A DNA stretch of 64,000 nucleotides from Catajapyx aquilonaris (taxonomy: Eukaryota), in contig JYFJ02000867.1 in assembly GCA_000934665.2 (NCBI GenBank), forward strand, positions 1 through 64,000. The letters run 5' to 3'. The notes under the pieces are model-generated. The model worked only from the letters and a program-made list of their open reading frames with translations, made no database searches and was not told the DNA's origin. This document shows, in pieces, positions 1-64,000 of the stretch. Within the stretch, counting starts at the first letter, position 1, and each line of letters begins with the position of its first letter. A program made the translations under genes and the position numbers.

Positions 1-59
1 GGGAGGGGGGTGAGGAGATGAGAACGTGGGGAGGGCAGGAGGAGCACCAGCATAACTGA

Positions 60-548
60 TCAGTGGAAATTCAAAGTAAAAAAGTAATCCGTGTTAAAAA
101 TGCCGCATCTGGTCAGCAGCAGCAGACTTCGTGAAAATAATTTTTTTTGAGCATTTAGACTCAAAAAAGTGCCGTTTTCAGATTTATTCTGATGTTTGTT
201 TGACAATCTCTACCAGCACACCAAATTTCAGCATCCTAGGACCACTGGAAGTGCCGTATAATTTTGATGATCAGTCAGTGAGTGAGTGAGTCAGTCAGTG
301 TCATATTTTGGTCGTTTCGGGAGTTTTGGGGATTTTTTAAGTCGGAAATGAAAAGAGATATGAACATGGAAGTAAGGGGGCATTATTTTTAATCGATTTT
401 TATCTACCCAAATAAAAATTTTGAAGCCACGTGTGTTCACCAGTGCGAAGATTCGAGGGGGTCAAAATGACGTGAGTTGTGTCGGGTAAAGGTGGTCCGG
501 CAGTGCGGCGAGAACTTGGCGGGGGCACGGCAGTGCCCCCGCCAAGTT
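60..548. mobile_element. Partial Helentron-associated (HINE/DINE-1-like) non-autonomous element
   Basis: Contains a (CAGT/GAGT)n microsatellite at ~272-300 and a near-perfect 36-bp palindrome AACTTGGCGGGGGCAC-GGCA-GTGCCCCCGCCAAGTT at 513-548 ending in TT. This layout is typical of invertebrate HINEs. The left boundary is uncertain. Confidence 0.45.
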
Positions 549-599
549 TGTATTGTTGTTAATTAATATATTGTGTATTGGTATAAATATTACAGTATA

Positions 600-860
600 C
601 GTTATTATAACAATAATTTTATGGCTTATAATAATAATTTTATGAACTATAACTTATTTTATGAACATTAAATTATTATTTTATGAACAATAAATTATTA
701 TTTTATACAGTAAATTATTATTTTATACAGTAAATTATTATTTTATACAGTAATTATTATTTTATGGATTATACAGTAAATTATTATTGTTTGGATTATA
801 AATTGTCATTTCTTTATGATTTTAAATGATTACTGATGAGTTATTATAACTTATTATAAT
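600..860. repeat. AT-rich degenerate tandem repeat (~21-bp unit ATACAGTAAATTATTATTTTT)
   Basis: Repeated units are directly visible at ~690-790 inside low-complexity AT DNA. Confidence 0.8.
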
Positions 861-1121
861 ATGTGTACATTATTGTACTGGTATATTATGCATTATTATA
901 AAGTGCTATTTTATGTACCACAAATTATAATAATATTATACATTATAATACTGCATTACTATCTTGTACAGTACTGTACATTATGTGAATGTGTACTGTT
1001 ATTACGTTGCCGTTGGATGCCATTGTTTGGGGGGTGGTGCTTGAGTGTGTCAGTGGATCGTTTTAGAGCAGGTACTCTCGAGGGGAGGTTCAGAGCAGTG
1101 TTTACAGGAAAGGTGTCCGAT

Positions 1122-2063
1122 ATGGCTAAGAAAAGTTCTGCGGGCAGTAGTCTGCCCACTGAAGAAGACACTGCGGCGGACAGGGTCGGGAAGTTTCTGC
1201 GGGAGGAGTTCTTCACAAACCCCGAATCCATATGGTCAATGGAGGAGCTAGTATCCCTGGCAGACATAACGTGCGGCTCAGAAGAAGGATCGATGAAGGA
1301 TGTGAGTGATGGTGGTGGTGCAGCATTGTTTCTATACCTGACAAAATAATAATGAGTCTCTCTCAACCTCATATCATCCACAAAAAGGTGAGCAATATGT
1401 CGGTTGTCGGAGAAACTTCAGCCATGTTCACTCCAGTTGCGAAGGCGGCTCGCAACAAACTCGAGCTGCTCAAACTACTCAAGAAGCTGGATAGAAGTGG
1501 AGCTTGGCTCCAAGACGTGGTTCAGAGCATCCCTGACTCTGAGAATAACCTGTGGGTACGTTACACGCACTCTAAAGATATATAAGTACTGGACCTGTGA
1601 GACATGGAATAGTTTTGCGATCTGCGCACACATCATAATTATATATTCAATAATTATATTGGCTAGGCGTGATGAATTAGTCCCTATACGCGTTTGCTCA
1701 TCACCAACGTGCACGTATAGTTACCATGGGTTAAATAACATTCGCGTGGTTTTACAGAACATGAAGGACAAGGTGTTAATTGTGACTCGAACCGACGGTA
1801 GGAAAGTCCTGTTCAAAAACAACCGGATCGAAACACGAACAGTGGATGGAGATGTCGCCCGAATGTGGAGGTCAGTGGACCTGTCCTCACTTGGGGACGA
1901 AGAGATAGCACTTTGCCTGCAGACACCAGTAAGTTCGCACAAACAAAATGTGTACATACTAAAAGGACTGTGAGGTAACATATTGTTTTTTTTCCAGGGG
2001 TTTTGCGTCCCCGCAGGAAGCTCATACCGCACAGGCGACTGTGCACCTCCCTGGAGGATTTAA
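1122..2063 (+). CDS. Divergent transcription initiation factor IIE subunit beta (GTF2E2)-like protein, ~194 aa
   Basis: Exons 1122-1301, 1388-1555, 1758-1928 and 1998-2063, joined by phase-0 GT-AG introns; AATAAA at ~2115. The spliced peptide LLKLLKKLDRSGAWLQDVVQSIPDSENNLW|NMKDKVLIVTRTDGRKVLFKNNRIETRTVDGDVARMWRSVDLSSLGDEEIALCL aligns by eye to the second winged-helix region of TFIIE-beta (recalled human [51 protein letters not shown]). The start codon and last-exon frame are uncertain. Confidence 0.72.
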
Positions 2064-2302
2064 CAAAAATGCAGCAACGACCCCCAACTGTAACGACCCA
2101 AACAGTGTGGCTTCTAATAAAAATATACACCACTTTGTTCATACTGCTGTGTACTGTAGTAGCAGCAGTAACAAGTACAACAACAGCAACCAAATCCGAT
2201 AATAACAGTTTGAATTATCCGCCAGAATTGTCTATAACAGCATCATTGGTCTGAGCGGTATCAGCGCCTCTTTCGGCCATAAAGCGCAAATGTGTCGTAT
2301 CA

Positions 2303-2313
2303 AAGATGGCCGC
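2303..2313 (+). promoter_or_regulatory. YY1/Pho-like motif in the DOHH promoter or 5' UTR
   Basis: AAGATGGCCGC lies ~80 bp upstream of the DOHH ATG, a common housekeeping-promoter arrangement. Motif match only. Confidence 0.35.
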
Positions 2314-2386
2314 GTCCATGTGAGCACTGAACACGTCGTTTATTTTTTTCTGTCTTATTCTGTGAACACGTGTGGATCTCGAAAGG

Positions 2387-4572
2387 ATGAAGCCGGATTC
2401 TGAAGCGGTGCGTCGGGTTGGATCGGTTCTGTCGGACAGGAGCAGGCCGATGAAGGAGAGGTTCAGGGCCCTGTTCACTCTAAGAGGGTTGGGCGGGGAG
2501 GAGTCCATCCAGTGCATCTCGTCGTGCTTCGACGACCCTTCGGCGTTGCTCAAGCACGAGCTGGCCTACTGCTTGGGGCAGATGGGGGACCCCAGGGCCA
2601 TACCAGTCCTCATACGAACCCTCGGGGACAAGGGCCAGGAGCCCATGGTCAGGCACGAAGCAGGTACACACCATACATTAACACCACACTAAATATAATA
2701 TTGTTTCAGGTCACAATTTTCAGTACTTTCGTTACTTACCTTACTTGCGTTAAATAATAATAATTATCCTCTGGGGAGGCATGGTGGTCTAGCGGTTACG
2801 CCACTGGCCAGCCAAGCGGGAGGCCGGGGTTCAAATCCCGTCCCCGTCACCTCTGCTTGGCCGGGTCTTTTTCCGCTTTTCACCCGACATGCCGACTCTG
2901 CTCGGGGCCAGGAGAAAAGGTCTGGTGTTTAAGAGGGTCTGCAACGACTAGAAACTACATGAGAGCGCCCTCCCTTGGGAAGCTCCCCTTCCCCCTACGC
3001 CCGTGGACCAGGGCGTTGCGACGAAACTATGTAAAATTGCAAAATAAATAAAGGTCCGTGTAATACCTCGAAAGAGGTCCGCACTACCCAATAATCCTCT
3101 ATATTAAATGTGATTACCTATTACACTTGTTGCACAACAATTGCGGATTTCAATTTTCGAATTGTGGATGCCAACTATAGGCGACTTACCCTGTATGTTG
3201 GAGAGATGCACTGCGGCTGCAAATTTTCATGCGCTGTTGAATAACTGGTGTGTTAGCCATGATTACATGCTTGTGTCAGCAATTGTTGCATAATTATGCC
3301 ATCTGTTATGTGGGGGCCTGCTAATTGGCATGCAGATTCTTCTAGCCCATTATTACCTGAATGTGCTGCACTGCATTAAAAAAGGTAGCGATCGCCTCAA
3401 GTGGAATCGGCGATGTTCCTTGGCCTTTGAATCCACAGCAAGTGAACCCTTTGCATAGTTTTGCAACGAGCTGAGATTTTGATTTCTCAAGATTTTCCAT
3501 TTCACTGGTTGGACCGCCTGGAACCAGACCGAAGCAGCATTTTGACATGTTTATTCCACCTTCATTGAGCATGCACAGTTGCTAAACCGGCATGTCAACG
3601 CCGCAGATCCTGCTCCAACTGGATTCAATTTCTGTTTTGCTAAAGTTGCATCCTTGCGACTGGAATTTGCATCCTAAACAGTCTTGTGAGATGCACCACT
3701 AATTAGATGTTACGGTACTCATTGGACAATCCGTGACACAATGATCCGACAAATTCACAGGAAGAACAGCGAATGTCTACGCTTCTGCATACATCACACT
3801 GCATTGTTCAAATATTTCATACTCACTTGTCAGTACAAGTTGGAAAAATTAAGTATTGAGAGTACAACTTCATGTTGCGTTTATTTGCAGGTGAAGCACT
3901 TGGAGCTATCGGATGTCCTTCAGTCTTGGATATTCTGAAGGAGTACAGCAACGATCCTGTGGTTGAGGTGGCTGAAACGTGCCAGTTGGCTGATAGACGG
4001 ATTGAGTGGCTTCAATCGCAAAAGGAAAGCACAATCCAAGGTCCCTTTCAGAGTGTGGATCCGGCTCCTCCGGCTCTAGAATCGAACGAGGAGTCACTGA
4101 AATCGGTGCTACTAAACGAGAGCCAGCCACTGTTCGATCGGTACAGAGCAATGTTTGCGCTTAGGAACAAAGGAGGCAAGGAAGCCGTGCTTGCACTGGC
4201 AGCTGGTAAGTTCCGCAAATTGTGTTAGTATAATGTCGGTTAACTTTCGCTTTATCCGAAGGTCTTAAGTGTGGTAGTGCACTGTTTCGTCACGAGATTG
4301 CATACGTGCTGGGACAGCTTCAGGATGCGGCCAGCATCCCACAACTGATTGAGAATCTGGCGGACTTGCAAGAGAACGAAATGGTGCGACATGAATGTGC
4401 CGAAGCGCTTGGTGCAATTGCTTCGCAAGAGTGCATGGACGTACTGAAGAAGTATGAATCTGACGAGAAGAGGGTGGTGAAGGAGAGCTGCGAGATAGCG
4501 CTGGACATGTGCGATTACGAGAACAGCTCGGAGTTTCAGTATGCTAATTCGTTGGCCCAGTTGGAAAGTTGA
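2387..4572 (+). CDS. DOHH: Deoxyhypusine hydroxylase, 300 aa
   Basis: Exons 2387-2663, 3891-4205 and 4262-4572 (two phase-1 GT-AG introns, 903 nt). HEAT-repeat protein with four His-Glu iron-binding motifs ([38 protein letters not shown]) and C-terminal EFQYAN. AATAAA at 4579-4584. Confidence 0.97.
2773..3093 (+). mobile_element. tRNA(Gly)-derived SINE in DOHH intron 1
   Basis: Pol III A box TGGTCTAGCGG and B box GGTTCAAATCC in a tRNA-Gly(GCC)-like head with a broken acceptor stem, followed by ~240 bp of body. Flanked by the direct repeat ATCCTCT (2766-2772 and 3094-3100), a candidate TSD. Confidence 0.75.
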
Positions 4573-5273
4573 GACCCAAATAAAATTGTTTCACAAAATT
4601 AATGCTGAGAATTTTTTTCTGGACAAGTGCACTGATTTTGAGTTTTACGACCAATCGTGTTGAAATGTATTGTACACGCAATTGCTGTAAAATTAAATAA
4701 TTAATTTAACTTCATGAACGGAAATAAACCGTCCCACTTATGTACTGTCTAATTATTACCACAGTTTCACGGAAAATTATTTACAGGTTGACATTTGTTA
4801 AAGCAACAGGAAATGCGATTTCCATAATTTATTTCCAATTTGCACCCAAGTTCCTCCGCACCGTACATACAGCATATTCCATATACTACTACGAAAAAAA
4901 AATTATGTCTTAACCATCTACTGCGTTTGCTAAAAGTTATTACGCTACTTCTCCCTCTTTATATTTCGAAACAGATCACACATGGCACATTGTCAAACTT
5001 TATAAGGGAGAAGGGGAAACAGCTTTGGTAAAAATTGTCTTTTTTTCTTCTTGCAGTTCCGTCAAATAAAAAGTATCACAAGCAAAGTGCATGATGGAAT
5101 TATTTTTTTTCGGTGCACAACGAGGTGAAAACTGAACACAATCATGCAGCATAAATCCATCCATTTAAATCCTTGCTGGTTTTTGGTCAGCTTTTAGTGC
5201 ACTCAAGTTTACGTACGAATAAGTACACCGCACACTTGGATTTTTTTTGCACTCATCAGTTTCGTTACGCAAT

Positions 5274-8200
5274 TTAAGGCGATTCCTTGCGCTTGTTCTT
5301 CCGCTTCTTCGGTCTTTGCCCGCGTCGCCTTCTACCTTTGTCGTTCTTGGCGAATCCGCCAGAGGGGATCATGGACTGCGAGACCATGTTCGGATCCGAA
5401 CAGTTTAACCTCTTGAATATCCGCACCGCTTTCTTGAATGCCTGTAAAACAATAATTACAGCGAGATGCTACATAATGTAAGGCAAATTTTGTTAACATA
5501 CTCTAGAATTCTTGGCCCACGGCATGACAAACGACGGCACCAGAATGCCCGAGTGGTTGTGGCCCATGATCAGGAATGGACCTCGAGCCACCTTGCTCTC
5601 ACAGCAAGCGTCGTCTGCATCCAGACTAAAGATGGGTCGCCTCAAGCTCTTCAACTCGTCCTTCCTCTGGAAAGGGTGCTTGAAGATCTTGGCTTTGCGG
5701 CCAACCAGCTGCAGCTTCTTGCGACCGCGACGGATCCTGGTCCTAACCGCTGCAAAAATAACTGCAGTGAGTTGCAATGCAAAACGCTGAAGCCCGTAAA
5801 AATACTTGCCAAAATCAGCCCTGCAGAAATTGTCCAGGATGTTCTCGTACGTCTCCACTTGATTGCACGCAGTGCAACTCCCATCTGCAAAGACATACGT
5901 ATAGCATGATAAAGGGGCAATGTCCTTTGCAATGAAGCTTGTCCCATCCCACATATTTTCCCATACAAGTTGCTCCTTTTAAAAACCTCGTTAGGGTAAA
6001 CAACTCTGTTTTCATCACACCCTTAGGCTTTTAGCCATCCCCCCCTCTGGAAATTAGCAGGTTAGGAAAAGTGGTCCTTTTTGCCCAAAAGCTACAAAGC
6101 ACGCTAAGCCCAGGACCACACACACAATCCAAACTCACGCAATGCCTCAATCTTTAGTTTTCCCTCCAATCAATTTCTACGAAACGGCTCAGGTTTTGTA
6201 CACATCAATTAAATCAACAATAGGTTAAATTGCAGAATTACTGAAAAACTTTGGTGTTTATAATAATAAAAATATATAATAATAATATATAATAATAATT
6301 TATAATTATTGTTGTGTGTGGAATACACACGTAATACAAAATTAATAACAATAAAACAATGAATACAATAATGAATAATGCAAAATTAATAAGACAATGA
6401 AAGTAGAAAATAATTAATATGGTACAATAATGAATACAAAAGAAATACTACTGCAAATACAAAATAATGAAAAATGATTACTAATACACAATACTAACTA
6501 ATTATTAATAACTAATAAAATAATAGATAAAACCTACAAAATAACTGATAAAAATTAATAGTAATAAGTAACTGGTAAAAATTAATAGTAATAAGTAACT
6601 GATAAAAATTAATAGTAGGGTAGGCTAATAAGTAACTGATATAATAATTAATAAGTAATAGTAATAAATAACTGATATAACAATTATTAATATTAATAAA
6701 TAACTGATATAATAATTAATAAGTAATAGTAGTAAATAACTGATATAATAATTAATAAGTAATAGTAGTAAATAACTGGTAAATTATTAGTAATAAATAA
6801 CTGATAAAATTAGTAATAACTGATAAAATACAATTATAATTAATAACAATCTTAGATCAATTATTATAAGAGGCAAAGTTTGTTGGTTCATTTCGTACCG
6901 ATTGGGTACAGTCAAAGTTTGATTGCTTGTTGTATACAAGTACGTGATGTGACAATTTAATTTTTTCTTAATCTGTGGTTGTTCCATCAGGCCAGGTGAC
7001 TCGAGCAAGCTTGCTAGAGACGACAACTGCGTTTCTCGTAGTTTTTTTTCTTCTCCTCTGATTTTTCTATTGCTTAACGGTGCCTGCAGGGCTACCCTGG
7101 ATAATACTCGACTTCATCTCGATTCACCTCCCAAATGGTTATAATCAAGGCTCCCAAATTGCAGCCTTGGAAACACACAACCTGAGGGCAAACCTTTAAA
7201 AAAAATAAATGATGATTCCATGTCAACAACCATGTTTTCAGTTTCAATTATTTTCATGTCTATATACCTATATAGACATTGTCATTGCAGGGTTTTTTAA
7301 CTCTCCAAATATTTGATCGACCCCTTCCCACAGATTAAAGCTGGAGATTAGTCCAGGCCACGCCCACCTAATAAACGCGTTTGTCTGGTCTTTTTTGAAG
7401 CCCACGTCCTTGTGTGGCCCTCCTCCACCACCACTAGTTTAATATGTGACAACCTCTCCCCCTCATGGCCCTCTCTAACCAACTCTGATCCGAATTATTC
7501 ACATCCTGCCAAATGGGGATGAGGAGGATGAGAATAGGAAAAAGGAAAAGAGGGACAGACCCAAGTCCCCTCAGGGGACAGCCCCTCTCAAAACAGGCTC
7601 TTTTTGTCTTTTTTTTTTTTGAAAAAGGAGAAGGATACTTTTTAAATGGTCTCTAATCATTCCCACCCTGTTTTTCACTCACAGTTTAGGCTATAGTAGC
7701 CCTCCCCCTCTTTTATTTTGGCTAAGGGTTGATTTATGGAGACAGGTTTCCGAAGGGGACTTCCTACTATTATCCCTTGGCACATTTTAAGACCCTCACA
7801 TGGACGAACAACGCATCTTCATTATTGTAAAAGGCAAAGTTTGATTTGCTGTTTGTCCAGGTTTTAATAGTCCATCCTATGGAACGCATCTACATATACT
7901 TATAAAAGACAAAGTTTGTTTGCTTGTTCAGGTTTGGATTAAGATCAATGTCATACCCGTTTCATGCCCATTTTGAGATGCAGATGCGTCTTTTTCTCCC
8001 CAAAAATGAGGCTTCAGCAACAGACTGAACCTGTGTGTTAAATGGAAAGCCAAGCATTGTTGAAAGGTAGTGTCGAGTATATAGAGACTTGTATAACTGG
8101 GGGTCTGGCAAAGTCTCTTCAAAAGTGTCAAGTGAGAAGTTGCAGGACCAGTTTTATCTCGCTCATCTTTGTGCTGGTTTGGAGGTTGGAGGGTGTAACA

Positions 8201-10256
8201 CCAACAGACGTGGGCCTGTCAAAAGTGGTGGGGTGGGGGAGGGCCACCGGGAAGCTGCTTCTGTCCAGTTGACAACCGATGACGGACAAAGATTACCCCC
8301 ACACTTTTTTTTTGTTGTCGTGTCTGTGCAACTATATAACAATCCATCGAATCTTGACTTATTGACTTGTTTCGTGCCAAAGTGCACTGAACCTGATTGC
8401 AACCGGTTTCTTAAAAAGAATGCGAGGAAAATCCTTCCGCATGTTTTGCTCACAACAATCTGGTTGGACTTACAACATTTTGGTGCACCTAGACACACTC
8501 GGCAACCTGGTTGATCACCACCTAGATCCACCAAGTCAATTAAGGTTAAAAAAAATGGCACTTGGCAAAATGGCAAAGCCACAATAACGTCCGTTGGCCC
8601 GATCCACCAACGGGCAAATTGGGAAAGCCACAATAACGTTCGTTGGGCTGTGGCGCACAATGCAGTCAGCGCCTATTAAAATCATCACTGGACCGTGCCT
8701 GGCATGGCCGCAAGACCGACATCGACAGTGCTGGTGCGGTCACCAAAAATCCATACAGATGACACCAACATCTCTCTCCGCCCCGGGGCCGCCCAGGGTA
8801 TGTATATAAGATTGGTTATACACATGCGACTTTGTCCCTTCTGTAATTATGACGATGATTTGAAAGTTAACAATAGAGAGACGAATGGGGTGACTCATCA
8901 TGTGGGGGGTTGGACATGTGCCAATCACTTTGGTTGTTGGGGAGGGCACCTTCTTGACACACTCCATTCACCCTTGGCATTTGACCGCATAATGATGGCA
9001 GCTGGATTCATCAGCTTTGATGGGAGGGGGCTTTAGAGGGACATGCTGTGGGGAGAGCAGCTGTCAACCCTTGATGACCTTTTTAGTCCTGGCCTCCCCC
9101 GTTTCTGTCAAGTTGTCACTTGTCACTATATGCATGGTGGCACGTCAATTTAAGGGGTGTTATAGAAACAGGTTCTCTGGATCTGTCCCCCACCAAGTTT
9201 CATCTCAGCAGACCTTACAAGGCAATCCGGATTATTGGGGGGAGGGTGACGTAACGTCGTTACTTACTGGGCGTGACCTGTGCCCCTGCCTGCTGCCTTA
9301 TGCACATGTCGTTGTCCAACGGGAATCGGTCGCACCTGAACATGTCGGGCCAGGGGAATCCGTAGGTCTTCATCCGGACCTCGCATCCGGTCTGGACCGC
9401 CTGGCAGAGGCTGCGACAAGGGTAGATGGGCCTGTCCAGACACACCGGACTGAACAGGGAGCACAGGAACAGCTGGGTGTCCGCGTGGCATCGGACGTTC
9501 AGGAGAGGTACCCACGACCTGGCCTGCTGGGACACCTCCGCCATCGTGTCGTGCTCCAGGAGGTTTGGCAGGCGCATCTGTGTACCGGACACATCGGAAT
9601 CACATTTACTCGAGAGAAAAAGAAGTAACTATAGCTGCGCTAAACTCAGTAAAAATACTGTATATCTGCACTTCTGCAGTAAGCTATGAAAAAAGGACGG
9701 ATCTCCATGAGACTAAGGAAAAAGACGTAACTCTCATTGTCAGTAAGGCCGTATCTGCATCAGACTCTGTAAAAAGGCCCCATCTCCATTATAAGGGAAC
9801 AACTTCCCATCTGCATTATACGAATGGAAAAAGGCGTAACTACGTTAAAATAAAAAAGGCCGTATCTTCAGTGCACTGAAAAACGACGTATCTCCACGAG
9901 ACAAAGGAAAAACGTCCTATCTGCATCATACTAAGGAAAAAGATGTAAGTGCGTCAAACTCAGCAAAACGGACCTATCTGCACTAAACTCAGTAAAAACG
10001 ACATATGTCCATTAGACTAAGGAAAAAAACGCCATATCTACATTTAGAACCCCTTCGTACAGTGTATGTGGTATACCTTGGTGTATCCGATCCCATGGCA
10101 GAGTGACATGTTGGCCGGTATGTCGACGCACGTGGGCTGCGCTGCCCTTCCTCCGGACACGCTCCAGTCCACATAGGAGGTGGAGGATGACGCGGCGGAA
10201 GAAGAAGACACAACTACGTCAGTCATGAAGAGCAACAGACCGCCGAGTCCCCACAT
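5274..10256 (-). CDS. SFRP: Secreted frizzled-related protein (sFRP1/2/5 type), 326 aa
   Basis: Exons 10256-10077, 9577-9268, 5884-5810, 5749-5502 and 5441-5274 (981 nt, phases consistent). Hydrophobic N-terminus, Frizzled CRD (CVDIPANMSLCHGIGYTKMRLPNLLEHDT..CHADTQLFLCSLFSPVCLDRPIYPCRSLC..FPWPDMFRCDRFP) and netrin/NTR domain (CTAC..NFCRADF..CC..LNC). No transmembrane helices. Intron 3 is GC-AG. Confidence 0.95.
6270..6850. repeat. AT-rich low-complexity/degenerate tandem repeat in sFRP intron 2
   Basis: Repeated TAACTGATA(T)AA..TTAATAAGTAATA units. Confidence 0.8.
9600..10045. repeat. Degenerate ~27-bp minisatellite filling sFRP intron 1
   Basis: Recurrent AAAAGGCCGTATCTGCATCAGACT-like units throughout the intron. 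Confidence 0.65.
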
Positions 10257-10857
10257 TTGTATCCTTATTGTGTCACACACACTTCTTGATTAACTCATCA
10301 TCCTTATGATTATAAGGACACACACCACCCGGCCTTCGAACCTTCCAGCACTCGGCCTGCTCCTGCACTGCTGGGCTGCTCTGGACTTGGGAGAGACCCA
10401 CCCTCTCTCAGTCTCTCTCTAAGCAAGCAAACACCCCCCACCAACCACCCAGCAGACCCAGTCTCTCCCTGCCACACCACTTCCCCAGGCTATGTGATGT
10501 GATGGGGGCGATGCTAAACTAACCAGCCAACTCTGTGTGGTGTCTGGGGCGGATCAGATGGCCTTGCAAACACACACACACACACATCCATAGCACCCAC
10601 ACGCCTTATTCCCAGGTCTAATGGGTGCCCTACCACCTTTACTTGGACGAAAAAAATAATAATTTTTAAAAAAAGGTGCAAGGTCGAAATCAAGAGGATT
10701 AAGCAGGTTGATGAGACACGGACAAGAAATGACGTTTTGATAACTGCATAGGGGACCTCAGAAAAGAAGAAACCAGTTTTGCATAGCGGTACACTCGGAG
10801 GCAAAAGGATAGTAGCCGATGGCCACTGCGCCTCCACCCACATTTTACAAAGGGAAT

Positions 10858-11060
10858 TGAAGAGGATTGCTCACTCCAGCAACCACGTTCGACATTGCAG
10901 CAACCTGTTGCTTTCCACAAAGAAGAGATTTGTTCGCTCCAGCAACCGCGTTCGAAGTTGCAGAAACGTGTTGCAAATTCCCACATTTCGAAGATATTCG
11001 AAGAAGATTGTTCGCTCCAGCAACCACGTTCGAAGCAGCAACCTGTGTTGCTTCCAAGAT
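10858..11060. repeat. Three-copy ~60-80 bp tandem repeat upstream of sFRP
   Basis: The core GATTG(T/C)TC(G/A)CTCCAGCAACC(A/G)CGTTCGA..GCAG(C/A)AAC(C/G)TGT occurs three times. It explains the repetitive ORFs on both strands here. Confidence 0.85.
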
Positions 11061-11189
11061 CGTCCACATTTCAAATTTTGTACAAAAATTGGTGAAAAAA
11101 ATTACAAATATACAAAAATCATAAGGGCAGTGTTGCCATATTTAGAGTTCGACACTACTCCGTCAAAATTTGAACTTCAAAAGTTCATT

Positions 11190-11560
11190 TAAACAATTTT
11201 GTCAATATATATTTCAAAAATTCATTGTAATAATGCAATTTCAATATTTCACTGTAATAATTCAGTTGCAAAAATTCGATTGTAATAATAATTTATTCAA
11301 TTTCCTAATTTCATTTCAAAAATTTAATTTTTAAAAACTCATTGTAATAATTCATTTTCAAAAATTCATTTCAGTAATTCCAAAACTCCATTGTAATAAT
11401 TCATTTTCAAAAATCCACTGTAAAAATTCAATCTCAAGAAATCATTTCAATAACATTAAATTGCAAAATTTCATTTGTAACAAATTAAATGTCAAAATTT
11501 CATTGTAATAATTCAATTTCATAATTTACATTTCAATAACTCAATTTAAATTATAAAAAT
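11190..11560. repeat. AT-rich degenerate tandem repeat (TTCATTGTAATAATTCAATTTCAAAAA-like)
   Basis: The repeated motif is visible about ten times. Confidence 0.7.
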
Positions 11561-13190
11561 TATTTTTTTGAAACCTTGCTGATCCTTGCATTGATGATGC
11601 TGCACACATCAGGTCATCGGGGGGGAGGTGGGAATCCAAACCTGCTGCATGGCCGTAAAAACCTTGACTAAAAAACTCCCCCCACGCCCCCCTTCTTCAC
11701 GGCCACAACCACTTAATTAATGTGACATATTATTTACGACACTCTTTAATTACACTGGAATTTTTTGGAGGAGCCACCGCATAATTTCTTGTGACGTATA
11801 TACTGGCGGAGCTATGATGTATGGTCCGTCTTGATACAACCCATCTCGTCAAACCCGTACAGCCTGTAGCAAGCCAATTATTTCTTACGGTATACAGACA
11901 GCGAGATGGACACTTGCCAGGACCATGATTGTTGGGGAACGTGTAATGACATGGCAGAAGGGCCACACTTTTTCAATAATTGCTGGAGGCGGTTTAAGAC
12001 AGAGATGTCACTTCCGGTGCAAATTTAATTGACACACGGAAGGAAAAGTGGCAGATGACCCCCCAAAAAAACGGATTTGGTCGAATAACATTTCGCATAG
12101 ATGTCTGGGTTAACACATTTTAATGAATCACAGGTCGTACAGTTCCTCGACTGTATTCGCTCGGAAATAATATGCTGGTGTGCATACATCACCCACTATA
12201 CTGTCCCAAATGTGCAAACTCTGCGGATCAACAGATTACACTTTTAAATATACTCTTGCAGAAAGTTTTTCATCGGCATTGATTCATGTTAGCCCCGATT
12301 TGACTCTGCACAAAAAAAAACGAAGGTGATCGTTAATAATATTCACAGGTTGCAAACCCAGCAAATGACTGCTGGAAATAAATACAGCAGGTGTACAGTG
12401 TAACTTTTAACAGCAGCAACTACCGACTGCATTAACGGAACGTACGGATGGCTTACAGTTACGATCTCATTAACCTCATATGTTGTCCTGTTGCCTTAAT
12501 GTAATTTATACCTTGTAATTAACAGAGTACGGCACGCAAATGCATAACTGTAAACCTCCCAATAACGTTCAAATTAATGCAATTGGGCACAAGTTATTTT
12601 CAATGTGTCGTTGAAGTAGCTGGTAGATCTCCGATCCGTGACAATCTACCATAACGTCCCAAGGAAAAATGGACTTCTAAGTCGCTTGAATAAATATCCT
12701 TGTCGGCTTAATCTGAAAGTATGGCTAGAGTGCTTACAGTCAACTAAAACAAAACAAATTCGGGTCCACTTTACAACGAAAGCAAAAAAAAAAAAACAAC
12801 GTATGGCTCGCTCTACTTTGATCCAACAAAAAAAACAACGCATAAACAGAACATTTCCTTCCGGAGTTTTCAAGACACTGACTCTCAAAAATAAAAAATA
12901 AAAGGACACTAATTTCACTTCATTGTTCCGAATGTCCAACGGGCATTATGAGAGTATTTTTTCCACATCACACACGATGATCCTGAGATTTGAGGTTCCA
13001 AAGACTCTGCAGCACACACTACACACTCACATTTGTTCAATTGGTGGCTGAGCCCTGCCCCGACTTCGATATAAAAATTAAAAGCAATAAGCTCAATGGT
13101 TTGTTTTTTTTGGTTCAAAAAAAAAAGATTGTTGGGGATGGGAACAAAAAACGAAAAAAACAATGATGAGATAAACAGAGCTCAGTCCGC

Positions 13191-16100
13191 CTACACCGTG
13201 GAGATGGTCACATTGATCCCCAGGTTTCCGTTGTCCGCAAAGAGCTGCGCAATGCTGGTGTCAAACACAAGGCAGTCCGAGTTCATTATAGCTGACGACA
13301 CACCTTCGTGGATGGACCTAGGGGTGGCCTCCCACGTTAGCCTCCGTCGATGTCCGTTCAGCTCCAACCTGAAAAGAATTGCAATTGCAAATATTTGTTT
13401 GCTTCGTACTCTCACAATGCAACCAGCAGTCAACGACCCGGGAGGTTTGACACTTTAATGGGTTATTAACAATTTTACAGCCGAGCCCACGCCTTGACAT
13501 TACTCTTGACATTAGTCGCAACTTCATCAAGCCAAGTCTGCCCAACTTGTCAGTTGCACCTTTTTTTTTCCTCCAAACTGACAGGGTGCTAAACACATTT
13601 GTCCAAACCTCCATAAAAACGACCACAGGCTGTGACACCCTTGAAGGCGATTAGTCAAGCCTTGTAAAAAGGAAAGGTATATATATAAAAAAATCAAAAG
13701 TTGAAAAGCTACTGGAACAAAACCAGGGGTCTCCAACTGGGCACTTAAATTGGCTTAGCCTCTAGAATTTGGGAGGAACCCCCCAACCATGAATGGACCC
13801 ATCTGTCAAAAAGTTTTGTCCCCCTTCAAGGCATTGTTGATGACTCAGGAGGGACCCCTCACCAGGGGGTCAGGTCGACTCCAGAAAGAAAGGAAAAAAA
13901 AAAAAAAGAAGTACAGACCCACTCAAAAACCAACTCTCACTGTGCAAACTATACTGCGGGCTAAGCAAACCTTCGGAGTACCACATATGCTTTTTCCTTG
14001 AGACCAGAATACCGCTCTCGGGTTGTCTGCATACCTTTCCATAAGAAGTGTGCCCATCGCCTCCAAAAACACTTATAGTCAATTAACTCCCTTGAACTTT
14101 TAAGCCCATGCTGATCCTTCCAACTTTTAATCTGACAGCCTGTAAATTTCAGGTGTCCATCTTAACCTGTCAGTGCCAACAGCAGGAGGTGGGACACACC
14201 CCAAACTTGGGTCCCACAACAAGGATCAGCTGGGAAAATTTCCCATGGGAGTTTTTTTTGTGTCTGTGTGTGTGGGAGCTCAAAATAAATAAAAATAAAT
14301 GGTCAGTTTTTTTTTTATAAAAAAAAGGTGGTATGGTGCCAACTTTTGTGGTCGTTTGTCATGCTGGGATGACTTCTTATATGCTTGGCGGGTGACACAG
14401 TTGCAGTTTGATATCTTGGGAGCAGCTTCTTTTATCTTCAGGATATCCTTCAAGTCTGATGCGGCTAACAGTCACAGCGGAAGTTCTTGGAAGCATGCAC
14501 GGCCCACTTTTGCTTCAAGTCGTACGTTACAGACATTCAATTTTATGGCCAGGCACCTGTTGCTAAGCAGGCATAATATTGCAGCTCAGCACTGAATGAA
14601 CATTAAAAAAATTAATTAAATTCAGCTGCGACCTGACTATTTAACCTCAAAAACCAGCACTCACAACCAACTTCTCATAATTAATTTTAGGTGAAGAAAC
14701 GCTGCTCTAAGCACCTGACAAATGACATGTTAGTCACGCAGTCTGCAAGCCGCACAGGTTGAGCTCCAAGCGATGGCAATATGCCCAGGTAGAAAACAGA
14801 TTTACTGCCAATTATTGCATCTGCAGCTGGATCGGTGAGAATGGCTTACTCCCGAGAGTGGAAAACGAGCTGTGCAGGTTTCGTTAGGAAGCCTATAGAA
14901 GAAACTGCAACTGGATGCAAACCACATGGCGAAGTCATGCCCTGTCCTTGAGACAGGCCTACGTCCGGTTTTTACAACTCATTTCCATGAAGGCAGTAAA
15001 AAAAAAGAATGTATTTATAGCGCTGACATGACAAATAGGCATTTGAACACGAGTGCAGACAAAACGATTCAAACACAACGAGGTAATCACTCGGGTAATA
15101 CAGTGCGCATTTTTTCAGAGTGTGACTTTCCCCTCATCTTTTGTCTTCGAATTCCTTCAGAATTCAACTCACAAAAAGTGTGATCGATTCACTCCTACGA
15201 GCATACCAATAGCAGACTATGTTCTTGGTATACGACATACCAGGAGCAACGGACAGGTTTCCACCAAGTACACAGTTCATTACAGACAGGTTTTAACTAA
15301 GACGTAGCACCACTTCGACAGTGCCAAGCCGAACCCCGTAAATTTAACGAAATCATTTCCTTACCTGTATGCGAAGCTTTCCGCCTGTTTTCTAGATCCA
15401 ATGAGCTGCACGATCGCGAAGAACTGCTGGTGCCCGTCATACTTTTCCTGCTTCTCCAAGACCAGCATAAAGTTGTGCTGGAAGCACGACTGCATCATCA
15501 CCCAGTCCACCGCACCAGGGAGGTTGATGTCCGTTGCAAGGAAAACAATGTCCTCGCCTGACGTACAGTGAGAGAGATGGAAATAAAACGAGTTAGAGCA
15601 AGCGACCCACACGGAGAGAAACTCGCAAAATGTCAACTGCGTCATCAATTTCAACGATTGAAGCTCACACACACACACAGACGAATCGAATTATTCAAAT
15701 TGCGGACAATTCACATTACACTAGCTGCCCTTGTAAATGTTTACAAGAAATTTCGATCAGAGCAAGTGCATTGAAAGTGATGCTCGAGTGATTTTGCCGG
15801 ACTTAGTCACTCACGAATGATAAGAGTTTATTGTCACTTCCTCGTTACGTCTTTCAAAAAAAAAAAAAAAAACAGAGGCCATCCTGCTCTAATGGGAGCA
15901 TGATTTTACTTGGTAAGAGGAGGGCTTGCCAAACTTGCATAGGCATTGCTAAGCATTTCGAGGTTAAAACAAGGCAATGGTGTAGCATTGAGCAACGAAA
16001 TTTTGGAAACGGTTCAAAATTCATCCTGGCTTTTTTCTTCCCCGAGGTCTAAAGTACACACATCAACAAAGAAAAAAATATATTTACAAAAAAGTATCGT

Positions 16101-17758
16101 ATGTTGACAAACCCTGCACCAAAAATTCAGTTGCTGATTGGGTAGTTACTCGTGTTATAATCACCAGAACAAGGATAGCCCCATTTGTAAATTCAACTGC
16201 GATAAAGGCAAGAAACAAGTGTCGACGGACAAACAAATTTGGTGCGCGACATTGCCCCACAATGCCAAAAAACCTGATTTCAACACCTTCTCGACGCGAC
16301 GAAAGCCAAGCCAAGTTCTGTTTTCTTAACAAAGATGAGTCACTTTGTGCAGGTTGAGCGGGAGGCAAAACACAAACAGTCTCTTCCACACTCAAGAGCT
16401 GGATCCCGTCCAAAAAAAGCCACGTGTACCAAAATTTTGTCATGCACCAAGCTTACTCGCAGGGTCGACAACACAAAGAAACACCAGATAATCGTATGTC
16501 TACAAGTAATAAAACGGAAATGTCCAACACGTGGCGACGCGCACACATTTTTGGAAAGTTCCACATCCGCAAAATGTCAAACCTACTTAAAAAAGAATGC
16601 ACACAAACAGAACTGAGGTATTTGTTGACAATTCAGGTTTGTTTACCATGACAAATTAGCTCGAAATAATTCCCGACACGAATTCTCCAGTGCCATGTGC
16701 ATATTTGCTGTCAGTATGACGTCCCTGCGAGTTGTACATTTAATAATTAAAAATAAGTAATGAGGCAAATATAATCATATCGTTGCCATTATGTGAAACA
16801 AGTGTATTAAGCGGACTGATTTTAATTGATTTTAATTTAAGTACAACAATAGGTTCAAGATGGGGCTTCCACGACTTAAACCGTAATGAATGTGAGCCGA
16901 AGTTTAAGTCGCTGTGACCGAGTCTTGATTGCTTGTTCTCTAGTGTAATTGAACCTTACGTACTAGTTTTCACACATTTTACAGCTGAAGTGAAGCCGTG
17001 TTTACATGTATCGCTGAGCAAAAGTAACAATCATTGTAATATATTTTCCTCCCAAACAATTGGTCTCATCGCTGCACATTGCTGATCAAAACGCTCATGT
17101 ATGTAAATGCGGCTTACTGCTGTTTACTCCATTTTCAAATTGCTGATTAAAATGCAACAGTTGATCATATGCATTGATTACATAAACTGTGCATATGGGC
17201 TTCCACTGAGCAGAAACTGACCATGCAAGGTGGTGATGGACTTGTGTGAGGTTACAAGGTGAGGCATGACTTGCTCCAGGGAACCTTGCCACTTGCAGGA
17301 CGCTCCGGGGCAGGGACAAGAGTAGGGCCTGTGTTCGCAGGTCTCCTCGTGGTCCGCCTTTTCCGTGTGGAGGAGCAGTGCAGTGCAACCGGACGCCGAG
17401 TACTTGCATGGAAACATCACAGTGCTTGCCACCTTCTCCATTGCCAGATTACGAATGTTACCTGCATGAAAAATTGCGGAATATCAGCAAGCAATTCCTT
17501 TACCAGGGGCTTATCTGGATACTGACCCAATGGCCCACGGCAAGTGGGGCAGCAGGTGAGCTTCGGCCTGCAGTTTGAGCAGACGAGATGGCCGCTCTGG
17601 CACTGCAGTATCGGAGGAAGGACATAGTCGAAGCAGACGGGACATTCGAAGAAGCTGGCCAGGTCCGTGGTGTTGGTGGGAGCCACAGACACAGAGGACG
17701 CTGCGCCTCCGGACAGACCCCTCCGCTTGGAGGGGTTGGATCCCACCTGACCACTCAT
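13191..17758 (-). CDS. SIAH: E3 ubiquitin-protein ligase Siah/seven in absentia, 280 aa
   Basis: Exons 17758-17527, 17461-17222, 15557-15365 and 13368-13191 (843 nt). [45 protein letters not shown] zinc fingers, and substrate-binding domain ([56 protein letters not shown]). A splice acceptor 3 nt upstream of the ATG implies unlocated 5' UTR exon(s). Confidence 0.97.
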
Positions 17759-19769
17759 GATCTGGAAGGAGAATCGGGGGAAATTAAGTCATCTGCCGAC
17801 AATTTGAAATCATTACGACACTTCGATTAACACAATTTTGAAAACGATGAATAGCCAGTGCCTCCCACTTGCTCGACACCTGTTTCTTATTTTTAGTTGA
17901 GGGCAGCGACTCTTTGGATGTGTCATCGTTGGGTGGGATCAGGGACAGAGAAAAGGCAGTTACGTTATGGTGGGGAAGGTATTTTTGAGCGTCTTATTGC
18001 CCAATGGAGGCTGCGACAAAAATATACTCTTGTCTTTTTTCATGAATAGAGTCCTTTAAAGGTAATGGCATGCAATCATTACGAAAATACGAAGAAACTG
18101 TTTACTTAGCGAACATTTTACATTCCTTGGATTCGCTTCAATGTCACCATGTGATCGTTTTGAACCTTGCAATACCGGCGCCATTGACAAAAATGAACCA
18201 AAAGCTGTACGGCCACTCTTATTCGATATATAATAAAATGTGATAAGCTGCACTTATCAACATGACGTAAGCGATTGAACATTACCAGTAACTTACAAGC
18301 GCTACTCCTTGAGGTCTGATGAGTGAGGCGTTAAACATCCTTCTGATCAGTTTACTACCGCACGTTGTCTAGGAACAAAACTTTAAAAAGCCAACAATCA
18401 TCGCATGTCCTAGCAACCTGTTGCCAAGTAAACATTCCGACCTCAGACTGTCATTCAATGCAACACATCATTAGCTCAACACGCCTCATTAACAATGCAT
18501 GTTCAACATATATTAATTACCTGTCCAATTTGAATCATTGTCCGTACAGCTTCCTCAGACATATTATTTAGGCTTCTAATCCGACACGTTTGAGCTGACC
18601 TTGACTCCATCGTTGAGTGGGGAGGATAGGTTAGTTCGATTATGACGTAACATGCTTTTTAAAATTATATAACCTACATATTTTTAACGAGTTGGACGAA
18701 AAACCTCGATTATTCAATAAGCCAGGGATCATCTTCCGCAGCATGTAATTTCTTTTACAAGGTTCCCTCTCCTAAGTCGTGACAAGATCAGCTGATGGGG
18801 AATGGTGATTCGTTCTGACTTGTCCTCATGAATAAGAAACCCATCAGGTAAATTCCACTGCGCTTTGATGCCAGATGAGATAAGGGTTGCGACAACTGCT
18901 CAGAGAAGGATGGCTACTTGGAGGCATCCCTAATGATTCACACAGTCTGGCCAACTCTTCGGCTCTTTCTCTATATTTAAATCGTGCAGCATATCATAAC
19001 ATAGGTCCAATTTAACAACTGAATTTTTTGTCGCAGCCAATACCAAACGATGTTACGATTTTGTCAGTATTTGGTCGGTTGACACAAATATCTAGTTGCA
19101 GCGAATTGGTTAACAACCCTCCGGTGTGCTACTTCCGAAATGACAGCCCCAGTTTACTGTAGGTCTGAAACAGAACCACCAGTACTATATATTTTACAAT
19201 TTGGCAGCAGGATATGTTTGAAACGAGGTCGAGGTATGTCCTCACATGTGACCATGCTTTAAAACCATCTCCCCATTGTTAGCACCTGTAATTCATAACA
19301 AAGCGGAATGGCTACAGTCACTTTGCAGTGATAAAAATCAAGGGGCAGAATATCTCGAGATGTAACAATAACAGGCATATCTCAGGCCCATTTACTTTTG
19401 TGACCACAAGTCTAGCCCTTAGAGTAAGTCTCCCAAGACCTGACCTTCGCAACAGAAACCTTGCCTTTGCCGTATAGCGAATTTTCACTTGCTGTTTGCA
19501 CTCTCAGCATTGCAATAATTGAGTCATTTACACTCCTAACGTGGATTTTTCCTGCCATTTTAGTCCATTTACGAGCCAGGAAGCCAGGATTTTCATGTAA
19601 ACAAATGCAAGGTCATTGCTTTGAATTACCTAAAAACTGGGTTGTTAGACTTATTTCATAATGTAGGCAAAAGATATGATAGCGTAAACATGTTTTAATG
19701 ATTTTATAATCATGAACAAGGAAAACTTGGTGACTTTTCTTTACAGCGATGCCTTACGGCATGATCTGG

Positions 19770-20530
19770 AAACCTGCTGAATTAACAAGGCTTTCCTGCA
19801 ATTAAGCTGCATTTACATGCGAGCGATTTCACGAGCAAAGTCTTCGCCGAGCGGTAACATCGCTGAGTAACCCAAGTAACCAGGTATATTGGTTACTTCG
19901 CTCCTCTTCACTCGTCAAATCGCTCACATGTAAATGCAGCTTCAATGCTGAATTAACAAGACATTTCAGCAACGAAAACATGCTTATTTGGTGGTATTTC
20001 TGCAATTAAAATCTGCCAAACAAGCCATATAATCTGTAATTAAAACCTTAATGAACATTTACATCTATAATAATTATTAAAACACGCTGAATAAGTATAT
20101 CCGCATCTATAACATGCTGAATTTACAAGGCGTTTCTGTAATTAAAACATACTAAATTAACGTATTTCTGGAACTAAAACATGCTGAATTCACATGCATT
20201 TCTGCAAATAATACATGCTGTTTTAGTGATATTTCTGCAATTAAAACCTTCTTAATTAACATGCACATCTACAACTAAAACATGCCAAATTAGTATTTCT
20301 GCAATTAAAACATGCTGAATTATTGTTTAAGATGGAGCCAAACTATTGTGCGGAACATCATCATTTTGTTCTCATGCAACAATAGGCGTAAACAATGTTC
20401 TTTTCGCTGACACTGTTTATTCATATTGTTGCGTGACGATGACGTCAGATCGTTGTTTTGTTTTCCGCAAATTAACACAGGTATTTTTGTAATTTAAACA
20501 TGCTGAATTAACAAGGAATTTCTGCAGTTA
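19770..20530. repeat. Degenerate ~35-bp minisatellite (TTTCTGCAATTAAAACATGCTGAATTAACAAGGCA)
   Basis: More than ten diverged units, interrupted by a MITE at 19804-19942. Confidence 0.8.
19804..19942. mobile_element. Short MITE, PIF/Harbinger-like
   Basis: ~32-bp TIRs AAGCTGCATTTACATG(C/T)GAGCGATTT(C/G)ACGAG, inserted at a TTA within a minisatellite unit. The right TSD is imperfect (TCA). Confidence 0.7.
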
Positions 20531-20563
20531 TTATTTTAAAAAAAATTTAATTATCATTTTGCT

Positions 20564-20767
20564 GTAATGCGCAGTATGGTATTTCTGCAATTAATGTAAT
20601 GCGAGGTAAGGTATGTCTGCAATTAAAGTAATGCGAAGTAAGGTATGTCTGCAATTAAAGTAATGCGAGGTAAGGTATGTCTGCAATTAACGTAACATGA
20701 GGTATGTCTGCAATATATTAGAGTAATGTGAGGTAAGGTATGTCTGCAATTAGAGTAATTCGAGGTA
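20564..20767. repeat. 32-bp tandem repeat (GTAATGCGAGGTAAGGTATGTCTGCAATTAAA), ~6 copies
   Basis: Units start at 20596, 20628 and 20660, with diverged flanking units. Confidence 0.9.
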
Positions 20768-22557
20768 CGACCTTATTGTTCGGCACGACCTTCGACCTCA
20801 TTGCAATCTTACTGATCCTGCGGTACTCACACATGCGGCACACCCAAGCCTCATGGACTGCCTCTTGAGCCTCAAATACTCTGGATACTCGCATGTGGAG
20901 CACATGTCTGCCTAGTCGTGTCTCCCTGCCGAAGCAATGACTCGCAAACTGGTGGGCCCTTTTCTTTGTCCCTCCTCTTTATTACCTCCCGCATGGTGTG
21001 ACGACCCTCCACTAAATTTAGATCTCTCTCCCAAGGTGTTGCACTCCTCTCCATTTTTTTTGTTTTTTATTTATTTAAATACCTCCCCACATCCTTATTT
21101 CCAACCCCCCTTTTCCTTTAAAATGGTTGTCTTCTCTCCAACCTTTTTTGTTGTTGTGCTTTTTCAACTTACATCCACTGAATGGGTCGTGGTTTTTGAC
21201 GGGTTCAGTTCCCCTCCCCTGTTGCGTCAGGAGTTGTGGCGGTGATTATCCTCCATGGTTTCTGGCTAGCCTCTGCTGGACCTCTCGAGGGATGCTGGAG
21301 GAGAGAAGGCAGTGGGTGGCAAGATGAAGCCTCTGGAGGAAGGAGGGGGACACACACTTTGGCTTGACGTCCTCTCTCGCTCGATCGTTCCATTTAGAGC
21401 CGATAGATGTCTCTTCCGTCGGATGGGAGTGGAACCAAGATGGCCGACTAATAAGCAGGGTTGCCAGGCCAAGATGGCCTACTAAAGTAGGGTTGCCAGG
21501 TCAAGGGCGCCGCACTATTCGAACAATTGTGTTCCAATTGGTGATCCACCTTCATCTGGTTGGCCCCTGGTCCTTTTGCGCCCGGGGGCAAGCCCGGGGG
21601 CGGCCCCGATGTCCCTCTGAAGAAGAGAGGCTACGGAGGGACTCGGGGAGGCAGATGATTTTTTTTGAGACAGACACATATTGATACTCTCCAATGGATG
21701 GTCTTCCCCGCCTCGGGGCCGCATTGAAGGTGAGGCTAGAGCAAGGGCCCCCTGCCTGCCCCCGGTCCCAACTGGCGGCACGGGTCATGATAAATAATTA
21801 GCAGTAGACATACAAAAAAAAAAGAGGACTGGAGCACTTTCCCAAGGACATGAACAAGCTGTGGGTTGCTTGTCCAGCAACACATCTGGAAGGGGAGCAA
21901 GTAGTGGAATGCTCATTATGATGGGGGTGAATTACTATCAAGCTACTAATTGTTGGGGCATGTTAGCACAGTGTAATTGCAGTGCGACGCCTAAGAATTA
22001 TATTGTCGTATGTCCAATGGACTTCCATTGGACATACGACTTAGACTTAGGCGTCGAGTGGTAGAAAATACTGGACAAATATGTGTAGCCAAATTAAAAG
22101 GGTTTTCCTTTTCCACAAAATGAACCACAAGGTTGGGGGACCTTTGAGGATATTAACATTAATTTTAATAGATAATTATGCCCCTATATCATCCTGTAGC
22201 CGTATTATAAGAGCTGCATATTAGCTATTAAAATTTAATTTAATGAACTAGATGACCGGAACACAAATGTGGTAACACATTTACTTATAAGACAGGAAAA
22301 AAAAATAATTATATTACGTGAGTACTTCAAGTGTGAATCTGAATGATTGTACAGTACCGCTCATAAAGACTGGTACGACTCTATGGACAAAATGTTTATT
22401 CTGTTTCCAACCCCTGGGTCGCCAGCATGTTTTTAGGGGTCATGAGGGAGGCTGGGTAAGGGCAATTAAAATCAAGAAAAAAAAGAGAAGAAAAAAACAA
22501 GTCATAGTAAGAAAATTTAAGAGGGGAAATTCATCTCAAATCTATGTAAGCATTGTG

Positions 22558-22690
22558 CCTGGTGTGTGGTGTCCAACAAGAGTTTTCGCAGCGGCAGTGC
22601 ACGAACTACAGTCTCTCGTGTCCCTGTGCTCGTAGATTGTAGTTCGTGCGCTGCCGCTGTGACAATTCTTGTTGGACTGATAGTACCAGG
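22558..22690. repeat. Long inverted repeat/hairpin (~45-bp arms)
   Basis: 22571-22618 pairs with 22631-22677, plus an outer CCTGGT/ACCAGG pair. Confidence 0.85.
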
Positions 22691-24242
22691 TTGAATATTT
22701 TGGTAATAAAAATTTTCGTCCCTACTGTAGTAGTTATGTAATAACGAGACTTGTTATCAATAATTTATTACAGGGTATACCATAGCTTTTCCAGTATGAA
22801 ATAAAATTTTACAGCTTTTGTGACTCATGTGCAAGTGTTATGCTCATTATCAGTTAATTAGTCACCAAATTATTAAAGCTGGGATCATGCATGCACTGTG
22901 CAACAAGCATTATCTGTTTGTGCGCAGGTGATTGATCAGACGCTCATGTATTGCGCGATGACTGATAAATTTCAATAAATAAATTTATAAATACACTTCA
23001 AACAGAGAACCCTCATTGAACCACCTGACGACATACTGTTGCCAATTAACACTTAATTATCAGAAAATACAATGCACATGTGAGGCACAAAAATGCAAAA
23101 GGCATTATCTCATCCCCTCCCTACACCATTTCACTTTTAATTAAGACATGACTTGGCCCTGGGGATCAATATTGATTGGAGCAAATATTATTTCGCACTC
23201 TAGTTTCAATCATTGCACATTATTTTGAATAGCATAAAATAATTAATACACAAAAATGCATGGAACTGTTGAAGTGATATGAGTGCAAGAGGCAAATACT
23301 TTAGCGGTGAAATAAATATTATTTTGGTGATGTTTTTTTTTTGGTTACGTTTTTAAAAATTAGGTACCAAAAATTGCAAGATTGCAAATACACCGAACTC
23401 ACTGGTGAAAAAATTACATGTCTGCACCAGAATGCGCAAACCAAACATTGCGAATTAAAGCGGGTTAAAATACTGTCCATACTTTCATGATATCTCGCGC
23501 GGTTTACACAAACATTGTGATTAATTAATATCAATACTAGCAGCTTTCGCGGCTGGAAAGCAACGAAATTAATTTAATATCACTGAGCATACTCTCATAA
23601 AATCCACTTCACGCACGTGCAACAATACCCAAATAATTGTGGCGTACGTGCTCTCTGTACATGCGATTAGCTGCATTCGGAGCGAAGCTTCCCATCACAG
23701 CTTACACACTCGATCAAAATATACTCTGCAACCACCTCGAAACTCACGATTCACTTGCTAATGAACGCAAAAAATAAATTAAACATCCATACACCAACAC
23801 ATTCAGAACATACAGCCTTTGCATAACGAATTTTTTATGCGGTTGTCGCTTGCAAAACAATGCTCACAGCAAATATTTGCGTCAACACAATGATCACAAT
23901 TAGCTAGCTATTATGACTAGATTAATGACTTGACAGCTCACGTTAAGCTTACAACCGGTAACATAATTTAAAAAAAAAGGATAACGGCTAGCGATTAATT
24001 AGCCGAAGCTGCCAGTGGTTAACAAATGCACCATAATTCTGCGCAACATTAATTCACGCTGTGCTAATTATATTTTTAAAATGTGTGCAACATTCCCTCA
24101 TCGCCGGAAGAGGATCGAATATGCTTTGCATTTGGTTTTTAATCAATGTCAACTGCATCGATTCATATCCACCAACATGATCGCTAATACTGCAATCGAA
24201 GTAAGCGGCACAAAAAAAAATTTCTTTGGTTCGTTTCCGATA

Positions 24243-27200
24243 CTACTTGGGAACTAGCCCTCTTGGTTGAGGATAATTGGCATCCTTATTCTTTGGTCTG
24301 AAAGTGAAAATAATTGCATAAGTACAGTGGCATAAATGTCATTTTTGTTGTTGTGGAAATGTACCTGGGCTTTTCCTTGCGTATTCCTTTCACCCTCGCG
24401 TTGCTGGCGAGCTGTGCGAAACTGGCGTCAATGTCGATGTCCGCTTCCAGCTCGGTCAGAGCGTTAAAAAGCGCGGCCTGCACCCTGGCGTTGACGACTG
24501 GACCCTCGTACTCTCGAGTGGTTTTAGTGGCCAAGTCGAGGTCGAACTGCATGATGTTTTCGCCCTTGTATCGTGACGCGCCTTGCATCCCCATGTTGGC
24601 GGCCATACGCGCGTACTCCGAGACAGGACGCCGTGCCCCTGACGCCGAGACAGGTCTCTTGGACATGAGCGACTGGTGAGGGGACGACGTGGAGGTGACG
24701 GTGCTGAGCGGCAGCATCTTCCACTGGTCCTCCTCCTCATCATACCTTTGCGTAATGTAAAGGCAATGTTTATTAACAACTCTGTAGAATCTGAACAATC
24801 ACATTATTGCACAGAGCCATACCGTAGCCGTGTGGTGACCTTGGCCTTCTCCTCCGGCGGAATGAAGTTCTCGATGATGAGGTACTTCAGCTTCAGATCC
24901 TTCATGAGGGTATCCTGGGTCATCTCGAGCTCCCGGCGGTCGGTGCTGTAGTCCTCACTCAGATCGTTGATCTCGCTCTTCGTCTGCTGCAGTTTGGACA
25001 ACATCCTCTTCAGCTTGCGTGTCTTCAGCTCCACCTCTTGTTGCAGGGAGGTGTACGTCTCCCGGATCTCCACGGTCGTCTCCTCACGTTCCTCCAGCTG
25101 CTGACACATCTCACGCTCCTTCCTCTGTTGTCAAGGAAAAGTTTCGGTAAGGACATCCCATCCCGCCTGGACAAATTCACTACCTTTTGCTCAGCTATCT
25201 CCTGCCGCCTCTGTTCTAGCGCCCGCTGCTGCTCGTTAGTGTGGTCGATGATGTTCTTTCCTCCGGACAGAAGCTTGCTTTCCAGCGACGTGATCTTCCC
25301 CGCAAGGTTCTCCTGGGACTCCCGCTGCTTGAGGAGCTGCTCCTCTTTTGTACGCAACTCCTGGATGAGCTGCTCCTTCTCCTCCGTTATATGTTCACTC
25401 CCCAGTGCCTCAGCATCTTCCGCTAATTCCGCACCCACATTGCTGTCCTCCTGCAGAAACATATTTAATTGCACATGCTCGTAGAAAAAACATTGCCAAT
25501 TATCACCTGTATGTCCTCCTCGGTGCTGATGCTCTCGTCACTCTCCTCCCCCTTGTGATGCTTATGCCGTTTCCCCTTTTTCTTTGCGGTTCCCTTTTGC
25601 GCCAAAGACGCCTTCAGCCTGGCAATCTCCTGCTGAAACTCCCTGAGGAGGGCATCCTTGGGGTCCTCATTGATGCGAGGCTTGTTCTTGATGTTCTTGG
25701 CCCGATTGGCGTAGCGCAGTGTGGTCAGAGTCTCGTCGTAGTTGTAGCTGGCCGGGCCGATGTTGGCCACCATCACTGTCTTGGCGTTTCCACCCAGGGA
25801 GTCCTGCAGCAGGCGGGTCAGCTTTGAGTCGCGGTAGGGAATGTGCGTGTTCTTCCCGTCCACCAGGGCGGATATCACGTTGCCCAGAGCGGACAGGGAC
25901 AGATTGATCTTGGTCGCCTCCTTCAAACGCTCGCCCTGTTGTAAGAATAAAAGCAGCAATTAAACTGCTGCTACGGCAGATTTGGGATGCGGATTGGCCT
26001 TACCGAAGCACCTGTCTTTGCTTGACGCTCACTCCCTGCGAGATCAACTAGATTGAGCTTCCCGACCCTGATGTGGTTCTCCCCGTCGATACCAATCTCA
26101 CTGCACTCGATGGTGATGATGAAGATGGCATGGGAGCGGCTACTGTGCTCGTTCATGTTGGTGGCCCCCACAGATCTGTTCTGGTTTCCGACGCTCATGA
26201 CGTGCTCAATCTCGTTAGCGCTCTTGCACACGAAGGTGGACAGATCGCGGACATACACACCGGTGTCAGGCCGTTCCTTCAGTTCCAATCGCTTGGTCTG
26301 ATCCTTACAGAGGAGGTCGCGGATTTCCTCCTGGTATATCTCAAGGTAGGAAGTGCGGAGGAGGTACTGCTGATTCTTGGAGCGGGCAATGTGGTTGAAG
26401 ATGTGGTCAAACGAGTGGGGGATCACACCCTTGCGCTCCGGATCACTTCGGATACCTGTGGGATTTCACAAGGTCATTAGCTGGCTTCCACCGCATAAAC
26501 TTTAAAACTTACCCTCCATCGTGTAAGTCTTTCCAGTTCCAGTCTGTCCGTAAGCAAATATAGTCCCGTTGAACCCAGTGAGTACGGAATCTACTAGAGG
26601 CCGGAATGTCTCGTCGTACAAATCCAGCTGTTTGGAACTGAAAAATGCAGACGTACAATATTACATTCTGACATATAGTGAGGACACTATGCAAAATCTT
26701 ACTTCCAATCGTAGACAGCGTCAAAAGTGAATTGCTTTGGATGCTCCGAACCATGTCTGGTATTCTTCAGCTCAATCACACCTCGATCTGGCCACATCTC
26801 CAGCACTCTGCGAATGTTTAAAATTTCGGTTAGCACAATCATGTCCTGCAACGAAATTTCTATCGCTGTTAAGATCCTCACCGATCGTATCCCTCAGCCA
26901 CTTCCTTCTCATTCATGGGGCGACACCTCACCACCACTTTCACACTCTCCGAAACGGCTGCCTTGACTGGGCGAGACTGTTGAAGTAAAGCTCAGTTATG
27001 AAATTATATAGTACACCATGCAATATTTGCTTGCTCTGTACCATGCAGCTGTACTAAATTAAATATGAATTATTATGTAATGCAGCTAATAGTTCGCTAC
27101 CATATAGAACTACGTGATGCTAACATAGAAACATGCGATGAAGACACTTTAATGTGAGGCGATGTGCTACGGAATCATGCCATGCACTGTGCCATGCAAA

Positions 27201-27583
27201 GTGCTCACCCATATGAACTTTGCAGTTGACATAATGGTGTCCTCTAGGAACTCCGTCGAGGCCCTTTACACCTAGATGGCCAACAGTAGCCTTTAGTCAA
27301 AACATCTGGCATAATATCATGAATCTGTATTTTAACTAGCCAAGATAATCAAGATTTTAAACCTGCAAATTGGCTACTGCCGAGAATTTACGGTTGATGA
27401 AATTATCGACATTGCAAGTCCAATAAATGCATTTAAATGTACGCTAAACTTGTATCGTATTTTTAGGTGCGTGCTCACTCTGTGCACCAACACTCATTGC
27501 AGCTGTGCACTGTCCCCTTGCTATATACTCACCATCTTTGATCCTACAGCAGCAATGTGCTCGTTCGAGTCCGTGGGCTTCAT
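24243..27583 (-). CDS. KIF3B: Kinesin-2 motor subunit KIF3B (Klp68D-like), ~737-753 aa
   Basis: Exons 27583(or 27535)-27533, 26976-26882, 26807-26703, 26637-26513, 26455-26004, 25935-25507, 25450-25184, 25124-24823, 24745-24365 and 24297-24243, all in phase. Motifs [10 protein letters not shown]-loop GQTGTGKT, switch I NEHSSRSH, switch [18 protein letters not shown], a coiled-coil stalk, and C-terminal [10 protein letters not shown] matching the recalled KIF3B tail YPQSRGLVPK. The choice of first exon is uncertain. Confidence 0.95.
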
Positions 27584-29889
27584 GCCTGTCCAGGCACCTT
27601 ACACCGCCTGGAATTCAATCAACAATATTAATTACCACTGAACTATTTGCTGACTACTACTTACACTCTGCTTAAAGGGAAAATAATCTAATAATACAAT
27701 ATATAATAAATAATAAAATAATATTGCAAATAATAAACACATTGTAATATTATTTTAGTGCATATAATCAACACATTATAGTGCATATAATATATTGCAA
27801 ATATATAATATTGCATATAATATAATATATTGCATATAATTATGTTTGTGGCTTGAACTTCTGAAGATGTGACATTTGGCAACTAGGCCTAGCTCTACAT
27901 GTCCCTTTTCCATCCCCATTCGAGGCCCCCCCAACCTCTCAAAACGTACCCTAGAATGTTCTCCAGACGATGGTTCTCCTGACAGAGCCCATCAGGTCCT
28001 GCAGGGAAGAATAATCCTTCTGGAAATCCTTCGAGTTCTTCCCATATCAGGGCGAAAATTTTGAGGAAATTTTCTTCTGCTTCTGATTTTTTTTTTCTTT
28101 TCTTGTTGGAACGAAGTGAATTGCATGCTCATTCACAAGCCGACTGTCATTTGTCGTCAAGTTTCGGAAATGAATAGTCAAATATCAATCATTTTAACAA
28201 ATATATGATCATGTTGGTGTTAAAATATATTAATAAAGCGAGGAGTAATATGAAAATTGATTATGAATATTAGTTTGTGGCCAATAGCGTTTAGGGCGCG
28301 TTCAGACTTCAAGCCATGGTGTGTCGTCATCAATTTATTAATGCCAAATTACTCTTAACCTCCGAAAATGTTGGCACACGTTTAATCTACATCTTATTAT
28401 TAAGTGATATTATAAGTTGCAATTAGCACATCGGTCGTACAAGATCTGCGATCACACTTCTCTTCTCATGGTTTGATTTATGAACGCACCCGAATCAAGT
28501 ACTCACTTGATTTGAACGTGATTTGAACTGCGTACTTACATCAGTAGTCTGGAGGTGTTTCGGCTACTGGTGCGGTCCCGGTACCTGCTGGACGTCTACC
28601 CGAGACTTCATATGGTAAGTGGATTATCTGCACATTGAGCTTTTGTTGCCTAGATGGAATGAAAATTCGGCAATGCTTACTTGTTGCGTAGGCTACTTAT
28701 TGAGTCGTGAAATTTCCACATTGCTTATGCAGCGGGAGATGAAAAACATTTTGCAGTAGTTTTCACATGCATTCATGCTCGCGAGGGTATGAGAGTCATG
28801 CTGTGGGTTTCTCGCATCGTTAGGTAGACTCCGGTTACTTGCTACAGACTTATTACAGTAGTCTAATATAATGGAAACACGCTCATTGAATTTTGTGCAC
28901 GAACCTGGTGTAGCTCGGAGCTGTGCATCTCAATATGGCTGCTGTGGCATATACAGAAAGCTGCTGTAAACCCAAGGTGGATTGTTAGAGAAAGTGTAGA
29001 ATAATGCGTGGTGTAAATGACTCGTCTTTATTAATAATGCAGGTACCATAATTATAACAGAATATTGCACAAGAGCAATTATAGCGGTGTGTGTGTCTGT
29101 GGGGGGTGTTAAAAACTGCACAATTAGTGCTCATTTACTCCTACTCTTCGCGGACAAGCAACCGTGGCTGTCAAGCGCGACAATTTTAATGGGGTAAGGC
29201 TTTAGGCGTCGAGGTGTTGGACGCTCCCGCTCAAAGCACTTGTATCTTGAGGCCGATACGGGTTGAAGCGGCTGAAGCACTGAAACCAGGAGCAACACCA
29301 GCAGTAAAATCGGTAGAATCGGTCTGCAGGCTTATCTATTGCATGCGAAAGAAGAGAAGAAAAGAAGCTCCCTTTCAGTGAGACCACTCTTGCCATCACT
29401 TACACTGCCTCAAATTACGACCCAGAAAGAGCCAAATAAGTAACTGTTAACAATCCCACAATACACTGTAAAAGCTGCTGATAGTGCAAAAGCCAGAAAA
29501 ATGTTTACGACACTGTATAGATGGAATTTCTTACGAGTTGGCGCACCCGCACTCGCGCAGCTCCATTGTTCTGACAACAACGCTGCCAGAGTTACTATAC
29601 CCAATGGCCAAACATACTCGTAGCAGGCTCGTAGCCTGTGAGGTTCGTTCCAGAGCCTTGTCAACGTCGCAAATTTCGGCCATTTTGTTCCCTCCAAATG
29701 TAGCGTTGGAAATAAGTGCGGCGCTGGAGAGCCCAGTACCAGCTGTCCTTACATAATAAACGGCAAAGTTTGTACATATGTTTGTCCGGGCTACCTGACA
29801 CATTTCACACCTCTGAGAGCGCTGAAACATTGCACACTGATGGAAATAAACCTGCCTGTGATTGAGGAAATGTCCGAAAACCGAACATT

Positions 29890-32800
29890 TTAAAGGCCAA
29901 ATGCCCAAACGATTTTGGTGTACTGTATGTTGGGTGAGAGGGGGTGGGGTTGTTCTGATAGTTCCGGTATATGCCACTGATGTCGATAGCTGGCAGTGCC
30001 TAATCGGAGGCTAGCGCTTCTAGCTTTGAAAATAGATGGCGTTGAATTGGCGCGGTTTGTTCGAAAACACGCTTGAAAAGTACCAAAAAACATGCAAGTC
30101 ATTGTTAATGCCAACCGTGAAAGCTGCGCGAACTGTGGTGCGCATTCCGTTTGCACTCGTAAAAAAATTCACATACAGGGTGATCCAACTTTATCGCCCC
30201 TACAGTTATTGGAAAAATCGCTCAAGTTGCTATTTTTTAAGCAGCTACTTGCTAAGAGTTACTTTCTCGAGTATCTGTAATAGCACCTGCTGATATTAGG
30301 TCCTATGCCTATGCATAGTACCAATTAATGACCTATTTATTGACACAATCGGGTCTGTCCGGTTCGACAGATTAATCAGATGGATAATATTATCCATCTG
30401 ATTGGCAGTTAGTGACCTCATCTGAATCCCTCCAGAGAACACCAAAATGGGCCCTCTTCAAGGCCAACACATGAATCAGTTTGGAGGTGAGGAAATAAAA
30501 GGGATGATGGGCACCTTTCCACTTCAGGGTCGCAACAGTTCGCATCCGACCATTTGCGATTGACCCATTTGGCCAGCCCTCTGATTGACAGCTAGTGACC
30601 TCATCTGAATCCCTCCAGTGAACACCAACACATTAATCAGTTTGGAGATGAGGAAATAAAAGAGATGATGACTCCTTTCCATTTCAGGGTCGCAACAGTT
30701 CGCATCCATACCCCTCGCGATACACCCATTTGGCCAGTCACAACCCGGCAGACGACCTGTTTCCCACAGGTGACCCTTTTTCCCCCCTCATTAATTGGTA
30801 CATGGGCATTGGACCTAACATCAGCAGGTGCTATTCCAGACTCTCGAGAAAGTAACTCTTAGCAAGTAGCTGATTAAGAAGTAGCAGCTTACGCGATTTT
30901 CACCATAACTGTTGGGGCGATAAAGTTGGATCACCGTGTATAAATATACAGTACCGTGTACAATATCATTACAGTCTCTCGGCCTGGAAAAGTATGTACA
31001 GATTGTGTAAGTTACTGCCAAATTTTAAGAGCATCTGCTATCATCTACATTCCCTACCAGTAGACAGTTGGAAAGTTTACCTGTGTTTCTGCGGGCCTTC
31101 CTATCAGTGCTTGAGCTGCAAACGAATGATGGGACCAGATGAAGTCATTTTGTTCCATATACGGTAATTATAAGATTAGGACGCACCTGATTTCGTCAGA
31201 CTTCACCAGCATACTTTCTAGTGCACTGAGCGAATCCGACTTGCTTGGTGTGGTCACCACGACGTCCCTGAAAGTTATACGATAACACGATGTCAAAACA
31301 TGTCTGTGCCTCCCTTTGTCCGCGTGTAGATGCGCCATCTATGTGAGACATGTGGTACTAATACACAACTTACGTAGGGTCCGTGCATTCCTCGACTCCG
31401 ACTTCTTCTAGAGATATGGCCTCCAGATCGCACGACATGCTGGACCATTCGTCGAGTCTCTTCTTCGACGACCTTTTCTCCTCATCCTCCAGCAGGTCAA
31501 CTTGCGGAATGCAATCGATGGCCTCTGATTCGTCTGATGGTCTCTTGCTGGACATTTCCTTGTCCGATTCCAGTCCCCTGAGCAGCAAATTCGCAGCTTC
31601 CCACACCAGCTCGTAGGAGTAGTTTGGCTGCTGGTCCTGGACAGCAGCTTCTTCCTCTTCATCGTGGAACTCGGGAAGTTTGTGTGTGTCTTCAGTGTGT
31701 GGTTCTTGGACCAGTTTCTCCACCAGGTCCTGGTCTGTCTCCTGGCTAGGTTCCGTGTCGGAATTTTGTCCTGGAGCTGTGATGAACTGCTCCTGGGCAG
31801 GTGCTTGTTCCAACTCCAGGTCCTCAATGGCAACGATGGTGTCGTCCGATTCGTCAAATGGGTTGAACTGTATGGGATACTCGGTGAGACGGTGGTCATC
31901 GTTGTCCTCTTCTTTTTCCATCCGGTTGTTGTACGCTTCTTCTTGGAACCTGGACCTGAGCCTGGCCATCAGATCAGGGCTCCTATAGGTGCAGAAGGAG
32001 ACGACAGCATGTATGGCCATACAGCACACATTATTTTTGATAGCACTTACTTGAGAACCTCGAGGGTCTGGAAAGCTCTGGCGACCATCACCGCAACACG
32101 TAGCGGTTCCTTTGGCTTCCTGGGAAACGCCGCGATTTTTGCCCTCCTGAAACGCATATTTGAGGGAAGGGGGGGGGGGGGCGTGAAATTGGTTTAAAAA
32201 TCCTCGACTCTATTTTTCCTGAGAGGCTTTGTAAATAATGTACTGTAGGTGTCGGCAGCGCAAAAAGTTTAGCAGGCTCACGGGGGCCCGGCAGGTGTGA
32301 AATTAGTTTTCTACTGCGGCAACAACAGTTTTTACAATTTTTTAAAAAACCGGACGCGGTCAGGTCGCATTATAGTATTTTCTCCGCCTCTGCTGTATAC
32401 TAGTATACAGCCACGTTATTGACCAACACACAACTGGATCGCGGAAAAAATTATAGAGCTGTAGTTTCGCTGTACAGCAACATAATTGACTGACCTTCTC
32501 CTGTGCACCCAATCGCGTATGTCCCTCTTCAGCCACCACCTCCGGACAGGGGGCATGTCCTGCTCGTACCTGGACTCCAAGATGAGCTGAGAGGACTGGG
32601 TCGGGCTCAGGAGGACCTGTCGAGTCATGGACTGGGTCGCAGGCTCGAGCTGGTACAATCCGTTCATCTTTTGGAGAGGGGGAAAATGAGTTAAAAAAAA
32701 AAATCATTGCTTTCAATGAGAATTGCAATATGAAATTACCTGTTGAGATGCGCTTCTGAAGAGAAGCTTGGACGGATCCAGCTCCTGTACCAGCGGAGAA

Positions 32801-34419
32801 AACTCGGTGCATCGGAGCAGCCACAGCACTGCGACGTCGTGATCGCTCGTAGGCAGGTACGGGCAGCTGCTGCACCGGTGAAGTGATCGCGTATCTGGAA
32901 GATGCCCCAATTTAATTAATTAATTAATTAGCGAGAGTGGACCCCTTAGAAAGACTAGGCTCCCAGCTGACTGGCCATGCAGTACCATATTTTTGGCACA
33001 TAGATGGGACACTACTGCCACTCTCAGGGTCGTGCGATGACTCACCCAGGACAAACAGAGGCACAGACTTAAGCCAATTCTACGTATGATTAATACCTCT
33101 CTGCAGGATTACGCCTTGATGGAACTTGTTGAGTCGTTTCTTTTCCAAGTCGGCCATAGCCAGCAAGACGTCGAGGTCGTCGGGTGACGACGACGACGAC
33201 ATGTCATCTTCTGATAGCGAGTGGTATTGGCTGCGTGTAAGAGATTATGTGGTGTTCGGGTTAAAAAAAACTATTTTAATAGAAGATCAGATCGTAGTCA
33301 CAACTTAGGTAAAAATTGAGTTAGGGAATGAGTGAGCTCGTATTCTAAACAATATTACATGCTCTAACTTGTAAGTAAGTTTTAACAAATACAAAGATAT
33401 AATTGACAGGCACTAATTAATTTATAAATGATTTTGGAATTTGATCGGAGATTTGTCAGGTAATACGAGTCGACGAGAATTGCGAAAGACGATCTTAAAT
33501 ACGTGTATCCCTCAGAATGTGTTGAAGGTATAGCACCAGGTGATCAGTTTGGAAGGTATGACACGGATATTGATTGGAAAGAGGTTGGAAATAAACTTCT
33601 TCCGCAGGTTAGTGTCAAATTAGTCCTTGTTTCCCCTCGTAAAAGTTTGAACAGAAAGGAATTTGAACCCTTTTATAATACTGTATTGTGACCGACTCAA
33701 TAAAATGCCTGAATTGCCTAGTGATTTTTATTTGGTTCAATATTATATCAAATATACAGATATAGGCTACGTACGTGTAATTATTGTGTAAGATACAGTG
33801 GAATTATTGATGACCAATTTCTGGTGGTCAAGTCAGTTTTCTTCTTACAACATGTTTTAATATATTTTAGATTATTCATTGATGTACCGTACGTACATTT
33901 ATTTGATAAAATACTAGTGAGTCAAAACTTGGCAAAACTGCCAGGGCCCCCGACTGTCCACCTAGTTTTATAGTTCTCACATAGATGGCGCATTCTCCCT
34001 CTCTGCACACTACTGCCTCTCTGCGAGAGGTAGTGGTACAGTACTGTAGCTACATGCATCTTTCGGCATTAAGATGCTTATTATTACTTTCGAAGGGCAT
34101 GTTTAAAATATTAGCTATAGATTTGTCACCTGTCGGCAAGGGACGAGGTCGTAGTCGAGTTCAGAACACCAGAATCGACATGATCGAACCGTGGATTCGA
34201 CGTCGACGCCTCCTCTTCCTCCTCTTCCTTCTCCCCCTTTATCTCCTCTGCTTCTGCTTCTACCTGGAAAACGGGAGGCGACAATGGAGTCATTGACGCG
34301 ACGTAACTACTGTCGAAATTAAGGCGAAACCGGCAGCCCCCCCCTCTAGAAAGTGGCGAAGGAAATTGAATTATGGATGCCGGCACCTGAACTTCCGATT
34401 CGCTGGATCCGCTTTCCAT
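29890..34419 (-). CDS. Uncharacterised multi-exon protein (~584 aa if the last exon is correct), acidic and largely disordered
   Basis: Exons 34419-34130, 33230-33097, 32894-32740, 32667-32495, 32146-32051, 31982-31374, 31267-31187 and 31115-31081 have GT-AG borders and keep one open frame (phases 2,1,0,2,2,2,2,1). Terminal exon 30071-29890 is a candidate only. An acceptor at ~34527 suggests further 5' exon(s). No family recognised. Confidence 0.72.
30176..30938. mobile_element. Non-autonomous Tc1/mariner-type MITE (~763 bp)
   Basis: ~150-bp TIRs (30176-30331 and 30788-30938) with termini CAGGGTGATCCAACTTTATCGCCCC.. and ..GGGGCGATAAAGTTGGATCACCGTG, and TA on both sides. Internal direct duplication 30396-30547 vs 30580-30707. 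Confidence 0.9.
32995..33087 (+). repeat. Dispersed repeat family X copy (CTCF-like head, ..GCCAATTCTA end)
   Basis: Shares CATAGATGG..CACTACTGCCACTCTCAG..GGACA..AGCCAATTCTA with copies at ~1655-1730(-), 33980-34060, 38900-39020(-), 53351-53458, 54408-54524 and 60076-60145. Confidence 0.65.
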
Positions 34420-36271
34420 CGTTGATAGCTTCAGCTTGCGACTGTTCGACGCCAAAGACGAAGACCAGATACGACGTCTAGATGCCGAAGCAACAATGAG
34501 GGTCAACAAGAGGCGGGGGGTGTCGTCTAGGAAACCGACATTCAAAATATAATATAAAATATGTAGGGGAAAATAAGCCTGCACTTCTCTGAGGATGGAT
34601 TTGAAGCCAAAAAGAAGGCGGGGCATGAAGATCGAGGGGGCGGAGCATGGGGATGGATGGTCGGAGCTTAAAAAGGGAATCTCATTAACATATTATATAG
34701 TTTGCGCATGCGTTGAGAGAGTTGACTGTTACATATCTAAAACAAACACTGTTGACTGTTCATATTGTAATTTACTCGAATAATTTTGTCATATTATGTG
34801 ATTACTGTACAACTAGAGAGCCCTGAAGGCTTCAAGGCTCTGTAATAATTATTACAAGTAGGAGTTTTGAAAATATTACTTATGAATTTCCCTACGTGAA
34901 TAGACGAATTAATTATGAATTATAATTAATATTGCATAAAAATATGAATTATTATAACACGAATTCTTATTAAACTAATTAAAAGGATACGAATTATTTG
35001 TGAATATTGTATTTATGAATTAAATTTAAATGAAATGTAATTGAATCTTTTTAACGAAATGTTCAAAATAGAATTATTTTAAATTAGACTAAATTAAATT
35101 ACTTAAAATTAAATCAATTTAAATTGCATTATTTAAATTATATCAAATTATAAATAAATTAATAATTCATTGAATGAAACTTGTACTAAAATTAAATTAA
35201 ACTGAAATTATATGAGAATTAATATTAATAATATGACTTTATTGCTTGAGTCTGAACTAATTAAGCATAAAAGCTTCCGATTTTTCATAACTAACCTGCA
35301 TATTATTAAGCTGTTTACTTCTAGCGCATATTAAAGTATTAGCTACTAACATTACTGCTTCTCGACTTTAACCGCGATTAATACCACCCTGCGGTCAGAA
35401 AGTGTTTCAAAATTAATATTTTTTTAAATCGATGCTGTCGGACCAACACTCCGAATGATTGGCATGTACCGCAGAAAGCAAAACAGACGAATTGTTGTTT
35501 TACATTATCAATTGCTACCCCCTTCCCCTCCCCTTCCAAACCGAAACGTGTTGTTCCGTTCACCACGGAGAAGGCTTCAATAAATAACCGATAAGGCAGG
35601 CGTCATGGGCCTATTTTCTGGCCTAAATCCATAATTATATTTGCATATACAAAGGGGATTGGCTTGGATTTACATTAATTTCTATCCGGGAGCTTTTTGT
35701 GCTATTTTTTTCTCCATAGACCATACCAGCAGTCCCATATACGCCAGACAGATAGGTTATGTACCCGCCCGGGTATTAATGGATATACCACGAAGCTTAA
35801 AACAGGAATTATCCTGGCTGTCGCATGTTTATGTTCGGTCGCAGTCATAGTTTGCATGACTACTGCTGTGCAATGTTGTGCCAAATGCATCAACTTATTC
35901 GGATCGCCAGCGATAAGTTTTTCCCCCGTAATATTACCAACTATTGAGGTAAAACAAACGGAATCTATTTTCCAGAGTCTCTGAAATGTGGTTTCTGAGA
36001 AAACTGGATTTTCCTGGAGGGGGTTACCCAAAATTACCATTGCAATTGCTGGTCCCACGTCCCCCTCCCTTATTTCCGACGAAATAATGGCCTCCGGGAG
36101 GGGCTTGATTCACGAAGCCTATGCAATTCTGCGGCAGTGTATAGGCCCCAGGTTTGCGGTACAGCTATTATATCCACACACGTATACTATAGTCCTCTAT
36201 AATATAGCAATTCACAACCGAAGCGAGTGCTCAATTTCGTAGCAGGAAGGAAATGTGTGTTCATGTAAGAA

Positions 36272-36582
36272 CTAGCAGTGGACCCGTTCTTCGCAAGGGA
36301 GAGAAGTTTGTAAAACCTATAGAAGCGCCATCTGTGATTGCGTGACAAATTGCCCCAGATGAAACACCAAACTTCATTTTTAAAAAACAAAACAAAAATC
36401 ATAAATTTTGGGTATTTAAACTTTAAAAAGTGCAGTTTTCGGACTTTTTCCTCAATCAATGGCACATAATACATAGGTGTGCCAAATTTCAGCACTCTCA
36501 GAGGTACGTAGTGGGTTAGGTAGCCCGGACAAACATACATACAGACAAACAAACTTTTACGTTTATAAGTACAGTATAGAGA
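36272..36582 (-). mobile_element. Non-autonomous Helitron
   Basis: On the minus strand: A|TCTCTATAC..AAAGTTTGTTTGTCTGTATGTATG.. at the 5' end, a subterminal hairpin region and ..GCGAAGAACGGGTCCACTGCTAG|T at the 3' end. TC..CTAG termini, A|T insertion site, no TSD. Confidence 0.85.
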
Positions 36583-38761
36583 TTGTGGCAACACTGTACA
36601 CGTAGTAGCGTCACGGGCCACATGTGCACATCAGTGCAACGTGGTTAAATGCGGCCGGATTAATTCCAACTCTGGTCGACGCAGGCGTATTTTACCTCGC
36701 AATAGACCTTCCAAATTGTGGCGCGTCGCTTTCAGCTGCTAGTCGGCCGAAGTGTCTCGGGCGCGTCGGGTCCTCTCCCCCACCCCCCAACATTAAAAAA
36801 AAAGCGTTTCCGCGACATTTTTTGGATTGTCCGGTCCTTTTTTGTTTTGGTGGACAGTACAGCACAAAGCCCTGTCGGACACCCAAGGTGCGGGGGAGAA
36901 TATATCCTTGTAAAAGTTTCGGGGGCGACTTAGTGGCCATGTGGACATACCGTACCGGTGCGGTCATGGTTCGACAGTGTCACGTGTACTGACTTCGTGT
37001 GTCTTTTCCCTCCCTTCTGATCTCCAAAACCTTCCCCCTTTTTTAAAAAAAAAAATTATAATATAATAATTTCCGACCTATATCTGCATCAACCCATATC
37101 TTACACTCCTGTGCCTTGTAATATTTACCTGAACCCCCCAAAACCCCTTGCTTTTGTGTGAAAATTTTCCTCGATACGATATAACTACAAAGTGTGAACA
37201 GTGTTTTCTTTCGCTTTAATTTTCCGGGTTAACGTGCGGTACTTTTTGTGAGCTTGTGATTATTTCGGCGGTTTATTTGTGCATGTGAGCTACTCATGTG
37301 GGGTCTTCGGCACTTGTGGTTCTTCGTGGCGTTACTAGGCAAGTAGTAGCAGTTTATTAATATCAATATTAGGCTGCAGTTGTTCTGCGGCGATATTTTT
37401 ATTGACACGTGCTTTTTTAAAAATATAAATACAATAATAAACACCAGGAACCGCACATGTCAACCAAACAGCATTACCTGTATTTATCCTCATGATTGAA
37501 ATTGAGTGTTCGAATAGTGATAACCCATTTATACCCAATTACAGTGCGCAGCAGTTATAATTATGTTATACGGATGATTAATCCAGATCTGAATGCAGCA
37601 GCGCCCGAGCAATAATTTTGCACCGGATTAAACACGGTAGTTTGGAGGGTTACTAGGCTTGGGTTTATAAATACAGTATATACCATAACGCCACCCAAAC
37701 CCTGTGGGGGGTGGGGCGCAATTTCATTTAAAATAATTATTAATAAAGCTGCTTCCATAAACATTGCGGGGATTTGTAGGAGATTATTGGTGTTGTGGCC
37801 TCCAGATAGTAATATTGTTTATAATGTGGGGATTATGACAAGGTCGCTTCGAAAATGGTGTCAGCAGGGGAAATACTGCAGTGTGTGGGTGTCAAAGCCG
37901 AGACTTGGTGTTGCGAATATATATATAATATTTCTGCAATCTGAATTGAATGTAACTTGGCCAAAAATCAGCTGCACTATTTTTTCTAATCCAGTTACAA
38001 ACAGAGTACACAGCAGGCTTACTTCTGCTCTAATTATTACCTTCACCCTGGAAGCATGTAATCTGCAAAACATACAATAGGACTTATGTGGGACATGAGC
38101 ACGTATTTATGCATCACACACTCCCTTTGCAAATGCTTTACGTCCGCTCTAGTTAAAACTAAAACCATACTCTCAGCATAACGCCACTACGCTTCCAGTT
38201 TTAAATATTACAATTCAACAACACCGGGAAACATTTATTTTCGTGTTGGTTTACATCTCAACGCAACATGATGTTTTACTAATGTTCCCTTCTGCTTCAC
38301 AGAATTTAGTCCACCTTTGTAACGGGCACGGTTTTCCTTTCAGATGCTGAGATCAGAGAATGTATTTTGAAAAGCCCAAGGTTCTCTCTAAGTTTGAAGT
38401 TTGCCTTACCTTTGAAAACGGATCCCTAATTAGTATTCCAATTCTCTCCTTGTTGTGACCGTGACGTCAACTCCACCACCACCTTTTTATATACGAATAC
38501 ACTCACAGCCGTTGCCTAAATGGAAACCAATCGAGCATTATTTTCCTCTTAACCCAGATAAGATGGCCATCTACATATAGGACACTTATACCGTACAGCG
38601 TACACTATATATAGGTTTAGTTCTTCATTAAATTATGTTGTTCATTAAAATAATTATGGAAAACCCTAAACAAAACATAAAATAATTCACATATCTGGGT
38701 TGTAAGTGCTGGAAGTTTTACAAACATTTTATTGTTCAAAAATAAAGAAAAGTGCAAGCAC

Positions 38762-38890
38762 TCTATATATGGCAAAGTTTGTTTGTTTGTCCATGGAAAA
38801 TGGTTACCATGGCATCAAAAACAATAATTGGTTGTTGTTTATTACATTACCATGGAAACAGGCCGTGCGAAGAACGGGCTCCGCTGCTAG
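38762..38890 (+). mobile_element. Short non-autonomous Helitron (same family)
   Basis: TCTATATATGGCAAAGTTTGTTTG..CCATGGAAACAGGCCGTGCGAAGAACGGGCTCCGCTGCTAG|T. Confidence 0.85.
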
Positions 38891-38899
38891 TCATCACAG

Positions 38900-39020
38900 A
38901 TAGAATTGGCTAGACGCGACTTTGTCCCTACACGAGTTGACTCATCACCTAGGTACATGTAGTTACTATAGTTACCACTTGGAGTGGGAGAAGTGTGCAG
39001 ATGCGCGCCATCTGCCTGTG
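38900..39020 (-). repeat. Dispersed repeat family X copy
   Basis: The reverse complement reads GCAGATGGCGCGCATCTGCACACT..CTACATGTACCTAGGTGATGAGTCA..GGACAAAGTCGCGTCTAGCCAATTCTAT. Confidence 0.7.
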
Positions 39021-42000
39021 GCTTATCATACTACACGTCCAAGTGGTGGGCGGGCTGGGCACTGTTGCCAAATTTTCAATACTACTGTAGTTATCAAAGA
39101 AATGACAATAAATAGTGCTTACAGGATGTAGGATATGTAGTGCATAAAGTTTCCAGGCATATAACCAGCAGTGTTTAAGCACGACAGAGCGAGTCAGTCC
39201 AGGCGGACAAATATTGCAGAATCGCTTTTGTGTCACAATGTCATAAACTGGATGGCACTTGAACTTTATCCGCTCGAAAATAAATGCCATGTTAGCAACC
39301 TCCACCCATCAAATATAGAAGCACAGAGTCAATACACGTTCAGCGAGCCTTTTGAATTTGTTTGCGCCTTTTTTTTTTGGTTGGGGGAGGGGGGGAGGGG
39401 GGACTCGTTACATTTTTGGTTATAACACAGAGGCACAAAAAGTCTGATGATGCATGATGGAATGTGGAACCGTGAAACGGGGAGAGAGTTAAAAAAAAAT
39501 AGAGTATATACACAGCGCGTTATTCTAGTTATTTGACACACGGCATTTTGATTGACAACAGCTGAGGTCCCAGCCCCCTAGTTCCAGCATTTTCATAGCG
39601 TGAATAGAAAATGACAGCATCAGTCAGTTGTTCAAACTGCCCAAATATTAAGAGTGGAATCGGGAGGGGTTATTCTTGGTCCCCCCCAGGAAATTATTGT
39701 CAAATTGTCTGCACGAAACGTCTCATCTTTTTTTTCTTCTCATTCTTATTCGTGCAAGGAAAAATTATGCAGTTTTTCTTTTACAATATACAATTTTTTT
39801 TTGTTAAACTATATGTAGTGCACAAGACCGTTTTTGTTACGGTTCGGTAGTACTGGGCGTATTATTAAATTAAAGGGGAGGTCAGTGCAACACTAAATGC
39901 ACTTCCGGTATTGTTGCACGCCACTTCGTAAATCGTGTTTTGGAAAGTGAAGCAGATAACAAGTTGTGCAAGTCACGACTGGACACCTGTTATGTAAAAG
40001 AGCGTGCATTTTTAAGGAAGCTTACAAACTTGCAAAATGTTGGGGGTCGAGGTACTCAGTTTGTCGATTTATTTTCAATTGAATTGCACGAATCAATAAT
40101 ACCGTATAGTCTGTCGAGTTGAGACAATTTAAGAATAATGAAGTGTACAGCTCTTCATGCACGGAATAGCTTAATCTAAAATTTATATACTAAGTTTTAA
40201 TTTTTTTTGTGTGTAAATAAACTACTTCACGTATTCGACCAATAATTATTGGGTTGAAAAATTCACAACAATTTTTTTAAGATTATATTTTTTTTTGCAT
40301 TGTACCTGTTTGTTTAAGGCGTCATTTTATTTTGTGTTAGCAAAAATTATTCAAGGATGAATTTTTAAAGTCGCGACTCTCCCAGTGGTGGCGACAATTA
40401 CATGCAATGCTTTAAAATGCACCGAGAGAATTCGGATTTTTGCTCCCAACCACAATTAACTCCGGGGGAAAAAAAATTCCCCGTGTCTGTGTTGAAGCTT
40501 TTACGGCGTCATGAAAAATGCGTAAATGTTTGTTTGTTAAAATAGCGTTTGATTACACGACTTCTGCAGCAGGGAGGGGGGAAAAAGAGAGAGATCAATG
40601 GTTTTTAATCCGAAAACACTGCAGCCTGCAAAAGTGCTTGCAGTCGGCAGCATCGAAAGCAATGAAATTTTTATTAGTTTCTCAGTACACCAAGGGGGGG
40701 GGGGATCAATAAAATTATGGGAGAGAGTGTATACTGTATAGCATAAAAGGCTGGACGAAGAAAAGTGGCCAATGGTCAGTGCATTGCACTTGTGCCACAC
40801 ACACACACGCAATCAGCATTAAATAAACATTTGTTAGATCTTGCGCTGCTCTCAATACATTTGAGCCATTTATTTGGACCCATTGCATAGTTGCAAGATT
40901 TGGCCACAAGTTTTGCAAAGTATGATGTCACCGTTTGCCTGCAAAATATTTAGGACCAAGTGAGAGGTACTTTGGTTCGTTTTATAGTCGTCTGTTATGA
41001 GATCCGCCATTAGCACTGATGAAAATAACGCGGGAGTTATTCTGTTATCACCTCTTATTGTCATATTACCATTGGACGCAATGTTATGCTGTACTTTATG
41101 TTCACCAAGAGTAGTTTTCAGGGCTCATGCAGCTATATTAAAATACAAAATATGTAACATTAATTTTCTGCGAATATTCGCAATAATTTGGCGGTGTTGC
41201 ATATATATTGTGTGCTTCTTATTTACAAGCCTGCACTGATTAATTCTGTAGTTTCATTCCAGGGTGTACACTGTACAGTACTGTAAATATTCAGGATGAG
41301 TCATGAATCTTGCAGGCATCCAGTTTATATAGGATATCCGCAGCACAGTTACAACTTTTCGTGGGTTCGACTGATGACTCTCTCCCGGAAGGTGTAAAAT
41401 GATTTATTACTTTAATGCAGTAACATTAATATATTTAGCGAATCACAGCATGCAGCGTAGCACATTTTGAAATGTCAAAGGGATTCACTCCCAGTACAGT
41501 ATGGACAGTTAAAAAAACAACTAGAAATTGTACCGACATTATACAAAAAGGTGTCGGCAACAAAGGGGCCGACCTCGTTTTCGCATTTTCAGAGTTAATT
41601 CTAGGGCAACATGCGGCCTCATATCACACTGCAGTAGTTACGTAAGCGAATGCAGTGAATGCAAATGGTGATTAGATTTGCAGGATTACCGGAGTCACAA
41701 TTGAATAATGACGAAATGTGCTTGTTTTTTTCCGTGAGTTAGACTACTATTATGGAGTTATTTTCTTGAAATATATTCTCATTCAGCATTTGTACATTTG
41801 CATGAATTGGCCACGTAGCAACATCCAGCTATGACAATAATATACAATGCTAATCGATCCATTTTTTCCCCAAGCATTCCCATGACCTACCGCAATATGA
41901 TAAATTAGGCGCGTTCTTCATGCAATGATTTACTCGGAACCCGCATTGATTTGTTTAAATGATCAGAAGATTCCGACCTATCGCCATATTTTTCTGACAT

Positions 42001-45000
42001 CAAACAAATGAGGCCGTACCGGTATAAGAAAATGTATGCACACGGTATAGCGTGATCCCAAGGCGACACCGTGCATGATGGACTCCGACTTCATTAGCAC
42101 CTTGTGACATTCGGTCACGACAACTCATAGGTAAAAAAGGAAGTTCATCCAAGATCTTCTCTACTAATAATGGCTCGCTGATTTTGTTGGCACTTTTTTT
42201 TGCTATCTGGCTGACCCCTAGCGATGGCGTCCTTAACAAATTTTGAAGAGGCCTACATGGGTTGGTGAAAATATATTCAGCATACAATATACTGTATGTC
42301 AGATTGAGAGAAAATATAGTATATTTCAGTATATAATATATTTCAGATTGCGAGGCAAAATTTTTGCTATCCGCTGACCCATAATAAACGTTTGAAGTTA
42401 CATCAGAAAGGCTTGGCTTGCTTAATATTTTCAATTTCAATTTTGTTTAATATTATACGTACGTGCGTATACAGTAACTTACATAGAAGTGGATGATTTT
42501 TCTGCAAGTTTTCTGGATTCTTCATTGAAGTGCCCCGTGGTTGTTGGCATATTTGCAAACTGGATGACCTATTGATGTGGCCTTCTGTAACTAAAGATAA
42601 TCCAAATTTGGACACGTGGGCGTGGTTCGCTTCCTATTTTTCGCACAGCAAGGTTTAGGATTTTTCTTGCAAGTCTTGGAGAAAATGTCGTTGGAGTAGT
42701 CGAGAGAGAGGAAGGGTTCGGAATTGGTCCGATTTCCCGTCTAGAAGTTTTCATTTTGTAGATTTCTATCGCTTGGCTCGCAGGTCGGGAGGGAATGTCC
42801 CCAAAAGGCAAAGTCGATATGGGTGCTGGGTGTATATAGGACTGTAAAGGAGTGTGGCGCACCGCTCGTTTAGAGAAACTTATGTAGCTCGCGTCACTTC
42901 AGATTGTGGGGTTTTGCAGGAGGAAGTGGGAGGGAGAGAGTCGAAATAAAGAAGCAGTTCCGGCTGGATAGCATTAGGACTATATACAGAGAGCGCTAGG
43001 CCTTGTGTGCATGAATAATTTAGAGGCCATGACTAATTTTGGGAAGGTTTGATTTGCGAAGAGTCGGTGGAATATTATAGCTGAGGTATGACTGCTTTCT
43101 ATATACACTCGACTTACGTATGTCGAGTTTTACGTAACATCGGATCCACGCGATATTCCGAAACCACAACACTTTTGTTGGGCCCCGCGACGATGGTTCC
43201 AGCGCAATTTGTGTTGGTGTGTATGGTTTTCTCAAGTACCGCGTTGGATAGTCGTGTAATATTTATATTTAATATTTAATATTGAAAGTTTGTCGTCTGA
43301 GATGGGCAGGGGGGGGGGGGAGATGTATGGTTTATAGGCTGATTTTTACAAGTTTTAATTTAGTTCATATTTTGGGTTAGCTTGTGGCTCCCGTCATCGC
43401 TGACTACCCCTTATAGGGAAATGTCGTGATGGTGTTGTTGTTGTGTATGGTTTTAGAGTGACCGCACCATTACTGTGTTTGCTCGAGTAAACAATTCCTT
43501 TTCATTGCTTGTACAAAAAAAGTGTCAATTAACGTATCTAGACTTACCTGGCGCAATTTGAGTTCATGTATCTGTATAGTTTTAGAGTGACCGTACCGTT
43601 ACTGTGTTTATGTTTCTGAAAATCAAGTTTGCACTGCAAATTTCGCAAATTTTGGGGCATTTTTTAGTAAGTCCGGATCTGCGTAAGTCGAGGCTACGTA
43701 AGTCAGGGATTGTTAATTCGCCAATGACAGAGACGGTTGCTTCGAAAAACTGCTTGCTTCAGTAAACAATTCCTTCTAAGTGACTGTACAAAAAAAAGTT
43801 GTTGTAGACGTACTGTACACTCAGGGTGATTGAAGTAATGTGAACTTTTGCCGGAAAGATTAAAGTATCTCCTATGAGCAATATTCATGGAATAGAGTTG
43901 TCTTGTTTGAGGCGTAACCTATCTTATTTCAATGTCACAATACCAGATATTGACGCAGCATATATTTTGGATTTTGAGATATGCAATGCCGCGGGGTCTG
44001 TTTCAGGTCACTTTATCAAACCACGGTTGAACGATTACCTGAATAAATGACGTTGTAGGCCTTTTATGCCAGACATAACTCATATTAAAAAGAAAAACGC
44101 ACAGATAAGTCTATTAATACATGCATATTTGTTTAGTCTGTTATTTCTGCGGACTATTGTTTTGATACTTATTATTGTCGGTTAATTTAAAAAAAATTGG
44201 GGGAGTAGGCACATCAAAAGCACATGTAAAATTTCTCCTCTTTGTGATCAATGCCTTTCGAAATGTGGCTAATTGCACCGAATTGAGAAGATAATTGAAT
44301 AATTATTAGGATGAAATTAGCGTGTGATAATTGAACCAATCACCAAGTCATTATGTGGTCCTACAGTTCCCCCCTCCCTCCCTTTTCTAATCAATAGTTT
44401 TCTGGCAGGGTCAACAAAAAGTTCATATTTTTAGCCGCCACATATTTATAAAGCTATATTTGGAGTTCATGCATCAGGAGCTTTTTCCCGAATTTGTGGT
44501 TGTCATGATCCTCGCAACTTCAATATGAGAAGGAAACATTGGCCAAATTGCACTTCGTCCAAAAACCTGAAGTGAAGGACGACCAGAGTCACACAGGAAG
44601 GATTTCTAGACATGACGGTTTGAAGGTTAAACGTTTGGTCAATTTTATTAGCAAAAACATTTTTGCATAACCGCAATTTTTCTCTCAGAGAAGAACACTG
44701 AAAACAGTTGGTAAGTATAAATTTACACGCTGTATTATTTTACACGGGTAGTGTTACATGACACAAACGCGCATTTATTCAAAGAGTGTGTAAATTTACA
44801 TATGCTACCGGGCTTTCACTGTATGCTTTTGGACTATATTTCACAACGCCCAATTAAATTTCAAATGAGCCAGAAAAGTTGTTCTTAACGCAAGAAATGT
44901 TGGCAACAATAAATAAAAAAATGAATAAAAATGTGATTTAATGAAATAAAAGGAACGAATAAAAGACCGAATAAATAAACAAACAAACAATAAATAAATA

Positions 45001-47419
45001 CAGTAACTTATTAATAAATAACTTAACAAGTTTTCTAGCTCTTTTCTAACCAGAAAATATTTGCTTTTAAGTAACATCAGACGACTTTAAACGGTCAACT
45101 TTAGTTAGACAAGGTTTCTGAATTCCGCCATAACTGTTTGTCGCCAGATCCCACCTTCATCTCCCTTCTGAACCATTTTCGCATCCCCCTGTACATAGTA
45201 GACCCCCCCCCCCNATCACTCTTCTTTCTCCCCCCAAAAACCGCAACCTTTCCTCAAATAGAATATGAGAGACCCCACCTGGGCCATCTTCCTTGGGAAG
45301 ACATCGTATCGAATTTTCATACCCACGTTTATGTCCTGCCATCTCCCAAGCCAGCAGCTTCCACCTGACATTAAGAAGTCCTCCTTTTCTTTCATGCCAG
45401 AGATGTGTGGTGTGTGAGAGGAAAGGGGGCAATTCTCTCTTCTCTTCCGGAGTGCAGACAGCTCCTGGGGATGGTGGCCTCCAAGTGGGCCACTAACATT
45501 TGTCAGAGGGCCGTGATATGTATCGATTTGCCATCGCTCTCTCTTCTCTTCTCTTCTCTGTCTAACACGCCGTATAACCCATTCTGCCTGCTGCTGTTTT
45601 GATCGCCGGAATAGGTTAGAGGAAAAGGTGTAGCATATGCGGTCATGGCTCAAACCGGTTTCAAACCAAACCAAACTGCTGGCGCTGGATGGTAACGAGA
45701 GTCAGGAGTAATAATTGTTATGGTATGGACAAGACTCCAATATGTGTAACATCCATTAGGCAACTATATAATTTCATTAATTTGAATTCATTGCCAATCA
45801 CCTTGTACAGTCTGTGATCTGTGAGGGATCTATAATATTAAAATCACAGTGGGCATGTTTGCTTAAGGCTTATGATTGACCCGCCTTATTGTTACCGCGA
45901 CACTTCCGATTGGCCCCCTTCTGCGCCTGCGTAATGGGAGGACAAATTCAGTTGCTTGCTGACTGGCGACGAGTAATCATATCTGGTCGTCTCTCCCGTC
46001 ACCTCGACCCTTCCCTCTTCTACACCCACACCCGCTGTTCCCTTCATCGCCGCAGGATCAAAAAAATAAAATAAAAATCGAGCGAAACGACGGTTTTCTT
46101 GGCAACAAAATTTAATCACTATACGTAAATAATAATAATAAACCAAAATAGTGGATGGTAGCATTAGCCATAGGTAAGGAATTAAGTGCAACGAGCGTCA
46201 GTGTCCCTGCGACAGTCACAAGAAGCTTATAAGTTATACAGTCTAGCAAGGCAATGTTATTCAAATATTAATTTCATATTCATCAACTACTGTATGTTGT
46301 GTGTGTTACAGTTCTCCAACGCCATCACTGTAGGCTTCATATTGATTGTAAAATGGAAATAAGTTCACTGCAAACAGTGTGTACTCTATACGTAGAGAAA
46401 AGTTCAATGTGTAGGCTAGGGATCACAAAAAATTACTGTACAGTGTTTTAAAGCGGTGGAGATTACACTTTAAATGTGCTGCATTTAACTGTAAACAGAG
46501 TGGTGGAATCGGAAGGTACACTTTGCCATCAATGCTACTGTGTAGTTGACTCTGGGTGGCTTCTAAATCCCTCTTGTTGATACATTTTGGAGACGCTTGA
46601 GCAGAGCCGGTTTGATGTGCGACAAACAGACTGACTGTCCTTTAAAAGGAAAAAGCCTTTCAGTGAATGTGTCCCCTCGCATTATTCTGCATTTTGCACG
46701 TTGACTTTCATCTCTTTGTCATTTTGTGGCGGCCTGAGCACAGAGAGACGAATACTTTGAACTGCTGCAAAAGTACAGGCGTGAACATATTGTGTTGCAC
46801 ATTATGGGATGTAATTTATAGCAAAACCTGTATTTTCAGAAGCTGTGCAGTCTGGGGTTGGAAAATATTCGGTAATAATAATGCACCCATACGCAGGTGA
46901 CAGCATACAGATAGCAGTACGTGCTATTACACCAGACCATGTTTCTTGATCAAACATGGCGAGAGGTAGTACGCTCATTCATCATCAGAGAGGAGCTGCC
47001 ATTAATCACACTTCTCCGCACTTTGCAGTCTTGACGTAGCATTCCGCTTCTCACCCACACCCATTCATCTCTTCGCACACACTACTCTCTCTATACTCCT
47101 AGCTGCGATTCTCTCTTTTTGCTCAGCATCTCTCACCCAGCAGCCACTGTACCAACCCAAACCCCCTCCCTTATTGCCATCATCCATGGGCACCGTTGCA
47201 GCACTCCACAAGCTCTCACAAAAAAAAATCTTATCCTCATTTCTCAATGCCAATCAGCCAGAGATCAATCCTGTACGACATGTAGAGAAGAGAAGTTTGC
47301 GACGGTTCCAGGAAGTTTGGGTATTTGATTATTTTTTTAAAATGTTTAAAAATGGCCGCTTCCTGCAATCTTTGGCCAATCTACAAAAATCTGGCCTAAA
47401 AACTTTAAACCAATATTAA

Positions 47420-47810
47420 TTTCAGACCTTTTCTCATCAAAAAAGTCTTATAGAACGGCTCTGTCTGTCTGTTTGTGGACGGGCATCAGGGCACAAACCG
47501 CAAGAGAAAGCGACAAACGGTTTTCGGATTCCGATTCAGCAGACCCTAAATAGGTTTCACGCACAACTTCCGTTTTTTTCTTGTCCACTATCTCCGCCAA
47601 GGTCAAGTCTAGAGGCGGATGACCTTGTGTTACTTGGGAACGAGATATAAGACTGACGACTTTCTATGTCATTGTTGTAGAATTGCTTCGAGTCGTGTTT
47701 ATCGTATCGTATCGTATTCAACGAAGTTGTCAGCCTAATTTCCCGCTGCCTAGGGCCTAATGGGAAAAAAGTGCACTCGAATCACGCTCGAGTGATTTGC
47801 CAATCTTGTT
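47420..47810 (+). mobile_element. HINE/DINE-1-like (Helentron-associated) element
   Basis: Subterminal IR TTTTCTCAT..ATGGGAAAA, (CTGT)n microsatellite near the 5' end, 3' hairpin CACTCGAATCACGCTCGAGTG and terminal CTTGTT. Homologous to 56076-56571 and to a fragment at ~15765-15800. Confidence 0.8.
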
Positions 47811-47960
47811 TAATAATTTGTATGAAGACTTGACGTGAAGAACGATAGGATTTATAAAGGAATTATTTATATGAGTGTTTGGGTTTTTAATGAATTAATT
47901 ATTTCAAAAGTGAAGGTCTTGTATTTTAGTGCTACAGTTATAGTGAATTGAGATTTCCTC

Positions 47961-48083
47961 CCCACCTGGCGCCATCTATTGGCTAGATTTTCAGTTCACC
48001 TGGCGCCATCTATTGACTAGTTTTCCCACTCATCTGGTGACATCTATCGGATAAGTTTTCAGCTCGCCTGGTGCCATCTATGG
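47961..48083 (-). promoter_or_regulatory. Tandem 34-bp repeat carrying CTCF-like motifs (candidate insulator)
   Basis: Four units. The minus strand reads CCAATAGATGGCGCCAGG, TCAATAGATGGCGCCAGG, CCGATAGATGTCACCAGA and TCCATAGATGGCACCAGG, resembling the CTCF core CCACTAG(A/G)TGGCGC. Function is inferred. Confidence 0.55.
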
Positions 48084-51000
48084 AGCGAAAATTTTAGTCG
48101 CCGAATTCCAGCGGGCAGATTACATGGCGCGGATGGTTAAATGACTGGAGGTGTGTGGTGTCGCGATTGTGAGGTTGAGCTGGCATTTTAATCGCTCCAG
48201 TTGGCCCTCACCACCTCCCCCATACAACCCCGCCATTTAAAATCAGAGCTGGGAGCATTCCAATCACAAATGGATTGAATCAAATGTTTTAAATTCCTGG
48301 TGGTGCCCAGGCCATCAAACTGCGACTTGTCATGCATTGCGAGTGACATTTCCCCCCGCGTATCTCTCCCGACGTGTTGTTCGCCTGTCATTGCTATTGT
48401 CACTCATTTGTCCTCCAGAAAGGTGCATGATGGTGGAGAGGGCAGGAGGGTGGGAATCGATACTTTACAACTGAGTGCCTTGTGACAATCATTTCCCCTG
48501 GCGATTAATTAGCCTTGAACACTTGCCCGTCACTGATTAATATCATGTTACTACGGATGGCTGAAGTGACGTGTGTTTGCAGTGCGCGACGTGCCAAAAA
48601 AGGGCGAATATTTTTGGCAACATTTTTACTGGCAAAAAGAGCATCATAGGCTAGCTTTATAAGATCATATTAGTTCCAATTAAATTAGTGTAGAGTAAAA
48701 TATGAGCTTGTAGGTTAATAATGTGCAAATTGCAGTAGAAATTACCTTGATAGTGTGTGCAGGATATTTTTAGATGCACTTGGGACATCATGTTTGTTTT
48801 CTGTCATTTGGATTGTGTTATTGTTTGCGTTGAAAATTAGCTAGCCTGTTTATTTTTATTTCATTGTTCCGAAAGGTACATCGATACTGTTGATAATTGA
48901 TCAGAGCCGAACAAATTGGCAATTGATTTTGAATGCGTTTTCATTTAGTTTACGCAGTTGGCCCGGGATTTCTATTGCCCGCCGCTGCCTATTATTATCG
49001 CCGATTAATGGAGGGGTCATTTGTGTGTGAATGGAGGTAACTAGCAGTTAATAATAATATTTCTGGAATGTTAATGGGACAGACGTACGCAGTATCGGGG
49101 CATGATAGGCATGCTGGTATGTCGCTACACGTGCAAATATTTGATTTTCCGGATGGTTTTATTAATAACGAGTCGCCTCTAATAACATTATTATTATACT
49201 AAAATTAATTGGATGAAATTTAGCGCCAAAAATAATTATGGATGTGAAACAAGTAATAATAGGATCACACCTTTCCAGCTACAAATATTGAACATTAACA
49301 TCACGGTACAAGCTGTCACTCGCTTTATAAACATTGCAGCGTTATTATCGTCAATAATGATGCATTGCATGCAGCGATATGCAAAATGACTTATTTAAAG
49401 CTTTGCATGAAAGCAGATGTTACTCTATATGGCTGCTGACCTTGCTGGTCATGTTTCAAGCTGAATTATTACATTAATTCTTTTGGGGTGGTGCACAGAG
49501 GGTAATTGCACTGTATGCGTGCGAGAAAAAATTATTGCAACTGGCAGTTTGAAGTCGATAACGGTTGGTTTTTGCGGACTTACACGCGCATATGTTATTT
49601 TTAAGTGTTTCCTGCCTGCGGCTGTCTCAATAACACATATCAAAAAGAGGCGCACGAAAAGCGCATTTGAAAATACACCACGTGCTGTGTTCAAAAACCC
49701 GTTTTAGGCTTCTATCATTACGAAAGCAACCCACAATTTACTGCAAATAACAAAGGACAACTCAAAAATGACAAGATGGGTTTAATAAAAAGGGAAAAAT
49801 GCTGTCATTACATTTTTTGTGTGACATTCCGCATGCCACATGGTGTTTGTTTCGTATTGTTGCAAAGCCAAGTCTTTGGCGCAGTGATTGGCTATTAGGT
49901 AAATTAATTACATGGTACTCTTCCGACCCATTTTTCTTTTTTTTACTTCGCAAGGAAAATTTTCGTCGTATATTTTACCTAATTACAGAGGGCATTCTCC
50001 TCTAAATGAATTTTTAATGATGGTAAACCCATCTGGCGACCGGGGTTGGATTTCTCAATTAAATTCACATATTATATATCTCTGTGCGCAGAAAACCACT
50101 GTACTCTCCTGGCAAGGTATAATACGTAAGTTGGTTGGGGAGCTCTTGAAGGAAAATTGAAGTAACCGCGGAAAATTGGTTCCGCACAGCAACTGTTCTT
50201 CATATAAAGTTGAGGCTGCGTCATGCTTTGGCCCCTGGAGCTAATCCTCCCAAGTTGTAAGTGAAATTACTCTCATCTCCCGCCCGGCTGCCGAAAGTAC
50301 ACATCCCTTTTCTTTGCCTTCACGCATAATGGCTGCGACATCAAGAAATGTAAGTAAGGAACTAAGATGATGAGAAGAAAGGACCGAGGTACAAAAAAAA
50401 ACATATTTGAAGATCCAGGTTTTATTTATTTTTTAGGTCGAAAAACCTGGGGTGGAATTTTATGGGGTTGATATAACGAGCTGGGCTAGAATGGACAGGC
50501 TTTTGTCAAAGTGACAGAGTAACAAATGATGGTGTGAAATCGGCGGGGATGCAGAAGAGGATCGTATCCATCACATTTTTTTTAAAGATGAAAATGACTC
50601 TACATAGTAGACCGTAACTTTTATGTAGAGTCGTTTTGGCGGTTTTGGCTTTTGCAGCTTAGTTATCGAAATAATTCCCTGAAACACCTGTGGAGGCGTT
50701 TTTACAAATGTAACAGAAGTAATAGGCCAGTAATCATGCCCGTTTGTTTCAAAACATTATTATCTGCCTTTGTAAAGCGTCAAAAAGTATGGTTATTACG
50801 CACAAAATGTGTCAACTTCATTATTACCTATTGGTGACTTGTCGTTGATAATAATGTGTTACATGAAGGGTTCAATAAATACGTCTATGTTGCTGAGGAA
50901 ACAGGCCAAAGTACTGTACACTTTCCAGAAGGTTTCGCAAGAAGAAGAAAAAGTTGTGATGATTCCAGAGTTTATGACGTCCACACAAGTTTAGAAGAGG

Positions 51001-53350
51001 CACCCAGAGGAGCCAGGCTAAACTTCTCCGAGAAAACGCCTTTTTTGTGAGAGGTGTTTTCGAGACTATTCTATCAAAACTTTACACCTGAGCCTAGCGC
51101 CACATGTTACGGCTTTCATTGCCCAGGCCATTTGAAATATATCCGCATCGATTTATAACCGATCAGAATGTGTTTGGTGCATTTGCAGAGGTCTAGCCGT
51201 ATAAAAAAAATCGCAGTTTTTGAGGATTTAATAATAAATTTTTTAAAGGAGTTTTTAGGATAGGAGAGGGATTTAGGACGCATTTCCAATTCGATATCCT
51301 TGAGGCAAAATCTCCACCTGCTCCCGGTTTTAGTCTCTGCAATGCGCACTGCCTGTTATGTTTACCTTCTTTTACATCCGGGGAAGGGGTGCTGTCGTCC
51401 TCTCAAAATCCACAAACTTTACTGCCCGCGAAACTACGGTTCTATTTCAGTGAGTAATGTGCCAGTCAGGGTCCGCAATTTTGTTTCAATTCGGGCATGT
51501 GTAATGCAATTATTTTTATGGCCCGAAGCCATTACCGGTTATGTGACTGTCAAATAACACTTAAGAGGAGGAGGTTGGACAATTTGGTGTGGTGCTGGAA
51601 GTGCTCATGATTCTTTAAAAAGTTTAAATTTAATCTAGCTGCAGTAACTGAATCAAATTATGTAAAAATCTTTACGAATCCGATGAATATTTGCATGTAA
51701 TTTGCAAGAAGGCATATATTTACCCGTTGCAATGCATACATTATGCAGTACTAATGCAAAATAATGCAAGGTGTATACATGCCCTGTAAATCATTCAAAT
51801 ATGTATTTGTATGCTGAAAACAATGAACTAGGTTTATTCAATTGTGCACTAAGGCATATAAAATTATGCATAAAGTATATAAAATTATGCACTAAGCGAC
51901 TAAGGTATGTAAAATTATGCACTTGATGTTTCAATGGACAAAATAATGTACCAGAGTGTATAAATGCATGACAAGTGTTCAGTGCATCGAAATATCTGGT
52001 CCATGTAACAACTACTTTTTCACCTCAAAATCTATGTTTCTCCTGCTATGACTTTCACAGAGAACAGTGGCGTTAATTGACGAGACCTCGAGCTAATTAG
52101 CTCGGACTAGGCTCCGTCGCTCCAGATGTCGCCAACTGGCTTAATATTGGGGAAGCACAGGGCCCCGTACACCTTGCCTTGTGCAAATTGCAATTTGCAC
52201 TTTGGCGGTTTCCAAACGGACATTCCTAAGCCGCTTTACATTAGATCCGGTTGCAAGTCGAGAGTTATTAAGACTAATTATCCCATTGTTATGGTGTTGC
52301 TAAAGGGACATCAGGAGATGCTTTAGGCTTATTTCAGTGCGAAAGGACACTTTCACTCAGGCTAATGCAAGGACACGTCGCTTTTGCAGCAGAGACATAA
52401 AATCTCTTTCGGCCCATATCATTTTGCGGGAAGCCGTCAAGCTAAGTGAGCATTCCGCCTTTTTTGGAGGGTGGTCCTCAACCGGTTTTAGAGCTAAATA
52501 ATGGCATTATTTGAAGAAAAACGGGCGCGTTACGATACGGGCCCCGACGTCGTTTCCATTAGCCGTCAATGTCTCTGGGTTCGTGTGACTTTCAAATTTA
52601 GGGGGAAGCATTTCGGTTTCAAAGAGGGTTTTTTTGTGGATAAAATTTACAAAAAAAAGAAGCAAGTGGCCGTAAAAAGGGGGGAATAAATTGGTGCGCA
52701 TTAATATTGATCAACTTTGGCCTCGTTACTTATGTTAGCTGTGATGTAATGACCTGATTCTTGTCGAGTACTGCATCAGAAAAGCTGAATGGTAAACCCC
52801 TTTTTATGCTGTACGAACACGGAAGTTTCTAAGGCATCACGACTGCACTTTTTGACAAAATATTGCAGGCTGGATGCTACACAGTCAGAGGGCGAATGAT
52901 GACAGTGTACTGTACATAGAGCGCGCAATATATGTAAATACGGGCATAAAAGAAGTACTGGAAAAAAATGTCGAAATTTCGCTTGGTTCCTCTGTGGACA
53001 TGCCCCTCCCCACAATAGAGTAGCCCTAGGCGTACTGTAGAACGCACTGTACATATTGGCAGAGATTTGCAGGGCCCATATTTGCCGTCATTATCCTGCA
53101 CACAACCGTTTGCGAAATTCTAGATAATTATACATGCGACACCGATGCGCGAATTAAAGTGCATTTAACACTGACACGCTTCGCACCCCCTTTGCTCTAC
53201 TGTTACAATATTGATGCACATTACAGGAGGAGGCACATATTTATTTTGTATTGCAGGGCCATTTGCAGCTACAAAAATTTAGAAAAAATATTTCCCGCAT
53301 TAGCAATAACACTGCCCGGCTTTTCTTGGACGTAGTACGATATGCTACAA

Positions 53351-53458
53351 CCAGATGGCGCGCAAACCACCTCTGCACGCTACTGCCGTTCTCAGGAGGA
53401 AAATAGCACTCCATGCACGTTGGTGATGAGTAACCATCTCGACTAGTCAATTCTATAT
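53351..53458 (+). repeat. Dispersed repeat family X copy
   Basis: CCAGATGGCGCGC..CTCTGCACGCTACTGCC..CATGCACGTTGGTGATGAGT..CTAGTCAATTCTATA. Confidence 0.7.
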
Positions 53459-54407
53459 AAAATTCCTCTGCAGAAGGAAACTGTTATAAATAGGTGATGA
53501 CACTGCCTCTGAAATTGTGCCTGAATGTATCAAGTAGTACTTGCCCCCTTCAGGATACCGTGCTTTTTTGGTGATGGACCTGAGCCACTCAAAGTGTGGA
53601 TCGATCCTCCTTTGATTTCAGTGGAAGCTCTGCACTTCGTCTAGTAAGGCAACAATAAAATTTTTACAGCTGCTGTGGACCAGCCCCCATTTCAATCACT
53701 TTCAAGCTACACCGTGTTTTTTTGGTTTTTTTTCCCCAATCCCGGATTTTTTTTGTGTGGAAAGTTGCGTACCGTACGTGCCGCTTGGAAAACACCGGAC
53801 AGAAAATGGCGAGCATAGTAATTGTCGAGGACACAATTCGATCAAGGTCCGTCGGCGCTTGTGTCCTCAGCGGCAGCAAAACCCAAGACCAAAATCAGCT
53901 CATTGTCTAATGGGCCGGGTTTTATTTCCAGGAGCTAGCACTGCGATATTGCTGATCGATGTGACGGGGGGAGACCTATTTTTATCCGGTACTTTAATGG
54001 CCGAATGCTCTTGCACTGCCACTTTACGACCCGTATGTAAAAAAAAAAAAGCCAGCTGGTTCCATTTTTTTTTGTATCAATTTAAATTTTGGGACAGGGT
54101 GACCAATAAATCCGGTTGGTATATGTATAAATCTAGGTGTATGTAGGGGGCCTCTCCCTGCGGGCCATGGAGGATGGGCCTGGAGACAGGTGGCGATTAT
54201 GGAGATTAACATCTAAACGACGCCGTTGAGCGGAATGGGGACCGACCATGGAATCGATTAACGCGGTTCTTCTCGGGGGAGACGAGATGGACAGACACCA
54301 CCAGAGATGTGGGTCTGATGGGGGTTGTGGGGAGCACATGTCACCTAACACCTGTCCCTCTAGGTTCAATCAACACATACTTAATTAGCACGCTTGGGAC
54401 CCCCTCA

Positions 54408-54524
54408 CATAGATGGCTCAACCTCCCTCTTTGCACACTGCTGCCACTCTCAAGGGAACAGCAGTACTACATGCACGTTGGTGATGAGTCACCGTGGACA
54501 GAGTCTCGCCTAGCCAGTTCTGTA
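54408..54524 (+). repeat. Dispersed repeat family X copy
   Basis: CATAGATGGC..TGCACACTGCTGCCACTCTC..CTACATGCACGTTGGTGATGAGTC..GGACAGAGTCTCGCCTAGCCAGTTCTGTA. Confidence 0.7.
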
Positions 54525-54529
54525 CATGA

Positions 54530-54754
54530 CTAGCAGCGGAGCCAGTTCTTCGCACGGTCTGTATCCATGGTAAAACCGTTGGGAATACAATGTGCCTATT
54601 AAAGGGATACGAATGGTTATAAAATGTGTATCCGCTATTGGGATATACCGTACCATAGGCTATCATCCCTGCCCCTCTACCTGGACAAACAAACAAACTG
54701 CATCATATAGATTACAAGCAAACAAACAAAAACTTTGCCTTTCATAATAATAGA
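54530..54754 (-). mobile_element. Non-autonomous Helitron (same family)
   Basis: Minus strand A|TCTATTATTATGAAAGGCAAAGTTTTTG..CCATGGATACAGACCGTGCGAAGAACTGGCTCCGCTGCTAG|T. Confidence 0.85.
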
Positions 54755-56075
54755 TATACTTATTTGATTTCGTATAATTGTAAAAATCGGACTGTGAATG
54801 AGGCAATATCGAGGAGTAAAAATTACTGTAATAAACTATAATTACCCGCGGCCATGGTAATCAGTTGCCGTGGTTACCAAATCTGGATAAACAAATAAAC
54901 GTTTCATGTTATAATAGAGATGGTGATGATGATGATAATCAGAGATCTACCATAATTTTCCTTGATTTAACAGGTATTTTGCATCGATGCCCTTTTGCTG
55001 AGATGCGTCACATTTTGGTACATTTCCATACGGAGCCGTAGGTCGCAATGCAGACGTTATGACTGATTTACTACGACATGCGGTAATTTTTTTGAGGGGG
55101 GCTATAGGGTGGCGGTGCGCAGTAATTCGTGGGATTGCGCTCATTTATAAAAAAATTCCATGAATTTCAACACATTTGAGTCAGAAATAGCTGTGGGTTA
55201 GCGCTCTAGCTTTTTTGTGTGTGACGGATGGGCTCGTTCATGCAAAATGAAATATTCTTTTCACGGTTTTTCGGGTAATGTTCTCGTTATTTCATCTGCT
55301 GGGTGTTATTGACTGAATTTCGCTCTGTTATGGGGGCCAGGAAGCTTGTAAGGTTGAAATTATTGAATGGATTTTGCCTTTCGGAACAACTACAGTAGTA
55401 TGAACACGTAGGGTACTGCACAGGCAGGAATTTGTTTGAATTAGTAAGAAACACATCCATTATATCGCTATTATTATGAGTGATATTCAAATATAGCGAC
55501 GTGTAACTTGCCAAAACTATATACGGTATTACTAGCTTGTTATGATCAGAGCAATAATCAAGTTATTCGTGATGTAATAACTGCGAATATTGACTGCTGT
55601 GCAGCATTTATTTATGTGGCAAACAAGGTGTGCAATTTTATACCGAGCTCAAAACAAACTTTTTTTTGCAAGTTATGACAGGCAATACGATTTAGCTATT
55701 GATTCAGCACGGAGTGAAACAAAGAAATAGGATGTTTTTGAAACCACCCAATATTTGTACAAAGTTGCAGGGTATGTTTGCTGCCTGCGTTGACAAAAAA
55801 CTTAAGCGCCCCAAACATGTTTATTTGCCATACCATTTGGCTGATAAATTTATGACCTCGACATATATACCTTTCCCCTCCGCAGAAATGCAGTATTCAG
55901 GATGCATTAGTAGGCCTACTTTGTTAAAAGCACTGCAAGATTAAAACAGGCTTACGCGCAACTTCGCCTTGTGTAACTCCCCATATTTGCATGCGCTACA
56001 GTGTATTATACTCTTGTAAAGCCAACTCTGAAGTTTCATATTAACCCATATATGACTGAATTAATTTTTGTTTAA

Positions 56076-56571
56076 ATTTTTATACTTTTCTCATTTAAAA
56101 ACGTATCATAGAACGAGCCAGAACTGCCAGTCTGTCTGTGGATAGATATCAGGATCTAAACCGCAAGAGATAGCGATAGCGGTTTTTGGATTCGGATTCA
56201 GTGGACCCTAAATAAGTTTCATGGCCAACTTCTGGTTTTCAGGGTTCATTCTTTCCTCCAAAGTCAAGTCTACATGGTTTAGGGCCGATTTCTCGAACAG
56301 TGGTTCAAATGTAAACCCGGTTCAAAGCCGGTTTAAACCCTTGACAACAGCCTAACAACAATCAAATCAGGGATTAAACTGGTTTTGAACCCGGTTTACA
56401 TTTGAACCACTGTTCGAGAAAACGGCCCTTAGTAATGATTTTTCCTTAGGTTACTTGGCAACGAGAAACGAAACTGACAACATTCTATGTTATTGATGTC
56501 CAATTAGAATTTTCTTTGCAATGAGAAAAAGTCTACTCGAATCACGTTCGCCTGATTTTCCAATCTCGATT
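56076..56571 (+). mobile_element. HINE/DINE-1-like element, interrupted by a MITE
   Basis: Colinear with 47420-47810 (AAACCGCAAGAGA..GGATTC(C/G)GATTCAG..GACCCTAAATA..GTTACTTGG..). Subterminal IR ACTTTTCTCAT/ATGAGAAAAAGT and a degraded 3' hairpin. Confidence 0.8.
56282..56428. mobile_element. PIF/Harbinger (Tourist-like) MITE, 147 bp
   Basis: Almost fully palindromic with ~63-bp TIRs GGGCCG(A/T)TTTCTCGAACAGTGGTTCAAATGTAAACC.., and a perfect TTA TSD at 56279-56281 and 56429-56431. Confidence 0.92.
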
Positions 56572-59500
56572 GAATATTTTTATGAACGGACACTAACTGT
56601 ATAGATAAATTTTTCCCCAAGCACAACTGTGCTGATTGATATTCGCGCAGCTTGCAGGGTTGGCGTTATCAATGATAGCTGATATGGTTATAAATTAAGC
56701 GCTGCACTTATTTCCAACGCTACGTTGCCAAGGCTCTGGAACGACCCTCAGAGTTGATTCCCCCCCCCCCCCGGGCAGTGTACAGTACCACCCTGTATGT
56801 ACACTCCAGAGAGACCCAATCCAAAGCCAATCCTGGGCTAGAACCGCGCCCTTCCTGAATAAGTGACAGGAACCCACCGAAAAAATTCTGGTCACGTCTC
56901 TAAGTGCGAGAGATATGTGAGCCATTCACCTGTCTTGGTGGTGCAGCTGCCGAAAAGAGGGTGGAGGGGGTCCCTTGGATTTTTTGGCACTTTGGTGGGT
57001 CCGAAGGAATGAGCAGTCAAGGGTGAAGTGTGGCCCGCTTCGTTACTGACCGGAATTTTTGGCAGCTCCGGATTGGTCCAAAAGGAAGAAAAAAAATATA
57101 TAAAGTTTTTAGTAAGCTGGACCGCACGTATACATTTTCAATTCTACTGGCTGGCTGGTGGTGTAAAAACACCAAAATCTGTGTTGGTTAGTGGTATGGG
57201 TGCTGCTGCCTCTTTTTTATTGCTGCCGAAAAGTCGTGACCTGAGAATCATTTTCAAATTCTAGCGCATTGCTGTAGAGTTTTTATCATATACCCAACCT
57301 TCCGGTTGGGTGGTAATGTGCTTCTCAGCATACAATCTGATTGGGTGCCTCTTCTTTTTTTATATATACTATAGGGGTTCGAAGATGGGGTTTTCTTGGA
57401 GATGAAGTGTTTCCGGTTACTAAACTCGAAAGGTGCCGAGAGTGGGGCTGTCAATCTTGATTTGCATGTGCTGGATAGGGGTGATAGTTGGGAGGGATTT
57501 TTTTTTGGGTCGAGAGAGAAAAAAAAAACTCTGAATAGAATGCTTGGAATATTTCCCACGCAGAAATTGCGGTGAAACAGTGCATGGCTAAGTCGGTGAG
57601 AGGTTGCGGATTCAATGCGGGCTCAGATGTCAACGGTTGAAAGAAGAGAAGAAATTGATTTGACAAGTTTTGAGAGAAACAAAATTTAATTATTTCTTTT
57701 TGCCAATTGTGCAGACAGCTTATTTCAACTTAAATTCCAAATTAGTGCGGATAATATTTTGTGCATGACTTTTTGTCTACGTTGTGTACAGAAAACTCCG
57801 TAATGGATTTACAGAATAGTGTCATGTTACTTGGTTCAGTTGACTTGTGAAAAATTGCGACACGAAATAACGAGCTTACAAACATATCTTAAAAGCTTCT
57901 TTTGTCGGCTTAATAAACTGCCTGCTCTGTACAACCTGATTTTCGGATGACTGCTTTTTCTGTACGGGGGAAAATGTTCGGAACAAAATTTATACTGTAG
58001 CTGATTTGGAACAACATCACAATGTAAAAGGATTTTAAACAATCAATTAATTAGCATATATAATGATATAGTGAAAAAGCTTCTCAAGTGCATACGAAGT
58101 CTTTCATATGAACCAGTACTGTATATTTCTAAGGGCCGACTGGAAAATGAAAAATGGACCATTTCCTTGTTGCCATTAATTAATTAAATGTGTTCAGATA
58201 CTGCTGTTGTCAACAATAATTTATTAAAAATTGATTAGTATAGTCTCGACATCTTTTAAACCGAAAAATTTCCTGGACTCGATTTGTTTTGTATACCTGA
58301 CCATTATTCGTATGGAAATATTGCATCCCATTTAATATGAATTCACAGATCTGGCGATGATGACCTTGCAGGTTTTGATGGATAGCGAGAAAATGCACTT
58401 TATATGTGGAGGTTGTGCTTCTTATTGGGTCTCTCTCTATATACACAGTATAAAGGTCCGCATGCCTTGGGAGCTGGGTTTTCTATACTTGGTGTGTCAC
58501 AGCTGCAGTCGTCATCCGCTTTTCCCACAACGGCCAACCCTAGTAGATCAAGGAACGCTCGTCTTTTTAGGATCCCTGAGAGGATTCAACTTCTTTTTTT
58601 CTTTCTCTAGCTCTCCTTTTGCCACTTTTCTTGCCTCCATTTTCGTACAAGAGAGATGGGGGGGAAAGTATGGTGTATAAAATTTCAAAGCATAAGTCGC
58701 ATTTGGTCACACACAAAGCAACACAAAGGACAGTACATTTAAAAAAAATATCGATTCTGGTGTCGTTTAGAAGTAGCATACCACTTTGTTAGCTCTATAG
58801 TAATTTATATTATTTAAAGTGGCCCGTTATTAATGTATGATATATAGTGTACACAAATTATTTAGCGTAATGTATTAACGTGTCTGTTACACAGTGCGTA
58901 CCGCAAATTGAGCGGATGGTGTATGTAGTAATAGCTGGTCTATTAATTTGATAAAACGATTTAATATTAATTTATGCAATCTATTATTTATATGTTACCT
59001 CGGTGTTTGTATAATGTAGCCTCAGCGGTCAATGTACAGTATTTTGTCTAGTCCTGGAAATCCGCAGAGAAAGTGAGCACTTTTGCACCGCCCTGTATTA
59101 TGTTTTTGATCGCTAATAATAATATTGGCAACAAACTCTCGATCGAGAGTGTACCGCACATAAAATCGCAGTATTGAACACAACCTAATCACAATTTTTC
59201 CCTATTGTAATCAGCAGTGCAATATACTCTCTGTACGACATATCTCTCCGATCACGATAAAGACATTACAGTGACCGTGAGCTCCTCTTATCATATTCAT
59301 CGAAAACGTAATCCTCCTCTGGAATCACACCCAAACGGCTATTGGCTCCTATTCTTGTCATTTCACTCCATGCGATTCGTTACTGGAGCGCAGGCATGAC
59401 CCAGATATTGATACAGGTATTGACGGATATTTCGTGGGTTCGCAGGGAAACCAAAATGGTGGTCAAGTGGGGGCCCTGCCCTTACACGACCACAGGTAAA

Positions 59501-61801
59501 ATAAAGATACATGGAACCATATAGTGCGAGAAATAAGTGGGGTGTGAGATCTGGGCTGTTCAAACATAACGACAGTGGAAAGAGGTAAACAAAAGGATTA
59601 TCTGCGAGATTTTCCAGGGCAAGTTAGGAAGTTGAACCCCCGTGGCCCAGGAGAAACCCGAGGGGTGATTAGGAAATTACCAAGTTGGTCCCGGGCTTTC
59701 TAAACGCTGAGGAAGTAGTGGCGCTAAACGTCGGAAGGATTACAGGTACATAACGTGAGAGATGATAGGGGATGGGGGGGGGGGGGGCGAGACTTTTCGC
59801 AGCATCAGCCCCCATAGGGCTCAAGTCACTTTGCACACCTGATTACCCAAGGCCAGGTGAGCTGGTGAAGGAAATTGCCTCTGCCAATTACCTGCTACCC
59901 ACTTTGCGGCCGCGTTAATCCAGGCCGCACAATCCCCCTCCGCCAACCTGGATTTGCAGGTTATTTCGGGGGGAGAAAACTGGGGAAGAAAAAGGAGCCA
60001 TTACTTAAGGCCCTGTGTAGTTATGCAGTGTCATAACATTGGGGCGTAAATTTGGACGAAATTTGTTGCTTCCACGATAGATGGCGCATTTACTGCCACT
60101 CTCAGGATCGTCCGAGAGTAGACTACTGGACAAACAGGGGCACATACCAATAACTGGTGGAATAACAGTTATTTTGCTAGACAGTAAATAAACAGAATTG
60201 GTCGTGCCAACTCCTTCAAATCTCTACATACATAAAGCAGAAAGTTTGTTGCTATGTATGTCACGGCAGCAAACTTTCTGCTTTATATATGAGTAGGCCA
60301 TTATCATAACCTGGCTACCTTCCTCCGGTAGAACGATTCAAAAAGCAGGTATATCCGATTTACTGCGTCTTTCCACGGCCCAGGTGACCTTGTCCAATTG
60401 GAGTTGGACCCGAGGTGAAAATGTTCCATAGATTGGAAATACAAGTACGAATTTAGCATTGAGTTGATGCCTGTAACCAGGAATTAACACACTTTTGACA
60501 ATTGCGAGATAGCCTGGTTTTGATCATGACCTACTCAGAGTGGTCGTACAAGAAGGGACAAAACGAGTGAAGATTTAAATCACTCGTTTTATCCCTTCTT
60601 GTAGTACGCCCCACCTTTTGACTCCTTGTGGGTCAGTCTCATTCTCACTTGATTGTCGACTCGGTCCCTTTTCCTTTCCCTCACAAGTTCCTCCGGATTC
60701 ATAAAGGAAGGTGGCAAGGAGCCAGCATTTTCAGGGTATAGTGGTAAGCTTTGCAAGGAGCCAGGTTCACTTTGGGAGATGCCACCAATTTCTCGCAGGA
60801 AATTGTCCTGCCAGGAAAAGGGGGGGGGGGGGGGGACCCCCTNACTCCCCTTTGAAGGGGATAGGTCTGTCCGGACTGGCCATTTGACGGATTGGAGGGT
60901 TGGGTTTTGCTATGTGAAGCCCGCCTTTTCCATTTGGGCGATTGCCTACAGATAGAGATGAGACTGATCCTACAAGCTACTATGCGAAGATTTTTTTTCT
61001 TGATTTAAAAAATAAATAAAACTGGTATTTGCGTATTGACAAGAAGCGGGGCGTTGTTTCGTCATTAATTTGACTTTCAGCCTGAGGGGCAATTTAAAAA
61101 GTTTTTGGTGCCGAGCTCCGGGGAGGGCTCTGTTAGGATTTGTAGTGTCGGAAGAACAAATGAATTATTAACGTGGATTAAGATTGTAGCTGGCTTGGAA
61201 GACGTGGAGGCCCGTGTTTTTGGGAGCGGAAGATGACTGGCAGACTTTTAAAGTTGCGAGATGAGCTGTAGGGAAATGGGGCGCCGAAATATTCCAAATT
61301 TCACGAGCTGGGTTTGTTGTAGTGTGTATGAAGCAAACAAAAAATGCATATACCGGATTTCTGGGCGCTATTTAGATACCAGATCTTTTTACGAGTCGCA
61401 TTATCACATATTACACAGCTCAACATTTTGGCCTTTGAGAGATCATACAAAGCACTTGCGACGTTTACAACACCCCGAATGATGACAAAATCAGGTCGCG
61501 ATTTGGGATTGTAAACAGCCCCTGGAATTGCAGACTTATTGCTCCTCATGTCTCAGAGGAAAAAAAAACATCAGCATAGCACCTTTAAAGCCTCTTCTGC
61601 GATAAGTCCTGAATGTTCATTGCCCTACCAATTATCATAAAGTCGCGCCAGGCATGACCAGTGAGATGTTACAGAAGTGACGCGCCTTCAGATAAAAGAG
61701 GAAAAGTTATACGTTGTTGCGATAAGGCTCATGCACACAAATAAAACACGACGAACTATACGGTAGTCCCAAGATTTAACAGAATTTCTTGTCTCCAGGT
61801 T

Positions 61802-61990
61802 GACCGAATCAGGTTGGCATAGTGGATAAGGCGTCCGACTGCTAATCGGGAGGTCCTGGGTTCGAATCCCGGGGCCGGCAACCTTGACTGTGGTTTTCTG
61901 TGGTTTTCCATGGTCTTTCTAGGATAATTCCGGGGTCGCTTCCGTATAATAGGCCACAGCCGCTTCCTTCCTTCCCTATCCTTGGAGGTT
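61802..61990 (+). mobile_element. tRNA-derived SINE (second family)
   Basis: A box TGGCATAGTGG (61815-61825), B box GGTTCGAATCC (61859-61869) and an anticodon-like loop CTGCTAA. The body GTGGTTTTCTGTGGTTTTCC..AGGCCACAGCCGCTTCCTTCC resembles the conserved body of arthropod tRNA-SINEs, from memory. Confidence 0.78.
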
Positions 61991-62345
61991 GAAAGGCAAT
62001 GCTGGGCCAACCTCCTTAAATATCAATTATAAAGTCTCCAGGTTGAATCTATTGAACCAACCAAACCTATATATGTTAATTTTTAATTTTATGAAGAGTA
62101 GTTTTGGTGGTTCTCATGACCTCGGGAAAAAGAGGCAGAGGGAGGATAATCAAAATGGGCCGTTATTGCTCGTAGGTTTAATGTACTCGCGGGGGAGTCC
62201 ATTATGTGTTAATTACCAAATCGTTATGGCTGTGGTGAAACCGTTACACGCGTCACTCGTCAACTCTCATCTCACTGAAGTTGGTGCTGCACCACACAAT
62301 TTACCCCTTGTTTTTTTAAACTCCATCCGAATGAACCCTATACGT

Positions 62346-62347
<2 letters not shown>

Positions 62348-62427
<80 letters not shown>

Positions 62428-62454
62428 AATAATAATAATAATAATAATAATAAT
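62348..62454. repeat. Compound microsatellite (AAT)n(AAC)n(AAT)n
   Basis: Directly visible. Confidence 0.98.
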
Positions 62455-62504
62455 CGGGTGCAATTTTTTGTGACTTTTGACGATTACATCACTTTTCAGA
62501 AAAA

Positions 62505-62624
62505 TCTTGCATATAAGTATATCAAAGGGAAAGTTTGTCTGTCAATGGCATCAAAACACGATGATTGACCATCGTTGATTACCATGGAAAAACAGGCCGT
62601 GCGAAGAACGGGCTTCACTGCTAG
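62505..62624 (+). mobile_element. Short non-autonomous Helitron (same family), followed by the 5' end of a second copy
   Basis: A|TCTTG..AAAGGGAAAGTTTGTCTG..CCATGGAAAAACAGGCCGTGCGAAGAACGGGCTTCACTGCTAG, then immediately TCTATG..AAAAGGCAAAGTTTGTTG. Confidence 0.8.
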
Positions 62625-63229
62625 TCTATGTAGGCTTTGTAAAAGGCAAAGTTTGTTGTTGTGAGGATAAATTTAACATGAATTTATTCGTCGCTTTTAG
62701 GATGCAGTAAATTGTTTTTATTCTACGAAGATCGCATCAGAAAACGGACATAATTGTTTATCCAGTGTTTCATGTGGTTGGAAGATTCACCTGGACAGCT
62801 TTGAGTCACCCTGTAGTTCGGGCGCGTTCATCAGACGACAAAACACGCTGCCAAAGCCGTGGAGGGTGCGTTCATTCGAAGACAAATAAAGCTTGATACA
62901 CTTTCCCGGGTTGGTAAGAGCATCACATCAAGGAGGTTTCTTTTCTAAAGGTTTTTTGGCGAAAGAGAGAGAGAGAAAAAAATTCTGTCTGGATTCCTTG
63001 GGTCTCATTCTAGTTCTTGAGGATCACGTCTTTTTGTGTGTGGGTGGGTTGGGGAGGGTTAGAAGATTGGGCTTTGGCAGGCCCCACCCTCGAGAATTCG
63101 GGAAACCCTCTCCTGGAGTCTTGTGTGGGCTCCAAGCCAGCTTCCGGAGCACAAGGAATTCCGGGCCTTTCCACTTATACGGGGATTACACGGGGACCTT
63201 GTGGAGAGAAGCCTGCACCCAGACCTTTA

Positions 63230-63231
<2 letters not shown>

Positions 63232-63300
<69 letters not shown>
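63232..63300. repeat. (GA)n microsatellite
   Basis: About 34 uninterrupted GA units; the source of the spurious ER- and SL-repeat ORFs. Confidence 0.98.
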
Positions 63301-63301
<1 letters not shown>

Positions 63302-64000
63302 CTTTGTTGTGATAAGCAAAGTGACACTGATCCGATAGAGCTCTCTCTGTGCTCAGGGTCGTGTCTTTCTGAGCTGCGGGGGCGGTTGGCTTGACGGATA
63401 CAATTGTTACTCGGGTTCTGATGTGGTGAGGGCATTAAACGGCATGGCGTATATCTGTCAAGGCCCGCTGGGTTCAGGCTCAGGTTGGTGTGACAAATTG
63501 TGACATGATTATAGAGGCTAATTTAAACTTCAGGTCTGCTACCTTACTCCTTTAAGTGACTGTGCAGTCGTGGAAAAGAGTAAGGTAGCAGAACTGATCG
63601 GGAATTAGCCTCCTGGACAGGCCAACAAATGTTATTGTGGCTTTGCCACGGTGAAATGCATTCGGACGCGCTCTCTGAGCTGGCCCACGCCTCCACCTCG
63701 ACTCCCTCCACTGCGCCGCGCAGGAAAGGCAGATCTGTGTCGTGTATATCGCAATGATGATCCAAATTACTGTTATTCGGTAGATGTTGTGAATGACATG
63801 GAATTTTTATGGGGTGTGAAAAAAGTCTGGATTTTTCCAGTGAACCGTGAGAGGAATTGAAACGTGTAGTTCAGCCCCGGATTCCCCCCAGTCCGGAGCT
63901 TCCCTGCTCTCCTCTTTCTTCAATAACAGTTGCCGGAGATTTTCCCCATCATTTCCCAGCGATTGTGCAATTAGCTCCGTTTTTGCCTCGTCGAGCTCGG

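Follow-up and report, generated by a model that had tools for sequence, protein, structure and literature searches.

A divergent TFIIE-beta-like gene in Catajapyx aquilonaris and its possible role as a core-only paralog

The present analysis concerns a four-exon gene close to the start of a 64-kb stretch of Catajapyx aquilonaris DNA (hereafter the window), the predicted product of which is a homolog of TFIIE-beta. From sequence comparison this homology is established by the third exon, i.e. by the wing of the second winged helix (WH2) together with its C-terminal extension, and the composition of exons 1 to 3 is coding-like. From our point of view there is about an even chance that the gene represents a real, still-coding, lineage-specific and fast-evolving duplicate of GTF2E2 and not the only TFIIE-beta of the animal, with paralogy and expression as the parts of this reading that we infer. 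The original prediction, which had been made from the DNA letters, spoke of a highly divergent yet intact-looking TFIIE-beta paralog, and of this description the homology, the divergence and the intact look hold, with 36% identity in the best exon, four open exons and a coding signal in exons 1 to 3.

Gene model and similarity to TFIIE-beta

Read from the sequence, the ATG at 1122 opens a frame on the plus strand that continues through four exons to a TAA at 2061-2063, and the spliced product comprises 60 + 56 + 57 + 21 = 194 residues (Table 1). All three introns have a GT donor and an AG acceptor and lie in phase 0, and the AATAAA that follows the stop is the only one within 337 nt downstream of it. 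The four phase-consistent exons with a downstream polyadenylation signal, which had been proposed beforehand, are hence borne out, and the four TFIIE-beta-like peptides that had been quoted with them are all present in the exons. The exon borders were, however, picked by a reader in search of an open frame, which inflates the apparent intactness of the gene. The polyadenylation signal and the start of the DOHH gene at 2387 leave no room for further 3' exons. No second copy of the spliced product was detected by tblastn within the window, the next-best matches having E values of 2.4 and 3.6, and no homology was found for the tail encoded by exon 4, which is where the model is least certain.

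Table 1. Coordinates of the TFIIE-beta-like gene and of other coding features in the window
Feature	Position	Strand	Description
Exon 1	1122..1301	+	Start codon, 60 codons (P0001); donor GAT/GTGAGT at 1302
Intron 1	1302..1387	+	86 nt, phase 0, GTGAGT...AAAAAG
Exon 2	1388..1555	+	56 codons (P0002), open frame; donor TGG/GTACGT
Intron 2	1556..1757	+	202 nt, phase 0, GTACGT...TTTTACAG
Exon 3	1758..1928	+	57 codons (P0003); homologous to TFIIE-beta WH2 wing and C-terminal extension
Intron 3	1929..1997	+	69 nt, phase 0, GTAAGT...TTTTTTTTCCAG
Exon 4	1998..2063	+	21-codon tail and TAA; least certain part of the model
TFIIE-beta-like gene, span	1122..2063	+	Predicted product of 194 residues
AATAAA polyadenylation signal	2116..2121	+	53 nt 3' of the stop
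DOHH gene	2387..4572	+	Three coding exons, ~2387-2663, 3891-4206 and 4250s-4572; AATAAA at ~4580
SIAH-type RING finger ORF	17420..17788	-	Sina_RING, E 1.4e-17
Kinesin motor domain	25468..26465	-	Two exons, E 3.7e-38 and 6.8e-48; weak Kinesin_assoc match

Similarity searches of the databases were run exon by exon with the contiguous translations; in the spliced protein, exons 1 and 2 would each contribute a part of the first winged helix (WH1), and WH2 would be interrupted by intron 2. With the 57 residues of exon 3 as query, a phmmer search of the PDB (177,635 distinct sequences) returned two matches, both of which are human TFIIE-beta, namely 5gpy_B (E 4.1e-6, 29.7 bits), titled TFIIE-beta in the PDB table, and 29vf_X (E 1.5e-5), a 291-residue chain that is found in 43 entries. 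Residues 3-52 of the query are aligned with positions 186-234 of the 291-residue human protein, 18 of 50 being identical (36%), and after correction for the four PDB searches the match still has an E value of ~2e-5. In the excerpt of the review by Schier and Taatjes (PMC7111264) that deals with this arrangement, WH2 and WH1 of TFIIE-beta are described to span the Pol II cleft, and the C-terminal extension of WH2 is described to touch the clamp coiled-coil of RPB1. Given this contact, the conserved piece encoded by exon 3 would be a functionally central one.

The picture for the first two thirds of the product is different in kind. Exon 1 alone gave no match in the PDB, and the one match of exon 2 alone was not TFIIE-beta but a designed helical protein (E 1.4). 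Among the five exon and ORF pieces that were compared with Pfam at E<=10, the TFIIE-beta families (PF02186, TFIIE_beta; PF18121, TFA2_Winged_2) were not represented, the only matches being to APH-like_N (E 0.22 and 0.11). In the protein atlas, exon 2 had no usable match, and exon 1 yielded sub-threshold leads to DUF6958, DUF3860 and DUF2582 (best three scores 0.75-0.77), the last of which we take to be a winged-helix family; what exons 1 and 2 have in common with likely relatives is limited to common low-complexity words. The earlier proposal that the peptide tracks both winged-helix regions of TFIIE-beta is therefore upheld for the WH2 wing and extension but not for the first winged helix, whose proposed match would fit collinearity and length, exons 1 and 2 alone being without a TFIIE-beta match.

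Three weaker observations would fit a WH1-WH2 core in collinear order. Residue 3 of exon 3, which is number 119 in the product, aligns to residue 186 of human TFIIE-beta, so that on the N-terminal side about 67 residues are lacking in comparison with the human protein, as would fit the loss of the N-terminal region only. Single-sequence AF2 models predict helices at residues 18-30 and 40-50 for exon 1 alone (pLDDT 68.7) and at residues 16-33 and 39-46 for exon 2 alone (pLDDT 65.5), in both cases at the low confidence of an isolated fragment, and the atlas leads of exon 1 point in the same direction.

Coding signal, missing termini and surroundings of the gene

Codon usage was scored with a model trained on 549 codons of confident exons in the window, i.e. 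those of DOHH, the kinesin motor and the SIAH RING finger. In the proposed frame, exon 1 scores +0.19 bits/codon (-0.37 and -0.20 for the two remaining frames), exon 2 +0.13 versus -0.17 and -0.39, and exon 3 +0.15 versus -0.53 and -0.27. Intron 1 scores -0.69 to -0.78 over the three frames and intron 2 is negative in all of them; taken together, the introns of the gene range from -0.43 to -1.16, and the known exons, scored in a leave-one-out manner, from -0.04 to +0.50. The whole CDS scores +0.12 bits/codon. When 3000 segments of 585 nt were drawn at random from the window, 0.5% of them attained this value. The GC content of the CDS is 52.6% versus 38.1% in the introns. Exon 4 behaves differently in that its proposed frame (-0.16) scores below both of the others (+0.18 and +0.45), which makes the C-terminus of the model uncertain.

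Canonical TFIIE-beta bears a C-terminal basic region. The Catajapyx product ends 21 residues past exon 3, and as this tail holds only two lysines or arginines, the C-terminal basic region is missing from the model; as a whole, the product is slightly acidic (25 K+R versus 29 D+E). The best-scoring frame of exon 4 is a basic one, with six K+R in 21 residues (start 2000, within 1998-2254 on the plus strand). It cannot be reached from the canonical splice sites that are present, stays open to 2254 and passes through the polyadenylation signal without a stop, and it gave no match in the PDB at E<=10. One could speculate that this frame is a relic of the basic C-terminus of an ancestral TFIIE-beta, but it may equally be noise from 21 codons. 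With regard to the other end of the protein, no N-terminus of the MDPxLLRERE type turned up when the six frames of the window were searched with a regular expression, in agreement with the original prediction, which had noted that the canonical start was not visible. The gene begins 1121 nt from the window edge, and additional upstream exons may lie beyond it.

The 1.1 kb upstream of the gene consist mostly of an AT-rich 20-nt tandem repeat, such a repeat lying at 605-800 (period ~20 nt, up to eight copies, ~320-520 nt upstream of the ATG), and a GC-rich inverted repeat is found at ~500-545, just before it. On the other side, DOHH follows directly downstream on the same strand, and its best matches, with identities of up to 74% among those listed, are spread over several phyla. 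Within intron 1 of DOHH, a stretch at 2770-2850 (+) looks tRNA-like by eye and may form the head of a SINE of tRNA origin; neither ARAGORN nor Rfam at its gathering threshold called a tRNA there, and no second copy of the 301-nt stretch 2760-3060 was found in the window. A further tRNA match lies far downstream at 61815-61872 (+), where Rfam reports 36 bits over model positions 8-63 of 71 and ARAGORN calls none, and this is probably a tRNA-derived repeat or pseudogene. The window also contains long open frames (at most 279 residues) at 31373-32209 (-) as well as at 8071-9876 and 24289-25537 (both strands), several of which overlap on opposite strands. None of them matched a Pfam family at E<=0.001 in a scan that covered 44 of the 65 window ORFs of at least 110 residues, and they could represent genes that lack an annotation, repeats or non-coding DNA of high GC content.

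Paralog, ortholog or relic

Relatives of the gene were sought in protein and metagenome collections with exon 3. A word-indexed protein search with this exon (contained in ORF 1392-1970, residues 120-181; lengths 106-338) brought up four candidates, none of which reached E<=10. The exhaustive phmmer comparison with 1.84 billion representatives gave four matches at E<=0.001. These are proteins of 722-1192 residues with three to six matched stretches each, two of them being WD40/beta-propeller proteins, and as none of the four carries a TFIIE-beta Pfam family, we rejected them as chance similarity summed over repeats. In a library of this size, a 29.7-bit match corresponds to an E value of ~0.04, and canonical TFIIE-betas are therefore not expected among the results. 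The metagenome scan reduced 591 pattern matches to a single locus, which was likewise discarded: at its positions 2246-2338 the high-GC bacterial contig holds the eight residues VDGDVARM in a frame that is not coding, next to an ABC-transporter-like ORF, which makes this a chance match.

The neighbouring DOHH gene provides a measure of how fast the lineage evolves. Its first exon is identical to human DOHH (4d4z_A, E 4.1e-50) at 56 of 86 positions (65%) and to the DOHH proteins of other animals at 57-74% (n=120 matches listed), with corals, crabs, moths and a ray at about 70-74%, from which the rate of the lineage appears ordinary, if not rather slow. As the best of the listed matches does not exceed 74%, the lineage is also thinly sampled, and the lack of TFIIE-beta-like relatives hence says little. 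Identity to human is thus 65% for DOHH versus 36% in the best exon of the adjoining TFIIE-beta-like gene. In section 21 of PMC4824122, TFIIE-beta is described as single copy and strongly conserved. A canonical TFIIE-beta should be recognisable over its full length in a lineage such as this, which the present gene is not, and a diverged duplicate is favoured over a sole ortholog. It is this comparison of rates from which paralogy is argued, and it applies to a duplicate that would still be coding, for which the chances are about even, as well as to one in decay, which is less probable.

The latter possibility, a non-functional GTF2E2 copy that has lost its termini, drifts without selection at the protein level and is open by chance, is in our opinion unlikely, though it is the rival that has to be taken most seriously. 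It would explain the extreme divergence, with exons 1 and 2 unrecognisable, and the disappearance of the C-terminal basic region along with the poor codon score of exon 4, where the basic and better-scoring alternative frame could be the original C-terminus after a frameshift; the relatives that would reveal conservation were, moreover, not found in the protein and metagenome searches. It has to account, however, for 194 stop-free codons in four exons with six intact splice dinucleotides in spite of 36% identity in the best exon, for a codon signal in exons 1 to 3 that is specific to the frame, and for the GC contrast between exons and introns. A frameshifted relic is also difficult to reconcile with a basic frame that has no PDB match and runs through the polyadenylation signal without a stop. 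That the gene is instead the only TFIIE-beta of the animal, i.e. a fast-evolving and shortened ortholog, possibly with 5' exons beyond the window start, we consider improbable. The neighbouring DOHH is as conserved as in other slow-evolving animals, with 65% identity to the human protein and as much as 74% to those of corals, crabs and moths. One would not expect a sole essential subunit to have lost its basic C-terminus and to be beyond recognition in two thirds of the sequence, and the 1.1 kb upstream are an AT-rich tandem repeat without coding signal. These points stand against the facts that the window holds no other copy, that the distance to its edge is short enough for upstream exons to lie outside, and that the lineage is, by the best DOHH identity among the matches listed, poorly sampled.

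Two further explanations are weaker. A core-only protein might act as an antagonist, i.e. bind TFIIE-alpha or Pol II and block initiation as a natural dominant-negative, and the retention of the WH2 wing and extension segment in a slightly acidic protein (25 K+R versus 29 D+E) that is devoid of the C-terminal basic region would suit such a function. The germline paralogs of general transcription factors that are covered in section 21 of PMC4824122 are, however, treated there as activators or alternative machinery and not as inhibitors, and we regard an antagonist as quite improbable. Hardly credible, finally, is a chance resemblance without any kinship to TFIIE-beta, in which the exon chain would be an artefact of picking open frames. 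While the significance is limited to one stretch of 50 residues, and the false metagenome match in a bacterial contig illustrates how short motifs can mislead, the E value of 4.1e-6 is calibrated, both PDB matches are the same protein, the exon 3 match sits in the frame and order predicted by the gene model, and the codon-usage signal falls in the proposed frames.

A core-only TFIIE-beta in the light of known systems

If the gene is a still-coding duplicate, its 194 residues would form a core-only protein of approximately the two winged-helix domains and a short extension behind WH2, from which the long N-terminal and the C-terminal basic regions of the canonical 291-residue TFIIE-beta would have been lost. 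The retained WH2 wing and extension would dock on TFIIE-alpha and on the Pol II clamp, and the protein could in this way substitute for the canonical subunit where a variant pre-initiation complex assembles in a restricted cell type, for which the germline would be the likeliest candidate by analogy. Without the basic C-terminus, downstream steps of initiation would be altered or weakened. The comparison with human TFIIE-beta (GTF2E2, 291 residues; 5gpy_B, complexes 5iy6-5iy9, 29vf and others) can be read in both directions. Exon 3 aligns at the WH2 wing and extension, and order and spacing of the remaining product fit a WH1-WH2 core, whereas the product is shorter (194 versus 291 residues, with about 67 N-terminal residues gone), slightly acidic and without the basic C-terminus, and no similarity can be recognised in its first two thirds.

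Germline paralogs of general factors are known, with the TFIIA-L paralog Moonshiner, ALF and TBPL2 as examples. Like the tTAFs of Drosophila, these are TFIID or TFIIA factors, and their expression and function are proven, whereas for the Catajapyx TFIIE-beta-like gene both can so far be suggested only by analogy. The tTAFs are cited in section 21 of PMC4824122. All of these paralogs follow the same logic as is proposed here, in which a duplicated and fast-evolving basal factor gives rise to a cell-type-specific initiation complex.

The direct precedent for an additional TFIIE-beta comes from the Diopsidae. In the part of their article that treats the basal machinery, Baker et al. (2016, PMC4824122) report two, four and three copies of TFIIEbeta in three species of stalk-eyed flies versus one in Drosophila and Anopheles, and nearly all basal-machinery duplicates of these flies are highly expressed in testes (section 21). 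The statement of the original prediction that there is no well-described example for TFIIE-beta is contradicted by these duplicates. Paralogy and testis expression are documented in the flies (PMC4824122, same section), whereas for the Catajapyx gene both are proposed; the portion of the report that concerns the TFIIE-beta duplicates comes without a mechanism. Beyond the stalk-eyed flies, the papers listed by our literature search on TFIIE or GTF2E2 paralogs and germline or testis duplicates contained no other animal case. Lineage-specific paralogs of general factors are therefore known as a kind of gene, and it is the reduction to the core that would be the notable feature here, provided that the gene is a paralog.

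More distant systems contribute less. Archaeal TFE-beta and RPC39/C34 of Pol III are, according to the excerpt of PMC4495717 on these proteins, winged-helix proteins that are related to TFIIE-beta and pair with a partner resembling TFIIE-alpha. They are far more remote than the human protein and carry an Fe-S domain (PMC4495717, same excerpt), and neither was among the PDB matches of exon 3. For Paramecium, TFIIE is described as undetectable by similarity search in the corresponding excerpt of PMC12716044, in which paralogs are not mentioned.

Overall, the TFIIE-beta-like locus is a good candidate gene for annotation, and a variant pre-initiation complex appears to be a reasonable hypothesis. 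It is possible, although we put it forward tentatively and with more doubt than confidence, that a slow-evolving invertebrate employs, next to a canonical GTF2E2, a minimal core-only TFIIE-beta without the Ser-rich N-terminus and the basic C-terminus, which would pair with TFIIE-alpha in a variant Pol II complex, probably in the germline. Within the Pol II initiation machinery, TFIIE is commonly viewed as a component that is invariant and present in single copy, and to our knowledge it is only for TFIID and TFIIA that variants specific to a cell type are well established. If real, an additional TFIIE-beta of reduced size in an unrelated, slow-evolving animal would mean that TFIIE is open to specialisation as well, and it would be a TFIIE-level counterpart of the tTAFs, ALF and Moonshiner outside the insects. 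From the absent termini one would learn what TFIIE-beta can do without in at least one mode of initiation, and the gene would provide a natural definition of a minimal functional TFIIE-beta.
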